DNA of 64,000 nucleotides, from assembly GCA_051313645.2 (NCBI GenBank), contig JBNRSN020000012.1, forward strand, positions 68,696,001 through 68,760,000, given 5' to 3'. The notes under the pieces are model-generated. The model did no database searches, had not been told where the DNA came from, and saw only the letters and a program-made list of their open reading frames with translations. This DNA is from Centroscyllium fabricii (Eukaryota). This document shows positions 1-64,000 of the stretch, piece after piece (position 1 is the first letter of the stretch; each line of letters starts with the position of its first letter). The position numbers were made by a program, and so were the translations under genes.

Positions 1-1379
1 GCCCCACCATTAACGCCGCCCAAATGGCGGTCGATTACGCCCAGCTGGCCGCTGACCAGCTGGCCGACCCTGACCTACTCAACGCAGCAACCAATCTCCC
101 CGGCCTCCACTTGGCCAATATCGCACACGGCCCCGCTGCCACCGTCGTCTGCTGCGAGTCTCGTTACCGCAACCCAGGCCCGTCGTGCCCCACGCTTGGA
201 GGCAACATATCTTTAGGACCCTCCATGACCTGTCCCAACCCGGCGCCCGTGCGTCCATTAAGCTAATACCGGCCCGTTTCGTATGGCGCGGCCTGCGCAA
301 AGACGTCCGCGCCTGGGCCAGCTCCTGCATAGCCTGCCAGCGCTCCAAAGTGCATAAGCACATCAGGGCACCGCTGGAAAATTTTTAAGTACCGGCCAGG
401 CGTTTTGACCACATCCACATAGATCTCATCGGGCCACTACCGCCATCCCGGGGCCACACGCACCTAATGACCATGGTCGACCGCAACACTCGCTGGCCAG
501 AAGCAGTCCCCCTCACCGCCACCGGCACCACGGACGTGGCCAGGGCGTTCATCGCTACCTGGGTCGCCCGATTTGGCGTGCCCACAGACATCACCTCCGA
601 CAGAGGACCCCAGTTTACGTCGGCATTATGGGCGGCCATTGCCCGCGACCTCGGGGTAATGCTACACCGAACCACCGCATACCACCCACAGGCGAATGGC
701 CTATGCGAACGGTTCCACCGCTCGATGAAGGCATCACTACGGGCCACGCTAAAGGACGCATCGTGGACCGACCGCCTTCCATGGGTCCTCCTCGGGCTAC
801 GCTCGGCAGTCAAAGAAGACCTCAACGCCTCGGCAGCGGAGCTCGTCTACGGCCAAACTTTAACAGTGCCGGGCGAGTTCCTGGCTGAGCCCAACGCTCC
901 CTGGTCAGCCGACCAGTATTTAAAAGATTTTGCTAACCCGGCACGAACTTTCCAGCCACTACCAGTGGCCCGGCACGGAGAGCCGGTAGCTCGGGTGCCG
1001 GACAACATTAAAAATGCCAAATTTGTGTTCGTCCGGCGCGACGGACACCGATCTCCACTACAGCCACCTTACAATGGCCCCTACAGAGTGCTTCGGGCGG
1101 GAGCGAAAGCTTTCGAATTACAAATGGGTAACAGGACTGACACTGTAACAATAGACCGGCTCAAGCCGGCACATGTGATAACGGGCGAGACCACGGTCCC
1201 CGCACAACCACCACAACGCGGTCGCCCTCCCGCAACAAAATTGCGGGAGGGCGACCGCCCACACTCCACCGCAGAACCAGAGACTACTAGCAACACGGTC
1301 CGGCCGCATCATCCGGCCACCCCAACGGCACACATAGACACTGTCACTATGCCTCCCGGACAGATTCTGGGGGGAGCTG
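1..1379 (+). mobile_element. Ty3/Gypsy LTR retrotransposon, 3' part of pol (integrase), disrupted
   Basis: Zn-finger-like segment (LHDLSQPG...CIACQRSK), rve core (FDHIHIDLIGP, TSDRGPQF, TTAYHPQANGLCERFHR) and a GPY motif. Apparent frameshift near 175 and in-frame TAA at 386-388. Polypurine tract GGGGGGAG at ~1369-1376 just before the LTR. Confidence 0.93.
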
Positions 1380-1616
1380 TGTGGCGGTACGCCCACGGGG
1401 ACATCGAATCCGCCACGGAGACTCCGCGGAGCAAAGCCCCGCTCATCCGGGTGACGCGACGACGTCATCACGTCGGCCTACGCGATGACGTCACCAACCG
1501 TTTAAATATGCCTGTCTCGAGTGGTTCGCTCTCTTTCTTGTTTTGTACTAGTGATTAAAGCTGTGTTTTTCTCTAGCTCTGGCTCACGTGTGGTTCCTAG
1601 GCCTGCCGGCGCTACA
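1380..1616 (+). mobile_element. 3' LTR of the Gypsy element (~237 bp)
   Basis: Follows the PPT; TGTGGCG...CGCTACA termini; TTTAAAT and ATTAAA signals; a homologous inverted copy at 63612-63857 defines the ends. Confidence 0.88.
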
Positions 1617-1987
1617 ACACCTTCAAACCAAACCTGTGTCTTATTCTTTTGAGCTGCAAAAAGGCACCAATCAATAATTAGTCTAGGGTTAGAAATGCAG
1701 GCATGGAGCAGTCATGCACAACATGACTAATTATAGCAACCTTGAAGGAGATCTGGATCACTTTACTTTCACATTGATGCTAAGGTATCATACTGGGCGC
1801 TGACTTGAGTTTAGCCAGCCTTGTGTGATGTGTAATATCATATTGCTTAGGTTCCACCCTGGTCCAAATTGAGCCCTGCAATTGCGGCACAGTGGCACGG
1901 CGGCACAGTGGTTAGCACTGTTGCCTCACAGCGTTAGGGGCCCGGGTTCAAATCCGGCCTCAGGTGACTGTGTGGAGTTTGCACATT

Positions 1988-2665
1988 ACATAAGAACATC
2001 AGAAATAGGAGCAGGAGTAGGCCAATCGGCCCCTCGAGCCTGCTCCGCCATTTAACAAGATCATGGCTGATCTGATCCTCACCTCAATTTTATTTTTACT
2101 CTCCATCCCGCCCAAACCCATGTGATCACCCGGGAGAGGCAAAAAAACAGATAAAAAACCCAGTGGCCAATTTGGGAGAAAAAATCTGGGAAATTCCTCT
2201 CCGACCCATCTAGGCGATCGAAAACTGGTCCAGGAGATCACATGGCCGATCTGGACCTAGCCTCACCTCCACTTACCTGCCCGCTCACCATAACCCCTAA
2301 TTCCCTTTACTTCCAGGAAACTGTCTATCTCTGTTTTAAATGTATTCAATGTAATAGCTTCCACAACTCTCTGGGGCAGCAAATTCCACAGCCCCACCAC
2401 CCTCTGAGTGAAGATGTTTCTCCTCATCTCAGTTTTGAAATGGCAGCCCCTTATTTTAAGATTATGCCCCCTAGTCCTAGTTTCACCCACCATTGGGAAC
2501 ATCCTCACCACATCCACCCTATCAAGCCCTCTCAATCTTATATGGTTCAGTAAGATCGCCTCTCATTCTTCTGAACTCCAATGAGTAGAGGCCCAATCTA
2601 CTCAGCCTCTCGTCATATGTTAGCCCCCTCATCCCCGGAATTAACCTAGTGAACCTTCTTTGCAC
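1988..2665 (-). mobile_element. CR1-type LINE 3' end inserted into the SINE
   Basis: ORF 2263-2535 matches the CR1 RT C-terminus (TRGHNLKI, FTQRVVGLWNLLP); flanked by a 10-bp TSD TTTGCACATT (1978-1987 and 2666-2675). Confidence 0.88.
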
Positions 2666-2806
2666 TTTGCACATTCTCCCCGTGTCTGCGTGGGTTTCTT
2701 CCGGGTGCTCCGGTTTCCTCCCACAGTCCAGATGTGCGGGTTAGGTTGATTGGCCATGATAAATTTACCCTTAGTGTTAGGGGGGATTAAATATGTGGGG
2801 GTTACG

Positions 2807-3390
2807 TGTCATAGGTTGGCTCTTCCTCTTTAACTGGCAACTACCTTATTAGCTCTGCTTGGCAACCACCTCGTTAGCTCTACTGCTCGCACCTGATTGA
2901 ACAGCCCAGAGTCACCAGTGACAATCAGGAGCTGTATTTAAACCCCTGTTTTCTACCCAGTGGTTGCCAGATCGTTTTGTGCTTTCTGACTGAGGTACCT
3001 GTGTTTGTTCTTAGCTCTCTTATCCTGCCTGTTCGAGATACTGACCTGCTTTCTGGATCGTGGACTCTCTTCTGCCTGACCCCATTTGGATTTGTCGCTT
3101 TCGTGGACTGACTACCCAGTATTGATCTGTTTTTGGAATTTGGATTCTCTTCTGCCTGACCCCGTTTGGATTTGTCACTTTCGTGGACTGACTACCCGGT
3201 ATTGATCTGTTTTTGGTATTTGGATTCTCTTCTGCCTGACCTCTGTTTTGGACTTGTTGCCTCTGTGAACTTTCTGCCTATATATCGACCCACTGTTACC
3301 AGTGTCTTCTACTGCTCAGAAATAAAGTAGTTTACTTCTACATATGCTGTTTCGGTGTATTGCATTTGGGCCCAATCTACACCCATTACA
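2807..3390 (+). mobile_element. Solo LTR (584 bp) with internal ~80-bp tandem repeats
   Basis: TG...CA ends; 5-bp TSD TTACG (2802-2806 and 3391-3395); TATTTAAA ~2935; AATAAA ~3320; repeated unit TGGA(C/T)TCTCTTCTGCCTGACCCC at ~3061, ~3141 and ~3221. Confidence 0.85.
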
Positions 3391-3909
3391 TTACGGGGAT
3401 AGGATTGGATATGTGCAGGCTCGACGGGCGGAAATGGCCACTATCTGCACTGTAGGGCATCTATGATTCTAATTGCTAAGGCTGATCATGCTGGCAACTC
3501 CCTCACCCCCAGGCCAGCAGAACAGTGTCTGGGTCTTGATCCCCAGGTGGTGTGATGGTTGTTGAATTCCCAACCCATATTGAATTGGCTATAGAATTAG
3601 TAAAAGCTAATTTGGGATATGTGTCAGTTTATAAACATTAGCAATTGTAACTGACTCTCGTCGTGGTGGTGTATTGATGCAGAAGAGTTCAAATCCAAGG
3701 AACAGTTGTTCCAGAGTTAATGTTTCACAAACATTACCAACTTATATTGCTAACTTAAATGCAGAAATGTGATATTTTGATGCTTTATGATTATCTGCAA
3801 CATTTGTTGAGTGTCCCCACCCTCAGGTGGCCAGTGCCTGACATCTCCATAGTTGCTGTGTTTCCAGCTTTTACTGCTTTAGTTTCCTCCTCGTGTCGAA
3901 CAAAAGCGA

Positions 3910-4415
3910 GTGCTCAAATGTAAGAAGTCACACACCAGATTATAGTCCAACAGTTTTATTTGAAATCACAAGCTTTCGGAGCGCTGCTCCTTTGTCAGGT
4001 GAAGTGAAGAGATGCACAGCATATACAGTCAGAAAACAATGCTCGCTGATTACAGGTAATTTTTCTAACTGCCCTTTATCACACCTCGGCAGAGAGATAA
4101 TCACAGCAATCAAAGGTGTGAATGGTGTCCAAACAGGTCAGTCAGGAAAACATTCCATCAAAGAACAATGAGGTGGGGGCACAAGGGGTCAAATGTTGCA
4201 GATGCTGGGGTCTGTACAAAAAACTAAATAGAAACCATAAATAAAATGATTTTTTTTTGCTGGAAATCACAGCAGGTCCTGCCGCATCTATGTAGAGAGA
4301 ACAAGCCAACGACGACGCGAGTCTGGATTACTCTACTTCAAGTTGGGTTACATGTCGCGTTACATGAAGCCAAGATCCCAGTTGAGGCCGTCCTCATGAC
4401 TGCGGTTGAAGCAGA
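3910..4415 (-). mobile_element. Penelope-like element 3' fragment with a mutated hammerhead motif
   Basis: Matches the 3' UTR of the Penelope copies at 16411/20228. The reverse complement of 3967-4001 reads CACCTGACAAAGGAGCAGCGCTCCGAAAGCTTGTG. A GIY-YIG C-terminal remnant (HEDGLNWDLGFM) lies near 4365-4400. Confidence 0.8.
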
Positions 4416-4508
4416 AACGCCAGTTGATGGGCAGAGATTTAAATTAAATTCTAGAAGCAGGAAACGTTGCTGACGACCCGCCTCGGGAATCGAGCGCGGC
4501 GGGGCGGA

Positions 4509-4820
4509 GGTTAGTGCGTCATCGGATCGGCAGCTGGGCGAGCAAATCAGAGTGCGAGTTGGTGCAGGGGGCGGGGCTCTGGCGCTGCGGCCAATCGGCG
4601 CGGAGCGGGTGGGGTTAGTGCGTCATCCGATCGGCAGCTGGGCGAGCAAATCAGAGTGCGCGTTGGTGCAGGGGGCGGGGCTCTGGCGCTGCGGCCAATC
4701 GGCGCGGAGCGGGAGCGGTTAGTGCGTCATCGGATCGGCAGCTGGGCGAGCAAATCAGAGTGCGAGTTGGTGCAGGGGGCGGGGCTCTGGCGCTGCGGCC
4801 AATCGGCGCGGAGCGGGAGG
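4509..4820 (+). repeat. 104-bp tandem repeat x3 within the promoter
   Basis: TTAGTGCGTCATC recurs at 4511, 4615 and 4719; units are nearly identical. Confidence 0.95.
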
Positions 4821-4829
4821 CGCCCAGCT

Positions 4830-4870
4830 CGCCTCTGAGTGAGGGACTAAGGCAAAGGGCCTGGGCGCAG
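4830..4870 (+). other. COPS7B: Probable non-coding exon 1 of COPS7B (start uncertain)
   Basis: Donor GCAG|GTAAGT at 4871 downstream of the promoter motifs; the first coding exon has an acceptor 17 nt upstream of its ATG, which implies an upstream exon. Confidence 0.6.
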
Positions 4871-5459
4871 GTAAGTTAGTGGGGGGTGGAAAAAATGCTG
4901 CTTCACAACCGGCTGACTGGAGACAGGAATTCCAGGCTTTCCGCTCAGTCCACTGCCAGAACCCCCGGGTTCCCAAGTCACCGGCACCCGAAAGAGTTGT
5001 CAGAATATAGGTCTGGGCCTAGAGCAGCAAGCGTCAAACACGCTGTGCTTTTTTTGTTCCTGGCGGCTTTACGGGAATCGGACCCCTCTCCCCTCGCAGT
5101 CAAGTGAAATGTCTCGGGACATCTCCTCTGGTCTGTTCTTCGCCTGCTTGCTCGAGCGGGAAGCATGAGGAGGCGGGGGAAACCTGCTTGAGGTTTGAAC
5201 ATGTGGCAATCTACAGAGCTATTTTAGAACAAATGTGCAAACGAGTAAAGTACAATACATTCCAGAACTCATGCACCCTCTTCTGTCACTAGAGGCAGCA
5301 AGTGCCCCTGCTTCCACTTGAGCGGCCAACTTTGGGACTTTCCTGAAGTCGCAGTCATTTCTTGATGTACGGGTATCCTTACCTATATGAATAATAGTCA
5401 ACATGTATTTCTAAAAGAAAAATCATGCTTAACCAATTGAAGAAACAACAAAGAGTAGA

Positions 5460-6545
5460 CCAGGGCAGTGGTGTATGCATGTACTGTCAGGAGATCTTCA
5501 ATAGGGTGCCACGTAGAGTCGGCAATGGTCAGGGAATGTGTGATCAGGTAGCAAAATGTAGAATATTGGTTTAACCACACTGTGCAGTTTATGGTCTCCA
5601 TACTACCAAGGGGATATTGAAGCTCTGGGGAAAGTACACATAACATTTACAAGAATGTTACCAGAATTGAGCAGATGCAACTTTCAGAAGTGATTCAGAA
5701 GACTGGAGCTCTTTTCTCTAAAAAGGAGACTAAGACGAGACCTGATAGAGATCTTTAAAATTATGAAGTGGTTCGATAAGGTGGATGTGGAGAAACTATT
5801 TCCACTAGTTGGTGAGTCCCGAACAAGGAGGCATAAATATAAGATAGCCACTAACAGATCAAATCAAGAATTTGAGAGGAAATTCTTTACACAGGGAATG
5901 GTGAAAATGTGGAGTGGTTGAAGCAGACACCATTGATGCATTTAATGGCAGGCATTATGCATGCATAAGGGAGAAGGGAATAGAGGGATCAAGGTGGGAA
6001 ATAATTAAAGAAAGAAGGAACCTGCAATTATGTAGTGCGTGTCATGACTTTGGGATGTCCCAAAGTGCTTTTCAGCCTATTAAGTACTTTTGAAGTGTTG
6101 TCACTGATGTAATGTCGGGAGTGAGAGGAGACTCCTTAGAGCAGAGACGGTTAGGAGGAGATTTGATTTATGTGTTCAAAATGATGAACGGTTTTGACAG
6201 AGTAAATAAGGAGAAACTGTTTCCGGTGGCGGAAGGATTGGTAACCAGAGGGGACAGATTTAAGGAGATTGGCAAAAGCACCAGAGATGACATGAGGAAA
6301 GGTTTTTTACACAGTCGGTTGTTGTGATCTGTCATGCACTGCCTGAAAGGGTGGTGGAAGCAAACTCAATACAGGGTAGTAATTTTCAAAGGGAATTGGA
6401 TAAATACTTGAAGGGAAAAAAATTGCTGAGCTATGGCGAAAGAGCAGGAGGGTGGGGCTAGTTGGATAGCTCTACCAAAGAGCTGGCACAGGCATGATGG
6501 GCTGAAAGGCCTCCTGTGCTGTATCATACAATGATTCTATAAACA
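5460..6545 (+). mobile_element. Degraded CR1 LINE 3' fragments with a short Deu-SINE tail piece (~6015-6115)
   Basis: Remnants such as LEQRRLGGDLIYVFKMMNGFDRV; CR1-type 3' tail ending in ATTCTAT. Confidence 0.75.
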
Positions 6546-6869
6546 CTGCCATAGCTCAATTGGACCGAATGGTCTAGTTCTGTACTGTAGATTCTATGTT
6601 TGTAATATTCTGAAATGTCCTGCATTCTGAACCAGACCAGCTTTCTATGATTAAAGCTAATCATTATAGTACTTCACTTGCTCAGTGAGTAAATGCAGTA
6701 GGTTGTGTGGCATTGAGGCATCCAGACTAGAAACAACAACTTGCATTTGGTGCCTCTCGCAAAGGAATGCTGAACAATAAGGAGAAAAAGGACGCAGAGC
6801 AAAAAAGACAAATTAATGGAAAAAGAGGAATTGGCCAACAGAGGCGCAGCGGGTACATGCAATTGGAGG

Positions 6870-8093
6870 AAATTGCTCGGAGGTAGTGGGTGATGGTCGA
6901 AGGTTGTTTTTGTGACTGGGAAGCCTGTGTCCAGTGGGGTACCGCAGGGATCGGTGCTGGGTCCTTTGCTGTTTGTAGTCTACGTTAATGATTTACATAT
7001 GAATGTAAAAGCTATTATCAGTAAGTTTGCAGATGACATGAAAATTGGTGGGGTGTTAAATAGTGAGGAGGGAAGCCTCAGTCTGCAGAATGATGTAGAT
7101 GGGTTGGTCAGATGGGCAGAACAGTGGCAAATGGAATTTAACCCTGTAAAGTGTGAGGTGATGCATTTTGGGAGGACTAACAAGGCAAGCGAATACACAA
7201 TGAACGGTAAGACCCCAGGGAAACATAGAAACATAGAAACTAGGAGCAGGAGTAGGCCATTCGGCCCTTCGAGCCTGCTCTGCCATTCATTGAGATCATG
7301 GCTGATCATCCAAACCCAGTATCCCGCCCCTGCCCTCTCCCCATATCCCTCGATCCCTATCGAGCCTGCATCAACACATATCCCAAGAAGACAGAGGATC
7401 CTTGCTGTGCTTGTACATGGACCCCTGAAGGCAACAGGACAGGTAGATAAGGTGGTTATAAAGGCATATGGGATACTTGCCTTCATTAGCCGAGGCATAG
7501 AATATAAGAGCAGGGAGGTTATGATGGAGCTGTACAAAATGCTAGTAAGGCCACAGCCGGAATACTGTGTGCAGTTCTGGTCGCCACACTACAGGAAGGA
7601 TGTGATTGCTTTGGAGAGGGTGCAGAGGAGATTCACCAGGATTTTACCTGGGCTGGAGCATTTCAGCTATGAAGAGAGACTGGACAGGCTAGGGTTGTTT
7701 TCCTTGGAGCAGAGAAGGCTGAGGGGGGACCTGATTGAGGTGTACAAAATTATGAGGGGCATAGATAGAAAGGAACTTTTTCCCTTAGTAGAGGGATCAA
7801 TAACAGGGGGCATAGTTTCAAGGTAAGGGGCGAGAGGTTTAGAGGGGATTTGAGGAAGATATTTTTCATCCAGAGGGTGGTTGGAATCTGGAACTCACTT
7901 CCTGAAAGGGTGGTAGAGGCAGGAACCCTCACAACATTCAAGAAGCATTTAGAGGAGCACTTGAAATGCCATAGCATACAAGGCTACGGACCAAGTGCTG
8001 GAAAATGGGATTATAATAGACAGGGCTTGATGGCCGGCGCGGACATGATGGGCCGAATGGCCTCTTTCTGTGCTGTATAACTCTGTGACTCTA
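6870..8093 (+). mobile_element. CR1 LINE RT 3' half, with a SINE 3' piece inserted at ~7221-7382 (- strand)
   Basis: ORF 6912-7826: SGVPQGSVLGP, KFADD, YCVQFWSP, LEQRRLRGDLIEVYK; frameshifted continuation 7850-8080. Confidence 0.92.
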
Positions 8094-8099
8094 GTGGTT

Positions 8100-9070
8100 T
8101 GAAGACCAGGACCATGAACATTATATTTTGGTGGATAGGAAGCCAGTAAATTTTGGTGAGAATGGGTATATTTGGAGCTAATTTAGTATGCATAAGTATA
8201 CTGGTTACAGAGTATTTGATTGATTGGAGTTTGAGAACATTGAAAGAAGAGAGCATTCAAGCAGTTGATCAGTGACTTGATGCAAGCATGGATTAGGGTT
8301 TTGTTGGTGAAGGGCGAGAGGTAGTAGCATAATCTGGCAATGCCTGGAAAAAAAGATTTAGTCTTACTGACGAGAGGTTTAACAGTTTGCTCAGGATTGA
8401 TTCAGACGTTGAGGTTGTAAACCACCTGATCTAGCCCGGAGATTATTGGAAGCAGTGCCAGAGGCATGTTGGAACCGACAACTGAAAGGATGGTTTTAGA
8501 TTTACCAACATTGAGCAAGAGGAAATTTCAACTTTTTCAGATCTAATTTGAGATAATCAGCAGCCGATTGTGCCATGGCAGCTGTTGAGTTAATGGAGGT
8601 GGAGAAGTAGAGCTAATGAAAGCTAATCTTTAGTTTGCAGAGGATGTTGCTAAGGGACAGCATGTCGATTTGAAAATAGGAGAAAACTGAGGATGGAACC
8701 TTGGGCATGGGAGAAGAAACCATTAGTGAAGAAGTGGCTACATTGCGTGAGATCGGAATGGAACCAGGAGCACAGTGCCATAACAATGAACTGGTGGAAA
8801 GAGCCAAAACCTGAACAGAGTTGACCGTAGTAGAGTGGTCGAGGAGGGACAACAAGCCCTGGTTATAGTTAATGCAAGATGTAACTGCATGTCGACTTTG
8901 ACCATGGTGGTAAATGGCAGGTCAGAAGGTGAATTGGAGGGATTCAAACTGGGAGGATGGGTGTGGAGTTGGGTGATAACAAGTTCAAGGACCTTGGCAG
9001 CAAAAGGCAGGATGGAGATAGAGTGCTGGGTCAAAATAGTTTTGGTGAAGGGCAGGGTTAATTATGGTGG
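8100..9070 (-). mobile_element. Highly degraded L2-like LINE fragment
   Basis: Weak RT remnants on the minus strand (ISILPFAAKVLE; PILTKIYWLPIHQNIMF). Confidence 0.55.
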
Positions 9071-10004
9071 TCTTGAAAAGAGCATTTCTCTTTGGGCTCT
9101 CTGCTGCCTTCAAGTCTGTCAATTCTTCCCCGCCATAGTTCATCTTCATAGCATGGATGTGGCTGAGCAGATGGCCTTATGTTTTGTATATGAGGTCCTC
9201 AGATATGATTTCGGGGTGAGGATAAACATGCGGAGGAGGTGGGTTGTGTGCAGAAATGAAGTTTGTGTTCTTGTTTTCCAGAATGGAATAATAGGAATAT
9301 TCCAGATTCAGTCTCTATTCTGTGGCGTTAGTTAATCACAGTCAGGATACTGGTGGGACACAATTATTCTTTGTGACCTTGAGTGATGGAGGGGAAAAAT
9401 CAGATGCTAATTGGCCTCCTGATTGTCTTTAAAACTATAGGAGATAGAACATAGAACATACAGCACTGTACAGGCCCTTGGGCCCTCAATGTAGTGCCGC
9501 GCTTAGTCTGTCTCTGATTTTGGGGAATATTAGGGAACAATGAAGGAAACTGACAAAGTTGATCCAGGAAAATTGCTTGTTCTGCGGAAAGAATCCAAAT
9601 ATGAGAGGACACAAGTTAACAGTTAGAAGAAATAAAGTCAGTTGGAACTTTTTCACCTACAGATTTTTGGATGTGAAATTATTTACCAGGCAAAGTAATT
9701 GAAGTGGACAGTATAAATGGGTTCAAGGAGCAAATGTTTTTGTGAAGACTGGAGATTGAGGAATATGGTGAGACGGTGGAGTTGATAAAAGAAAGATCTC
9801 TATTGATATAGCTGGACGTCCCAAGGTGCTTTACAATCAATTAAGTACTTTTGAAATGCAGTTAATGTATCAAAAAGGGATGGGATTATTGGGTCTTGTG
9901 TGCTTTTTTTGCTGCTTTACAAAAGTTTTTTTTGCACAGCGCACTGGATGCAAAAAGCTGGTGGACGTTGTATTATTTCGGGAAATATAAAACATCAGAG
10001 AACA

Positions 10005-10363
10005 GGACACGATAGGGTAGATAAAGGGGCATTGTTTCCCCTGGTGGGAGAGTCAAGTACTAGGGGACATAGATTCAAGATTAGGGGGGGGAGGTTTAGG
10101 GGGGAGGTAAGGAGAAATTTCTTTACCCAGAGGGTGGTGGAAGTCTGGAACTCCCTGCCTGTAAGGGTGGTGGAAGCAGAAACCATCACAACATTTAAAA
10201 AATATTTGGACCAGCACATGAAGGACCATAACATACAGGGTTATGGGCCAGGTGCGGGCAATTGGGGTTAGTATAGTGAGGAGTTTCCTGGGCCGGTGCG
10301 GACTGGATGGGCCGAATGGCCCTTATCCGCACTCTAAAATTTCTATGATTCTATGATTCTATG
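10005..10363 (+). mobile_element. CR1 LINE 3' end
   Basis: TRGHRFKI...FFTQRVVEVWNSLP followed by an (ATTCTATG)n tail. Confidence 0.88.
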
Positions 10364-11769
10364 AACAGGAAAACTACATTGGTAACATTAGCACACAGTG
10401 TTACAGTATTTTTTTATATACATAGCTGTAAATATTTTGTCTAATGAACCAGTTTGCATGGCTATATAAATATGTATTAGTGATAGAAAAGTCAAGGGAG
10501 TATAGGAGAAATAACGCAGTTTGAAATAACTTGACAGGCAAATTTGTATGCAAGTTTTCTGAGGGCAGGTTCAAAGTTTCTATCCTTGGGATTTATTAAA
10601 ACAAGATTTAGCAAATTCTGGATTGCCACTAAAGGTGGATTTGGTTTGCATGATTGATGCAAAGGACCAATTTAATTAATATATACCATTTTGCATTATA
10701 ATTTGTGTCATTCATTACTTTGACCTTTCAATATTGATAGGGGTATTATCCAAACTGAACCCCTTTTGTTAAAACGTCATAGAAGCAAAAGAGTGATTAG
10801 TTCTGTATAACTGGCCACAGTTTTGGGACGATGAGGAAGCTGGTGAGGAAAGCATAATAACGAGTTCCTTGAATAAATATTTTTTCATTGTTATATTAAA
10901 AATCCACAAAAAAGTGAGATTGGTTATCCCTGCTTATAAACTGCAAGGATCGTATTTTATTTCCCAAACAAACACATGTAGGAGACTGATCTCCCAACAA
11001 ATAAATCAGCCAACTCAGAGGAGCAACTGTACAACAACTGATCTTTATAGTTCAAACTCCAAAAACATTCTAAACTGAAAAAGCCTGCGGAATGCGCGAT
11101 GATGTCACACTTGGCCACAATGGGTCTGTTTTCCCTCTCTCTTAAAGGGGAGGGGAAACCTGTAAGTTAAAGGGGATTTTACATGCAATTATTATGTACA
11201 GCCATTTATTCCCCAATGTGGAAATGCCACACAAATACAAATACATAAGGCTAAAGACTCTGAACTCTGCTCATTGCTTCACTCCCTTGCTATTCATCTC
11301 CACAAAAACAAATTATCTGGTCATTTATATAATTACTGTTTATGAGACCTGAAATGTGGGTCTACGATTGGAGAGGAAATTTTGATTTATAAAAAAAAAT
11401 CATCCAGGAGCATTTTTATAAATATATTTTGCATATCAACAATGCTCTCTCTTCCCTTTTCCCCCCTCCACCCCCCAAACTTTTCATCCCCATTAAGTAA
11501 ATTGGATTTTTCCCCTATTAGTATTTTTAGTTCCACTGGCAGAAGGTTCTAAAGTTGTGTTCAACCCATATTGGAATGACACCAAGTCAGTCAGAAAAAC
11601 GCCTCGATATGTCTTTCACTAGATTTGAGATCATTGCCCATTGGAGTCACGAGCGATACAATTAGGGACACCATTTGGCTCATCTTACCTCCTAGATCCA
11701 GAAAGATCCAGAATAAAGAAAAACTTGCATTCCCTCACCATGTCCTCCAAAAAAACAGTCTCTTGAATG

Positions 11770-12490
11770 AGGTTAATGATCTTGCCTCCATCTGTCTACC
11801 AGAAAGACCATTCCAGGCTGAAGATGTGCATCCTGATATCTGTCTAAAATTTCCCTTTCGCCCATTTTAATCTGTGCCTCATTGTTCTGGATCTTGGAGT
11901 AGTGTTCCCGGTTAATTGTATTTATGCTGTTTTAGTACCTTGTATACTTCAAGGCGAATAGTTTCTCCAATCTTTCCTTATAACTGAATCCTTGCGGTTA
12001 TTCACTCCACTGCTTCCTTGACTTGTATGTTTTCCTTTTGTCTTAGCAACACAAACTGAACGCTGCATTCAAGGTGGAATCTGACCATAGCACTGTACAG
12101 TTCTGGCATGACATCTTCTAACTTCGAGTCAAGTGGCCCAGCAATATAGTTAAGCATTCTGTTTGCTTTGTTTATTGCTGCTCCACTTTTAACTGCAAAG
12201 TCTACTGAGTCCCAGATTCCTTTCCACGTCACTGGTAGTTATTTCTGCACCATCCACAGTATACTCGTCACATCCATACTTTCTACCAATGTGTGCTACC
12301 TTACACTGGCTTGTTTTGAATTTGCCCATTTGTGGATTTTATCGAACTACTTTTATAAGTCCCTGGCTGCTTCCTCCTACCTACCTCCTTGGTTTACGAT
12401 CCTTGACTAGTTTACATTGGATTTCAAAATCCAAGCCATTATTGTAGATTGGAAACAGTAGGGGCCCCAGCAGTGATCCCTGGGCACTCT
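11770..12490 (-). mobile_element. Degraded CR1 LINE fragment
   Basis: ORF 12002-12232 (KANRMLNYI, LYSAMVRFHLECSVQF) resembles CR1 RT. Confidence 0.65.
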
Positions 12491-12908
12491 TTTCAGTGCC
12501 TCCACCCACCCTGATATCACTCCCTCAACAAGTACTGGGTGCTTTATTTCCTTCAGTCACTTCCTTATTCACGTCATTTGGTTTTCCAGTGGTTCTCTTG
12601 GGATGTCACTTGTTCAGAAAAGTCAAGGAGATTAGTCAAGCAACATATTTCCCTTCTAAAACTAGGTTGGGTATTATTACTGGATTATTTCTTGTACAAT
12701 CGACTGATGTTTTCCATTTAATTGGCGAAGTGTGAGTTTTTCATTATTGCAAACAAAAACAGGACAGAGCCAGGCAGCCCAGAGAAGCTCCATAGATAGC
12801 TTACACTGCTTCAGTTTGCTTTCTTTACACAAAATATCCTTTCGTTTGGCACCAGTGCAACTTAAAAATACTGACTTTCTTTATTTTACAGTGAACCACC
12901 TTTGTGCA

Positions 12909-13070
12909 ATGGCAGGAGAATCAAAACCCACAAGTAACCCCTTGGAACAGTTCATTTTGTTGTCTAGAAATGCCAAAGGTCCAGCATTAACTACCCTTAT
13001 TAGCCAAGTATTAGAGGCTCCAGGAGTTTTTGTTTTTGGTGAACTTCTGGAAACACCTAATATACAGGAG
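12909..13070 (+). CDS. COPS7B: COP9 signalosome subunit 7B, coding exon 1 (162 nt)
   Basis: [54 protein letters not shown] matches the CSN7 N-terminus; acceptor TTTTACAG ends at 12891; donor GTAAGA at 13071. Confidence 0.96.
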
Positions 13071-13496
13071 GTAAGAAGGAATGCAGAATAGAAAAATATA
13101 TTTTCATTTTTTTAATTTCTCCCTATTGCCTTGAGTGTTTACCAAACATAAAATGCAGAAAACATAAGTAATTTTAAAGAGGCTTCTCTCCAGAGTTTTG
13201 GGATGGTACTATTTGCTAACTAATTTGAAATGTTAAACATTTTACTATGTAAAATGAGCATAAATAAACATAAAGGTACACTGAATAATGTGAGCTTGGT
13301 TTTGTGATTTTCCTGACAGAATAATATTTGAAATTTTTGCTTGTTAAGTGGTCAACTCCACTTCCTTTGCTGACTTAGTGGGGAAATGCCCTGAATGACG
13401 GTCTTAAATTCAATCCCTTGGCTGTGCAACAATACCTAATCACAATGAGACACTATAATTGGCTTCAGCAATCCTAGGCCAAAAGAGACTAGCGAA

Positions 13497-13900
13497 CCTG
13501 GGATTGTTCTCTTCAGAGTAGAGAAGGGTAAGGGCAGATTTAATAGAGATGTTCAAAATTATGAGGGGTTTTGATAGAGTAAATAGGGAGAAACTTTCCA
13601 CTGGCAGGAGGGTCAGTAACCAGAGGATGCAGATTTAAAGTAATTTGCAAAAGAACCATTTGGGAGATGAGAATTTTTTTTTATTCGATGAGTTATGATC
13701 TGGATTGTATTGCCTGAAAGGGTAGTGGAAGCAAATTCAACAGTAACTTTCAAAAGGGAATTGGATAAATACTTGAAGGTATAAAATTTGGAGGGCTATG
13801 GGGAAAGAGGAGGGGAGTGGGATGAATTGGATAGCACTTTCAAAGTGCCAGCAGAGGTTCGATGAGCCAAATGGCTTTCTTCTGTGCTGTATGATTCTAG
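13497..13900 (+). mobile_element. CR1 LINE 3' end
   Basis: Same family as the 6130-6545 fragment; ends in TGTATGATTCTA. Confidence 0.8.
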
Positions 13901-14038
13901 AGGACAAATCGGACAGGATTGTTGCCCCTGATAGTTTTCCTGTGAAAAATATAATACTTGTACATGGATGTTCAGTGTCAGCAGAATTGGGCTTGCTTCT
14001 GATGCCCAAAGGATGGAATAGCTTGCTAACATTCACTA

Positions 14039-14424
14039 CAGGAAACTCTCGATTTACCAGCACCTAAGTAACCGGAAATCTCTGTTAACCGGCAAAATTC
14101 AGGAGTAGGTTCAGCTAAGTTTTACTTCATATTAGTGGTCGTTCTTGCATGTGTGGCTGTGTAATCAGGGTTCCTGCACCTGTTGCTAAGCAACAGGGAA
14201 GCCTGGATTTCTGGCCGTGGTTCTTATACCTGTTGCTAAGCAACAGGGAAGCCTGAATTTGTTGCTGTGGTTCTTGCACCTGTTGCTAAGCAACAGGGAA
14301 GCCTGGATTTGTTGCCGTGTACGGGGCTCTCGTACCTTTTAACTATACCTCTCTGTAATCGGGACTTTTTGATAAACCGGCACCACGCCAGTCCTATCGG
14401 TGCTGGATAAAAAAGGGTTTCCTG
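14039..14424. mobile_element. Tc1/mariner-pogo (Tigger-like) MITE with an internal 50-bp x3 repeat
   Basis: TA at both flanks; imperfect TIRs CAGGAAACTCTCGATTTACCAGCACC / GGTGCTGGATAAAAAAGGGTTTCCTG; TGTTGCTAAGCAACAGGG recurs at 14181, 14231 and 14281. Confidence 0.85.
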
Positions 14425-14437
14425 TACCTAGACTCAC

Positions 14438-15080
14438 GGAGAGAAATTGGTCCCCATCGCGCCTGATTTCTGGTTGAAAAATAGGAGTTGGAGGACCAGT
14501 TTCCAGTTATGATCTCCCACACCCGATCAACCCTGGAAGTGTACTGGCTACCAATTAATATTCCGCATGCCCAGGGTACCAGCCTAAAATGGGTTTTGGG
14601 CCCTTTGAATAATCTAATCAGGACCTTAATGTCTGTTTTAAGACCCAATGCCAAGTTCGGCAAAATCAGCACAGATCTACAGAAGCCAAAACAGACATCC
14701 TTAAAGGGACTGCTGGAGGCTGCCAAATAATGTTTTTGTTTTGTTACTTACCTTTAATGTGGTGCCAGGAGGAGCAGGAGTGCTCCTCCGGGATCCACCG
14801 CAATATTACAATGTACTGTTGGCCTGTGCTCCCCCGCCTACTTCTCGCCCGCCCCCCATCCCGGAATTACCTGCTGCACATTGGAGCCAGTCGAATTTTC
14901 TGGGGCCTCACCTGGCGAGCTGCATCAGGATGCCCAATTAGCATCTGCAGCTTGCCAGTATTATGTAGATGAGGCCCACGGTCCAATTTCAAGTGAATCT
15001 TGAGCTTTCAACTTTGGGTGCACACTGCTGTGTGCCACCCATGTTGTGCCAGTTTCTGGCACAAGACCAATTTCCTGTCC
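14438..15080. mobile_element. Probable non-autonomous Harbinger-like DNA element (degraded)
   Basis: GAAATTGGTC near the start and GACCAATTTC near the end; GC-rich interior; no clear TSD. Confidence 0.5.
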
Positions 15081-16410
15081 AAAGAGAAGGACTGGCCATT
15101 TGGGTGAGGTACTAAAGGACTGCCAGCACTCGGGAAATGTATAGCTGTATAACGTAATCCCCTCAGGAAAGCAAAGGAGAAAATGGGGCAGAGAGAACAA
15201 ACCTGTCAGCTGCCATGGGAAAGGGTTCAAACTTCTTGGTCTCCATGCAGGATGTTTCTGTGCAGTGTAGACTTAAAAGATGAGAGAAAATAAAGAGAAG
15301 CTATGTTCTTAAGAGAAACAGATTGCACATCACACCAGGTCTGGACTGTGATTTGGAACAAGTGGAGAAGAATCCCGAGTGGGAAATTTGATAATGAAGC
15401 CTGCCAGAGGAAATCGAAGAAAACACAATGGGAGTGAAGCAGAGACAAAAAGATCAGAAAGACACATATGAACAATAAAAAGTCTTAATGCTGCATCAGA
15501 CTAGAGATTGTGATTGGACAGAGGGAGTAATCGCGGCAGAAAGGAATACATTTATTAATTCGGCAGCGTGTATTGATATAAATTAGATAAAAAGGGGACA
15601 GGGGACAAAGGTTACAAAAAAGAAACCAAGCTAAGAAAGGAGCAGAGATTGTGAGAAAGCAAGTCTGAATGATTCTGTATTTCCTTCTAATGGTGGGAAC
15701 TGTACTAAATATTTGGCCCTGTCCTACATATTTGAATGATCACTAAAACACACAAGTCCATTATAGACTTTCAAGTATGGTAGTTCTAATTTTTCAGTTT
15801 TTAAAAAACATCCTCTTCATGTGGTGATGAAGATGATTTTCTTTTTAAAAACCGAGTAAACATAAAACGAATGGAAGCAGTTATCTCCTATTTGGGCAAT
15901 ATCTCTATGAAACATTGTGTGGTAGGGGTACTGTGCATGAGATGCTGTGTCACTGAACAAGAGGAAACATTTTAATTCCTTACCTTGACTTGCATTCACA
16001 CAAATGCATTCACACAAATGCTTCTATCAGATGGCAAAGTTCAGATGCTGGCCAGACTGTCTGGTGCAGCATCAAGCGGATAGGAGTAACACATCCGGTT
16101 ACATTTGAGCACCCTCTGATTATAGAGCATCAGCTACAGAGGCCATGAAGATGTCAGTTGTGCATCTGACCTTTAGTTGTTTCCATGTGTCGGCAAATGT
16201 ACAGAACAAGCGAGCTGGATTTCGTCCTGACTTATTGCACCTCATCCTCCGTCTTTCTCTCTCACTAATAACATTTTTATGTAATTAATTGCTTCCCTAA
16301 ATATACAATTTAATTTGAACCCATTGGCCTTACTTTTTTATTTGTTCATGGGATGTGGGCGGCACTGGCAAGGCCAGCATTTATTGCCCAACCCTAATTG
16401 CCCTTGAGAA

Positions 16411-18203
16411 ATGCAAGAAGTCACACAACACCAGATTATAGTCCAACGGTTTTATTTTAAATCACAAGCTTTCGGAGCGTCTGCCCCTTCGTCAGGTGGA
16501 CAGAGAGAGACTGACTTAAAGATCACATATCGGAGGAAGGGAGAAATCCGATCTCTTCCACATCTCACCCTAGAGACAGAGAGCACACAAAGGCATATTA
16601 ACATATTTTAACACCTCAGTCTGCGAGCAATGAGGCATAGTCGCAAGGGGGGTCAAATGCTGCAAAACACACAGAATGATTTAAAAAAAGGGAATTTCCT
16701 TACAAGACAAAAATGTCCCTAGTCCGGATGACTCTACGTCAGGCGGGACATCAAAGCAGTCCAAGATTTTCCAACATATCAAAAGGGTGCAGTCACAGGG
16801 TCAAATGTTAGTCTGCTGTAAATCCCACAGAATGATTTTTTTTATAAAAACCATGATTTTTCTTACTTAAAATCGCAGAACAAGCCGAAGATGGTTCGAG
16901 TCTGGATGACTCTACGTCAGGCGGGGTCACATGTAGCGTGACATAAACCCAATATCACGGTTGAGGCCGTGCTCATGGGTGCGGAACTTGGCAATCAGCC
17001 TCTGCTCGACGATTTTGCGTTGTGTATCTCGAAGGCCACCCTGGAGAATGCTCACCCGAAGATCGGAAGCTGAATGTCCTTGACCGCTGAAATGTTCCCC
17101 GACTGGGAGGGAACACTCCTGCCTGGCGATTGTTGCGCGGTGCCCGTTCATCCGTTGTCGTAGTGTCTGCATGGTCTCGCCGATGTATCCTTTCCTGCAA
17201 TGTATGAGGTAGACAACATTGGTCGAGTTACATGAGTATGTACCATGTACCTGGTGTGTTGTGTCCTCACGTGTGATGATGGTATCTGTGCTGATGATTT
17301 GGCACGTTTTGCAGAGGTTGCTGTGGCAGGGTTGTGTGGTGTCGTGGTTGCTGTTCTCCTGAAGGCTGGGTAATTTGCTGCGAACTATAGTCTGTTTGAG
17401 GTTAGGCGGCTGTTTGAAGGCGAGTAGTGGAGGCGCTGGGATGGCCTTAGCGAGGTGTTCGTCATCATCAATGACATGCTGAAGGCTGCGAAGAACATGG
17501 CGTAGTTTCTCCGCTCTGGGGAAGTACTGGACGACAAAGGGTACTCTGTTGGTTGTGTCCCGTGGTTGTCTTCTGAGGAGGTCTACGCGATTTTTCGTTG
17601 TGGCCCGTCGGAACTGTCGATCGATGAGTCGAGTGTCATACCCCGTTCTTACGAGGGCGTCTTTCAGTGTCTGTAGGAGTCCGTCGCGTTCCTCCTCATC
17701 TGAGCAGATCCTGTGTATTCGCAGGGCTTGTCCATAGGCGATGGCTTCTTTAACGTGGTTCGGGTGGAAGCTGGAGTAGTGGAGCATCCTGAGGTTGTCC
17801 GTGGGTTTGCGGTAGAGGGAAATGCTGAGGCGTCCGTTTTTGATGGAGATTCGTGTGTCCAAGAATGAAACCGATTCTGAGGAGTAGTCCATGGTGAGTT
17901 TGATGGTGGGATGGAACTTGTTTATGTTATCGTGTAGTCTTTTCAGTGATTCTTCACCGTGGGTCCACAGGAGGAAAATGTCGTCGATGTATCTGGTGTA
18001 TAGCGTTGGTTGGAGGTACTGTGTAGCGAAGAAGTCTTGCTCGAACTTGTGCATGAAGATGTTGGCGTACTGGGGTGCGAATTTGGTCCCCATGGCTGTT
18101 CCGTGTGTTTGGGTTAAAAAATTGTTGTCGAAGGTGAAAACATTGTGGTCAAGGATGAAGCGGATGAGTTGTAGGATGATGTCTGGAGATTGGCTGTTGT
18201 TGG
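16411..18203 (-). mobile_element. Penelope-like retroelement, left arm (5'-truncated RT + GIY-YIG + 3' UTR)
   Basis: ORF 16927-18093: GTAMGTKFAP, RYIDDIF, FLD, YRKPT, NVVY...YIGET, GEHF, GLNRD; inverted copy of 18398-20190. Confidence 0.95.
16463..16498 (-). ncRNA. Minimal hammerhead ribozyme motif, inverted copy
   Basis: Exact reverse complement of 20104-20139. Confidence 0.78.
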
Positions 18204-20228
18204 CATCGAGGGCATCCTGAAACCCATCGTACAGAGAACCCCAAGCTTTTGTCGTGACACTACAGACTTCTTACAAAAACTCAGCACCCACGGACCAGTT
18301 GAACCAGGAACACTCCTTGCCACGATGGACGTCTCGGCACTCTACACCAGTATCCCCCACGATGACGGCATCACTGCGACAGCTTCAGTACTCAACACCA
18401 ACAACAGCCAATCTCCAGACATCATCCTACAACTCATCCGCTTCATCCTTGACCACAATGTTTTCACCTTCGACAACAATTTTTTTACCCAAACACACGG
18501 AACAGCCATGGGGACCAAATTCGCACCCCAGTACGCCAACATCTTCATGCACAAGTTTGAGCAAGACTTCTTCGCTACACAGTACCTCCAACCAACGCTA
18601 TACACCAGATACATCGACGACATTTTCCTCCTGTGGACCCACGGTGAAGAATCACTGAAAAGACTACACGATAACATAAACAAGTTCCATCCCACCATCA
18701 AAGTCACCATGGACTACTCCTCAGAATCGGTTTCATTCTTGGACACACGAATCTCCATCAAAAACGGACGCCTCAGCACTTCCCTCTACCGCAAACCCAC
18801 GGACAACCTCAGGATGCTCCACTACTCCAGCTTCCACCCGAACCACGTTAAAGAAGCCATCCCCTATGGAGAAGCCCTGCGAATACACAGGATCTGCTCA
18901 GATGAGGAGGAACGCGACGGACACCTACAGACACTGAAAGATGCCCTCGTAAGAACGGGGTATGACACTCGACTCATCGATCGACAGTTCCGACGGGCCA
19001 CAACGAAAAATCGCGTAGACCTCCTCAGAAGACAACCACGGGACACAACCAACAGAGTACCCTTTGTCGTCCAGTACTTCCCCGGAGCGGAGAAACTACG
19101 CCATGTTCTTCGCAGCCTTCAGCATGTCATTGATGATGACGAACACCTCGCTAAGGCCATTCCCGCGCCTCCACTACTCGCCTTCAAACAGCCGCCTAAC
19201 CTCAAACAGACTATAGTTCGCAGCAAATTACCCAGCCTTCAGGAGAACAGCAACCACGACACCACACAACCCTGCCACAGCAACCTCTGCAAAACGTGCC
19301 AAATCATCAGCACAGATACCATCATCACACATGACACAACACACCAGGTACATGGTACATACTCATGTAACTCGACCAATGTTGTCTACTTCATACATTG
19401 CAGGAAAGGATACATCGGCGAGACCATGCAGACACTACGACAACGGATGAACGGGCACCGCGCAACAATTGCCAGGCAGGAGTGTTCCCTCCCAGTCGGG
19501 GAACATTTCAGCGGTCAAGGACATTCAGCTTCCGATCTTCGGGTGAGCATTCTCCAGGGTGGCCTTCGAGATACACGACAACGCAAAATCGTCGAGCAGA
19601 GGCTGATTGCCAAGTTCCGCACCCATGAGCACGGCCTCAACCGTGATATTGGGTTTATGTCACGCTCCATGTGACCCCGCCTGACGTAGAGTCATCCAGA
19701 CTCGAACCATCTTCGGCTTGTTTTGCGATTTTAAGTAAGAAAAATCATGGTTTTAAAAAAAAAAATCATTCTGTGGGATTTACAGCAGACTAACATTTGA
19801 CCCTGTGACTGCACGCTTTTGATATGTTGGAAAATCTTGGACTGCTTTGATGTCCCGCCTGACGTAGAGTCATCCGGACTAGGGACATTTTTGTCTTGTA
19901 AGGAAATTCCCTTTTTTTAAATCATTCTGTGTGTTTTGCAGCATTTGACCCCCCCTTGCGACTGTGCCTCATTGCTCGCAGACTGAGGTGTTAAAATATG
20001 TTAATATGCCTTTGTGTGCTCTCTGTCTCTAGGGTGAGATGTGGAAGAGATCGGATTTCTCCCTTCCTCCGATATGTGATCTTTAAGTCAGTCTCTCTCT
20101 GTCCACCTGACGAAGGGGCAGACGCTCCGAAAGCTTGTGATTTAAAATAAAACAGTTGGACTATAATCTGGTGTTGTGTGACTTCTTGCATTTGTCCACC
20201 CCAGTCCAACACCGGCACCTCCACATTA
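18204..20228 (+). mobile_element. Penelope-like retroelement, right arm (5'-truncated RT + GIY-YIG + 3' UTR)
   Basis: Open frame to 19674 with MDVSALYTSIP, GTAMG, RYIDD and GIY-YIG motifs. The whole 16411-20228 block is bounded by TGCCCTTGAGAA at 16399-16410 and 20229-20240. Confidence 0.95.
20104..20139 (+). ncRNA. Minimal type I hammerhead ribozyme motif (Penelope-associated)
   Basis: CAC-CUGACGA-A-GGGGC-AGAC-GCUCC-GAAA-GC-UU-GUG: core boxes intact, 5-bp stem II, palindromic AAGCUU in place of stem III, CAC/GUG stem I. Confidence 0.78.
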
Positions 20229-20903
20229 TGCCCTTGAGAAGGTGGTGGTGAGCCACCGCCTTAAACCGCTGCAGGCTGTGGTGAAGATACTCCCACAGTG
20301 CTGTTAGGGAGGCAGTTCCAGGATTTTGACCCAGCGACCATGAAGGATTAGCGATATACTTCCAAGTCAGGATGGTGTGTGACTTGGAGGGGAACTTGAA
20401 GTTGGTGGTGTTCCCATGCGCCTGCTGCCCTTGTCCTTCCAGATGGTAGAGGTCGCGGGTTTGGGAGGTGCTGCCAAAGAAACTGTGGCGAGTTGCTGCA
20501 GCGCATCTTGTAGATCCAGGGCTGTCAGCCTCCTGAACTCTAAAAAGAAACTCCGGCACCTGCATGCCTGATAATGTACTTTACTGTATGCAATTTGCAT
20601 GTTATTTATTTATTTTATTTGCACTACTCTCGGGAGAGTCGAGTCTTCGTCTCGTTGTATTGTACTAGTACTCTGCAATGACAATAAAACTTGAATTGAA
20701 TTGAAGATGGTATACAGCCTTGGTCCAAACATGGACAAAAGAGCTAAATTCCCCACCCAGAGTACATTCTGTGCCCTTGCTACTCTCAGTGCTTCTTCCA
20801 AGTGGTGATCAACATGGAGGAGTACTGATTCATCAGCTGAGGAAGGGCTGTAGGTGGTAATCAGCAGGAGGTTTCCTTGCCCATGCTTGACCTGAAGCCA
20901 TGA
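20229..20903 (-). mobile_element. Pieces of a CR1-group LINE (host of the Penelope and Rex insertions), with a Rex-type 3' tail on + at ~20520-20705
   Basis: 20229-20515 continues 16340-16410 and matches 46520-46875; 20750-20903 matches the APE region at 49175-49325 and resumes at 22687; tail AATAAAACTTGAATTGAATTGAA. Confidence 0.75.
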
Positions 20904-22686
20904 TTCAATTCAATTCAATTTTATTGTGATTGCACAGTCTATATTCACAGTGCAACGAAAAGTGAGCTCGCAAGCTCCCAGGACATGACGTAACAGACAT
21001 TACGTTATAAAGTATACAGAGTTATGGATAAATAATAATAAATAAATAGATAAATGAATAAAGAGTGCAAATAGCATTTCAAAGAGTAGCTGGGGAGCAA
21101 ATGGGCTGTTAATGCAGAAAGTGCGGGTGGAGGTGCCGATGGTAGACAGATTTGGTGTTGAGTGATAGAGTTCAGCCGGATAACAGCCCTAGGGAAGAAG
21201 CTGTTCCTGAGCCTGGTCGTCCGGGCTCGAATGCATTTGTAGCGCTTCCTAGATGGCAGGGGGGCAAATAGTCTGTGGGTGGGGTTTCTGGTGATGCTGA
21301 GAGATTTCCACAGGCAACGTTTCTCATAGATGTCTTGAATAGCAGGTAGCTGGGTGCCGGTGATGTATTGGGCAGTTTTGACCACTCGCTGCAAGGCTTT
21401 CCTGTCGGAGGTGGAGCAGCTGCCATACCACACCGTGATGCAGTTCATCAGGATGCTTTCTATTGTGCAGCGGTAGCAGTTGGAGAGAAGCTGGGAGGAT
21501 AAGTTAACTTTCTTCAGCCTCTGCAGGAGGTTTTTATTTTTTAAAAATTTTTATTCATTGATAGGATGTTGGCGTCACTAGCTGGCTAGGCCTGCATTTT
21601 AGTGCCCATCCCTAATTGCCCTTGAGAAGATGGTGGTGAGTCGCCTTCTTGAACCGCTGCAGTCTTATTGTTTTTCGTAGCGGTTGTTTACAACTGAGTG
21701 GCTTGCTAGGCCATTTCAGAGGGCATTAAGAGTCAACCACATTGCTGTGGGTCTGGAGTGACATGTAGGCCAGACCAGGTAAGGACGGCAGATTTCCTTC
21801 CCTAAAGGACATTAGTGAACCAGATGGGTTTTTGCAACAATTGACAATGGTATTGTCACCATTACTAAGACTAACATTTAATTTCAGAATTAAATTGAAT
21901 TGAAATTAAATTCCACCAGCTGCCGTGGTGGTATAGGCGCTGCTGAGCTTTCTTCACCAAGGAGGATGAGTTGAGGGCCCATGAGAAGTCTTCCGTGATG
22001 TGGACGCCCAGGAACTTGAAGCTGCAGACCCTTTCCACCTCAGCCCCATTGATGTAGATCAGGGTGTGTCTGATGTCTCTGGACTTCCTGAAGTCTGCAA
22101 TGAGCTCCTTGGTCGTCTTGGTGTTGAGGGACAGGTTGTTGTCAGCGCTCCACGCCACAAGGTGTTGGACCTCTTCTCTATAGGCTGATTCGTCATTGTT
22201 GGTGATCAGTCCTACCACTGTAGTATCGTCCGCGAACTTGATGATGGTATTGGAGTCGTGGACAGGCACACAATCATGGGTGAAGAGGGAGTAGAGGACA
22301 GGGCTCAACACGCATCCTTGTGGAGCCCCGGTGCTCAGGGTTAGGGTGGTGGAGGTGAGGTTACCTAACCTAACAGACTGGGGTCTGTTCGTCAGGAAGT
22401 CCAGGGTCCATTTGCAGAGGGAGGTGTTAAGGCCTAGGATGTGAAGTTTGGTTGCAAGCTTGGTCGGGCTGATGCTATTGAATGCTGAGCTGTAATCGAT
22501 GAACAGCATTCTGACGTAGGTGTCTTTGCTTTCCAAGTGGGTCAGAGCGGAGTGAAGAGCAGATGAAATGGTGTCTTCCATTGACCTATTTGTGCGGTAG
22601 GCAAACTGGTGTTGATCTAGGGTGCCGGGCACGCTGGCTTTTATGTGAGCCAGGACCAGTCTCTCGAAGCACTTCATTATAATGGG
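20904..22686 (-). mobile_element. Rex1/Babar-type LINE RT 3' half, interrupted by an insert at ~21530-21930
   Basis: [73 protein letters not shown]; (ATTGA)n tail at 20904-20920. Confidence 0.88.
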
Positions 22687-24390
22687 GTCCAGAGTCAATG
22701 TTGAGGACTCCCAGGGCCACTCCTTTCCGACTGTATGCCACTGTGCCGCCATCCCTGGTAAATACATACATATATTGGAAGACATAAACAACAGAGAAAG
22801 TAACTAAAATATATATGAAGGGGGATACAAAAATGTATTTCTCTTTTTAATAAACTGGGATTGCAAAGAAGTGTGCAAATCATCAAACTGAGCCCAGATG
22901 GACTGGCTCCATGTTACTTTGATGTACCCTAATTGGTAATTTAAGGTCTGAACTTCTGCACAGTTTACTTTCTTTTGGAAGACATTGTGAAGACAACATA
23001 AAAAGGTAAGACTTCAGAAATTAATGGGCACAGTTGTTACTGCTGACTTGACACATTAAATGCATAAAATAGAAAAATATGGAAGTATAAAACAGAAAAT
23101 GTTATAAGCTGAGCAGAGAACAAGAATGAAAACAGTAAGAATAAATATTACATTGACAATAGATATTCAAGTGCAGGATTGCAGAAAGAAAACAAATTAC
23201 TAACTGAAGAAATTAGAGGAATAAGGTGTTAAAATAGAAGGTTGTACCTGTAGTATAGTATGCTGATTTTAAATTGCAAAATAGTTTGAAAACACTCGAA
23301 TTTGTTTTAAAACTATATTTGTGATTTTTGTTTTTTACTTACTAAACTATATCCAGCTATACTGTTCAGGATGCTTTTTTGACACATCGAGTTTTTCAAT
23401 AATGAACCAAGGAGGTGCTGAGACATTTTTAAACAAGAGATATAGGTACAGGTATTTAGTATTCATAGTAAAATGCTGCAATAAAATCTAGTGCAGGAGA
23501 TGCCCTTTAATTACCCAAATTACAATGTGGTGTGTGCACTGATATGACCAGTAAGCATTAAAAAAAATTACAAATGTTTTTGTTCAATTTTGTTAGTAAT
23601 TGCGGTTCCTGATGAGATCCAGTGGGAGTCCAGTAGACTTCTGTGTTTGGTGTTGATAAGTCAAAGTGACTGAGGCAAGGCAATTAGTGCAATCGTGGTC
23701 ATCCCCTGAATCTTTAGTATGCTTTGTAAATATGAGTATACTTACTTGTTATTAATGATAACTAAGCAAAATATCAATATTGTACTAATTTTTATTGGTA
23801 AATTGTCTACCTTGAAACCGTTCTATAGTGTGCAATTTGAATATTAATCATCCATTCAATAGTTGGGTATATGACTAGATCTAACACTGATATAGTAGCA
23901 TGTTGTGCACCAAAATAAACGCAGCTTATTTTCAGTGTATTCTAAGGTATTGTGTATGAGAAAATGTTACAATTTCCATCACATTTGTGATTTTCTAGAA
24001 TCAAAAGTAATTTTGAAATTCTTGCGTTTGTAAAAGCTTTCTGCATTTTAAAAACTAGATGTGTTTTTCCAGTAATATAAGGGCTAAAAAAATTAATTTC
24101 CAAGCAAGGTTTGCCAGTCGTTTTTTTGCCAGTCGTTTTTCTCTGTACTGCTTTGAAATTGGGGTTGAGAAACTTTTATATAAAAGCAGAAATTATTTAC
24201 TTTATTGATTATTTCAGCATGCTATTAAGGAGTTCGTTTATAAATTTGGAACTTTTAATTTCTTTCCCTTATCCAATAAATTTGTACTTTGCATCAGTTG
24301 AGTTTGAAACCTGTTTCCACCAGCCTTTTAATTGTATACCTATTACTTTAAAAGTATAAATGTCAGTAATCTTTGAGTCTTTCTCCCCAG

Positions 24391-24466
24391 CTGGCTAATG
24401 GATCACATGCTGCCTACTTTCAATTATTGAACCTATTTGCATATGGAACATATCCTGACTATTTAG
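24391..24466 (+). CDS. COPS7B: COPS7B coding exon 2 (76 nt)
   Basis: [25 protein letters not shown]; acceptor TTCTCCCCAG; donor GTAAGG at 24467; phase 0 in, phase 1 out. Confidence 0.95.
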
Positions 24467-25030
24467 GTAAGGAAGTGGTATTTATTCTGACGGTTCTACT
24501 ATCTATTGCTACAAAATGATAGAATCATTAAAATTGCACTGCAAAAGGAGGTAAATTGTCCTATCAAATATGTGCCAGTGCTGGCTCTTCATCTGGAGCT
24601 ATCTACTCCGATCCCATTTCCTTGCCCTTTCTTTGTATGCTTTTTGAAATGCTTATCCATTCCATCTTAAATATCTCATAGTCTCTACTTCAGTAGCCAC
24701 TTGTGGGCATGCATGTTCGAATTCTATATTCTAGTAACCCTCTGTATGGGGAAAAAATATCATCTAATTTCATCATTCCAGTGATAATGTGAAGTTTTTG
24801 CACCTTGTTACTAATTCACTAACTAGTGGAGATAATCTGTCACCCTCTCAAAACCATTCATAATTTGTTTAACTGATTGGTTCTCCTCCCCGCTACCCAC
24901 CTTAATTCTCTCTGGTTCAGTAAAATAAAAGCCCCAATCTTTTGGGCTTTCTTCATAATTCTAACTTCTCATTCCTGGTATTGTTCAAGTGAATCTTTGT
25001 ACCCTTTTCATGGCAATAATATCCTTCGTA

Positions 25031-25561
25031 CAGGTTGAGCACCGTTAATCCGCCACGGGCGGGACCAGGCCCGTGCCGGGAAATGGAAAAAACCGGGAGA
25101 ACGAGTTTGGACACTGCGCATGCGCGCCATTCAAAATGGCCACGCGCATGCACGCAGCATTGCGATTGGCTGGCGCGCGCATGCGCAGATCGGGCACGGG
25201 TCCGCGTTCCCTCTCCATCGCCTTTCGGGTTGCTGCTGCCGCCGAGCCGGACTCAGGCTGACAGCTGTTGCCTAGTGACTGTCCGCCTCAGTCACGGGGC
25301 TCAGCTGTCGAGAAAATAACGGGCGGCCGTATTGAATTATCTGCGCATGCGCTAACCGTCCGGTGACGCATGCGCAGATCATTCAAAACACCCGCAGCTG
25401 TTTTGAATGATCTGCGCATGCGCTGGGCGCATGCGCAGATCATTCGCTGAAGCCACGATGGGGGCTGCCATTTTGCGCATGCGCAGTGCAGTCGAGGCAA
25501 TTTGTGCCGGCAGACTGAAGCTGCCGGCTATTAGGGACACGGATTAACGGTGCTCAACCTG
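25031..25561. mobile_element. pogo/Tigger-like MITE (531 bp)
   Basis: Perfect 22-bp TIR CAGGTTGAGCACCGTTAATCCG; TA at both flanks; CpG-rich interior. Confidence 0.93.
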
Positions 25562-25799
25562 TATAACTGAGCGCTACGTGTTAACCAATGGCTTGTGCAA
25601 ATTCAACATTGCCTCTTTATTTTATTATTTAATGTCCCCCCTCCCCATTTTATGTAACTCAGAATCTCATTTGCCTTCTGGCAAAGGTATCTCCATCCCT
25701 AAGTTTACTCTTTTATTCCTCCACTCTTAAGGGTCTTGCCAATAAGTGTATGCTTCCTTGCACTATTTTTTCCCAAAATATACTACTCCATATTAGTTG

Positions 25800-26150
25800 A
25801 ATCAGCTGAAGATGGTTGGGTCGACGATGCTGCCCTGAGGAACTCCTAAAGCAATGTACTGGTGCTGTGATCAGCCTCTGACAATTACAGCCATCTTCCT
25901 GCGTGTGAAATATGACTCCAACCAGTGAAGGGTTTTCCCTTTGACCTCAGTTTAGATAGGGTTCCTTGTTGCCACACTCAGTCGAATGCTGTCTCGATGT
26001 TGAGGCGTACTATTTTTTTTCCTCCAGTGTTCAGCTCTTTTATCCATCCTGGATAAAGGTTGTGATGTAATCTGGAGCTGAGTTGTTTGGGCAAAACCTG
26101 AACTGAGTGTTAGTGATCTGGTTGAATAGGTGCTGCAGTCCCTACCACTT
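25800..26150 (-). mobile_element. Degraded LINE RT fragment, same family as 46518-49505
   Basis: CAGCTGAAGATGGTTGGG...CCCTGAGGAACTCCT aligns by eye with 47474-47830. Confidence 0.7.
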
Positions 26151-26401
26151 ACACCATCCCCTGTTTTATTCTGGACAGACGTCTATATTGGGCAAATGGC
26201 ACTGACTGTTTTCCATTACCATAAGCATCAATTATAAAGGCGCCGCTTAAACCGTATTAACTGAGACAGCTATTTCAGGCAGCTGTTCGCTGTGCGATTA
26301 CCTGTCAAACGTTGATTGTAAATTGAGAAGCAGTTCCCCTGTCCAATAAACTATCAGTAACCAACATGTAAGAAATCTTATGAAATTAGAGGTTATTGGG
26401 A

Positions 26402-26690
26402 ATAGAAACATAGAAGATAGGAGCAGGAGTAGGCCATTCAGCCCTTCGAGCCTGCTCCGCCATTCAAAGAGATCATGGCCGATCATCCAAACCCAGCACC
26501 CCACCCCTGCCCCCTCCCCATATCCCTTGTTCCCTATCGAGCCTGCACCGACACACATCGCACCCTATCCCCGTAACCCCCACATATTTAATCCCCCTAA
26601 CACTAAGGGTCAATTTATCATGGCCAATCAACCTAACCCGCACATCTTTGGACTGTGGGAGGAAACCGGAGCACCCGGAGGAAACCCACT
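26402..26690 (-). mobile_element. HE1-like SINE, 5'-truncated
   Basis: Reverse complement of the 3' two-thirds of the SINE at 42482. Confidence 0.9.
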
Positions 26691-27027
26691 GACAAGTGTA
26701 TATGGTACTGTATGCTCCAGATTCGGGATTCCCTTCCGTCTGTTCCAGTCACAGTCTAACCGCCTCCGAAATGGTCCAGGGCTTTAATCTCAGCAAATTT
26801 GACAGATGTACCTGTGTACTGACTGCTGGCACAATGTTATAGCGTGCTGCTTTTGAGTTTTACTATGCAGGTAGCCATCATCAGGCTGGTACCGCATTCT
26901 ACAATATGCCAAGTGATGCTCCTGGCACATCATTCTATAGTCCCCATTGAACTAGGGTTGGTTTCTTGCTTGTTGGTGATGGAAGAGTGAGGGCTGTACC
27001 GAGCCAATAGTTTACAGATTTTCATTC

Positions 27028-27316
27028 TATAACCAGGGGACATAACCTTAAAATTAGAGCTAGGCAGTTCAGGGGTGGTCAGGAAGCACTTTTTCATCCA
27101 AAGGGTAGTCGAAATCTGGAACCCTCTCCCCAAAAACCTGTTGAAGCTAGGTCAATTGAAAATTTCAAAAGTGAGATTGATAGATTTTTGTTCGGTAAAG
27201 GTATTAAGGGAGATGGAACCAAGGTGGGTAAATAGAGTTGAGATACAGATCAGCCACGATCTAATTGAATGGTGGAACAGGCTCGAGGGGCTGAATGGCC
27301 TGCTCCTGTTCCTATA
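27028..27316 (+). mobile_element. CR1 LINE 3' end
   Basis: RKHFFIQRVVEIWNPLP followed by the GGCTCGAGGGGCTGAATGGCC tail. Confidence 0.85.
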
Positions 27317-27990
27317 GAGTTCTGCTTATAATGACCCACAGTGTCTCAGTTTTGGACTACTAGATCTATCCATATTTTGTCCCAGTTAACTTGGTAGTAG
27401 TGCCATGCAACCCAATGGAAAGTGCTACGGACAGATGTGCCTGAGACAGGTATAGGTTGGTGAAAACAAGGTCAAGTAGGTTACTGCCTCCTGTTTATTA
27501 CCTCACTACCTGCCACAGGCCCAGTCTGGCAACTATGCCCTTCAGGACGTCCAGCTCAGTGGTGGTACTACTCGGCAGCTAAGTGCCCACCCAGAATACA
27601 TTCTGTGTCCTTTTAGTGGTTTCCCCTTCACTACACTTAATCCCTTCCCCATCTGCTCTCAATTAAATCTCTCCAACATATTCCCGAGTTTACTAGTTTA
27701 AACTCGCGCCCACAAATGTATCTATTTTTGGTGTCAGGTTGGTTCATGTGGAGCCTCAAGGATTTCAGGAATGCCTATAATTGACAAACTGGTCCACAAA
27801 CTTGAATCCCTCCATCCATTCTTCCAATCATGTTTTTAGCTGCATAATCTTCCTTTACCTGTCTGGCATAGAGCATGGCCCTGGTAGTATTCCTGAGAAT
27901 GCTAGTCTTGAGTGCTTAAATAAAAACAGAAAATGCTGGAAAAGACTCAGCAGGTCAGGCAGCATCTGTGGAAAGAGAAACAGAATTAAC

Positions 27991-29063
27991 GGGGGGGAAT
28001 TTCATATCCCCGTGAGGCGGGGTTTTCGGCAGCTCGGCCGACAAAATAGCGCAACCAGTGGGTCGCGACCCTCCCCGCCGCTTTATCATTTTCCCCCGCC
28101 CTGAAACCTTCCCGCCGGCGGGGATGGGTTGTCACCTCGTTAAGGGTCCTTAATTGGCATGTTTAATGGCATTTTAAGGGCCCTCAGCCATTTTGAGCCG
28201 TTTCCCACCCAAACCCCGTCACCTTAAACCCCGCTGGGCGAAACCCAGTGGGAGCACAGCGCTGGTCATTACTTTCTCCTTCAAGGAGTGTTTCCATGGG
28301 AACTGTCAACAACCAGTGCTGGAACTGTCAATCAAGCTCCTCGCAGCCCCGCTGCAGCCTGACTCGATTGAGTCAATTACTACCCGCTGCCGGCGGCGGT
28401 GATTTAACAACTCAATTAAATTAAAATTGCGTGGGCTTCCCAGGTCTTTGGGCGGGCGGGACAGGAACCCGCCCCGACCAATCCCCGCCAGATTCCCGCA
28501 CTTCCGGCAAAATCCCCCCACGGCGGCAGCGGGTGGTAATTGACTCAATCGAGTCAGGCTGCAGCGGGGCTGCGAGGAGCTTGATTGACAGTTCCAGCAC
28601 TGGTTGTTGACAGTTCCCATGGAAACACTCCACTGTGACATCACAGTCGAGTGGAACCAGTGGGAAAGGTCAAGTGCTGGTGACTGACAGGTGGGCGGGC
28701 GGGCTCTGAATCCTTGGCAGCTCGCACCAGCTGTGAGGAAATGTGCAAAGCTGAGATTTCTCAGTTTTTGCCCACAGCTGGTGCAGCCACCACGGAGTCA
28801 CTTACTCCTCTAAGGTGCTGGAGGCATGCCAAGCATTTGGCAGCATGTCCTTCGCACCTTGAAGGAGAAAATAATGACCAGCGCTGCCCAGCGGGGTTTA
28901 AGGTGACGGGTTAGGGTGGGTTTCAGGGCGGGGGAAAATGATAAAGCGGCGGGGATCCGGCCGGGGTGGGGGGGGGGGGGGAGTGTCGCGACCCACTGGT
29001 TGTGCTATTTTGCCTGCCGAGCCACCGAAAACCCCGCCTCACGGGGACATGAAATTCCCCCCC
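27991..29063. mobile_element. PIF/Harbinger-like non-autonomous element with long terminal and internal inverted repeats
   Basis: GGGGGGGAATTTCAT...ATGAAATTCCCCCCC termini with extended sub-terminal symmetry; internal inverted pair ~28285-28400 / ~28520-28631; splits a Penelope-derived repeat (27920-27990 / 29064-29096). Confidence 0.85.
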
Positions 29064-30954
29064 AGAGTTTCAGGTCGACGACCTTTCATCAGAACTAGGC
29101 TTAAGTTCTTGTTTAGCTTTCTTTTTAGCTCCTCATCTTCCCTGTGCTGGATCTTGTTCTAAGCCCTACAGACATTGCTGGTTTCCACATGGATCATGAC
29201 AACTGGCTACTCACCCAACCCTCTCCAAAGTCTGTCGACACATTTCTGGATGCCAGAGAAGTTGGCTAGTTTCAGCCAATTGTGCTCCCACCCTGATTAC
29301 CTATCTACCTTCTGCTTACAGCTTCTGGATTCCTTTCCTCCTCATCGCTTTCTCCCAGCCCTTGATTTTCTTTTTTTTAGCCAAGCTCATCTGTGCTACA
29401 GAATGTCAGGCTTGAAATTTCTTCCCCAGGCTGTGTACGGCATAATGCATTAAACACTTTCCCTAAGTTCAACAGCCTCCTGTAGCAACTTGATGACAAT
29501 TAGTGGAAGTGCATTAATTCTGTTAGCCACACATATTCACCATGGTGAACACACTTTTTTAAATAACCTTTTGAAAATACTCTTCAGTTCAAGTTCAAGT
29601 TTATTGTCACATGTACTAAATACAATCTAGACAGTGAAATGCTTACTGCTACCCGAATGCATTCTTACACCTGTAATGCATGCATTTACCCTTTGCCTTT
29701 TACAAAACTAAATCCAGAAGTGGGTGGTGAAAACATTCTATCAATAGATTATTGGCCATCACCATTTACTCACATTGCCCTCTAAACCTAAAGCAATTTG
29801 AGGAAAAGGAGAGTTAGGGAGAGATCTCGGCAGGCATCCTCTTCAGTTCCTGTCTAACCTTGAGTAGAAGTCAACAGTTTCTGTTGCTTTCACTCATGGT
29901 GCTCTCTGAACCTAAAGCAGTTTCAGTATGTAAGGAGTAGGAGCGTTAGGAAAAACTCTCAGCATGCATCCACTGCTCAATTCCTCAATTTTGCATCAGA
30001 AAATTTGATTTTAACAAATGGTATAACTTGTTCCACTTGAAGTATATTGTTAAAGGTGTAGTTCAGAGTCATCTGTATGCATGTGCTTTGAACAGTGAAA
30101 GAAACAGTTTGATTTTATTGCAAGAGTACAAAATATTAACACGACTCCTCCAAGTCATGTCTGTATTTTTAAGATAGGTGATATTTTCTGTTTTTTTACA
30201 CTGGCTTTATATAATAGTATATGTTCATTTCAAAAGAACCTAATTTTGCACTCTTTATACTGGATAAATCACCATCATATTTCCTGTCTCTTTAGCCATT
30301 TTTGAATTTGCCCATTTTGATCTTCAAATAATTTTTCACTTCTGAGAAGACCAGGTTCTGATTTACTGTAAATATGCTTATCTATATATGCAGCTAAGGA
30401 CATCTAGATTTTATTACCAGCCATGTTCAATAGAGAATAATAGATATTCAAAGATGAATTGCAGATCTGTCAAGAATTGGGTCACTTCAACAAGAAACTC
30501 CATGCGTGGCTGATTCATCTTTGACCAATTTTTTATTCCTTTTGTCAAATATAGTAGGCATCACATCCTAATGAGTTGATTGTACATACAAGGAAACTGT
30601 TAGAGCTGTGATGCCACAGTTGTAGCAACATGATAATATCTGATGTCTAAGCTGAATATTGTAGAACATAGTCCCGTTCTGACAGGAGAAAGTTTAGTTT
30701 ACATTGATAGTGCAACATTATAATCTTGCAGGTATATACTTTAGATAGGGCAATTACGGCTGAAGCAGGAGTGTTGCATTTTTGGATAACCATCATCTGA
30801 ACTTGCTGCTGGTGTGAACTCGGCACACAGCTGGAATAATCACAGTTTAATAACAAAAATAGTAAATGAGAAAATGTACCCTTCGAAGACAGTCGGCTGT
30901 ATTTTTGGCTTAACCTTTTGTCCTACCTCATCTGTTGATATGTGTGGCCTGATA

Positions 30955-31576
30955 TGATATGAATGTAAAAGGTATGATTAGTAAGTTCGCAGACGACACG
31001 AAAATTGATGGAGTGGTAAATAGCGAGGAGGGAAGCCTCTGCAGGACGATATAGATGGGTTGGTCAGATGGGCGGAGCAGTGGCAAATGGAATCTAACCC
31101 TTAAAAGTGTGAGGTGATGCATTTTGGGAGGACTAACAAGGCAAGGGAATACACAATGAATGGTAAGACCTTAAGAAGGACAGCGGATCAGAGGGACGTT
31201 GGTGTGCATGTACATAGATCCCTGAAGGCAGCAGGACAGGTAGATAAGGTGGTTAAAAAGGCATATGGAATACTTGCCTTCATTAGCCGAGGCATAGAAT
31301 ATAAGAGCAGGGAGGTTATGATGGAGCTGTACAAAGTGCTAGTAAGGCCACAGCTGGAATACTGTGTGCAGTTCTGGTCGCCACACTATAGGAAGGATGT
31401 GATTGCTTTGGAGAGGGTGCAGAGGAGATTCACCAGGATGTTACCTGGGCTGGAGCGCTTCAGCTATGAAGAAAGACTGGACAGGCTGGGGTTGTTTTCC
31501 TTGGAGCAGAGAAGGCTGAGGGGGGACCTGATTGAGGTGTACAAAATTATGAGGGGCATAGATAGGGTAGATAGAA
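30955..31576 (+). mobile_element. CR1 LINE RT fragment, joined to an L2-like minus-strand piece at ~31580-31893
   Basis: ORF 31114 closely matches the 6912 ORF (MHFGRTNKAREY, YCVQFWSPHYRKDV). Confidence 0.9.
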
Positions 31577-31909
31577 ACGCCAATAGTGGGGCAAAAGAAA
31601 TTGGAGATGCACAAGAGGCCAGAATTGGAGGAACACAGAGTTCTCGGGGGTTTGTAGGGCTAGAGGAGTTTACAGTGATAGGGAGGCGTGAGGGTGAAAG
31701 ATTTGAACACGAGAATGCGAATTTTAAAACTGAGGATTTAGTGGACCAGGAGCCAATGTAGCACAGGGGTGATGGGTGAACAGGACTTGATGCGTGTTAG
31801 GATACAGGCAGTAGAGTTTTGGATGAGCTCAAGCTTACAGACGATAGATGATGAGAGGCCGGCCAGGAGAGCACTGGAATAGTACAGTTTGGAGGAAAAA
31901 AAAACTAAT

Positions 31910-32736
31910 GGGCCAGAATTTCGTCTGTGCAGGTTGGTGCGTGCGCTAGGACCCTGCGGACACCTATCGCACGCACCAACATCGCACAGAAGTTGCTCCC
32001 TGACTTTCCTCCCCGTTCCTGCGCTGCGTGGCAGTCCAGCCACGCTAGGTGCGCAGTGTATGCCCCGCCCACAGATCCCAAATTTAAATAAAAAACGCCC
32101 CCAGATCCCTCATTTAAATTTAAAAATGCGCATAGATCCCGAGTCGGACCTTTGTGAGAGCAGGGACGTGCGGAGCTGCACTCACAGACTCGGCGGGGAG
32201 CAGCGCGGGCACAGCAGCTTCTCAGAGGAAGAAACGCTAGGTAAGTCTGCCATTTTTTCTCTTAGGTTTTTTATTATAGCTAGATAGTTCAAAATTTCAG
32301 AAATTTAACTTTAAAAATTAGCGATTTGAAACAGGTAAATTAACTTAAAATCGGATTTGTAATTTTTTTTTAAAAACTTCAACTTAAAAATTTAACGCTA
32401 CGAATCTGGCCACATTACTCACAAAAACTGTAAAAAAATTAAAATTAAAGTAAAAAAATTAACTTACCTGCTTTAGTAACTAAATCTTGTCCCTCACGCA
32501 CAAGTTTACTGCTGTTTTTCCCGGGTGCAGCTTGTGGGCCAGTTGCACACAGAATCACTCTCCAAAAATCACCCTTCTGGATTGCAAATTCTGGGTGCAA
32601 CTCACTCCTGCGTTTGATGCTGAGGGCCCTTCTCCCTCAGCATTGGAAATCTCTGTTCCGTGGGTATATCGCACGGGGCATTTTGGACCCCCTCCGTGCG
32701 TGTGCAGCTCCTCTGGGCCACAGGAAATTCTGGCCC
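31910..32736. mobile_element. PIF/Harbinger-like MITE
   Basis: TIR GGGCCAGAATTTC / GAAATTCTGGCCC; 3-bp TSD AAT on both sides. Confidence 0.87.
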
Positions 32737-33024
32737 AATGGAGTGATATTTTCAATGTTCCAATTCAGTGACACAATTCCAAAATTAAGAGAGGGTTTTC
32801 TTATATCCTATGAAACTATACATGATGCTAGTAAAGCCTACTCATGTACGGGAACATTATTCAACTTTTGGATAGACTTGGGCTACTTGAGCTTTATGCA
32901 GAGTTAAGTTGATGAGCAAACAAAATAAATGCTTGGCACAAAAGAAGAAACCAATCTTCCTGGAAGTAGCTTTAGTAATGGAGGAGATGTGGGAATTCCT
33001 TTGAGATTTGAAGAGTTAATGAGT

Positions 33025-33652
33025 CATACAGTAATACAGAATGGAAAGAGGCCCTTCGGCCCATCGCGTCCGTGCCGGCCATCAAGCCCTGTCTATTCTA
33101 ATCCCATTTTCCAGCACTTGGTCCGTAGCCTTCCTCAAATCCCCTCTAAACCTCCGGCCCCTTACCTTGAAATTATGTCCCCCTTGTTATTGACCCTCGT
33201 TAAGTGTTGGCCTTTATCCCAAGGTGGTTGGGATTAAAAAGTGAGGACGTGATGCTTCAGTTGTACAAAGCCTTAGTCAGACTCCATCTGTAGTACTACG
33301 TACAGTTTTGGGCACCGCACCTCAGGGAAGAATATATTTGCTTTAGAGGGGGTACAGCACAGATTCACCTGAATGATACTGGGGCTTAAAGGCTTAAAAT
33401 ATCAGGACTGCTTTCATAAACTTGTCTTGTACTACCTTGAGAAAGAAGGGTGAACGGTGATCTAATTGAGGCGCTGAAAAGAACAAAATGTTTCCATTTA
33501 GATACAAAGAAATTTTGTCTTTTGGTGGGGGAATCCAGAACAAGGGGACGACGCAATGTTAATATTAGACCTCGGCCATTCTGGAGTGAAATCAGGAAGC
33601 ACTTTTTCACACAAAGGGTAGTGGAAAACTGGAGCTTTCCTCCCCCAAAAGA
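33025..33652. mobile_element. Two CR1 fragments (minus-strand tail ~33025-33200, plus-strand RT end ~33225-33650)
   Basis: ORF 33450: GESRTRG...RKHFFTQRVVENW. Confidence 0.75.
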
Positions 33653-33671
33653 CTTTTTTTCATTTTTTTGA

Positions 33672-36600
33672 CCCCTCTTCCCCCCCCCCCCCCGTCCCCT
33701 CTTCGCCCCCGTCCCCTCTTCGCCTTCGCCCCCGTCCCCTCTTCGCCCCCGTCCCCTCTTCGCCCCCGTCCCCTCTTCGCCCCCGTCCCCTCTTCGCCCC
33801 CGTCCCCTCTTCGCCCCCGTCCCCTCTTCGCCCCCGTCCCCTCTTCGCCCCCGTCCCCTCTTCGCCCCCGTCCCCTCTTCGCCCCCGTCCCCTCTTCGCC
33901 CCCGTCCCCTCTTCGCCCCCGTCCCCTCTTCGCCCCCGTCCCCTCTTCGCCCCCGTCCCCTCTTCGCCCCCGTCCCCTCTTCGCCCCCGTCCCCTCTTCG
34001 CCCCCGTCCCCTCTTCGCCCCCGTCCCCTCTTCGCCCCCGTCCCCTCTTCGCCCCCGTCCCCTCTTCGCCCCCGTCCCCTCTTCGCCCCCGTCCCCTCTT
34101 CGCCCCCGTCCCCTCTTCGCCCCCGTCCCCTCTTCGCCCCCGTCCCCTCTTCGCCCCCGTCCCCTCTTCGCCCCCGTCCCCTCTTCGCCCCCGTCCCCTC
34201 TTCGCCCCGTCCCCTCTTCGCCCCCGTCCCCTCTTCGCCCCCGTCCCCTCTTCGCCCCCGTCCCCTCTTCGCCCCCGTCCCCTCTTCGCCCCCGTCCCCT
34301 CTTCGCCCCCGTCCCCTCTTCGCCCCCGTCCCCTCTTCGCCCCCGTCCCCTCTTCGCCCCCGTCCCCTCTTCGCCCCCGTCCCCTCTTCGCCCCCGTCCC
34401 CTCTTCGCCCCCGTCCCCTCTTCGCCCCCGTCCCCTCTTCGCCCCCGTCCCCTCTTCGCCCCCGTCCCCTCTTCGCCCCCGTCCCCTCTTCGCCCCCGTC
34501 CCCTCTTCGCCCCCGTCCCCTCTTCGCCCCCGTCCCCTCTTCGCCCCCGTCCCCTCTTCGCCCCCGTCCCCTCTTCGCCCCCGTCCCCTCTTCGCCCCGT
34601 CCCCTCTTCGCCCCGTCCCCTCTTCGCCCCCGTCCCCTCTTCGCCCCCGTCCCCTCTTCGCCCCCGTCCCCTCTTCGCCCCCGTCCCCTCTTCGCCCCCG
34701 TCCCCTCTTCGCCCCCGTCCCCTCTTCGCCCCCGTCCCCTCTTCGCCCCCGTCCCCTCTTCGCCCCCGTCCCCTCTTCGCCCCCGTCCCCTCTTCGCCCC
34801 CGTCCCCTCTTCGCCCCCGTCCCCTCTTCGCCCCCGTCCCCTCTTCGCCCCCGTCCCCTCTTCGCCCCCGTCCCCTCTTCGCCCCCGTCCCCTCTTCGCC
34901 CCCGTCCCCTCTTCGCCCCCGTCCCCTCTTCGCCCCCGTCCCCTCTTCGCCCCCGTCCCCTCTTCGCCCCCGTCCCCTCTTCGCCCCCGTCCCCTCTTCG
35001 CCCCCGTCCCCTCTTCGCCCCCGTCCCCTCTTCGCCCCCGTCCCCTCTTCGCCCCCGTCCCCTCTTCGCCCCCGTCCCCTCTTCGCCCCCGTCCCCTCTT
35101 CGCCCCCGTCCCCTCTTCGCCCCCGTCCCCTCTTCGCCCCCGTCCCCTCTTCGCCCCCGTCCCCTCTTCGCCCCCGTCCCCTCTTCGCCCCCGTCCCCTC
35201 TTCGCCCCCGTCCCCTCTTCGCCCCCGTCCCCTCTTCGCCCCCGTCCCCTCTTCGCCCCCGTCCCCTCTTCGCCCCCGTCCCCTCTTCGCCCCCGTCCCC
35301 TCTTCGCCCCCGTCCCCTCTTCGCCCCCGTCCCCTCTTCGCCCCCGTCCCCTCTTCGCCCCCGTCCCCTCTTCGCCCCCGTCCCCTCTTCGCCCCCGTCC
35401 CCTCTTCGCCCCCGTCCCCTCTTCGCCCCCGTCCCCTCTTCGCCCCCGTCCCCTCTTCGCCCCCGTCCCCTCTTCGCCCCCGTCCCCTCTTCGCCCCCGT
35501 CCCCTCTTCGCCCCCGTCCCCTCTTCGCCCCCGTCCCCTCTTCGCCCCCGTCCCCTCTTCGCCCCCGTCCCCTCTTCGCCCCCGTCCCCTCTTCGCCCCC
35601 GTCCCCTCTTCGCCCCCGTCCCCTCTTCGCCCCCGTCCCCTCTTCGCCCCCGTCCCCTCTTCGCCCCCGTCCCCTCTTCGCCCCCGTCCCCTCTTCGCCC
35701 CCGTCCCCTCTTCGCCCCCGTCCCCTCTTCGCCCCCGTCCCCTCTTCGCCCCCGTCCCCTCTTCGCCCCCGTCCCCTCTTCGCCCCCGTCCCCTCTTCGC
35801 CCCCGTCCCCTCTTCGCCCCCGTCCCCTCTTCGCCCCCGTCCCCTCTTCGCCCCCGTCCCCTCTTCGCCCCCGTCCCCTCTTCGCCCCCGTCCCCTCTTC
35901 GCCCCCGTCCCCTCTTCGCCCCCGTCCCCTCTTCGCCCCCGTCCCCTCTTCGCCCCCGTCCCCTCTTCGCCCCCGTCCCCTCTTCGCCCCCGTCCCCTCT
36001 TCGCCCCCGTCCCCTCTTCGCCCCCGTCCCCTCTTCGCCCCCGTCCCCTCTTCGCCCCCGTCCCCTCTTCGCCCCCGTCCCCTCTTCGCCCCCGTCCCCT
36101 CTTCGCCCCCGTCCCCTCTTCGCCCCCGTCCCCTCTTCGCCCCCGTCCCCTCTTCGCCCCCGTCCCCTCTTCGCCCCCGTCCCCTCTTCGCCCCCGTCCC
36201 CTCTTCGCCCCCGTCCCCTCTTCGCCCCCGTCCCCTCTTCGCCCCCGTCCCCTCTTCGCCCCCGTCCCCTCTTCGCCCCCGTCCCCTCTTCGCCCCCGTC
36301 CCCTCTTCGCCCCCGTCCCCTCTTCGCCCCCGTCCCCTCTTCGCCCCCGTCCCCTCTTCGCCCCCGTCCCCTCTTCGCCCCCGTCCCCTCTTCGCCCCCG
36401 TCCCCTCTTCGCCCCCGTCCCCTCTTCGCCCCCGTCCCCTCTTCGCCCCCGTCCCCTCTTCGCCCCCGTCCCCTCTTCGCCCCCGTCCCCTCTTCGCCCC
36501 CGTCCCCTCTTCGCCCCCGTCCCCTCTTCGCCCCCGTCCCCTCTTCGCCCCCGTCCCCTCTTCGCCCCCGTCCCCTCTTCGCCCCCGTCCCCTCTTCGCC

Positions 36601-39600
36601 CCCGTCCCCTCTTCGCCCCCGTCCCCTCTTCGCCCCCGTCCCCTCTTCGCCCCCGTCCCCTCTTCGCCCCCGTCCCCTCTTCGCCCCCGTCCCCTCTTCG
36701 CCCCCGTCCCCTCTTCGCCCCCGTCCCCTCTTCGCCCCCGTCCCCTCTTCGCCCCCGTCCCCTCTTCGCCCCCGTCCCCTCTTCGCCCCCGTCCCCTCTT
36801 CGCCCCCGTCCCCTCTTCGCCCCCGTCCCCTCTTCGCCCCCGTCCCCTCTTCGCCCCCGTCCCCTCTTCGCCCCCGTCCCCTCTTCGCCCCCGTCCCCTC
36901 TTCGCCCCCGTCCCCTCTTCGCCCCCGTCCCCTCTTCGCCCCCGTCCCCTCTTCGCCCCCGTCCCCTCTTCGCCCCCGTCCCCTCTTCGCCCCCGTCCCC
37001 TCTTCGCCCCCGTCCCCTCTTCGCCCCCGTCCCCTCTTCGCCCCCGTCCCCTCTTCGCCCCCGTCCCCTCTTCGCCCCCGTCCCCTCTTCGCCCCCGTCC
37101 CCTCTTCGCCCCCGTCCCCTCTTCGCCCCCGTCCCCTCTTCGCCCCCGTCCCCTCTTCGCCCCCGTCCCCTCTTCGCCCCCGTCCCCTCTTCGCCCCCGT
37201 CCCCTCTTCGCCCCCGTCCCCTCTTCGCCCCCGTCCCCTCTTCGCCCCCGTCCCCTCTTCGCCCCCGTCCCCTCTTCGCCCCCGTCCCCTCTTCGCCCCC
37301 GTCCCCTCTTCGCCCCCGTCCCCTCTTCGCCCCCGTCCCCTCTTCGCCCCCGTCCCCTCTTCGCCCCCGTCCCCTCTTCGCCCCCGTCCCCTCTTCGCCC
37401 CCGTCCCCTCTTCGCCCCCGTCCCCTCTTCGCCCCCGTCCCCTCTTCGCCCCCGTCCCCTCTTCGCCCCCGTCCCCTCTTCGCCCCCGTCCCCTCTTCGC
37501 CCCCGTCCCCTCTTCGCCCCCGTCCCCTCTTCGCCCCCGTCCCCTCTTCGCCCCCGTCCCCTCTTCGCCCCCGTCCCCTCTTCGCCCCCGTCCCCTCTTC
37601 GCCCCCGTCCCCTCTTCGCCCCCGTCCCCTCTTCGCCCCCGTCCCCTCTTCGCCCCCGTCCCCTCTTCGCCCCCGTCCCCTCTTCGCCCCCGTCCCCTCT
37701 TCGCCCCCGTCCCCTCTTCGCCCCCGTCCCCTCTTCGCCCCCGTCCCCTCTTCGCCCCCGTCCCCTCTTCGCCCCCGTCCCCTCTTCGCCCCCGTCCCCT
37801 CTTCGCCCCCGTCCCCTCTTCGCCCCCGTCCCCTCTTCGCCCCCGTCCCCTCTTCGCCCCCGTCCCCTCTTCGCCCCCGTCCCCTCTTCGCCCCCGTCCC
37901 CTCTTCGCCCCCGTCCCCTCTTCGCCCCCGTCCCCTCTTCGCCCCCGTCCCCTCTTCGCCCCCGTCCCCTCTTCGCCCCCGTCCCCTCTTCGCCCCCGTC
38001 CCCTCTTCGCCCCCGTCCCCTCTTCGCCCCCGTCCCCTCTTCGCCCCCGTCCCCTCTTCGCCCCCGTCCCCTCTTCGCCCCCGTCCCCTCTTCGCCCCCG
38101 TCCCCTCTTCGCCCCCGTCCCCTCTTCGCCCCCGTCCCCTCTTCGCCCCCGTCCCCTCTTCGCCCCCGTCCCCTCTTCGCCCCCGTCCCCTCTTCGCCCC
38201 CGTCCCCTCTTCGCCCCCGTCCCCTCTTCGCCCCCGTCCCCTCTTCGCCCCCGTCCCCTCTTCGCCCCCGTCCCCTCTTCGCCCCCGTCCCCTCTTCGCC
38301 CCCGTCCCCTCTTCGCCCCCGTCCCCTCTTCGCCCCCGTCCCCTCTTCGCCCCCGTCCCCTCTTCGCCCCCGTCCCCTCTTCGCCCCCGTCCCCTCTTCG
38401 CCCCCGTCCCCTCTTCGCCCCCGTCCCCTCTTCGCCCCCGTCCCCTCTTCGCCCCCGTCCCCTCTTCGCCCCCGTCCCCTCTTCGCCCCCGTCCCCTCTT
38501 CGCCCCCGTCCCCTCTTCGCCCCCGTCCCCTCTTCGCCCCCGTCCCCTCTTCGCCCCCGTCCCCTCTTCGCCCCCGTCCCCTCTTCGCCCCCGTCCCCTC
38601 TTCGCCCCGTCCCCTCTTCGCCCCGTCCCCTCTTCGCCCCGTCCCCTCTTCGCCCCCGTCCCCTCTTCGCCCCCGTCCCCTCTTCGCCCCCGTCCCCTCT
38701 TCGCCCCCGTCCCCTCTTCGCCCCCGTCCCCTCTTCGCCCCCGTCCCCTCTTCGCCCCCGTCCCCTCTTCGCCCCCGTCCCCTCTTCGCCCCCGTCCCCT
38801 CTTCGCCCCCGTCCCCTCTTCGCCCCCGTCCCCTCTTCGCCCCCGTCCCCTCTTCGCCCCCGTCCCCTCTTCGCCCCCGTCCCCTCTTCGCCCCCGTCCC
38901 CTCTTCGCCCCCGTCCCCTCTTCGCCCCCGTCCCCTCTTCGCCCCCGTCCCCTCTTCGCCCCCGCCCTCTTCGCCCCCGTCCCCTCTTCGCCCCCGTCCC
39001 CTCTTCGCCCCCGTCCCCTCTTCGCCCCCGTCCCCTCTTCGCCCCCGTCCCCTCTTCGCCCCCGTCCCCTCTTCGCCCCCGTCCCCTCTTCGCCCCCGTC
39101 CCCTCTTCGCCCCCGTCCCCTCTTCGCCCCCGTCCCCTCTTCGCCCCCGTCCCCTCTTCGCCCCCGTCCCCTCTTCGCCCCCGTCCCCTCTTCGCCCCCG
39201 TCCCCTCTTCGCCCCCGTCCCCTCTTCGCCCCCGTCCCCTCTTCGCCCCCGTCCCCTCTTCGCCCCCGTCCCCTCTTCGCCCCCGTCCCCTCTTCGCCCC
39301 CGTCCCCTCTTCGCCCCCGTCCCCTCTTCGCCCCCGTCCCCTCTTCGCCCCGTCCCCTCTTCGCCCCGTCCCCTCTTCGCCCCCGTCCCCTCTTCGCCCC
39401 CGTCCCCTCTTCGCCCCGTCCCCTCTTCGCCCCGTCCCCTCTTCGCCCCCGTCCCCTCTTCGCCCCCGTCCCCTCTTCGCCCCCGTCCCCTCTTTGCCCC
39501 GCCCCCTCTTCCCCCCCTCTTCCTCCGCCCCCTCTTCCTTCCCCCCTCCCTCCCCCCCTCTTGCCCCCCTCTCCCTCCCCCTCCCCCCCTCTTCCCCGTC

Positions 39601-40825
39601 CCCTCTTCCCCCCCGCCCCCTCTTCCCCTGTCCCCTCTCTTCCCCCCGCCCCCTCTTCCCCCCGCCTCCTCTTCCCCGCCCCCTCTTCCCCATCCCCTCT
39701 CCCTCCCCCCTCTTCCCCCGTCCTCTCTTCCGCCCTGTCCTCTCTTCCGCCCCGCCCCCTCTTCCCTCCGCCCACTCTTCCCTCCGCCCACTCTTCCCTC
39801 CGCCCCCTCTTCCCTCCGCCCCCTCTTCCCTCCGCCCCCTCTTCCCTCCGCCCCCTCTTCCCTCCGTCCCCTCTTCCCTCCATCCCTCTTCCCTCCGTCC
39901 CTCTTCCCTCCGTCCCTCTTCCCTCCGTCCCTCTTCCCCCCGTCCCTCTTCCCCCCGTCCCTCTTCCCCCGTCCCTCTTCCCCCCGTCCCTCTTCCCCCC
40001 GTCCCTCTTCCCCCCGTCCCTCTTCCCCCCGTCCCTCTTCCCCCCGTCCCTCTTCCCCCCGTCCCTCTTCCCCCCGTCCCTCTTCCCCCCGTCCCTCTTC
40101 CCCCCGTCCCTCTTCCCCCCCGTCCCTCTTCCCCCCGTCCCTCTTCCCCCCGTCCCTCTTCCCCCCGTCCCTCTTCCCCGCGTCCCTCTTCCCCCGTCCC
40201 TCTTCCCCCCGTCCCTCTTCCCCCCGTCCCTCTTCCCCCGTCCCTCTTCCCCCCGTCCCTCTTCCCCCCGTCCCTCTTCCCCCCGTCCCTCTTCCCCCCG
40301 TCCCTCTTCCCCCCGTCCCTCTTCCCCCCGTCCCTCTTCCCCCCGTCCCTCTTCCCCCCGTCCCTCTTCCCCCCGTCCCTCTTCCCCCCGTCCCTCTTCC
40401 CCCCGTCCCTCTTCCCCCCGTCCCTCTTCCCCCCGTCCCTCTTCCCCCCGTCCCTCTTCCCCCCGTCCCTCTTCCCCCCGTCCCTCTTCCCCCCCTCCCT
40501 CTTCCCCCCCTCCCTCTTCCCCCGTCCCTCTTCCCCCGTCCCTCTTCCCCCGTCCCTCTTCCCCGTCCCCTCTTCCCCCGTCCCCTCTTCCCCCATCCCC
40601 TCTTCCCCCGTCCCCTCTTCCCCCTCCCCCGTCCCCTCTTCCCCCGTCCCCTCTTCCCCCGTCCCCTCTTCCCCCGTCCCCTCTTCCCCCGTCCCCTCTT
40701 CCACCCGTCCCCTCTTCCACCCGTCCCCTCTTCCACCCGTCCCCTCTTCCCCCCGTCCCCTCTTCCCCCCGTCCCCTCTTCCCCCCGCCCCCTCTTCCCC
40801 CCGCCCCCTCTTCCCCCCGCTCCCC
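33672..40825. repeat. ~7.1-kb C-rich minisatellite: 17-bp unit GTCCCCTCTTCGCCCCC (~340 copies, to ~39490), then 15/16-bp variants
   Basis: Directly visible periodicity. Copy number is estimated as array length / 17. The distal block uses GTCCCTCTTCCCCCC (15 bp) and GTCCCCTCTTCCCCC-type units. Confidence 0.98.
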
Positions 40826-42481
40826 TGAGTTTGTTGTTTCCTAGTTGCTGTTTCCTGATTTGCCTAGTTACCTCTTCTCTCTTTTCAAGCTTGATCGTGT
40901 CCTGCACTATAACTTTAAGCCTACTAGAATTAATTAATCCAGATGTGCTGATTGGAACATAGTTAGAAATTTCAAACTTTCTGAGCAGTGGGTGCCTCCC
41001 AAATGTTTGATCTGCAACATCTTCAGGCGTGACTTCTGCTCAAGTGAAATTTTCCATTTGGTAAGTATCCTCTCTATACAATGTCTTCAGCAGCAGCTTA
41101 ACCAATCCAAATGTTGGTGTACAAGAACAAAGCATCAGAATGCTAACACTGCTGATTGTATTTATTGCTTCATACATTATCTGCTTATCATGTACAATAT
41201 TACTTATGTTGAAATACTATTGGTTATCCCCCTAATATGTATTCATTCTCTCCACAGATGACCCTGGGCCATCAGGAAGTTAAGCACATGGCACAACCCG
41301 CAGAAACACAAACCACATATGCATAAGCAGCGCAACTGTGCCATGCACCAGCATCAAACACAAGGCTTCTGTGCTTCAGAAAGTGTAGAATCACATGACC
41401 CTTCACTAAGCACTGATGATGTAGATTTTGTGTTGGTTGTAAATTAATTGGAGAAGCCAGTGACGTGCCACAAGTGCTCATGTACTGAAGTGCTAATAGA
41501 GGGACAGAGGTTAGGGCATTACAAACCAAGCAGTCTTTTGTGATTGATGTATGCTATCAGATTGACTGGCATCTTTACTCCCATGTGTAAAAAAATTCTT
41601 ATCGGTACTTTTACTACTGTCTACATTTTCATGGAAATAGGTGAGCCTACTGCCTTCAGCAGTTCATCAGGTGAATGAGGTTCCTGGCCGAATGCAACAG
41701 AAATGGCCTCCAGGAAATTGGAATCAGCCAAAAGCCTGGAAATTCAGGGGCACTGTGACTTTCACAAAGCAATTTGAGTCAATCAAGAAACCCTTAAATA
41801 ATACTCTATCATGCTACATAACTCCCAAACGAGATGTTGGAGAGCCTGAATTTCCAAATGCAGGTCTTCTTTGTTCAGCTTAGAGAGGACATTAAAGCAC
41901 TTGGATACCCTCCCTAGGGTCAGGTCTCTTTGTTGTTGTCCTTTATGCCCCCCACATCACATTCCTTCTCTGAGAGGATGATGGATGCAGTAATTTCTGG
42001 TCCCAGGATCATTACATGTAGAAGGTGGGCTTCCTGGCATTTGCCAGAGAGTCTGAGGGTAGTAGGGAAAAAAAGACATCCATTGCATTGCCTGTGCAAA
42101 AATTGAGTTCAAACTTTAAATTTTCCCCCTGGCAACTTCTGAATACTGGATATTGCTGGCCCTGGGGCATAACAGATGGATCCTGCGCCCAGCACCCCTG
42201 CAGTAGAAGTGACCGGAATCATAGCCGAGGTTATGTTTCCCTCATTCTGTAAGTCTTACGGGCTGGCACATTTTCTGCTGCCAGAGGAAAGCAGCAGTGA
42301 TGTATATCCACATGTTGCTGTCCACCTTCATGTGCCCCAGATCCACTGAGAAATTGGGGGAGGAGCAGGAGGCAGACAGCCTAGCCCTTTCTGTCCTGTT
42401 GAACTGTTGTAAAAAACAAATGGTTATAAATACTGGCCAAAATTAGGGGATTAAACATTATATACAGTCTGCACCAGCACA

Positions 42482-42866
42482 GGGCGGCACAGTGGCATAG
42501 TGGTTAGCACTGTTGCCTTACAGCACTAGAGACCCGGGTTCAAATCCGGCCTCGGGTACTATCTGTGTGGAGTTTGCACATTCTCCCCGTGTCTGCGTGG
42601 GTTTCCTCCCACAGTCCAAAGATGTGCGGGTTAGGTTGATTGGCCATGATAAATTGACCCTTAGTGTTAGGGGGATTGAATATGTGGGGTTACGGGGATA
42701 GGTTGGGATATGTGTCTGTGCAGGCTTGATAGGGATCGAGGGATATGGGGACAAGGCAGGGACACAGGGTACTGGGTTTGGATGATCAGCCATGATCTCA
42801 TTGAATGGCGGAGCAGGCTCGAAGGGCCGAATGGCCTACTCCTGCTCCTATCTTCTATGTTTCTAT
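42482..42866 (+). mobile_element. Near full-length HE1-like V-SINE
   Basis: A box TGGCATAGTGG, B box GGTTCAAATCC, V-domain, CR1-derived 3' tail ending (TTCTATGT)n. Confidence 0.92.
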
Positions 42867-43977
42867 ATTTTAATTCAAATTGCTTGATTCAAATGATCTG
42901 ATAATTCAGATGTTTGCACTAAATTCCCACATTGCTACTTGCATTGTTTGTTTCAAATTATTGAATGACTCAATTTTTTAGCGCAATTTTTTTTTAAATT
43001 ATCAGGAGTAGACTGCTTTTTGTTTTTGGGATGTGGGTCACACTGGTACAGCAATATTTATTACCCATTCCTAGTTGCCCTAAGGGTATTAAGAGTCAAG
43101 CACGTATTATGAAATAAGAATCACAAGGTAGCCCACAAACTACCGGCACACTCAATCTTTGGGTTCGTAGTCCAGTACCATAACCAGTAGGCTATCATCC
43201 CGGAATTTAAATGCAAGTTTGTTTGTTTTTTACTTGATTTGCATACTATATATGTTGAAATCGGTATTTATTTTTCTAAATACCAGTGGCACCCACAACG
43301 ACCCAACTGATAATTCATGCCAGTAAGAATTTTACATATTGCACATGATAATATGGACACTTTCCACATGTAACACCAGTTACATCATATTGTAAGAATA
43401 ATCTCCAAAGTGCAGATACTTTATGTAAACCATTTAACTTTTAATCTGTAGAATATTGTGCATTACTTTGCTAATTTCAGTTGTGAATTTCTTTGATGTT
43501 CCCGCATGAACTTGACATTCACTTACATACCTAATGTTCCCAAATCCTACATGTAGTCAGTTTTATTTTAAAAAACAAGAACCAAGAATAGAATTGTGTA
43601 ATTAGCCCTTCATGTTCACTCTGATTCTGCAGGTTGCTGGTTTAAGCATAAATGCTCCTCATTCCTCGATTATCTTTCCTGTGTTCATTTATATAGTAGT
43701 TGGCACACTTAACATGATTAATTCACTGTCAAAAGTTATCTAAAGACAACAGACCATTTTTTAAGAGAAGTGTTGCTATTTTTGGAAAAAAATAAATGTC
43801 TATTTAAATTGATTTGAATAATTAAATGAGCTTTGGGGGAATTTAAAGAAATCCTGATCCAGGCATAACCACCTTTGGCAAACTGGTTATGCGCTTATCA
43901 GATTTGAGCTGTGTATGATTCTTGCTTTAATTAACTCTAAAGGTTCTTTCTAGAATTACATATTTTCTGTTGTTTAG

Positions 43978-44066
43978 CAAATAAGGGAAGTCTACCCGAA
44001 TTAACATTAGCTCAGAAGAACAAGCTGAAACATCTCACCATAGTAAGCTTGGCTGCAAGAATGAAG
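43978..44066 (+). CDS. COPS7B: COPS7B coding exon 3 (89 nt)
   Basis: (A)[29 protein letters not shown]; acceptor TGTTTAG; donor GTACTT at 44067; phases fit the neighbouring exons. Confidence 0.95.
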
Positions 44067-44757
44067 GTACTTAAGATTTTGTTTGTGCATACATGCTAGG
44101 TGTCCTGGATGCATTGCCATGTAGTGACTTTTTTTTGTGTTCTGATTCAGTTTTGTAGCCAACACATTTTTCTAAGAGCCCAATTGAACTTGTGAACATT
44201 GTTTATTTTACATAAGCCTTAATTTTTCTTTATTTCACTTGGGCAGCAATTATACTCTATAATTGGTACTATTACTGCAATGGAAAGTGAATACAAACAC
44301 AGAAATCCATAGCTAATTTTTCTACAGTGCAGTAATATTTGAAATTATTAAAATCATTATGGCTGCTTAAGAGATCTTAGACCTATTGAGAGATGACTGG
44401 GAGGTGCCTTAAAACCAGAAACCAAAACACATGGCCCTTTTATAACCAAGTGTGCTGTATTTAACTGACAACAGCTGCTCTCTCATGCTTAGAAGATTCT
44501 ACATTTTTTCTCTCTCTCTCCCCACCTTCCCAAGAAAGTGTAGTAGCAGGACATGTTCTCTGACCTTTACAATATTGCCATTGAGCTAGCTTCCAGCCAA
44601 GTGGTCAATCAGAAAGGACTTGGGTGACTGGTCCTCCAGGGTTTTTTTCCTTTTCTTGTGGGAGATCTCTTACACTGGTGCAGTTGAAATGTTTTATCTC
44701 TCACTTTTGTTTAATTGTTATATACTATTTCAGTTTATTAAAATGGAGAATATTCCA

Positions 44758-45140
44758 GAGGACTAGGTGATGCTGTGGGTGTACACTAGCCTTTCACCTC
44801 TGGTATCTAGGTTTGAATGCAGCTGAAACTGATGGATGACAATCTCCTCTGACTCCTGTCTGTCTGGACTCTACATGAAATGGGGTTGGCCAGTTTTAAT
44901 CCAATTCCTAATGGCCCTGGGCTGACAGCACAAAACTGCCCTGAATTGGCAATTAGTTCAGAACCCACAGGATGGTTGATGGGAAAAATGTAAAATTGTC
45001 ACTCTATTACTTTTCTAAAGTCGGGACTTAGGCACATTGTTGGGAAAGAATAGAGGGTGCTTTAGTTAGAGGATTAACATCTAACTGTACTGTGCTTGAC
45101 CGAGGAGTACTTGATACTAAAGCTGGCTGCCTAAAATGCA
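44758..45140 (+). mobile_element. Ancient LF-SINE-like element
   Basis: Collinear motifs resembling the LF-SINE consensus as I recall it: AGCCTTTCACCTCT, GGTTTGAATGCAGC (B-box-like), TGAAATG...TCCAATTCCTAATGG, CACAAAAC...AATTGGCA, AGGCACATTG. Confidence 0.62.
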
Positions 45141-46026
45141 TTCTGCTCCCCCCCCCCCCCCCCCCCACCCCCAGCACTAACGACCTTCACAAATGTTATC
45201 TTAAAAATGGAGAATTTGTATTATCGTTGAGTGTGTTACAGCACCAACATTAGAGGATTTTAGTAAAATGTTATAAAAGCTCAAATGATCTAAATGGACA
45301 TCTAAAACACCTGCCATTGTTGTTAAAGTTCAATTTTCCTTCTTAAACTTCTGAATTTCTCATTTGCATTCTGCTTTTGCGGTTCATACATCTGCCAGTT
45401 TTGTGCAATCACTGTTGTTGCCTCATAGTCTCATTGTTTTTTATGATTGATACTAAATAAGGATTGTAGAAAATGTCAACTAACAAGAAGAATAGGTTTT
45501 ACTGGATAAATCACCTGTTTGAAAACCTATACAGGGTACTCAAATGTTCTCTTTTAAACTAGTGGTCAGAGAGGAGCTTTCCCTACATTCATAGTTTAAT
45601 TGTTTGACTACCTTATTATAGAGCTGCTTACCTGACGATACGATTACTCTACATCAAGGGAATGCCCTTCTACTAACTTTTGTAAAGATATAGTTAACGT
45701 ATGATGCTGAGTTTTGTATTTGTATGAGAACAATAATAATTTCATATTAGATGTGTTGTGATAGTTAATAGTAATGAAAAGGTGAAACCAAGATATTTTT
45801 CTCATTTGCAGTTTTGATAAGATGTTGTAGCAATATTACATTGAAAGTAAACAATTACTTCTCAGCACTTCATTGTATTTTTATATTGGGTTCAGTGTTG
45901 AAAAAATAACAATGACTTGCAATTTTGTCCATCTTCTAGGGATATCTATAAATCAGGAATAAAAAATGATGGTTTCTTTTTGGTAATTGCAGTGAAGTTG
46001 TTAACCAGTCTTTTATAATTTTGCAG

Positions 46027-46229
46027 TGTATTCCGTATTCCATGCTTCTGAAAGACCTTGATATAAAAAACCTCAGAGAATTGGAGGATTTAATTATTGA
46101 AGCAATTTATACTGATATAATACAAGGCAAACTTGATCAGCGAAATCAACTTCTTGAGGTTGACTTTAGCATCGGCAGAGATCTCCAAAAGCAAGACATC
46201 AGCAACATTGTTAAAACGCTCCAGAAATG
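46027..46229 (+). CDS. COPS7B: COPS7B coding exon 4 (203 nt, PCI domain core)
   Basis: [53 protein letters not shown]...KTLQK(W); acceptor TTGCAG; donor GTAATT at 46230. Confidence 0.97.
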
Positions 46230-46517
46230 GTAATTGTGCGTTTTTTTTAAAATTAGCAATTTTCTCTACAGTAACAATTATATAACAGGAAAATTCTGTG
46301 GAACAATCACAAAAATCCTTAGAATCTGTCAGTATCTTAATGAAACAACTGAATGGAGAACTTACCTGAATTCATGATGTTTATTTCACATGTATACTGA
46401 TACCAAGATGAGTACAGGAAGTTTTAGCCATATAATATTATGGTCCTCAAAAATGAAGCAAAATGAAATAGTGCCAGATGCAGAGTTTGCACTTTGTGCC
46501 CTTTTTGCAACCCTAAA

Positions 46518-49505
46518 TTTTTTTTATCCATTGATGGGATGTGGGCGTCGCTGGCTGGCTAGGCCTGCATTCAGTGCCCATCCCTAATTGCCCTTGAGAA
46601 GATGGTGGTGAGCCGCCTTCGTGAACCGCTGCAGTCCATATGGTGTAGGTACACCCACAATGTTATTAGGAAGGGAGTTCCAGGATTTTGGCCCAGCGAC
46701 AGTGAAGGAGCGGCGATACAGGTCCAAATCAGGATGGTGTGTGGCTTGGAGGGGAACTTGTAGGTGGTGATGTTCCCATGCGTCTGCTGCCCTTGTCCTT
46801 CTAAGTGGTAGAGGTCGCGGGTTTGGAAGGTGCTGTTGAAGGAGCTTTGGCGAGTTGCTGCAGTGCATCTTGTAGATGGTACACACTGCAGCCACAGTGC
46901 GCCGGTGGTGGAGGGAGTGAATGTTGAAGGTGGTGGATGGAGTGCCAATCAAGCGGCCTGCTTTATCCTGAATGGTGTCGAGCTTCTTGAGTGTTGTTGG
47001 AGCTGCACTCATCCAGTCAAGTGGAGAGTATTCCATCACACTCCTGACTTGTGCCTTGCAGATGGTGGAAAGGCTTTGGGGAGTCAGGAGGTGAGACACT
47101 CACCGCAAAATTCCCAGCCTCTGGCCTGCTCTTGTAGCCACAGTATTTATATGGCTGGTCCAGTTCAGTTTCCGATCAATGGTAACCCCCAGGATGTTGA
47201 TAGTGGGGGATTCAGCAATGATAATGCCATTGAATGTCAAGGGGAGATGGTTAGAGTCTCGCTTGTTGGAGATGGTCATTGCCTGGCACTTGTGTGGTGC
47301 GAATGTTACTTGCCACTTGTCAGCCCAAGTCTGAATGTTGTCCAGGTCTTGCTGCATATGGACACACACTGCTTCAGTATCTGACGAGTCTCGAATGGTG
47401 CTGAACAGTGTGCAATCATCAGCAAACAGCCCCACTTCTGACCTTATGATGGAGGGAAGGTCATTGATGAAACAGCTGAAGATGGTTGGGCCTAGGACAC
47501 TGCCCTGAGGAACTCCTGCAGTGATGTCCTGTGGTTGAGATGAATGACGTCCAACAGCCGCAGCCAACTTCCTTTGTGCTAGGTATGATTCCAGCCAATG
47601 GAGAGTTTTCCCCTTGATTCCCATTGACTTCAGCTTTGCCAGGGCTCCTTGATGCCACACTCGATCAAATGCTGCCTTGATGTCAAGGGCAGTCACTCTC
47701 ACCTCACCTCTTGAGTTCAACTCTTTTGTCCATGTTTGGACAAAGGCTGTAATGAGGTCAGGAGCCGAGTGGCCCTGGCGAAACCCAAACTGGGCGTCAG
47801 TTAGCAGGTTATTGCTGAGTAAGTGCCGCTTGATAGCACTGTCGACGACATCTTCCATCACTTTGCTGATGATTGAGAGTAGACTGATGGGACGGTAATT
47901 GGCCGGGTCAGATTTGTACTGCTTTTTGTAGACAGGACATACTTGGGCAATTTTCCACATTGCCGGGTAGATGCCAGTGTTGTAGCTGTACTGGAACAGC
48001 TTGGCTCGGGGTGCAGCTAGTTCTGGAGCACAAGTCTTCAGTACTATTGCCGGAATGTTGTCAGGGCCCATAGCCTTTGCAGTATCCAGTGTCTTCAGCC
48101 GTTTCTTGACATCACGTGGAGTGAATTGAATGAGCTGAAGACTGGCATCTGTGATGCTGGGGACCTCAGGAGGAGGCCGCGATGGATCATCCACTCGGCA
48201 TTTCTGGCTGAAGATAGTTGCAAATGGTTTAGCCTTGTCCTTTGCACTCGTGCTGAGCTCCACCATTATAGAACATAGGAGCAGGAGTAGGCCATTCGGC
48301 CCTTCGAGCCTGCTCCGCCATTCAATGAGATCATGGCTGATCATCCAAACCCAGTACCCCGCCGCTGCCCCCTCCCAATATCAGTCAATCCCTATCGAGC
48401 CTGCACCGACACATATCCCACCCTATCCCCGTAACCCCACATATTCAATCCCCCTAACATCATTGAGGATGGGGATATTTTTGGAGCCTCCTCCTCCTGT
48501 TAACTGTTTAATTGTCAACCACCACTCACGACTGGATGTGGCAGGACTGCAGAGCTTTGATTTGATCCGATGGTTGTGAGATCGCTTAGCTCTGTCTATC
48601 GCATGTTGCTTCTGTTGTTTGGGATGCAAGTAGTCCTGTGTTGTAGCCTCACCAGGTTGACACCTCATTTTTCGGTATGCCTGGTGCTGTTCCCGGCATG
48701 CTCTCCTGCACTCTTCGTTAAACCAGGGTTGATCTCCTGGCTTGATGGTAATGGTAGAGTGAGGGATATGCCGGGCCATGAGGTTACAGATTGTGGTTGA
48801 ATAGAATTCTGCTGCTGCTGATGGCCCACAGCGCCTCATGGATGCCCAGTTTTGAGTTGCCAGATCTATTCGAAATCTGTCCCATTTAGCATGGTGGTAG
48901 TGCCACACAACACGGCAGAGGGTATCCTCAACATGAAGACGGGACTTCGTCTCCACAAGGACTGTGCGGTGGTCACTTCTACCAATGCTGTCATGGACAG
49001 ATGCATCTGCAACAGGTAGATTGCTGAGGACGAGATCAAGTAGGTTTTTCCCTCTTGTTGATTCCCTCACCACCTGTCGCAGACCCAGTCTGGCAGCTAT
49101 GTCCTTTAGGACTCAGCCAGCTCGGTCAGTTGTGGTGCTATCGAGCCACTCTTGGTGATGGACATTGAAGTCCCCCACCCAGAGGACATTTTGTGCCCTT
49201 GCTACTCTCAGTGCTTCTTCCAATTGATGTTCAACATGGAGGAGTACTGATTCATCAGCTGAGGGAGGGCGGTAGGTGGTAATTAGCAGGAGGTTTCCTT
49301 GCCCATGTTTGACTTGATGCCATGAGACCTCATGGGGTCCTAAGTCAATGTTGAGGACTCCCAGGGCTACTCCCTCCCGACTGTATACCACGGTGCCACC
49401 ACCTCTGGTGGGTCTGTCCTGCCGGTGGGACAGGACATACCCAGGAATGGTGATGGTGGTGTCTGGGACATTGGCTGTAAGGTATGATTCTGTGAGTATG
49501 ACTGT
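46518..49505 (-). mobile_element. CR1-group LINE, most of ORF2 (APE endonuclease + RT), disrupted; SINE piece inserted at ~48268-48457
   Basis: ILTES, YRPPS, VGDFNVHH, SDH (APE); NYRPISLL, QFGFR, DIKAAFDRVWH, GVPQGSVLGP, FADD (RT); split across four ORFs by stops and the insertion. Confidence 0.92.
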
Positions 49506-50154
49506 CAAATCAACTCATTTTGGATAAATATATCCCCTCCCAGTGCCTAGTTCTTTCACATTTTCCCTGAAATTTTTATAGTGAAAAAGTAATGTCAACT
49601 GAGAGGGCAATATATTGATATGTTTTTTCTAGTTAAAACTCAACTCTTCCAAAATAGAAGTACATGTTCAGCACTTGTGTTACTTTGTATCATTTTCAAA
49701 TGCCATTGCACTCTAAACAGAAAGGAGGTAACCCATGCACTCTTAACATAAGAAGCAGGCAGATACTGGGAATAAATCTTCCTGTCTGAAAATTGGGATG
49801 CTACAAAGATGAAAGCAAATGGGCCTTTTTGAAATACATTTTTGTTATGCACACTGTAGCAGTTGCTTAAAACACACCCATGTCAAAGATCTATGGCAAT
49901 TACAGTAGAGAGGATTGTTGTCATTTTATTTAATGTATATTAGTATTTTATTTTAGTTTTGTGGCTTTAATAAGAAATGAAAGTTATGACTTTTGTGAAA
50001 TACAGCTTGAGGTACTGTAATTGCATTATACACTCTAGATTAGCACACATTTGTGGAAATGTATTCATCAGTAGTGTCTATTTTTTGGAATGCATTTGTC
50101 TGACAGCTGCATGAAAAAGGTCATACCGCCAACAATTGTCCTGTTTCTTAACAG

Positions 50155-50260
50155 GTGCGATTGTTGTCAAGCAGTTCTGCTGGGGATTGAGCAGCAGGTC
50201 GTCCGCGTAAATCAGTATAAGCAAGGCCAAGCAAAAACTCAGCAGCAGGTAGAAAGTGAG
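50155..50260 (+). CDS. COPS7B: COPS7B coding exon 5 (106 nt)
   Basis: (W)CDCCQAVLLGIEQQVVRVNQYKQGQAKTQQQVESE; acceptor CTTAACAG; donor GTAAGT at 50261. Confidence 0.95.
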
Positions 50261-50389
50261 GTAAGTTATGAAGATAAACAAGAAATGACCATTAGACCCA
50301 TCAATCCTGCTTCTTCCACAGAACATGTACAGTTTACTTTAATATGGACAGTAGCGAACCTATTTAATCTCTTGACGGGGATTTGTCAT

Positions 50390-50605
50390 TTAGAAACTTA
50401 GAAACATAGAAGATAGGAGCAGGAGTAGGCCATTTGGCCGCTCGAGCCTGCTCCGCCATTCAATGTGATCATGGCTGACCATCCAAATTCAGTACCCTGT
50501 CCCTGCTTTCTCCCCATACGCCTTGATCCCTTTAGCATTAAGAAATATATCCAACTCCTTCTTGAATACATTTAATGTATTGACCTCTACTGCCTTCTGT
50601 GGTAG
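50390..50605 (-). mobile_element. CR1 LINE 3' tail
   Basis: (TAGAAACA)n tail, then ATAGGAGCAGGAGTAGGCC and CR1 end sequence. Confidence 0.8.
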
Positions 50606-50794
50606 CTGGAACCTTACAAAAAAATTCAAATGTGCACCTGTATCAAATGCTTTTTCAAAATCAAGTAATTTTTAGAATATTTCTGTAGCTTGATCGCTTT
50701 TGCTGCTATCTTATTATCTAATTTCCAAATCTCAACTTTGCATGTTCTTATAACTTTTGAAGCAGTGAGTTCTCGTGGCTAAAATTCTTCCTTT

Positions 50795-51050
50795 AACTAC
50801 CATCAAAACCAGATTAACTAGTCATTCATTCATTTTGCTATTTGTGGGATCTTGCTGTGTACATAAGTCCGACATTACAACAGCACTTCAAAAGTACTTC
50901 ATTGGCTGTAAAAAGCTTTGGGATGTCCTGAGGTCGTGAAAGGTGCCATATAAATGCAAGTCTTTTTTTTAATAAGTGACTGCATTTCAAAAGTACTCCA
51001 TTGGGTGTGATACTTTGGGACATCCTGAGTATGTGATACAGCAGCACTAT
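50795..51050 (+). mobile_element. Deu-domain SINE (SacSINE1/AmnSINE1-like) 3' fragments, partly duplicated
   Basis: TTTGTGGGATCTTGCTGTG...CACTTCAAAAGTACTTCATTGGCTGTAAA...GGGATGTCCTGAGGTCGTGAAAGG...ATAAATGCAAG. Confidence 0.65.
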
Positions 51051-51854
51051 ATCCATTTATTTCCTCCCTTCTGTGAATTTGATTGAAACAGTTTCTGCAT
51101 TTTAGATAAAATGTTTCAATAATTCTTTCTTTGTAAATTCTCATCTTTGGACTGCCTAACCTAGCCATCGATATTGCCAAGAAGGCTGGGGGAGGATTGA
51201 CTTGCTTAGAGAAGGCCATGAATGCCTCCTGTGGCTGGTGGTAGGAGGTGCTAGAAACTGCTAGGTATATTTTTCCCCTTTTTTTGTGCTACCACAATCA
51301 TCATTCACAGCTAAAATGGGACCTGATGTTCTTTTTTATTCGTATATGGGGGGCGGGCGTCGCTGGCAAGGGCAGCATTTATTGCCCGTCCCTAATTGCC
51401 CTTGAGAAGGTGGTGGTGAGCTGCCTTCTTGAACCGCTGCCATCTATACTCATTCCTATTCTGGATGTTGATGAAGCTTCATTGTTCAGTACCATTGAGT
51501 TGCCCAAATTTAATTATTTTTTCCTGGAGGTATAGATTTTGATGTCCTTAACTTTATTACACAAAAGAACAATAGTTGTTGCTTTGGCAAAAGATAACCT
51601 GATGTACAGGTTGAATGGAACTCAAAAGGTTTGCAAGTCTGATTGAATCCAACAAAAGTCCAAAATATCCATTGACATCGTTGGTGCGAAACAGGACCTG
51701 GGGAAAACTTGTATGTCATCTTCTTTTGTTTCTAACGTAGACACTTCATGGTAACAATTTCATCATAGTTTATTACTGTTGGATATTATAGGCTTAACTT
51801 AATATAGTAGGACAACTGGGGAGAGATAGCTGGGGCATGATCATGACATTTGCT

Positions 51855-52035
51855 GAAACATAGAAGATAGGAGCAAGAGTAGGCCATTCGGCCCTTCGAG
51901 CCTGCTCCGCCATTCAATGAGATCATGGCTGATCATCCAAACCCAATACCCTGTCCCTGCCTTGTCCCCATATCCCTCGATCCCTATCGAGCCTGCACCG
52001 ACACATATCCCCACCCTATCCCCGTAACCCCACAC
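51855..52035 (-). mobile_element. HE1-like SINE 3' fragment
   Basis: Reverse complement of 42685-42866. Confidence 0.88.
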
Positions 52036-52299
52036 ATTAGCTGACATTAGCTGAAACATGGGGCAAGCACACCTGATGGGCTTAAATAGATCAACATGCA
52101 TAAATGTAATTATATAGCTGACAATACACCGCTTATTGGCTTTAATAAGTAATATTAGGAGAGCGGTGCACAGGGATAACGTGCTCAGTTAGCTTTTTTT
52201 TTAAACTGAAGTAGTTTAAATGCTTTCCTGTGCATCATGGTTCAATGCTCTGCCTCAAGAATAACATGAATTTTGATTGTTGTAATTTTTATTTTTAAG

Positions 52300-52458
52300 G
52301 TGGCGAACATAAAGAAGACATTGAAAGCAACAGCTTCTACCTCAGCACAAGATCCTGATCAACATCCCATGGATCGTGACACTCCACAGCTTGTTGAACA
52401 ACGTCCATCTACAAAGAAATTGTCAAAAGCTAAAAGTTTATCATCTAGCCGTCATTAG
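52300..52458 (+). CDS. COPS7B: COPS7B last coding exon (159 nt including stop)
   Basis: [18 protein letters not shown]...[20 protein letters not shown]; the ...SSRH end is characteristic of 7B rather than 7A. The six exons sum to 795 nt = 264 aa + stop. Confidence 0.95.
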
Positions 52459-54202
52459 AACAGTACGTGGGCAGGAATACTCCAATGCAGATAGGGAAAC
52501 TGAGAAGAAATGAAAATATAATGAACTGTGCAACAGTTCACATAAATGACGCATTGAAAAAGATGTAAACAACTTTTCCTGTGCATTTGAAAAAAATTTT
52601 TTGTAATACGCAGGTTTTATAGTAGAAAACTGAATGACTACTGAATCATCCTTTCCTATTAAAAGGTACTAGTTACAAATGGACTTCTGAAGTGATATGC
52701 ATGCAAAAAGGCTTTATGTTCACATTTGTTCACTGTTCCCTGTAATAGTAAGCCTGTAGGCACACATAGTACCACAAAAGTTAGTCTGCAATGAAGTTAC
52801 TTTAAACACAATCTCTACAGTTAGTAGATTCGAAAGAAATTTAAATAGAAAACTAATGACTTGTATTTTATTGAGGTACTTAACTGATGCAAATACTTTG
52901 CTCCATAAATCTTGTCTTCAATAATCTCAAATTGATGCACTTAAAAAGAGCCAACAGACTTGAAATGTGATTGCTCAAAAGCACATTGGAAAGAGACGGA
53001 AACAGTCCTGAGGTTCTTTGATGCAATTAATGGTGCCTTTAGCATTAGAACTAAAAATTTCAAGACTTTAGTTTGAGCATTGCCTTTCAAAGCACAATTA
53101 GTAACCACAAAAAATGGAGACATGTCATTAGATGCAAATTGCATTTAAGAATACAAATATGTGGTCGTTGCATAACTTTCTGGATGGGTAATCTGTGTAA
53201 ATTACAACCCAAAAACGTGATTATATTTATCCAATGAAAAGCAAAAACAAATGTATAAATCTGGTGAGAAGTTTAAGACCGTATTTTAAAGTGCCGGCAA
53301 TTCGACTCTCAAACCATTCTATCTATATTAACCTTTTGAATAGAGAAACAATTGGCCTTGAGATTTTCCTGGTGGGAAGCAACCTGGAGCCTGGCATTGT
53401 ATTTGACACAGTGGGGGTAATTTTAACCTAACCTGCTAGCGATAAACTGACTGGATTGGATCGACCACACATTTTACTTTCTGATTTTATTTTCCATTTC
53501 CAGGTTAAATTAATCCCCCTTTTATTTTTTAGAGCATTTCTCCCATCAGACATGGCTAGACTCATTTTCTCAAATGGACAGAACTTCAGATTAGTGAGTC
53601 GATGGAAGATATCAAAAAATAAATCTGGCTTCCTGGTCCATTCTCTGCAACCTGAAGGATTTTTCATTTGCATACATTAAAAAGAAATGCCTATACATAG
53701 AATTTAAATGCGGACCTAACAGGGTGGGTATTCTATTATCCTTAAGGTAAAACTTAAGGATAATAGAATAAGTAAAGAAGGGGGGAGAGGTAGTGTTCTC
53801 AGTCGGGGAAGATTTGGCATCAACAGAATGACACACATCCTCAGAGAAAAAGTTATCAAAATTAATTTAAGCCTGTCGCAGCACTAGTGTGAGGTTAGTA
53901 ATTGAGGGCATACTACAAAACTCAAAGGAGAAGTGTCAAAGGCAATATGGAACTGAGGAGATGAGGGAGGGAATGAAGGAAAAAATGTATTACTTTAATT
54001 GTCCTGAATTCTTGCAAAAGTAAATTGGAACGGTACAGATTAAGTGAGGCCATCAAGAAGGAGAAGATTAGTTATTGAAAAAAGTGGGAAAAAATTATAA
54101 TACCTTGTACCAACAAAAATAATCTGATTCTTCAGATGTGTTCAGGTGAGTACCATAAGGATAAGATGAGAATTACGGTGGTGTTAAAGGACATTGTTGA
54201 CG

Positions 54203-54672
54203 TAAGAAATATGAGCAGGAGTAGGCCACACGGCCCCTCGAGCCTGCTCCGCCTTCAATAAGATCATGGCTCAACTTCTACATCAACTCCACTTTCCTGC
54301 CATATGCCTTGATTTCCTTAGTGCCAAAAAATCTATCGATCTCAGTCTTCAATATACTTGTCGACTGAGCATCCATAGCCTTCCGAGGCAGAGAATGCCA
54401 AAGATTCACAATCCTCTTGAGTGAAGAAATTTCTCCTCATCTCAGTCCAGAGTGGCTGACCCCTTATCCTGAGACTGTGACCCCCTAGTTCTAGACTCTC
54501 CAGCCAGGGGGAACAGCCTCTCCGTATCTACCCTGTCAAGTGCACTAAGAATTTTGTACGTTTCAATGAGATCACTTCTCATTCTTCTAAAGTCCAGAGA
54601 ATATTGGCCCATTCTACTCAATCTGTCCTCATAGGACAACCCTCTCATCCCAGAAATCAATCTAGTGAACCG
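54203..54672 (-). mobile_element. CR1 LINE 3' end
   Basis: ORF 54442-54660 (LSYEDRLSRMG, DLIETYKIL, GESRTRG). Confidence 0.85.
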
Positions 54673-55033
54673 AAGTTGAAGGAATATTCCTCCGGCACTT
54701 TGTCAGGGAATACATTGCAGAACAAAATAAAAAAAGAGATTGGCAATCCAATTATTTAGAAAGTGTAGGTAATTGTTTGGAACCAAGGTAATACTCAAAA
54801 GACTTGCAGCAGATAAAATGATTGGAATCTTGATGAAATGAGAGTGAAGTGACTTGAGAATTACAGGGCAAATTAGCTTAATATTACTTGTGGAAATGAA
54901 GGTATCTGTAAAAAGGAAGATTTGCCTTGAATTGTGTTTGAGGATATAATCGTTTGTAGGAAATTCAGATTTATATGGTGAATTGGGTATAACTTACTTC
55001 TGAATGGGCCAGTATGTGTAAAATAGATTCCAT

Positions 55034-58000
55034 GGGGGGGGATTTTCCTGCAGGTGCGGCGAATTGTCAGGTTTTGGGCGGGTCAACTTTCTGACCCGCC
55101 CGCTCAAGTGCCTGGGAGGCCCACGCAATTTTATTTTAATTGGGCAATCAATTCCCTGCGTGTGGGAGCCCTTTCCAATACACAAAATCCAGTCAGAAAG
55201 TTGCAGAATATGATGTCACCATGTCAGTTGCTTTAAAGTGTCAGAGCAAGCCCTTCCCACTCTGCAGGCTACTCTTTGCATTTGGTAGAATGTCTCAGGA
55301 TGGCTCAGCATCTGTCCGCTGAAAGGGGCCGACCAGCTCCCCGATTCACGGAGGAGTCCCTGCAGGCATTGGTGGAGGGGGCAACGGCTCAGAGGGAGGT
55401 TCTCCTCCCTGCCTCAGGGAGGAAGAGACCTCCCTCCCAAACGAAGGCTGCTTGGCAGCAAGTGGCAGAATCAGTAAATTCTGTCTCAGTGACACCAAGG
55501 AGTTGCATCCAGTGCAGGAAGAGATTCAATGACCTGCATATAACTGGAAAAGTAAGTATGAAGTTACCATCGCCCTTAATCTAATCCCCATTGGCTTTCC
55601 TCACCAACACTTGCATTCACCAATCTCTTCCTCCACTTCCCACTCACATTCATGAACCCTTACCCATTCCCTCTCTATGCTAACAAACACTTAACTATTC
55701 CACCAAGCATCCCTCACACTCCCTCTCACTCTGATGCTTGGACAACAACTGACAGCACACACGGAGGGACCTTGGTCTTGCGACCTCACTCCATCTTTCC
55801 CTCCAACTATCAATGCTACTCTCTGCACTCACTCCTTCATTCTCACTCAACTTCCACTTGTCTCCCTCATTGCAGGCGAAGGCAGCTCACAATAAGAGGG
55901 AGCAAGCCAGGACCGGAGGAGGACCAGCATCAGTAGCCCACCTCACCACATGGGAGGAAGCGGTCCTCGACCTACTGGAGGATGAAGTGACAGCGCCTGT
56001 TGGGGACGATCAGAGAGGTTCATCCTCGCAAGCTGGTGACACATTTGTTTGACATCTCTCCTCATTGCATTAGTGGCACATAATGATGCTGAATGTACAT
56101 CTTATGAACTTATGAGCATCTGCAGGATGCAATGTATATGTAACCTTGCCATTACATCTCTAACTCTTTCCTTTACTCCCCACAGGACCATCGACAGCCC
56201 CCATCCCCAGTGGCCATGAGGAACAGCCTGAGGCTGAAGACTCCTCAGAGGAACCTGCAACCTCTGAGGGTGCAGCGTCAGCACACCCAGCACCAGTGCA
56301 GATACTCACACTTCGGTGGGACCTTCGCGGCATAGATTAGTATTGTCACCTGGTGAATCACAGCTCACAAGTGAGCCTCAGCAGATTGTGGAGACAGGGA
56401 CAGCAGTGGAGAGTCTGAGTCAGAGGTCGCAGGACTCTCCCAGATCAGCTCAGCTGCATGTTGACCCTCATCCTCTGGGTCCATCCGCTCTAGCAGAGGT
56501 GCTGGCACTCCATGGACAGATGCAGGAGTCTCTGGCTGGTTTTGTCTCCAGGGTCGCTGCTAGTGTGGAGCGAATGGAGGAGTCCATAGCTAACATGAGC
56601 AGGGCCTTTGTGAAGTCACAGGCGCAACAAAGCAGCACCATGGAAAGGATGGCAACCTCCGTGGAAAGGCTGGCTACAGTCATGGAGGCAGGAAGTCGCC
56701 GGAGTGAGGATTACATGGTGAGTGTTCTGAATAGACTGACATCTCTGGAGGAGCGATGGTCAGCTACTGAACACCGAGACCAGACCTTCATGGGAGTCCC
56801 TCTGAGAAGGACTGCCAGTGCAGATACGGGTGCCCATAGCCCCCCTGATGTGCAGCAAGTTGCTCTCCAGCCACCTGCAGGCGCTGAGGGGGAGCTGACC
56901 CACAGGCTCGCCACCCCTGAGGACGCCCGCCAAAGGTGTCCAGACAGGAGCAGCAGGAAAGTGAGCAAGGGGCCTCCACATCTGCTGAAGCCACAGGAGA
57001 ACCACTACGTAGGAGCACACGTAAAAGAAAACTAAAGCACTAATAATCACAAGGGGAGTCACTTGGGTGAAATGTAATGTTTAATTATGCCACTTTTTTA
57101 CACTAAAAATGTGATTGCAGTTGTGGCGTCTGTGATTTTTTGCATAGGGCTTTCACAATGAGGGCTTATGGGTACTTGCAATTGACAGTATGCTGCAAAA
57201 GGAGCTAGGAATCCGCTGGGTGATGGCCATGGAGGATGCTCAGATGTGAAGCTGTGAGTCACAAGTCTTTAGTTTTGAAAAAAGGTTATCGACCTGAAAC
57301 ATTAACTCTGCTCCTCTCTCCACCGATGCTGCCTGGCCTGCTGAGTTTCTCCAGCGTTTTCTGTTGTTAAGTCACAAGTCTTTGATTGAGTAGGTAAGTA
57401 AATCTTCCCAGGATGATATTGTTCCTAGCAGCCCGGCCAGCAGTAGCCTTGCGTACTGCTGCAGCTGGTTCTGCTGCTGGTGCTGGATGTGCAGCTGCCA
57501 CCTCTGCCGCTGGTGCTCCTGTAATGCCAAGAAGGGAAGGAAAAAAGGCCTCCCATGCTTCTGGTGCCTGCCTCCGCTGAGGAAGCAGTGTATGAGGGTG
57601 GAGAGAGTGCTTTCACAGGAACCCACACTGCAGAGTAGTGGGGCTGCAGGCTTCCAAAGGACTGATGAAGGCTGCAGCAGGTTACCCTATGCCTGAAACC
57701 TCTGCCCTTCCAGCTGCCAATGAAAGCAGCTTCAATGTGCATCGGTATGATCAACCTGCTGTTGATAATCAGCGAGCAGATTATATTCCCGCTAGGCTTC
57801 ACTGGCGGGGTTTGAGGATGGCGGGTATTGGGTGGGAAACGCGTGAAAATAGCTGAGGGCCCTTAAAATAGGATTATCCAGGCAATTAAGGGCCCTCAAC
57901 GAGCTGACTGAGCATCCCCACTGGTGGCGGGCGGGAAACATTTGGGGCGGGGAAACCCGCCCGAGGAAAATAGCAAATCGTCGGGGATCCGGCAGGGTGG

Positions 58001-58079
58001 GTTCCCGCCTGCCGGAATTGTGATTTTAGGCCCCGCCCCGCCGGAAACCCGCACTCAGGGACCTAGGAAAATTACCCCC
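55034..58079 (+). mobile_element. PIF/Harbinger transposon, internally deleted
   Basis: Termini GGGGGGGGATTTTCCT / AGGAAAATTACCCCC; 3-bp TSD CAT; contains a Myb/SANT gene; no recognisable intact DDE transposase. Confidence 0.82.
55300..57035 (+). pseudogene. Harbinger Myb/SANT-like DNA-binding protein gene, 3 exons (55300-55551, 55876-56035, 56186-57035), frameshifted near 56285
   Basis: APRFTEESLQALVE...AWQQVAESVN...RSCIQCRKRFNDL | AKAAHNKREQARTGGG; GT-AG sites with matching phases; the exon-3 frame hits TAG at ~56340 while the coiled-coil-like frame (56316-57035) continues in another frame. Confidence 0.75.
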
Positions 58080-58135
58080 CATATATTACTGCACTGTGAA
58101 AATATATGCATTTTCATGCACGAAGTTGGAAACCA

Positions 58136-58762
58136 ACATAAACACAACAGCAGGCCAGGCAGCATCGGTGGAGAGAAATATCGAGTTGACGTTTTGGGTT
58201 GGGACCCTTTATCAAAACTGAAGCTGGGGAATGAAACAAGCCAGGAAGGCGGGGGGAGGTGGGAAGGAACAAAGAGAAGACAGCACAAAGAGAAAAGACT
58301 TTGAGAGGTATTCAAAATGAGACGAGATGCTGTGGACAGGAGACAGCTGTTAATTAGGTGTGAAGAAATCTGGCAGAACGGGAGGTGGCTGCCACAATAG
58401 AGAAAAGAAAGGCCAAATAAAAGGTATGGAATAAAAAGAGGTAAAAATATAATGGGAGCCAGAGTTATGAACTGAAATTGTTGAACTCGATATTGAGTCC
58501 GGAGGGCTGTAAAGTGCCCACTCAGAAGATGAGGTGCTGTTCCTCGAGTTTATGTTGAGCTTCCAAGGAACAATGTAATAGGCCAAGGACAGAGAGATCA
58601 GAGTGGGAGTGAAGCGGAGAATTAAAGTGACAGGCGACCGGGAGCTCGGGGTCCCCCTTGCAGACTGCGTTTGATCTCTCCACCGATTCTGCCTGGCCTG
58701 CTGAGTCCAACATTTTCTGTTGTTATTTTGGATTTCCAGCATCTGCAATATTTTGCTATTAA
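58136..58762 (-). mobile_element. Penelope-derived non-autonomous repeat (related copy at 60405-60836)
   Basis: GIY-YIG C-terminal remnant PELPVACHFNS...GLLHCSLEAQHKLEEQHLIF; short inverted flanking pieces. Confidence 0.72.
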
Positions 58763-58844
58763 ACACAAGAGCAATCATCTTCATTATGGTTTTTATAATG
58801 GAAAGTTATACCTTTTCTCAAATTTATAAGTCCTAACCAGTTCT

Positions 58845-59231
58845 AAACATAGAAACTAGGAGCAGGACATTCGGCCCTTCAAGCCTGCTCCGCCATTCAA
58901 TGAGATCATGGCTGATCATCCAAACCCAGTACCCCGCCCCTGCCCTCTCCCCATATCCCTCGATCCCTATCGAGCCTGCACCGACACATATCCCACCCTA
59001 TCCCCGTAACCCCACATATTCAATCCCCCTAACACTAAGGGTCAATTTATCATGGCCAATCAACCTAACCGCACATCTTTGGACTGTGGGAGGAAACCAG
59101 AGCACCCGGAGGAAACCCACGCAGACACGGGGAGAATGTGCAAACTCCACATAGATAGTACCCGAGGCTGGATTTGAACCCGGGTCTCTAGTGCTGTAAG
59201 GCAACAGTGCTAACCACTATGCCACCGTGCC
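58845..59231 (-). mobile_element. Full-length HE1-like V-SINE
   Basis: Near-identical reverse complement of 42482-42866, including A and B boxes. Confidence 0.92.
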
Positions 59232-60404
59232 GGAAAGTTTCCCGGTACAAAAAAATCAGGATTGCATGTTTTTTATAAGTGAAATATTACTGAATGAGAT
59301 TGGAACACATTAATTTTGCAACTGCCAGGACATCTCTTCTCAGTGACTACTGCAAGTTTGATGACTTCCCCGGACAGGGCTCTCATCCTCTCTTCAGAAA
59401 TGTGTTTTTTCTCTCTAGATGACTGGGCTATGGAGCCATATGTAGCTGTAAGTATTACTTTCTGGTGTAATTCAATATTAGATGACTCTAATGGTGTTAA
59501 AGGGTGGTGCAGAGTGTTTTCAAACAACTATGGTCCCCAAAGAGTCATCAGTTAAGTTGGTTCCGTGCTTTAAAACAGCTTACCATGCTCAAAATAAAAG
59601 CTGTAACAAGAAGATTCCCCTTTTAGAGCAAATATATTTTATATAGGCACATATGATGTGGCTATAAATAGCAAACACATGAAATCTTCCCATTGTGGGT
59701 TGGGCCAGAAGTATTTTTAGCCACTTACAGCCTTCCTGTTTGGGATTACAAAGAACCCTGTATATTGAACAATTGGAAAATTGACATCGTTAATTGAAAA
59801 GTAGTGATACATAGCTGTTAGGTTACTGTAGCAATATTATTCCACGCTGGCAGTAAATACTGATTTGAATCATTCAGAAGGGATTGGATTGATTCCTTAT
59901 TCAATCGGAAGTAGAAGGAATAAGGGTTTGGAATAGGAAAGTGTTTCTGAAAAAGAAATAGCCAGATTGGATTCTGAAACCAGACCTGGAAGACAGAACA
60001 AGTTGAATGCTTAATGATCTTTTCAGTTTCACGTGTTATGTATTTATTTTCTAAATGTAGGTTGTTTCCACAGAAGACGTAGCTGCATTTAGGTGACTGG
60101 AATAGATCTATATTCTAACCATTATGGTCATAACAGAAGGCATAACAATATTGAATTCCTTACTAAAATATTCCTCAGTAAACTATTGCAGATGCTGAAA
60201 ATCTGAGAATGGGTCTCAAGACCTGAAACATCAACTGACTGACCTGTTTCTCCACAGACGCTGCCTGACCTGCTGAGTATTTCTAGCTCTTCGGGGTTTT
60301 TAAAAAAAATTCTTGCTACAAGACAGTTTCAAATATGACAATGAAACGAATGTGATTATCTAGCCACTAGAGGGAAGCAAACATCATATTTTCAGTGTAT
60401 AATA

Positions 60405-60836
60405 ACGACAGAAAATGCTGGAAAAACTCAGCAGGCCAGGCAGCATCAGTGGAGAGAAATATAGAGTTGACGTTTCGGGTTCAGACTCTTTATCAAAACT
60501 GGAGAATGAAACACAAGCAGGAAGGCTGGAGGGGAGGGGAAAGGAACAAAGAGAAACAGCACAGAAAGAAAAGACTGAGATGAGATCTGTGGACAGGAGA
60601 CAGTAGTTGATTAGGTGTGAAAACGCTGGCAGAATAAGAAGTGGCTGCCACGACAGAGAAAAGAAAGGCCAAATAAATATTTTGTAGATAAAAAGAGGAA
60701 AAATATAATGGGGCCAGAGTTATAATCTGAAATTGTTGAACTCGATATTGAGTCCGGAGGGCTGTAAAGATGAGGTGTTGTTCCTCGAGTTTACGCTGAG
60801 CTTCTGAGGAGCAATGCAGCAGGCCAAGGACAGTGT
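60405..60836 (-). mobile_element. Penelope-derived non-autonomous repeat
   Basis: Aligns by eye with 58136-58590; LGLLHCSSEAQRKLEEQHLIF. Confidence 0.72.
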
Positions 60837-61039
60837 ACCTCATCCTGGCCAAATTAAGTTTGTTCTGATTGTGGCAAAACCGTAGCACCATTTTCATTTT
60901 GAATGAGCATAAAAACATGTCTTCTGTTGACTAAATCTAGTGATACAGATTTTTAAAAGTTTATTTATATGTAATTAATAGGTTTCTATTCTTGTTCGTA
61001 ACAAACTGCGAGTTCAGACAGTAAAGATAGACTGTTACA

Positions 61040-62375
61040 AAACCAAAATACTACAGAAGCTGGAAATCTGAAATCAAAACAGGAAATGCTAGAAATATTC
61101 ATCAGGTCAGGTAGCATCTGTGGAGAGAGAAATAAGAGTTAATGTTTGATGCACGATCAATCACAATGAGTCGACGAGATTAAGTAATTGAGGATTTAAT
61201 TAACTAAGAACAGAAGTACAGGTCTTATCGCTATCTGGTCCTGGAATGCCATGAGGTCAACATGGCTGCCACCTTTATACTACAGTCTGTGGGTGGAGCC
61301 TGGAGGCGGAGCCGGCTGAGGCATCCCAGGTGGATACCGGTGGGGACAAGCGGTAACAAGGAGATAACTATATACAACACGGTATTAGTGGGAAACAGTA
61401 TTACTGGTTTACCACAATGTTTCAGGTTTATTTCAGGTCACTGACCTTTCATCAGAACTGGAAAAGGTTAGAGTTGTAACGGGTTTAAAACAAGTACAGA
61501 GGCAGGGAAAGGCGGGAGGGGAGGGACGAACAAAAAGGGAAGGTCTCTGATAGGATGGAAATTAAATGACAAAAGGGAAGATGGTGCAAGGCAAAAGGGA
61601 GATGGTAATGGGACAAGTAAAGAAACAAAGGATGGGTCTAGAGGAGGTGTGAATGGGAATAGCAGAATCATCAACAGCTGCTGTCTGGAAAAATGGGAGC
61701 ATTAGTTATTATCTGAAATGCTGAACTTACCCAATGTTGTATACGGAAGGCTGTAAAGTGCCTAATCGAAAAATGAGGTGCTATTCCTCGAGCTTGCGTT
61801 CAGCTACGTTGGAACCGTGTTGGAAGCAGAGGTCAGAGTGGGAGTGGGGCAGAGAATTAAAATGACCGGCCACCGGAAGCTCGGGGTCACGCTTGCGGAA
61901 TGAACGGAGGTGTTTCGCAAAGCGATCACCCAATCTGCATTTGGTCTCCTCACTGTAGAGGAGACCGCATCGTGAGCAGTGAATACAGTATACTAAGTTA
62001 AAAGAAGTACAAGTAAATCTCTGTTTCAGCTGGAGGGAGTGTTTGGGGCCCTGGACGGTGGGAAAGGAGGAAGTCGAAGGACCGTTGTTGCATGTCCTGC
62101 GCTTGCATGGGGAGCTGCCGTGGGAAGGGGAAAGGGTGTTGGGGGTGATTGAACCAGGGTGTCACGAAGGGAACGATCCCTTTGGAATGCTGTAGGTGGA
62201 GGGGAGGAGAAGATGAGTTTAGTAGTGGCATCATGCTGGAGGTGGCGGAAATGGCAGAAGATGATCTGCGGAAGCTGGTGGGATAGAAGGTGAGGACAAG
62301 GGGAACCCTATCGTGGTTCTGGGAATGAGGGGAAGGAGTGAGAGCAGAAGTGTGGGAAATGGGATGGAGGGGCGA
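61040..62375 (-). mobile_element. Degraded Penelope-like element 3' part, interrupted by a solo LTR
   Basis: Minus-strand GIY-YIG remnants (~61760-62010) and a CTGATGA-stem-GAAA motif at the reverse complement of ~61431-61459. Confidence 0.7.
61147..61416 (-). mobile_element. Solo LTR (270 bp)
   Basis: TG...CA ends; 5-bp TSD ATGTT (61142-61146 and 61417-61421); TATAAA and ATTAAA on the minus strand. Confidence 0.85.
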
Positions 62376-62384
62376 ATAGGCAAG

Positions 62385-63398
62385 GTTGCACGCAAGTTCT
62401 GCTGCAGAGGGGTCAAGTGAGCACTTCGATGGGGCAGGCTACAGAAGAAGGCTGATGGATGTGCACAATGAAATGCTTGGTGCATTGGCAGGCCTGCCTG
62501 CAATGTCAAGGAGCATGGAGGAGTCCAGCACCAGCTTTGCACAGGATGGAAGTGACGGCCAACTCCATTAGTACACTTGCAGGCCCAACCAGGATGCAGC
62601 ATCTGATGGCCGATGTTTCAGCTTCCATTGCAGCACAAGCAGAAGCCACACAACTTCTGGGTACTGCAGTGGAAGCTTAGACTTCTGTCATGCACGGTCA
62701 GCTCGCTGCCACGCAATCTCAGACAGATGCCATCGTGGCTGCGGTTACCAGTGTTCAAGAACCTGCTGTCCTCTCTCCAGATTACAGCATTCGTCCTCTC
62801 ACCCCTGCCACTCCGCCAGTGCCCTTGCTGTTGCCTGTCAGCCATGCAGACCAGACTGCTGCCGCCCATGGTGCAGTCCGAAGCCAGGCCTTCAAGGCCC
62901 AGAGCTGCTCAAGATCACCCTCCAAGGCTATCTGCAGTCTTCCCCACTGAAAGTCAGCAGTCTTCCACCAGCCATGCTGCAGCCAGTGGGTTAGCTCTGC
63001 ATAGGAGCACTAGGACAGGCAAAGGCCCACGGAAGACAGGCACTAAGGGAATGCACAAGTGTGATTAGTTTACATTTGTATGCAATATGGCATGATTTAA
63101 TTTATAAATTTGGTTTGGAATGTTTATTTTGCGTTGGCTTTTATTTTTGTACTGTGACCAAGTGGACACTGTGATGGTCAGTCACCGAGGGAAGGTAAAG
63201 TGTGGGACTGTTGGTGAATGTGGAATTGGGGTTGCGTATACGGCTTCGCAGCCGGGTGTGTCTGTCATGGACAGCCCGGCCAGAAAGGGGCTGTCTGAGT
63301 AGCTTCCTCTTCCTCCGCCTCAGCTGGTCACCATATGGCTGGTGGCAACGGCTGTGCCTCACAAAAGTGAGGTTGTGCAGCATGCAGCAGAACACCAC
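62385..63398. mobile_element. Harbinger remnant: Myb-gene 3' part (+) and transposase C-terminus (-)
   Basis: 62400-63065 resembles the 56500-57060 region; minus ORF 63141-63398 begins VFCCMLHNL, the Harbinger DDE C-terminal motif. Confidence 0.68.
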
Positions 63399-63611
63399 TG
63401 ACGTATCGTCAATAGTCTTAATAAAACTAAAGACGCGTAGTTACCTTAACTAGAGGCTTTTATTAGCTTACAAAGGAGCTACGCTCCGATCGAACATCAG
63501 GTACAGAATGAATGGGGGCAGGTCAGTCCCCGCCTATAAGGCACTCACCTGAGGGGAGGAGTTAGAGGTGTGGCTGACCTGACCCCGCGAAAGTGTCGCA
63601 ATACAAGGTAG
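63399..63611 (-). mobile_element. LTR-like fragment interrupted by the Gypsy element
   Basis: Abrupt TG start that cuts the transposase frame; minus-strand AATAAA (~63459-63464); layout similar to the solo LTR at 61147. Confidence 0.55.
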
Positions 63612-64000
63612 TGTAGCGCCGGCAAGGCCTAGGAACCACACGTGAGCCAGAGCTAGAGAAAACACAAATTTAATACACTAGAGCTAAACAAGAAAGAGAG
63701 TGAACCACTCGCAACAAGCATATTTAAACAGTCCCGCGGTTGATGACGTCATCGCGTCGGTCGACGTGGTGACGTCGTCGCGTCACCCGGATGAGCGGGG
63801 CTCTGCTCCGCGGAGTTCCCGTGGCGGATTCGGTGTCCCAGTGGGCGTGCCGCCACACCGCTCCCCCCAGAATCCGTCCGTGAGGAATAGTAAAAGAGTC
63901 TATGTGAGCCGTTGGGGTGGCCGGATAATGCGGCCGGACCGTGTTACATGTTGCTTCTGGTTCTGCGGTGGAGTGTGGGCGGGTTTTGTTGCGGGAGGGC
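63612..64000 (-). mobile_element. Gypsy element 3' LTR (63612-63857), PPT and adjacent internal sequence
   Basis: Reverse-complement homologue of ~1225-1616, including CTCCCCCCAG (PPT). Confidence 0.9.

What the first reader, a model, noticed from the sequence alone, without database searches (positions are those of the whole stretch)
16399..20240. Head-to-head inverted Penelope dimer inserted as one unit: a ~1.8-kb-arm palindrome in COPS7B intron 2
Seen: 16411-18203 is the reverse complement of ~18398-20190, around a ~194-bp unique spacer. Both 3' ends face outward, both RT/GIY-YIG frames are still open, and one 12-bp TSD (TGCCCTTGAGAA) flanks the whole block, which splits a LINE tail cleanly. 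Known: Penelope elements are reported in tandem and inverted arrangements; L1 twin priming gives non-overlapping inversions. Inference: both target nicks were primed at or near the 3' end of the RNA and the two cDNAs were joined, which differs from classical twin priming. The COPS7B pre-mRNA would then carry a ~1.8-kb dsRNA stem, a substrate for ADAR or Dicer and a possible siRNA source against the family.
Basis: partly seen in the sequence, partly recalled or inferred. Interest (0 to 1): 0.72.

Follow-up and report, generated by a model that had tools for sequence, protein, structure and literature searches.

The report
Ordinary head-to-head Penelope-like retroelement insertion
Two cut-short copies of a Penelope-like jumping gene sit head to head in a COPS7 intron as one insertion, a layout already in print and common in this genome, and the copies suggest both halves were likely copied from two fixed start points on one RNA.

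Summary
The palindrome is real: arms 16411-18203 and 18398-20194 are 98.4% alike, and one 12-bp TSD splits a LINE end. It is not unusual. The element is an endonuclease-bearing Penelope-like element (PLE), Neptune-type by its linker motif. An inverted copy with a one-sided 30-40-nt tail is its published layout (PMC3846280, PMC8557442). In an unbiased sample, 58 of 100 family 3' ends lay in such pairs. The scan has noted this before (79 notes in at least 18 genomes). Useful extra: all 69 TSD-bounded pairs carry one tailed and one tail-less arm. Either arm can be longer, arms share template alleles, and arm lengths are coupled. With published in-vitro data (PMC11167929) this favours both target ends being primed at two fixed sites of one RNA. 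Fold-back copying is not excluded. The ADAR/siRNA idea was untestable here and is not specific to this locus.

The parts
16399..16410 (.). Left copy of the 12-bp target-site duplication TGCCCTTGAGAA
16411..18203 (-). Left arm: 5'-truncated PLE copy ending at the tail-less ('N') 3' site
16463..16498 (-). Minimal hammerhead-like core in the left pLTR (read by eye; no Rfam hit)
   Evidence: negative; PMC4209133 passages
16927..18203 (-). Open but start-less RT-thumb-linker-GIY-YIG frame, lacking RT motif A
17180..17197 (-). Site of the 15-bp in-frame deletion in the GIY-YIG core, left arm
18204..18397 (+). 194-nt loop: 5' extension of the right arm; blunt head-to-head junction at 18203/18204
18204..20228 (+). 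Right arm: 5'-truncated PLE copy ending at the tailed ('T') 3' site
18204..19674 (+). Open but start-less RT to GIY-YIG frame with a C-x4-C-xx-C linker
19401..19418 (+). Site of the same 15-bp deletion, right arm
20104..20139 (+). Minimal hammerhead-like core in the right pLTR (read by eye; not the MFE fold)
   Evidence: negative
20193..20228 (+). 36-nt tail, present on this arm only
20229..20240 (.). Right copy of the TSD
16330..16410 (-). 3' end of the host LINE-like repeat split by the insertion (continues at 20241)
12892..13070 (+). COPS7 first coding exon (ATG at 12909), upstream of the host intron
24391..24466 (+). Next COPS7 exon, downstream of the host intron

Best explanation
This is one insertion of a Penelope-like retroelement, made of two 5'-truncated head-to-head copies inside one 12-bp target duplication, and it likely arose when both cut target ends primed reverse transcription at two fixed sites on one element RNA. 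Shown: single TSD; one tailed and one tail-less arm; arms from the same template lineage; junction unique to the locus. Inferred: the endonuclease leaves two 3' ends about 12 nt apart. One primes at the tail end and the other about 38 nt upstream. Both cDNAs extend on the same RNA, which would need strand displacement or sequential use. They stop at coupled positions (here 194 nt apart), their 3' ends join with 0-5 nt of microhomology, and each is copied across. The insert is a likely dead copy; in the host pre-mRNA its arms would form a long stem of untested consequence.
For: Tail rule: of 51 head-to-head pairs among fetched long loci, 41 have a TSD and all 41 are T+N; 3 TT and 3 NN pairs have no TSD, and 4 T+N pairs have none. 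In the unbiased set, 29 of 29 pairs are T+N and 28 have a TSD. Independent choice of site at 50:50 gives 0.5^69, about 2e-21. Either arm may reach further 5': T 16, N 12, equal 2 of 30 simple units; T 9, N 13, unassigned 6 of 28. A tailed short arm cannot be a plain DNA copy of a tail-less long arm. Same template: arms differ at family-polymorphic sites 0.71/kb against 17.7/kb for arms of different loci, and share rare alleles 2.29 against 0.09/kb (29 pairs). Coupled lengths: 16 of 28 within 15 nt against 5.1 expected (p 2e-5, Spearman 0.82). Literature: the anole PLE protein nicks and extends both strands, starts at two sites flanking the tail, and is a predicted dimer (PMC11167929, parts 1-2 of 4 read).
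Against: No call separates one RNA from two RNAs of one source held by an asymmetric dimer; the null mixes subfamilies. In the long-copy set the coupling is weak (8 of 27 within 100 nt against 4.1, p 0.035; not significant at 50 or 200 nt). Very short loops (19 of 29 at 25 nt or less) fit fold-back equally well. Both arms here share a 15-bp deletion with no close sibling elsewhere: the 8 other exact-pattern carriers are 5-11% away. This model must assign it to a rare or lost source copy. Shared CpG decays exceed a naive expectation (15 against 2.4). Strand displacement on one RNA is assumed, not shown.
Confidence: 0.6

Rival explanations
1. Leader fold-back. One nick primes a long cDNA whose 3' end folds back and copies itself; the sense copy then anneals to a short cDNA primed at the other nick, so one arm is mostly a DNA copy of the other.
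For: Tiny loops dominate the unbiased set (median 13 nt). It explains the 15-bp deletion on both arms here and a shared private 39-bp deletion in L135. Self-priming was proposed from junction palindromes (PMC3846280, passages). Of 8 other informative deletion carriers, 6 have the deletion in the shorter arm only.
Against: In all 8 other units where both arms cover this deletion hot spot, only one arm is deleted (6, plus L124 and L048), and 2 are longer-arm-only. This counts only if the deletions arise during reverse transcription, which was not supported (8 of 60 near a 5' end against 2 of 30 controls). Loops of 246-2288 nt in 17 of 30 long units, mostly with little microhomology where it could be read. 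No asymmetry of imperfect pairing towards the longer arm (score 3.4 against 3.3).
Confidence: 0.25
2. Two RNA molecules from the same source copy, one per subunit of an asymmetric dimer, each primed at its own site.
For: Fits the T+N rule if the dimer is asymmetric, and fits shared alleles if one source dominates a cell. A dimer is predicted (PMC11167929).
Against: It does not explain coupled arm lengths unless both stop at a shared RNA 5' end. It predicts more mixed-subfamily units than the 17 polymorphic differences in 24 kb.
Confidence: 0.1
3. Two independent insertions, later homogenised by conversion; or a fold-back assembly artefact.
For: The two shared private changes here (a CpG transition and the deletion) lie 14 bp apart, as one conversion tract would. 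No contig bridging the centre was listed.
Against: One TSD, no TSD at the centre, and the same layout in 68 other units. Arm-specific private changes outnumber shared ones 107 to 7. An artefact would not add a one-sided tail or 21 substitutions. A short local conversion tract within a single insertion remains possible.
Confidence: 0.05

Closest known systems
EN+ Penelope-like insertions with an inverted 5'-truncated copy and one-sided tail (Arkhipova et al. 2013, PMC3846280; Craig et al. 2021, PMC8557442; passages read)
   Same: Head-to-head copies, tail on one end only, 9-12-bp TSD around the whole unit.
   Different: Here both arms are 1.8-2.0 kb rather than pLTR-sized. The strict one-tail rule and the length coupling are counted here; I did not find them counted in the passages read.
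Anolis Poseidon (PAc) in vitro (Frangieh et al. 2024, PMC11167929; parts 1-2 of 4 read)
   Same: Two RT start sites flanking the tail, both strands nicked and extended, AT-rich targets (TSD GC 0.33 here).
   Different: The parts read do not address how inverted units form. This family carries the C-x4-C-xx-C linker that Poseidon lacks.
L1 twin priming
   Same: Two target 3' ends primed on one RNA, giving an inversion inside one TSD.
   Different: L1 gives mostly non-overlapping pieces with a variable internal second site. Here the second site is fixed about 38 nt from the first and the arms overlap almost wholly.
Neptune-clade PLEs (PMC8557442, passages)
   Same: C-terminal GIY-YIG with two internal cysteines, and a CX2-5CxxC linker between RT and endonuclease.
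   Different: No tree was built; the assignment rests on the motif alone.

Membership tests
EN+ Penelope-like elements | RT followed by a C-terminal GIY-YIG endonuclease in one ORF | tested here: met
   RVT_1 hit. VVY..C...C..YIGET and downstream R/H/E/N read in family copy L083. Pfam gave no GIY-YIG hit, so the endonuclease call is by motif.
EN+ Penelope-like elements | [quoted passage not shown] | tested here: met
   Present in the family (the commonest form). The second Cys is deleted in both arms of this copy.
EN+ Penelope-like elements | pLTR overlapping the ORF start, partial tandems, 30-40-nt tail | tested here: met
   Tail runs into the ORF start in the tandem copy L048; 36-nt tail on one arm.
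EN+ Penelope-like elements | Hammerhead motif in the pLTR | tested here: inconclusive
   Core boxes seen by eye at 20104-20139. No Rfam match; not the MFE structure, z -0.87.
EN+ Penelope-like elements | RT groups with PLE and telomerase RTs | not tested
   No tree built.
Neptune clade | CX2-5CxxC linker between RT and endonuclease | tested here: met
   C-HSNL-C-KT-C in both arms; definition from PMC8557442.
Neptune clade | Phylogenetic placement, against Nematis | not tested
   No reference sequences fetched.
Penelope/Poseidon clade | Absence of the CX2-5CxxC linker | tested here: not met
   Linker present.
Classical L1 twin-priming product | Non-overlapping inverted and direct pieces (recalled) | tested here: not met
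   Arms overlap over 1.8 kb.
Autonomous PLE copy | Full ORF with start codon and intact endonuclease | tested here: not met
   About 400 and 465 codons missing; 15-bp deletion in both arms.

The most novel reading that the evidence does not exclude
PLE inverted insertions come from a fixed-site, overlapping form of twin priming: the two target ends start at the two tail-flanking sites of one RNA and both copy the same template. That would explain the tail, the one-tail rule (69 of 69) and the coupled arm lengths together, and would make arm divergence an LTR-like clock for thousands of insertions. This locus, with a rare deletion on both arms, is a natural marker that both halves came from one molecule.
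Probability: 0.5. Interest if true: 0.55.

Novelty: new member of a known kind. Interest (0 to 1): 0.27.

Why it matters
The locus itself is an ordinary, likely dead insertion. Its value is as one of many data points on an open question, how PLEs make inverted repeats: PMC3846280 proposes self-priming on an antisense template, PMC8557442 proposes endonuclease resolution for the tail, and PMC11167929 leaves the later steps unvalidated. The one-tail rule and length coupling narrow the models and suggest a simple two-barcode test. Extrapolating 29 pairs per 100 ends to 51,373 exact ends gives roughly 15,000 units in this genome. About 670 may have both arms reaching the endonuclease region (4 unfetched pairs per 100 of 16,865). 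That is a large potential load of intronic dsRNA, untested here.

Tried and rejected
Imperfect (G-T) pairing at the junction: this locus shows a 7-base run, but 15 clean junctions show no asymmetry; rejected as general evidence. The hot-spot deletion as an RT-time event near 5' ends: 8 of 60 against 2 of 30; not supported. The shared deletion as a sibling sub-lineage: the other carriers are 5-11% away; rejected. Recurrent short-arm start points (reference positions 3047, 3116): taken as alignment limits against diverged 3' UTRs and the conserved ribozyme core, not as RNA ends. Independent reads: Logan contigs of 2 samples of the best-matching organism listed no piece bridging 18203/18204; a hole proves nothing and the allele state is unknown. 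No RNA holder listed, so expression, editing and small RNAs were not examined. Rfam: no match. A genome-wide count of tailed ends was not obtained; tail status comes from fetched loci only. Literature: 5 searches. 'Penelope + twin priming + inverted' gave 2 papers that look unrelated by listing. Evgen'ev and Arkhipova 2005 and Arkhipova 2006 were not read, and no supplements were read, so a double-priming model may be in print unseen.

Full report
Observation. The window holds one long inverted repeat: 16406-18203 against 18398-20196, 98.4%, with 21 substitutions and three indels. TGCCCTTGAGAA flanks the block at 16399-16410 and 20229-20240, and removing the block restores a LINE-like end found three more times in the window. 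The insert lies between COPS7 exons 12892-13070 and 24391-24466 (PF18392 at 50156-50266). The B paralogue label is recalled, not tested.

Anatomy. The left arm (16411-18203, minus strand) ends at the tail-less site; the right arm (18204-20228) carries a further 36-nt tail. The 194-nt centre is the right arm's own 5' extension, joined bluntly. Both frames are open and match RVT_1 but lack about 400 and 465 N-terminal codons against a full-length copy. Both lack 15 bp that encode the second cysteine of the GIY-YIG core. A C-x4-C-xx-C linker points to the Neptune type, since Penelope/Poseidon lack it (PMC8557442, passages). A minimal hammerhead core is visible by eye in each pLTR, without Rfam or folding support.

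How common. A 27-nt pre-tail word occurs 51,373 times exactly in the 7.2-Gb genome; 58 of the first 100 listed form 29 head-to-head pairs. All 29 have one tailed and one tail-less arm, and 28 have a TSD. Among the fetched long loci plus this one, 51 outward-facing pairs were found: 41 T+N with TSD, 4 T+N without, and 3 TT and 3 NN all without. Single-arm insertions with a TSD also exist for both end types. Maximally extended TSDs are 11-14 bp in 35 of 41 and AT-rich. The layout is published: an inverted 5'-truncated copy, with a tail at one end and a TSD around the unit (PMC3846280 and PMC8557442, passages). The scan has recorded it in 79 notes from at least 18 genomes, and 24 notes in this genome fit a similar look-up.

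Mechanism, shown. (a) The two ends of a TSD-bounded unit are always different sites (69 of 69). (b) Either arm can reach further 5': 16 T, 12 N, 2 equal of 30 simple units, after dropping 11 composite or unmappable ones; 9 T, 13 N, 6 unassigned of 28, with L149 dropped. (c) Arms come from one template lineage: 0.71 against 17.7 polymorphic differences per kb, and 2.29 against 0.09 shared rare alleles per kb (29 pairs against 1437 cross-locus pairs; the null mixes subfamilies). (d) Arm lengths are coupled in the unbiased, mostly short set (16 of 28 within 15 nt against 5.1, p 2e-5; unassigned units were scored as T-longer) and only weakly in the long set (8 of 27 within 100 nt against 4.1, p 0.035; p 0.05 and 0.08 at other cut-offs). 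(e) Clean junctions have 0-5 nt of microhomology; others have insertions or could not be mapped. (f) Arms mostly age separately: 107 arm-specific against 7 shared private changes, though shared CpG decays are 15 against 2.4 expected.

Mechanism, inferred. The anole PLE protein nicks and extends both strands and starts at two sites that bracket the tail (PMC11167929, parts 1-2 of 4 read). The simplest account is that both target ends prime on one RNA, one at each site, and the two cDNAs are joined head to head (0.6). A leader cDNA that folds back and meets a short second cDNA explains the tiny loops and the doubled deletion here (0.25). To test it I looked at recurrent deletions at the same hot spot. 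Of 60 fetched candidates (4 were not deletions at the site and one was unclear), 6 had a partner arm covering the site, and all 6 were deleted in one arm only: 5 shorter, 1 longer. L124 (shorter) and L048 (longer) agree. So this locus is the exception, 1 of 9. The test weighs against fold-back only if these deletions arise during reverse transcription, which I could not show. The doubled deletion is best read as inherited from a rare source copy or a short conversion tract; no close sibling was found among the 8 other exact-pattern carriers.

Host consequence. Transcription through the intron would give a stem of about 1.8 kb with perfect runs of up to 189 bp. Whether it is edited or diced was not examined. 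In the rotifer, PLE small RNAs are mostly 25-32-nt piRNA-like (PMC3846280, passages), not 21-22-nt siRNA. With hundreds of comparable long units by extrapolation, this one has no special claim.

Verdict. A real single insertion, likely dead, of a known layout: a new member of a known kind. Interest 0.27. The counted one-tail rule and length coupling are the useful extras, and similar readings were reached elsewhere in the scan.

Noticed in passing
window 33689-40826: A 7.1-kb array of a 17-bp C-rich unit (about 429 copies, 97% matches) inside a COPS7 intron; open in six frames.
   Followed up: no
window 19401-19418; genome-wide: A small inverted repeat between the GIY and YIG codons is a deletion hot spot: an 8-bp loss occurs 142 times exactly and 15-bp losses a few dozen times, against 16,865 matches of the downstream word that the 15-bp forms lack.
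   Followed up: partly
L048 2001-8797: A 6.8-kb unit: full-length tail-less copy plus an upstream partial tandem, head to head with a 2.5-kb tailed arm, inside one 13-bp TSD. It obeys the one-tail rule.
   Followed up: partly
L145 159-817: A mirrored unit of pLTR, tail and the first ~130 nt of the ORF fused to the 3' end, with the mirror point inside the tail; looks like an internally deleted non-autonomous derivative; no TSD found.
   Followed up: partly
window 3915-4405: An older, diverged short Penelope-like copy on the minus strand with tail-less end.
   Followed up: no
window 27991-29063: Nested inverted repeats (89-nt outer arms at 91%; 111-nt inner arms at 28285-28631 at 98%) unrelated to this family; possibly a foldback or MITE-like element.
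   Followed up: no
window 16411-20194: 12 of the 21 arm-to-arm substitutions are transversions, more than CpG-driven ageing would suggest; unexplained.
   Followed up: no
L059, L092: Units with loops of 0-1 nt; L059 turns on a natural 4-nt palindrome in the 3' UTR.
   Followed up: partly
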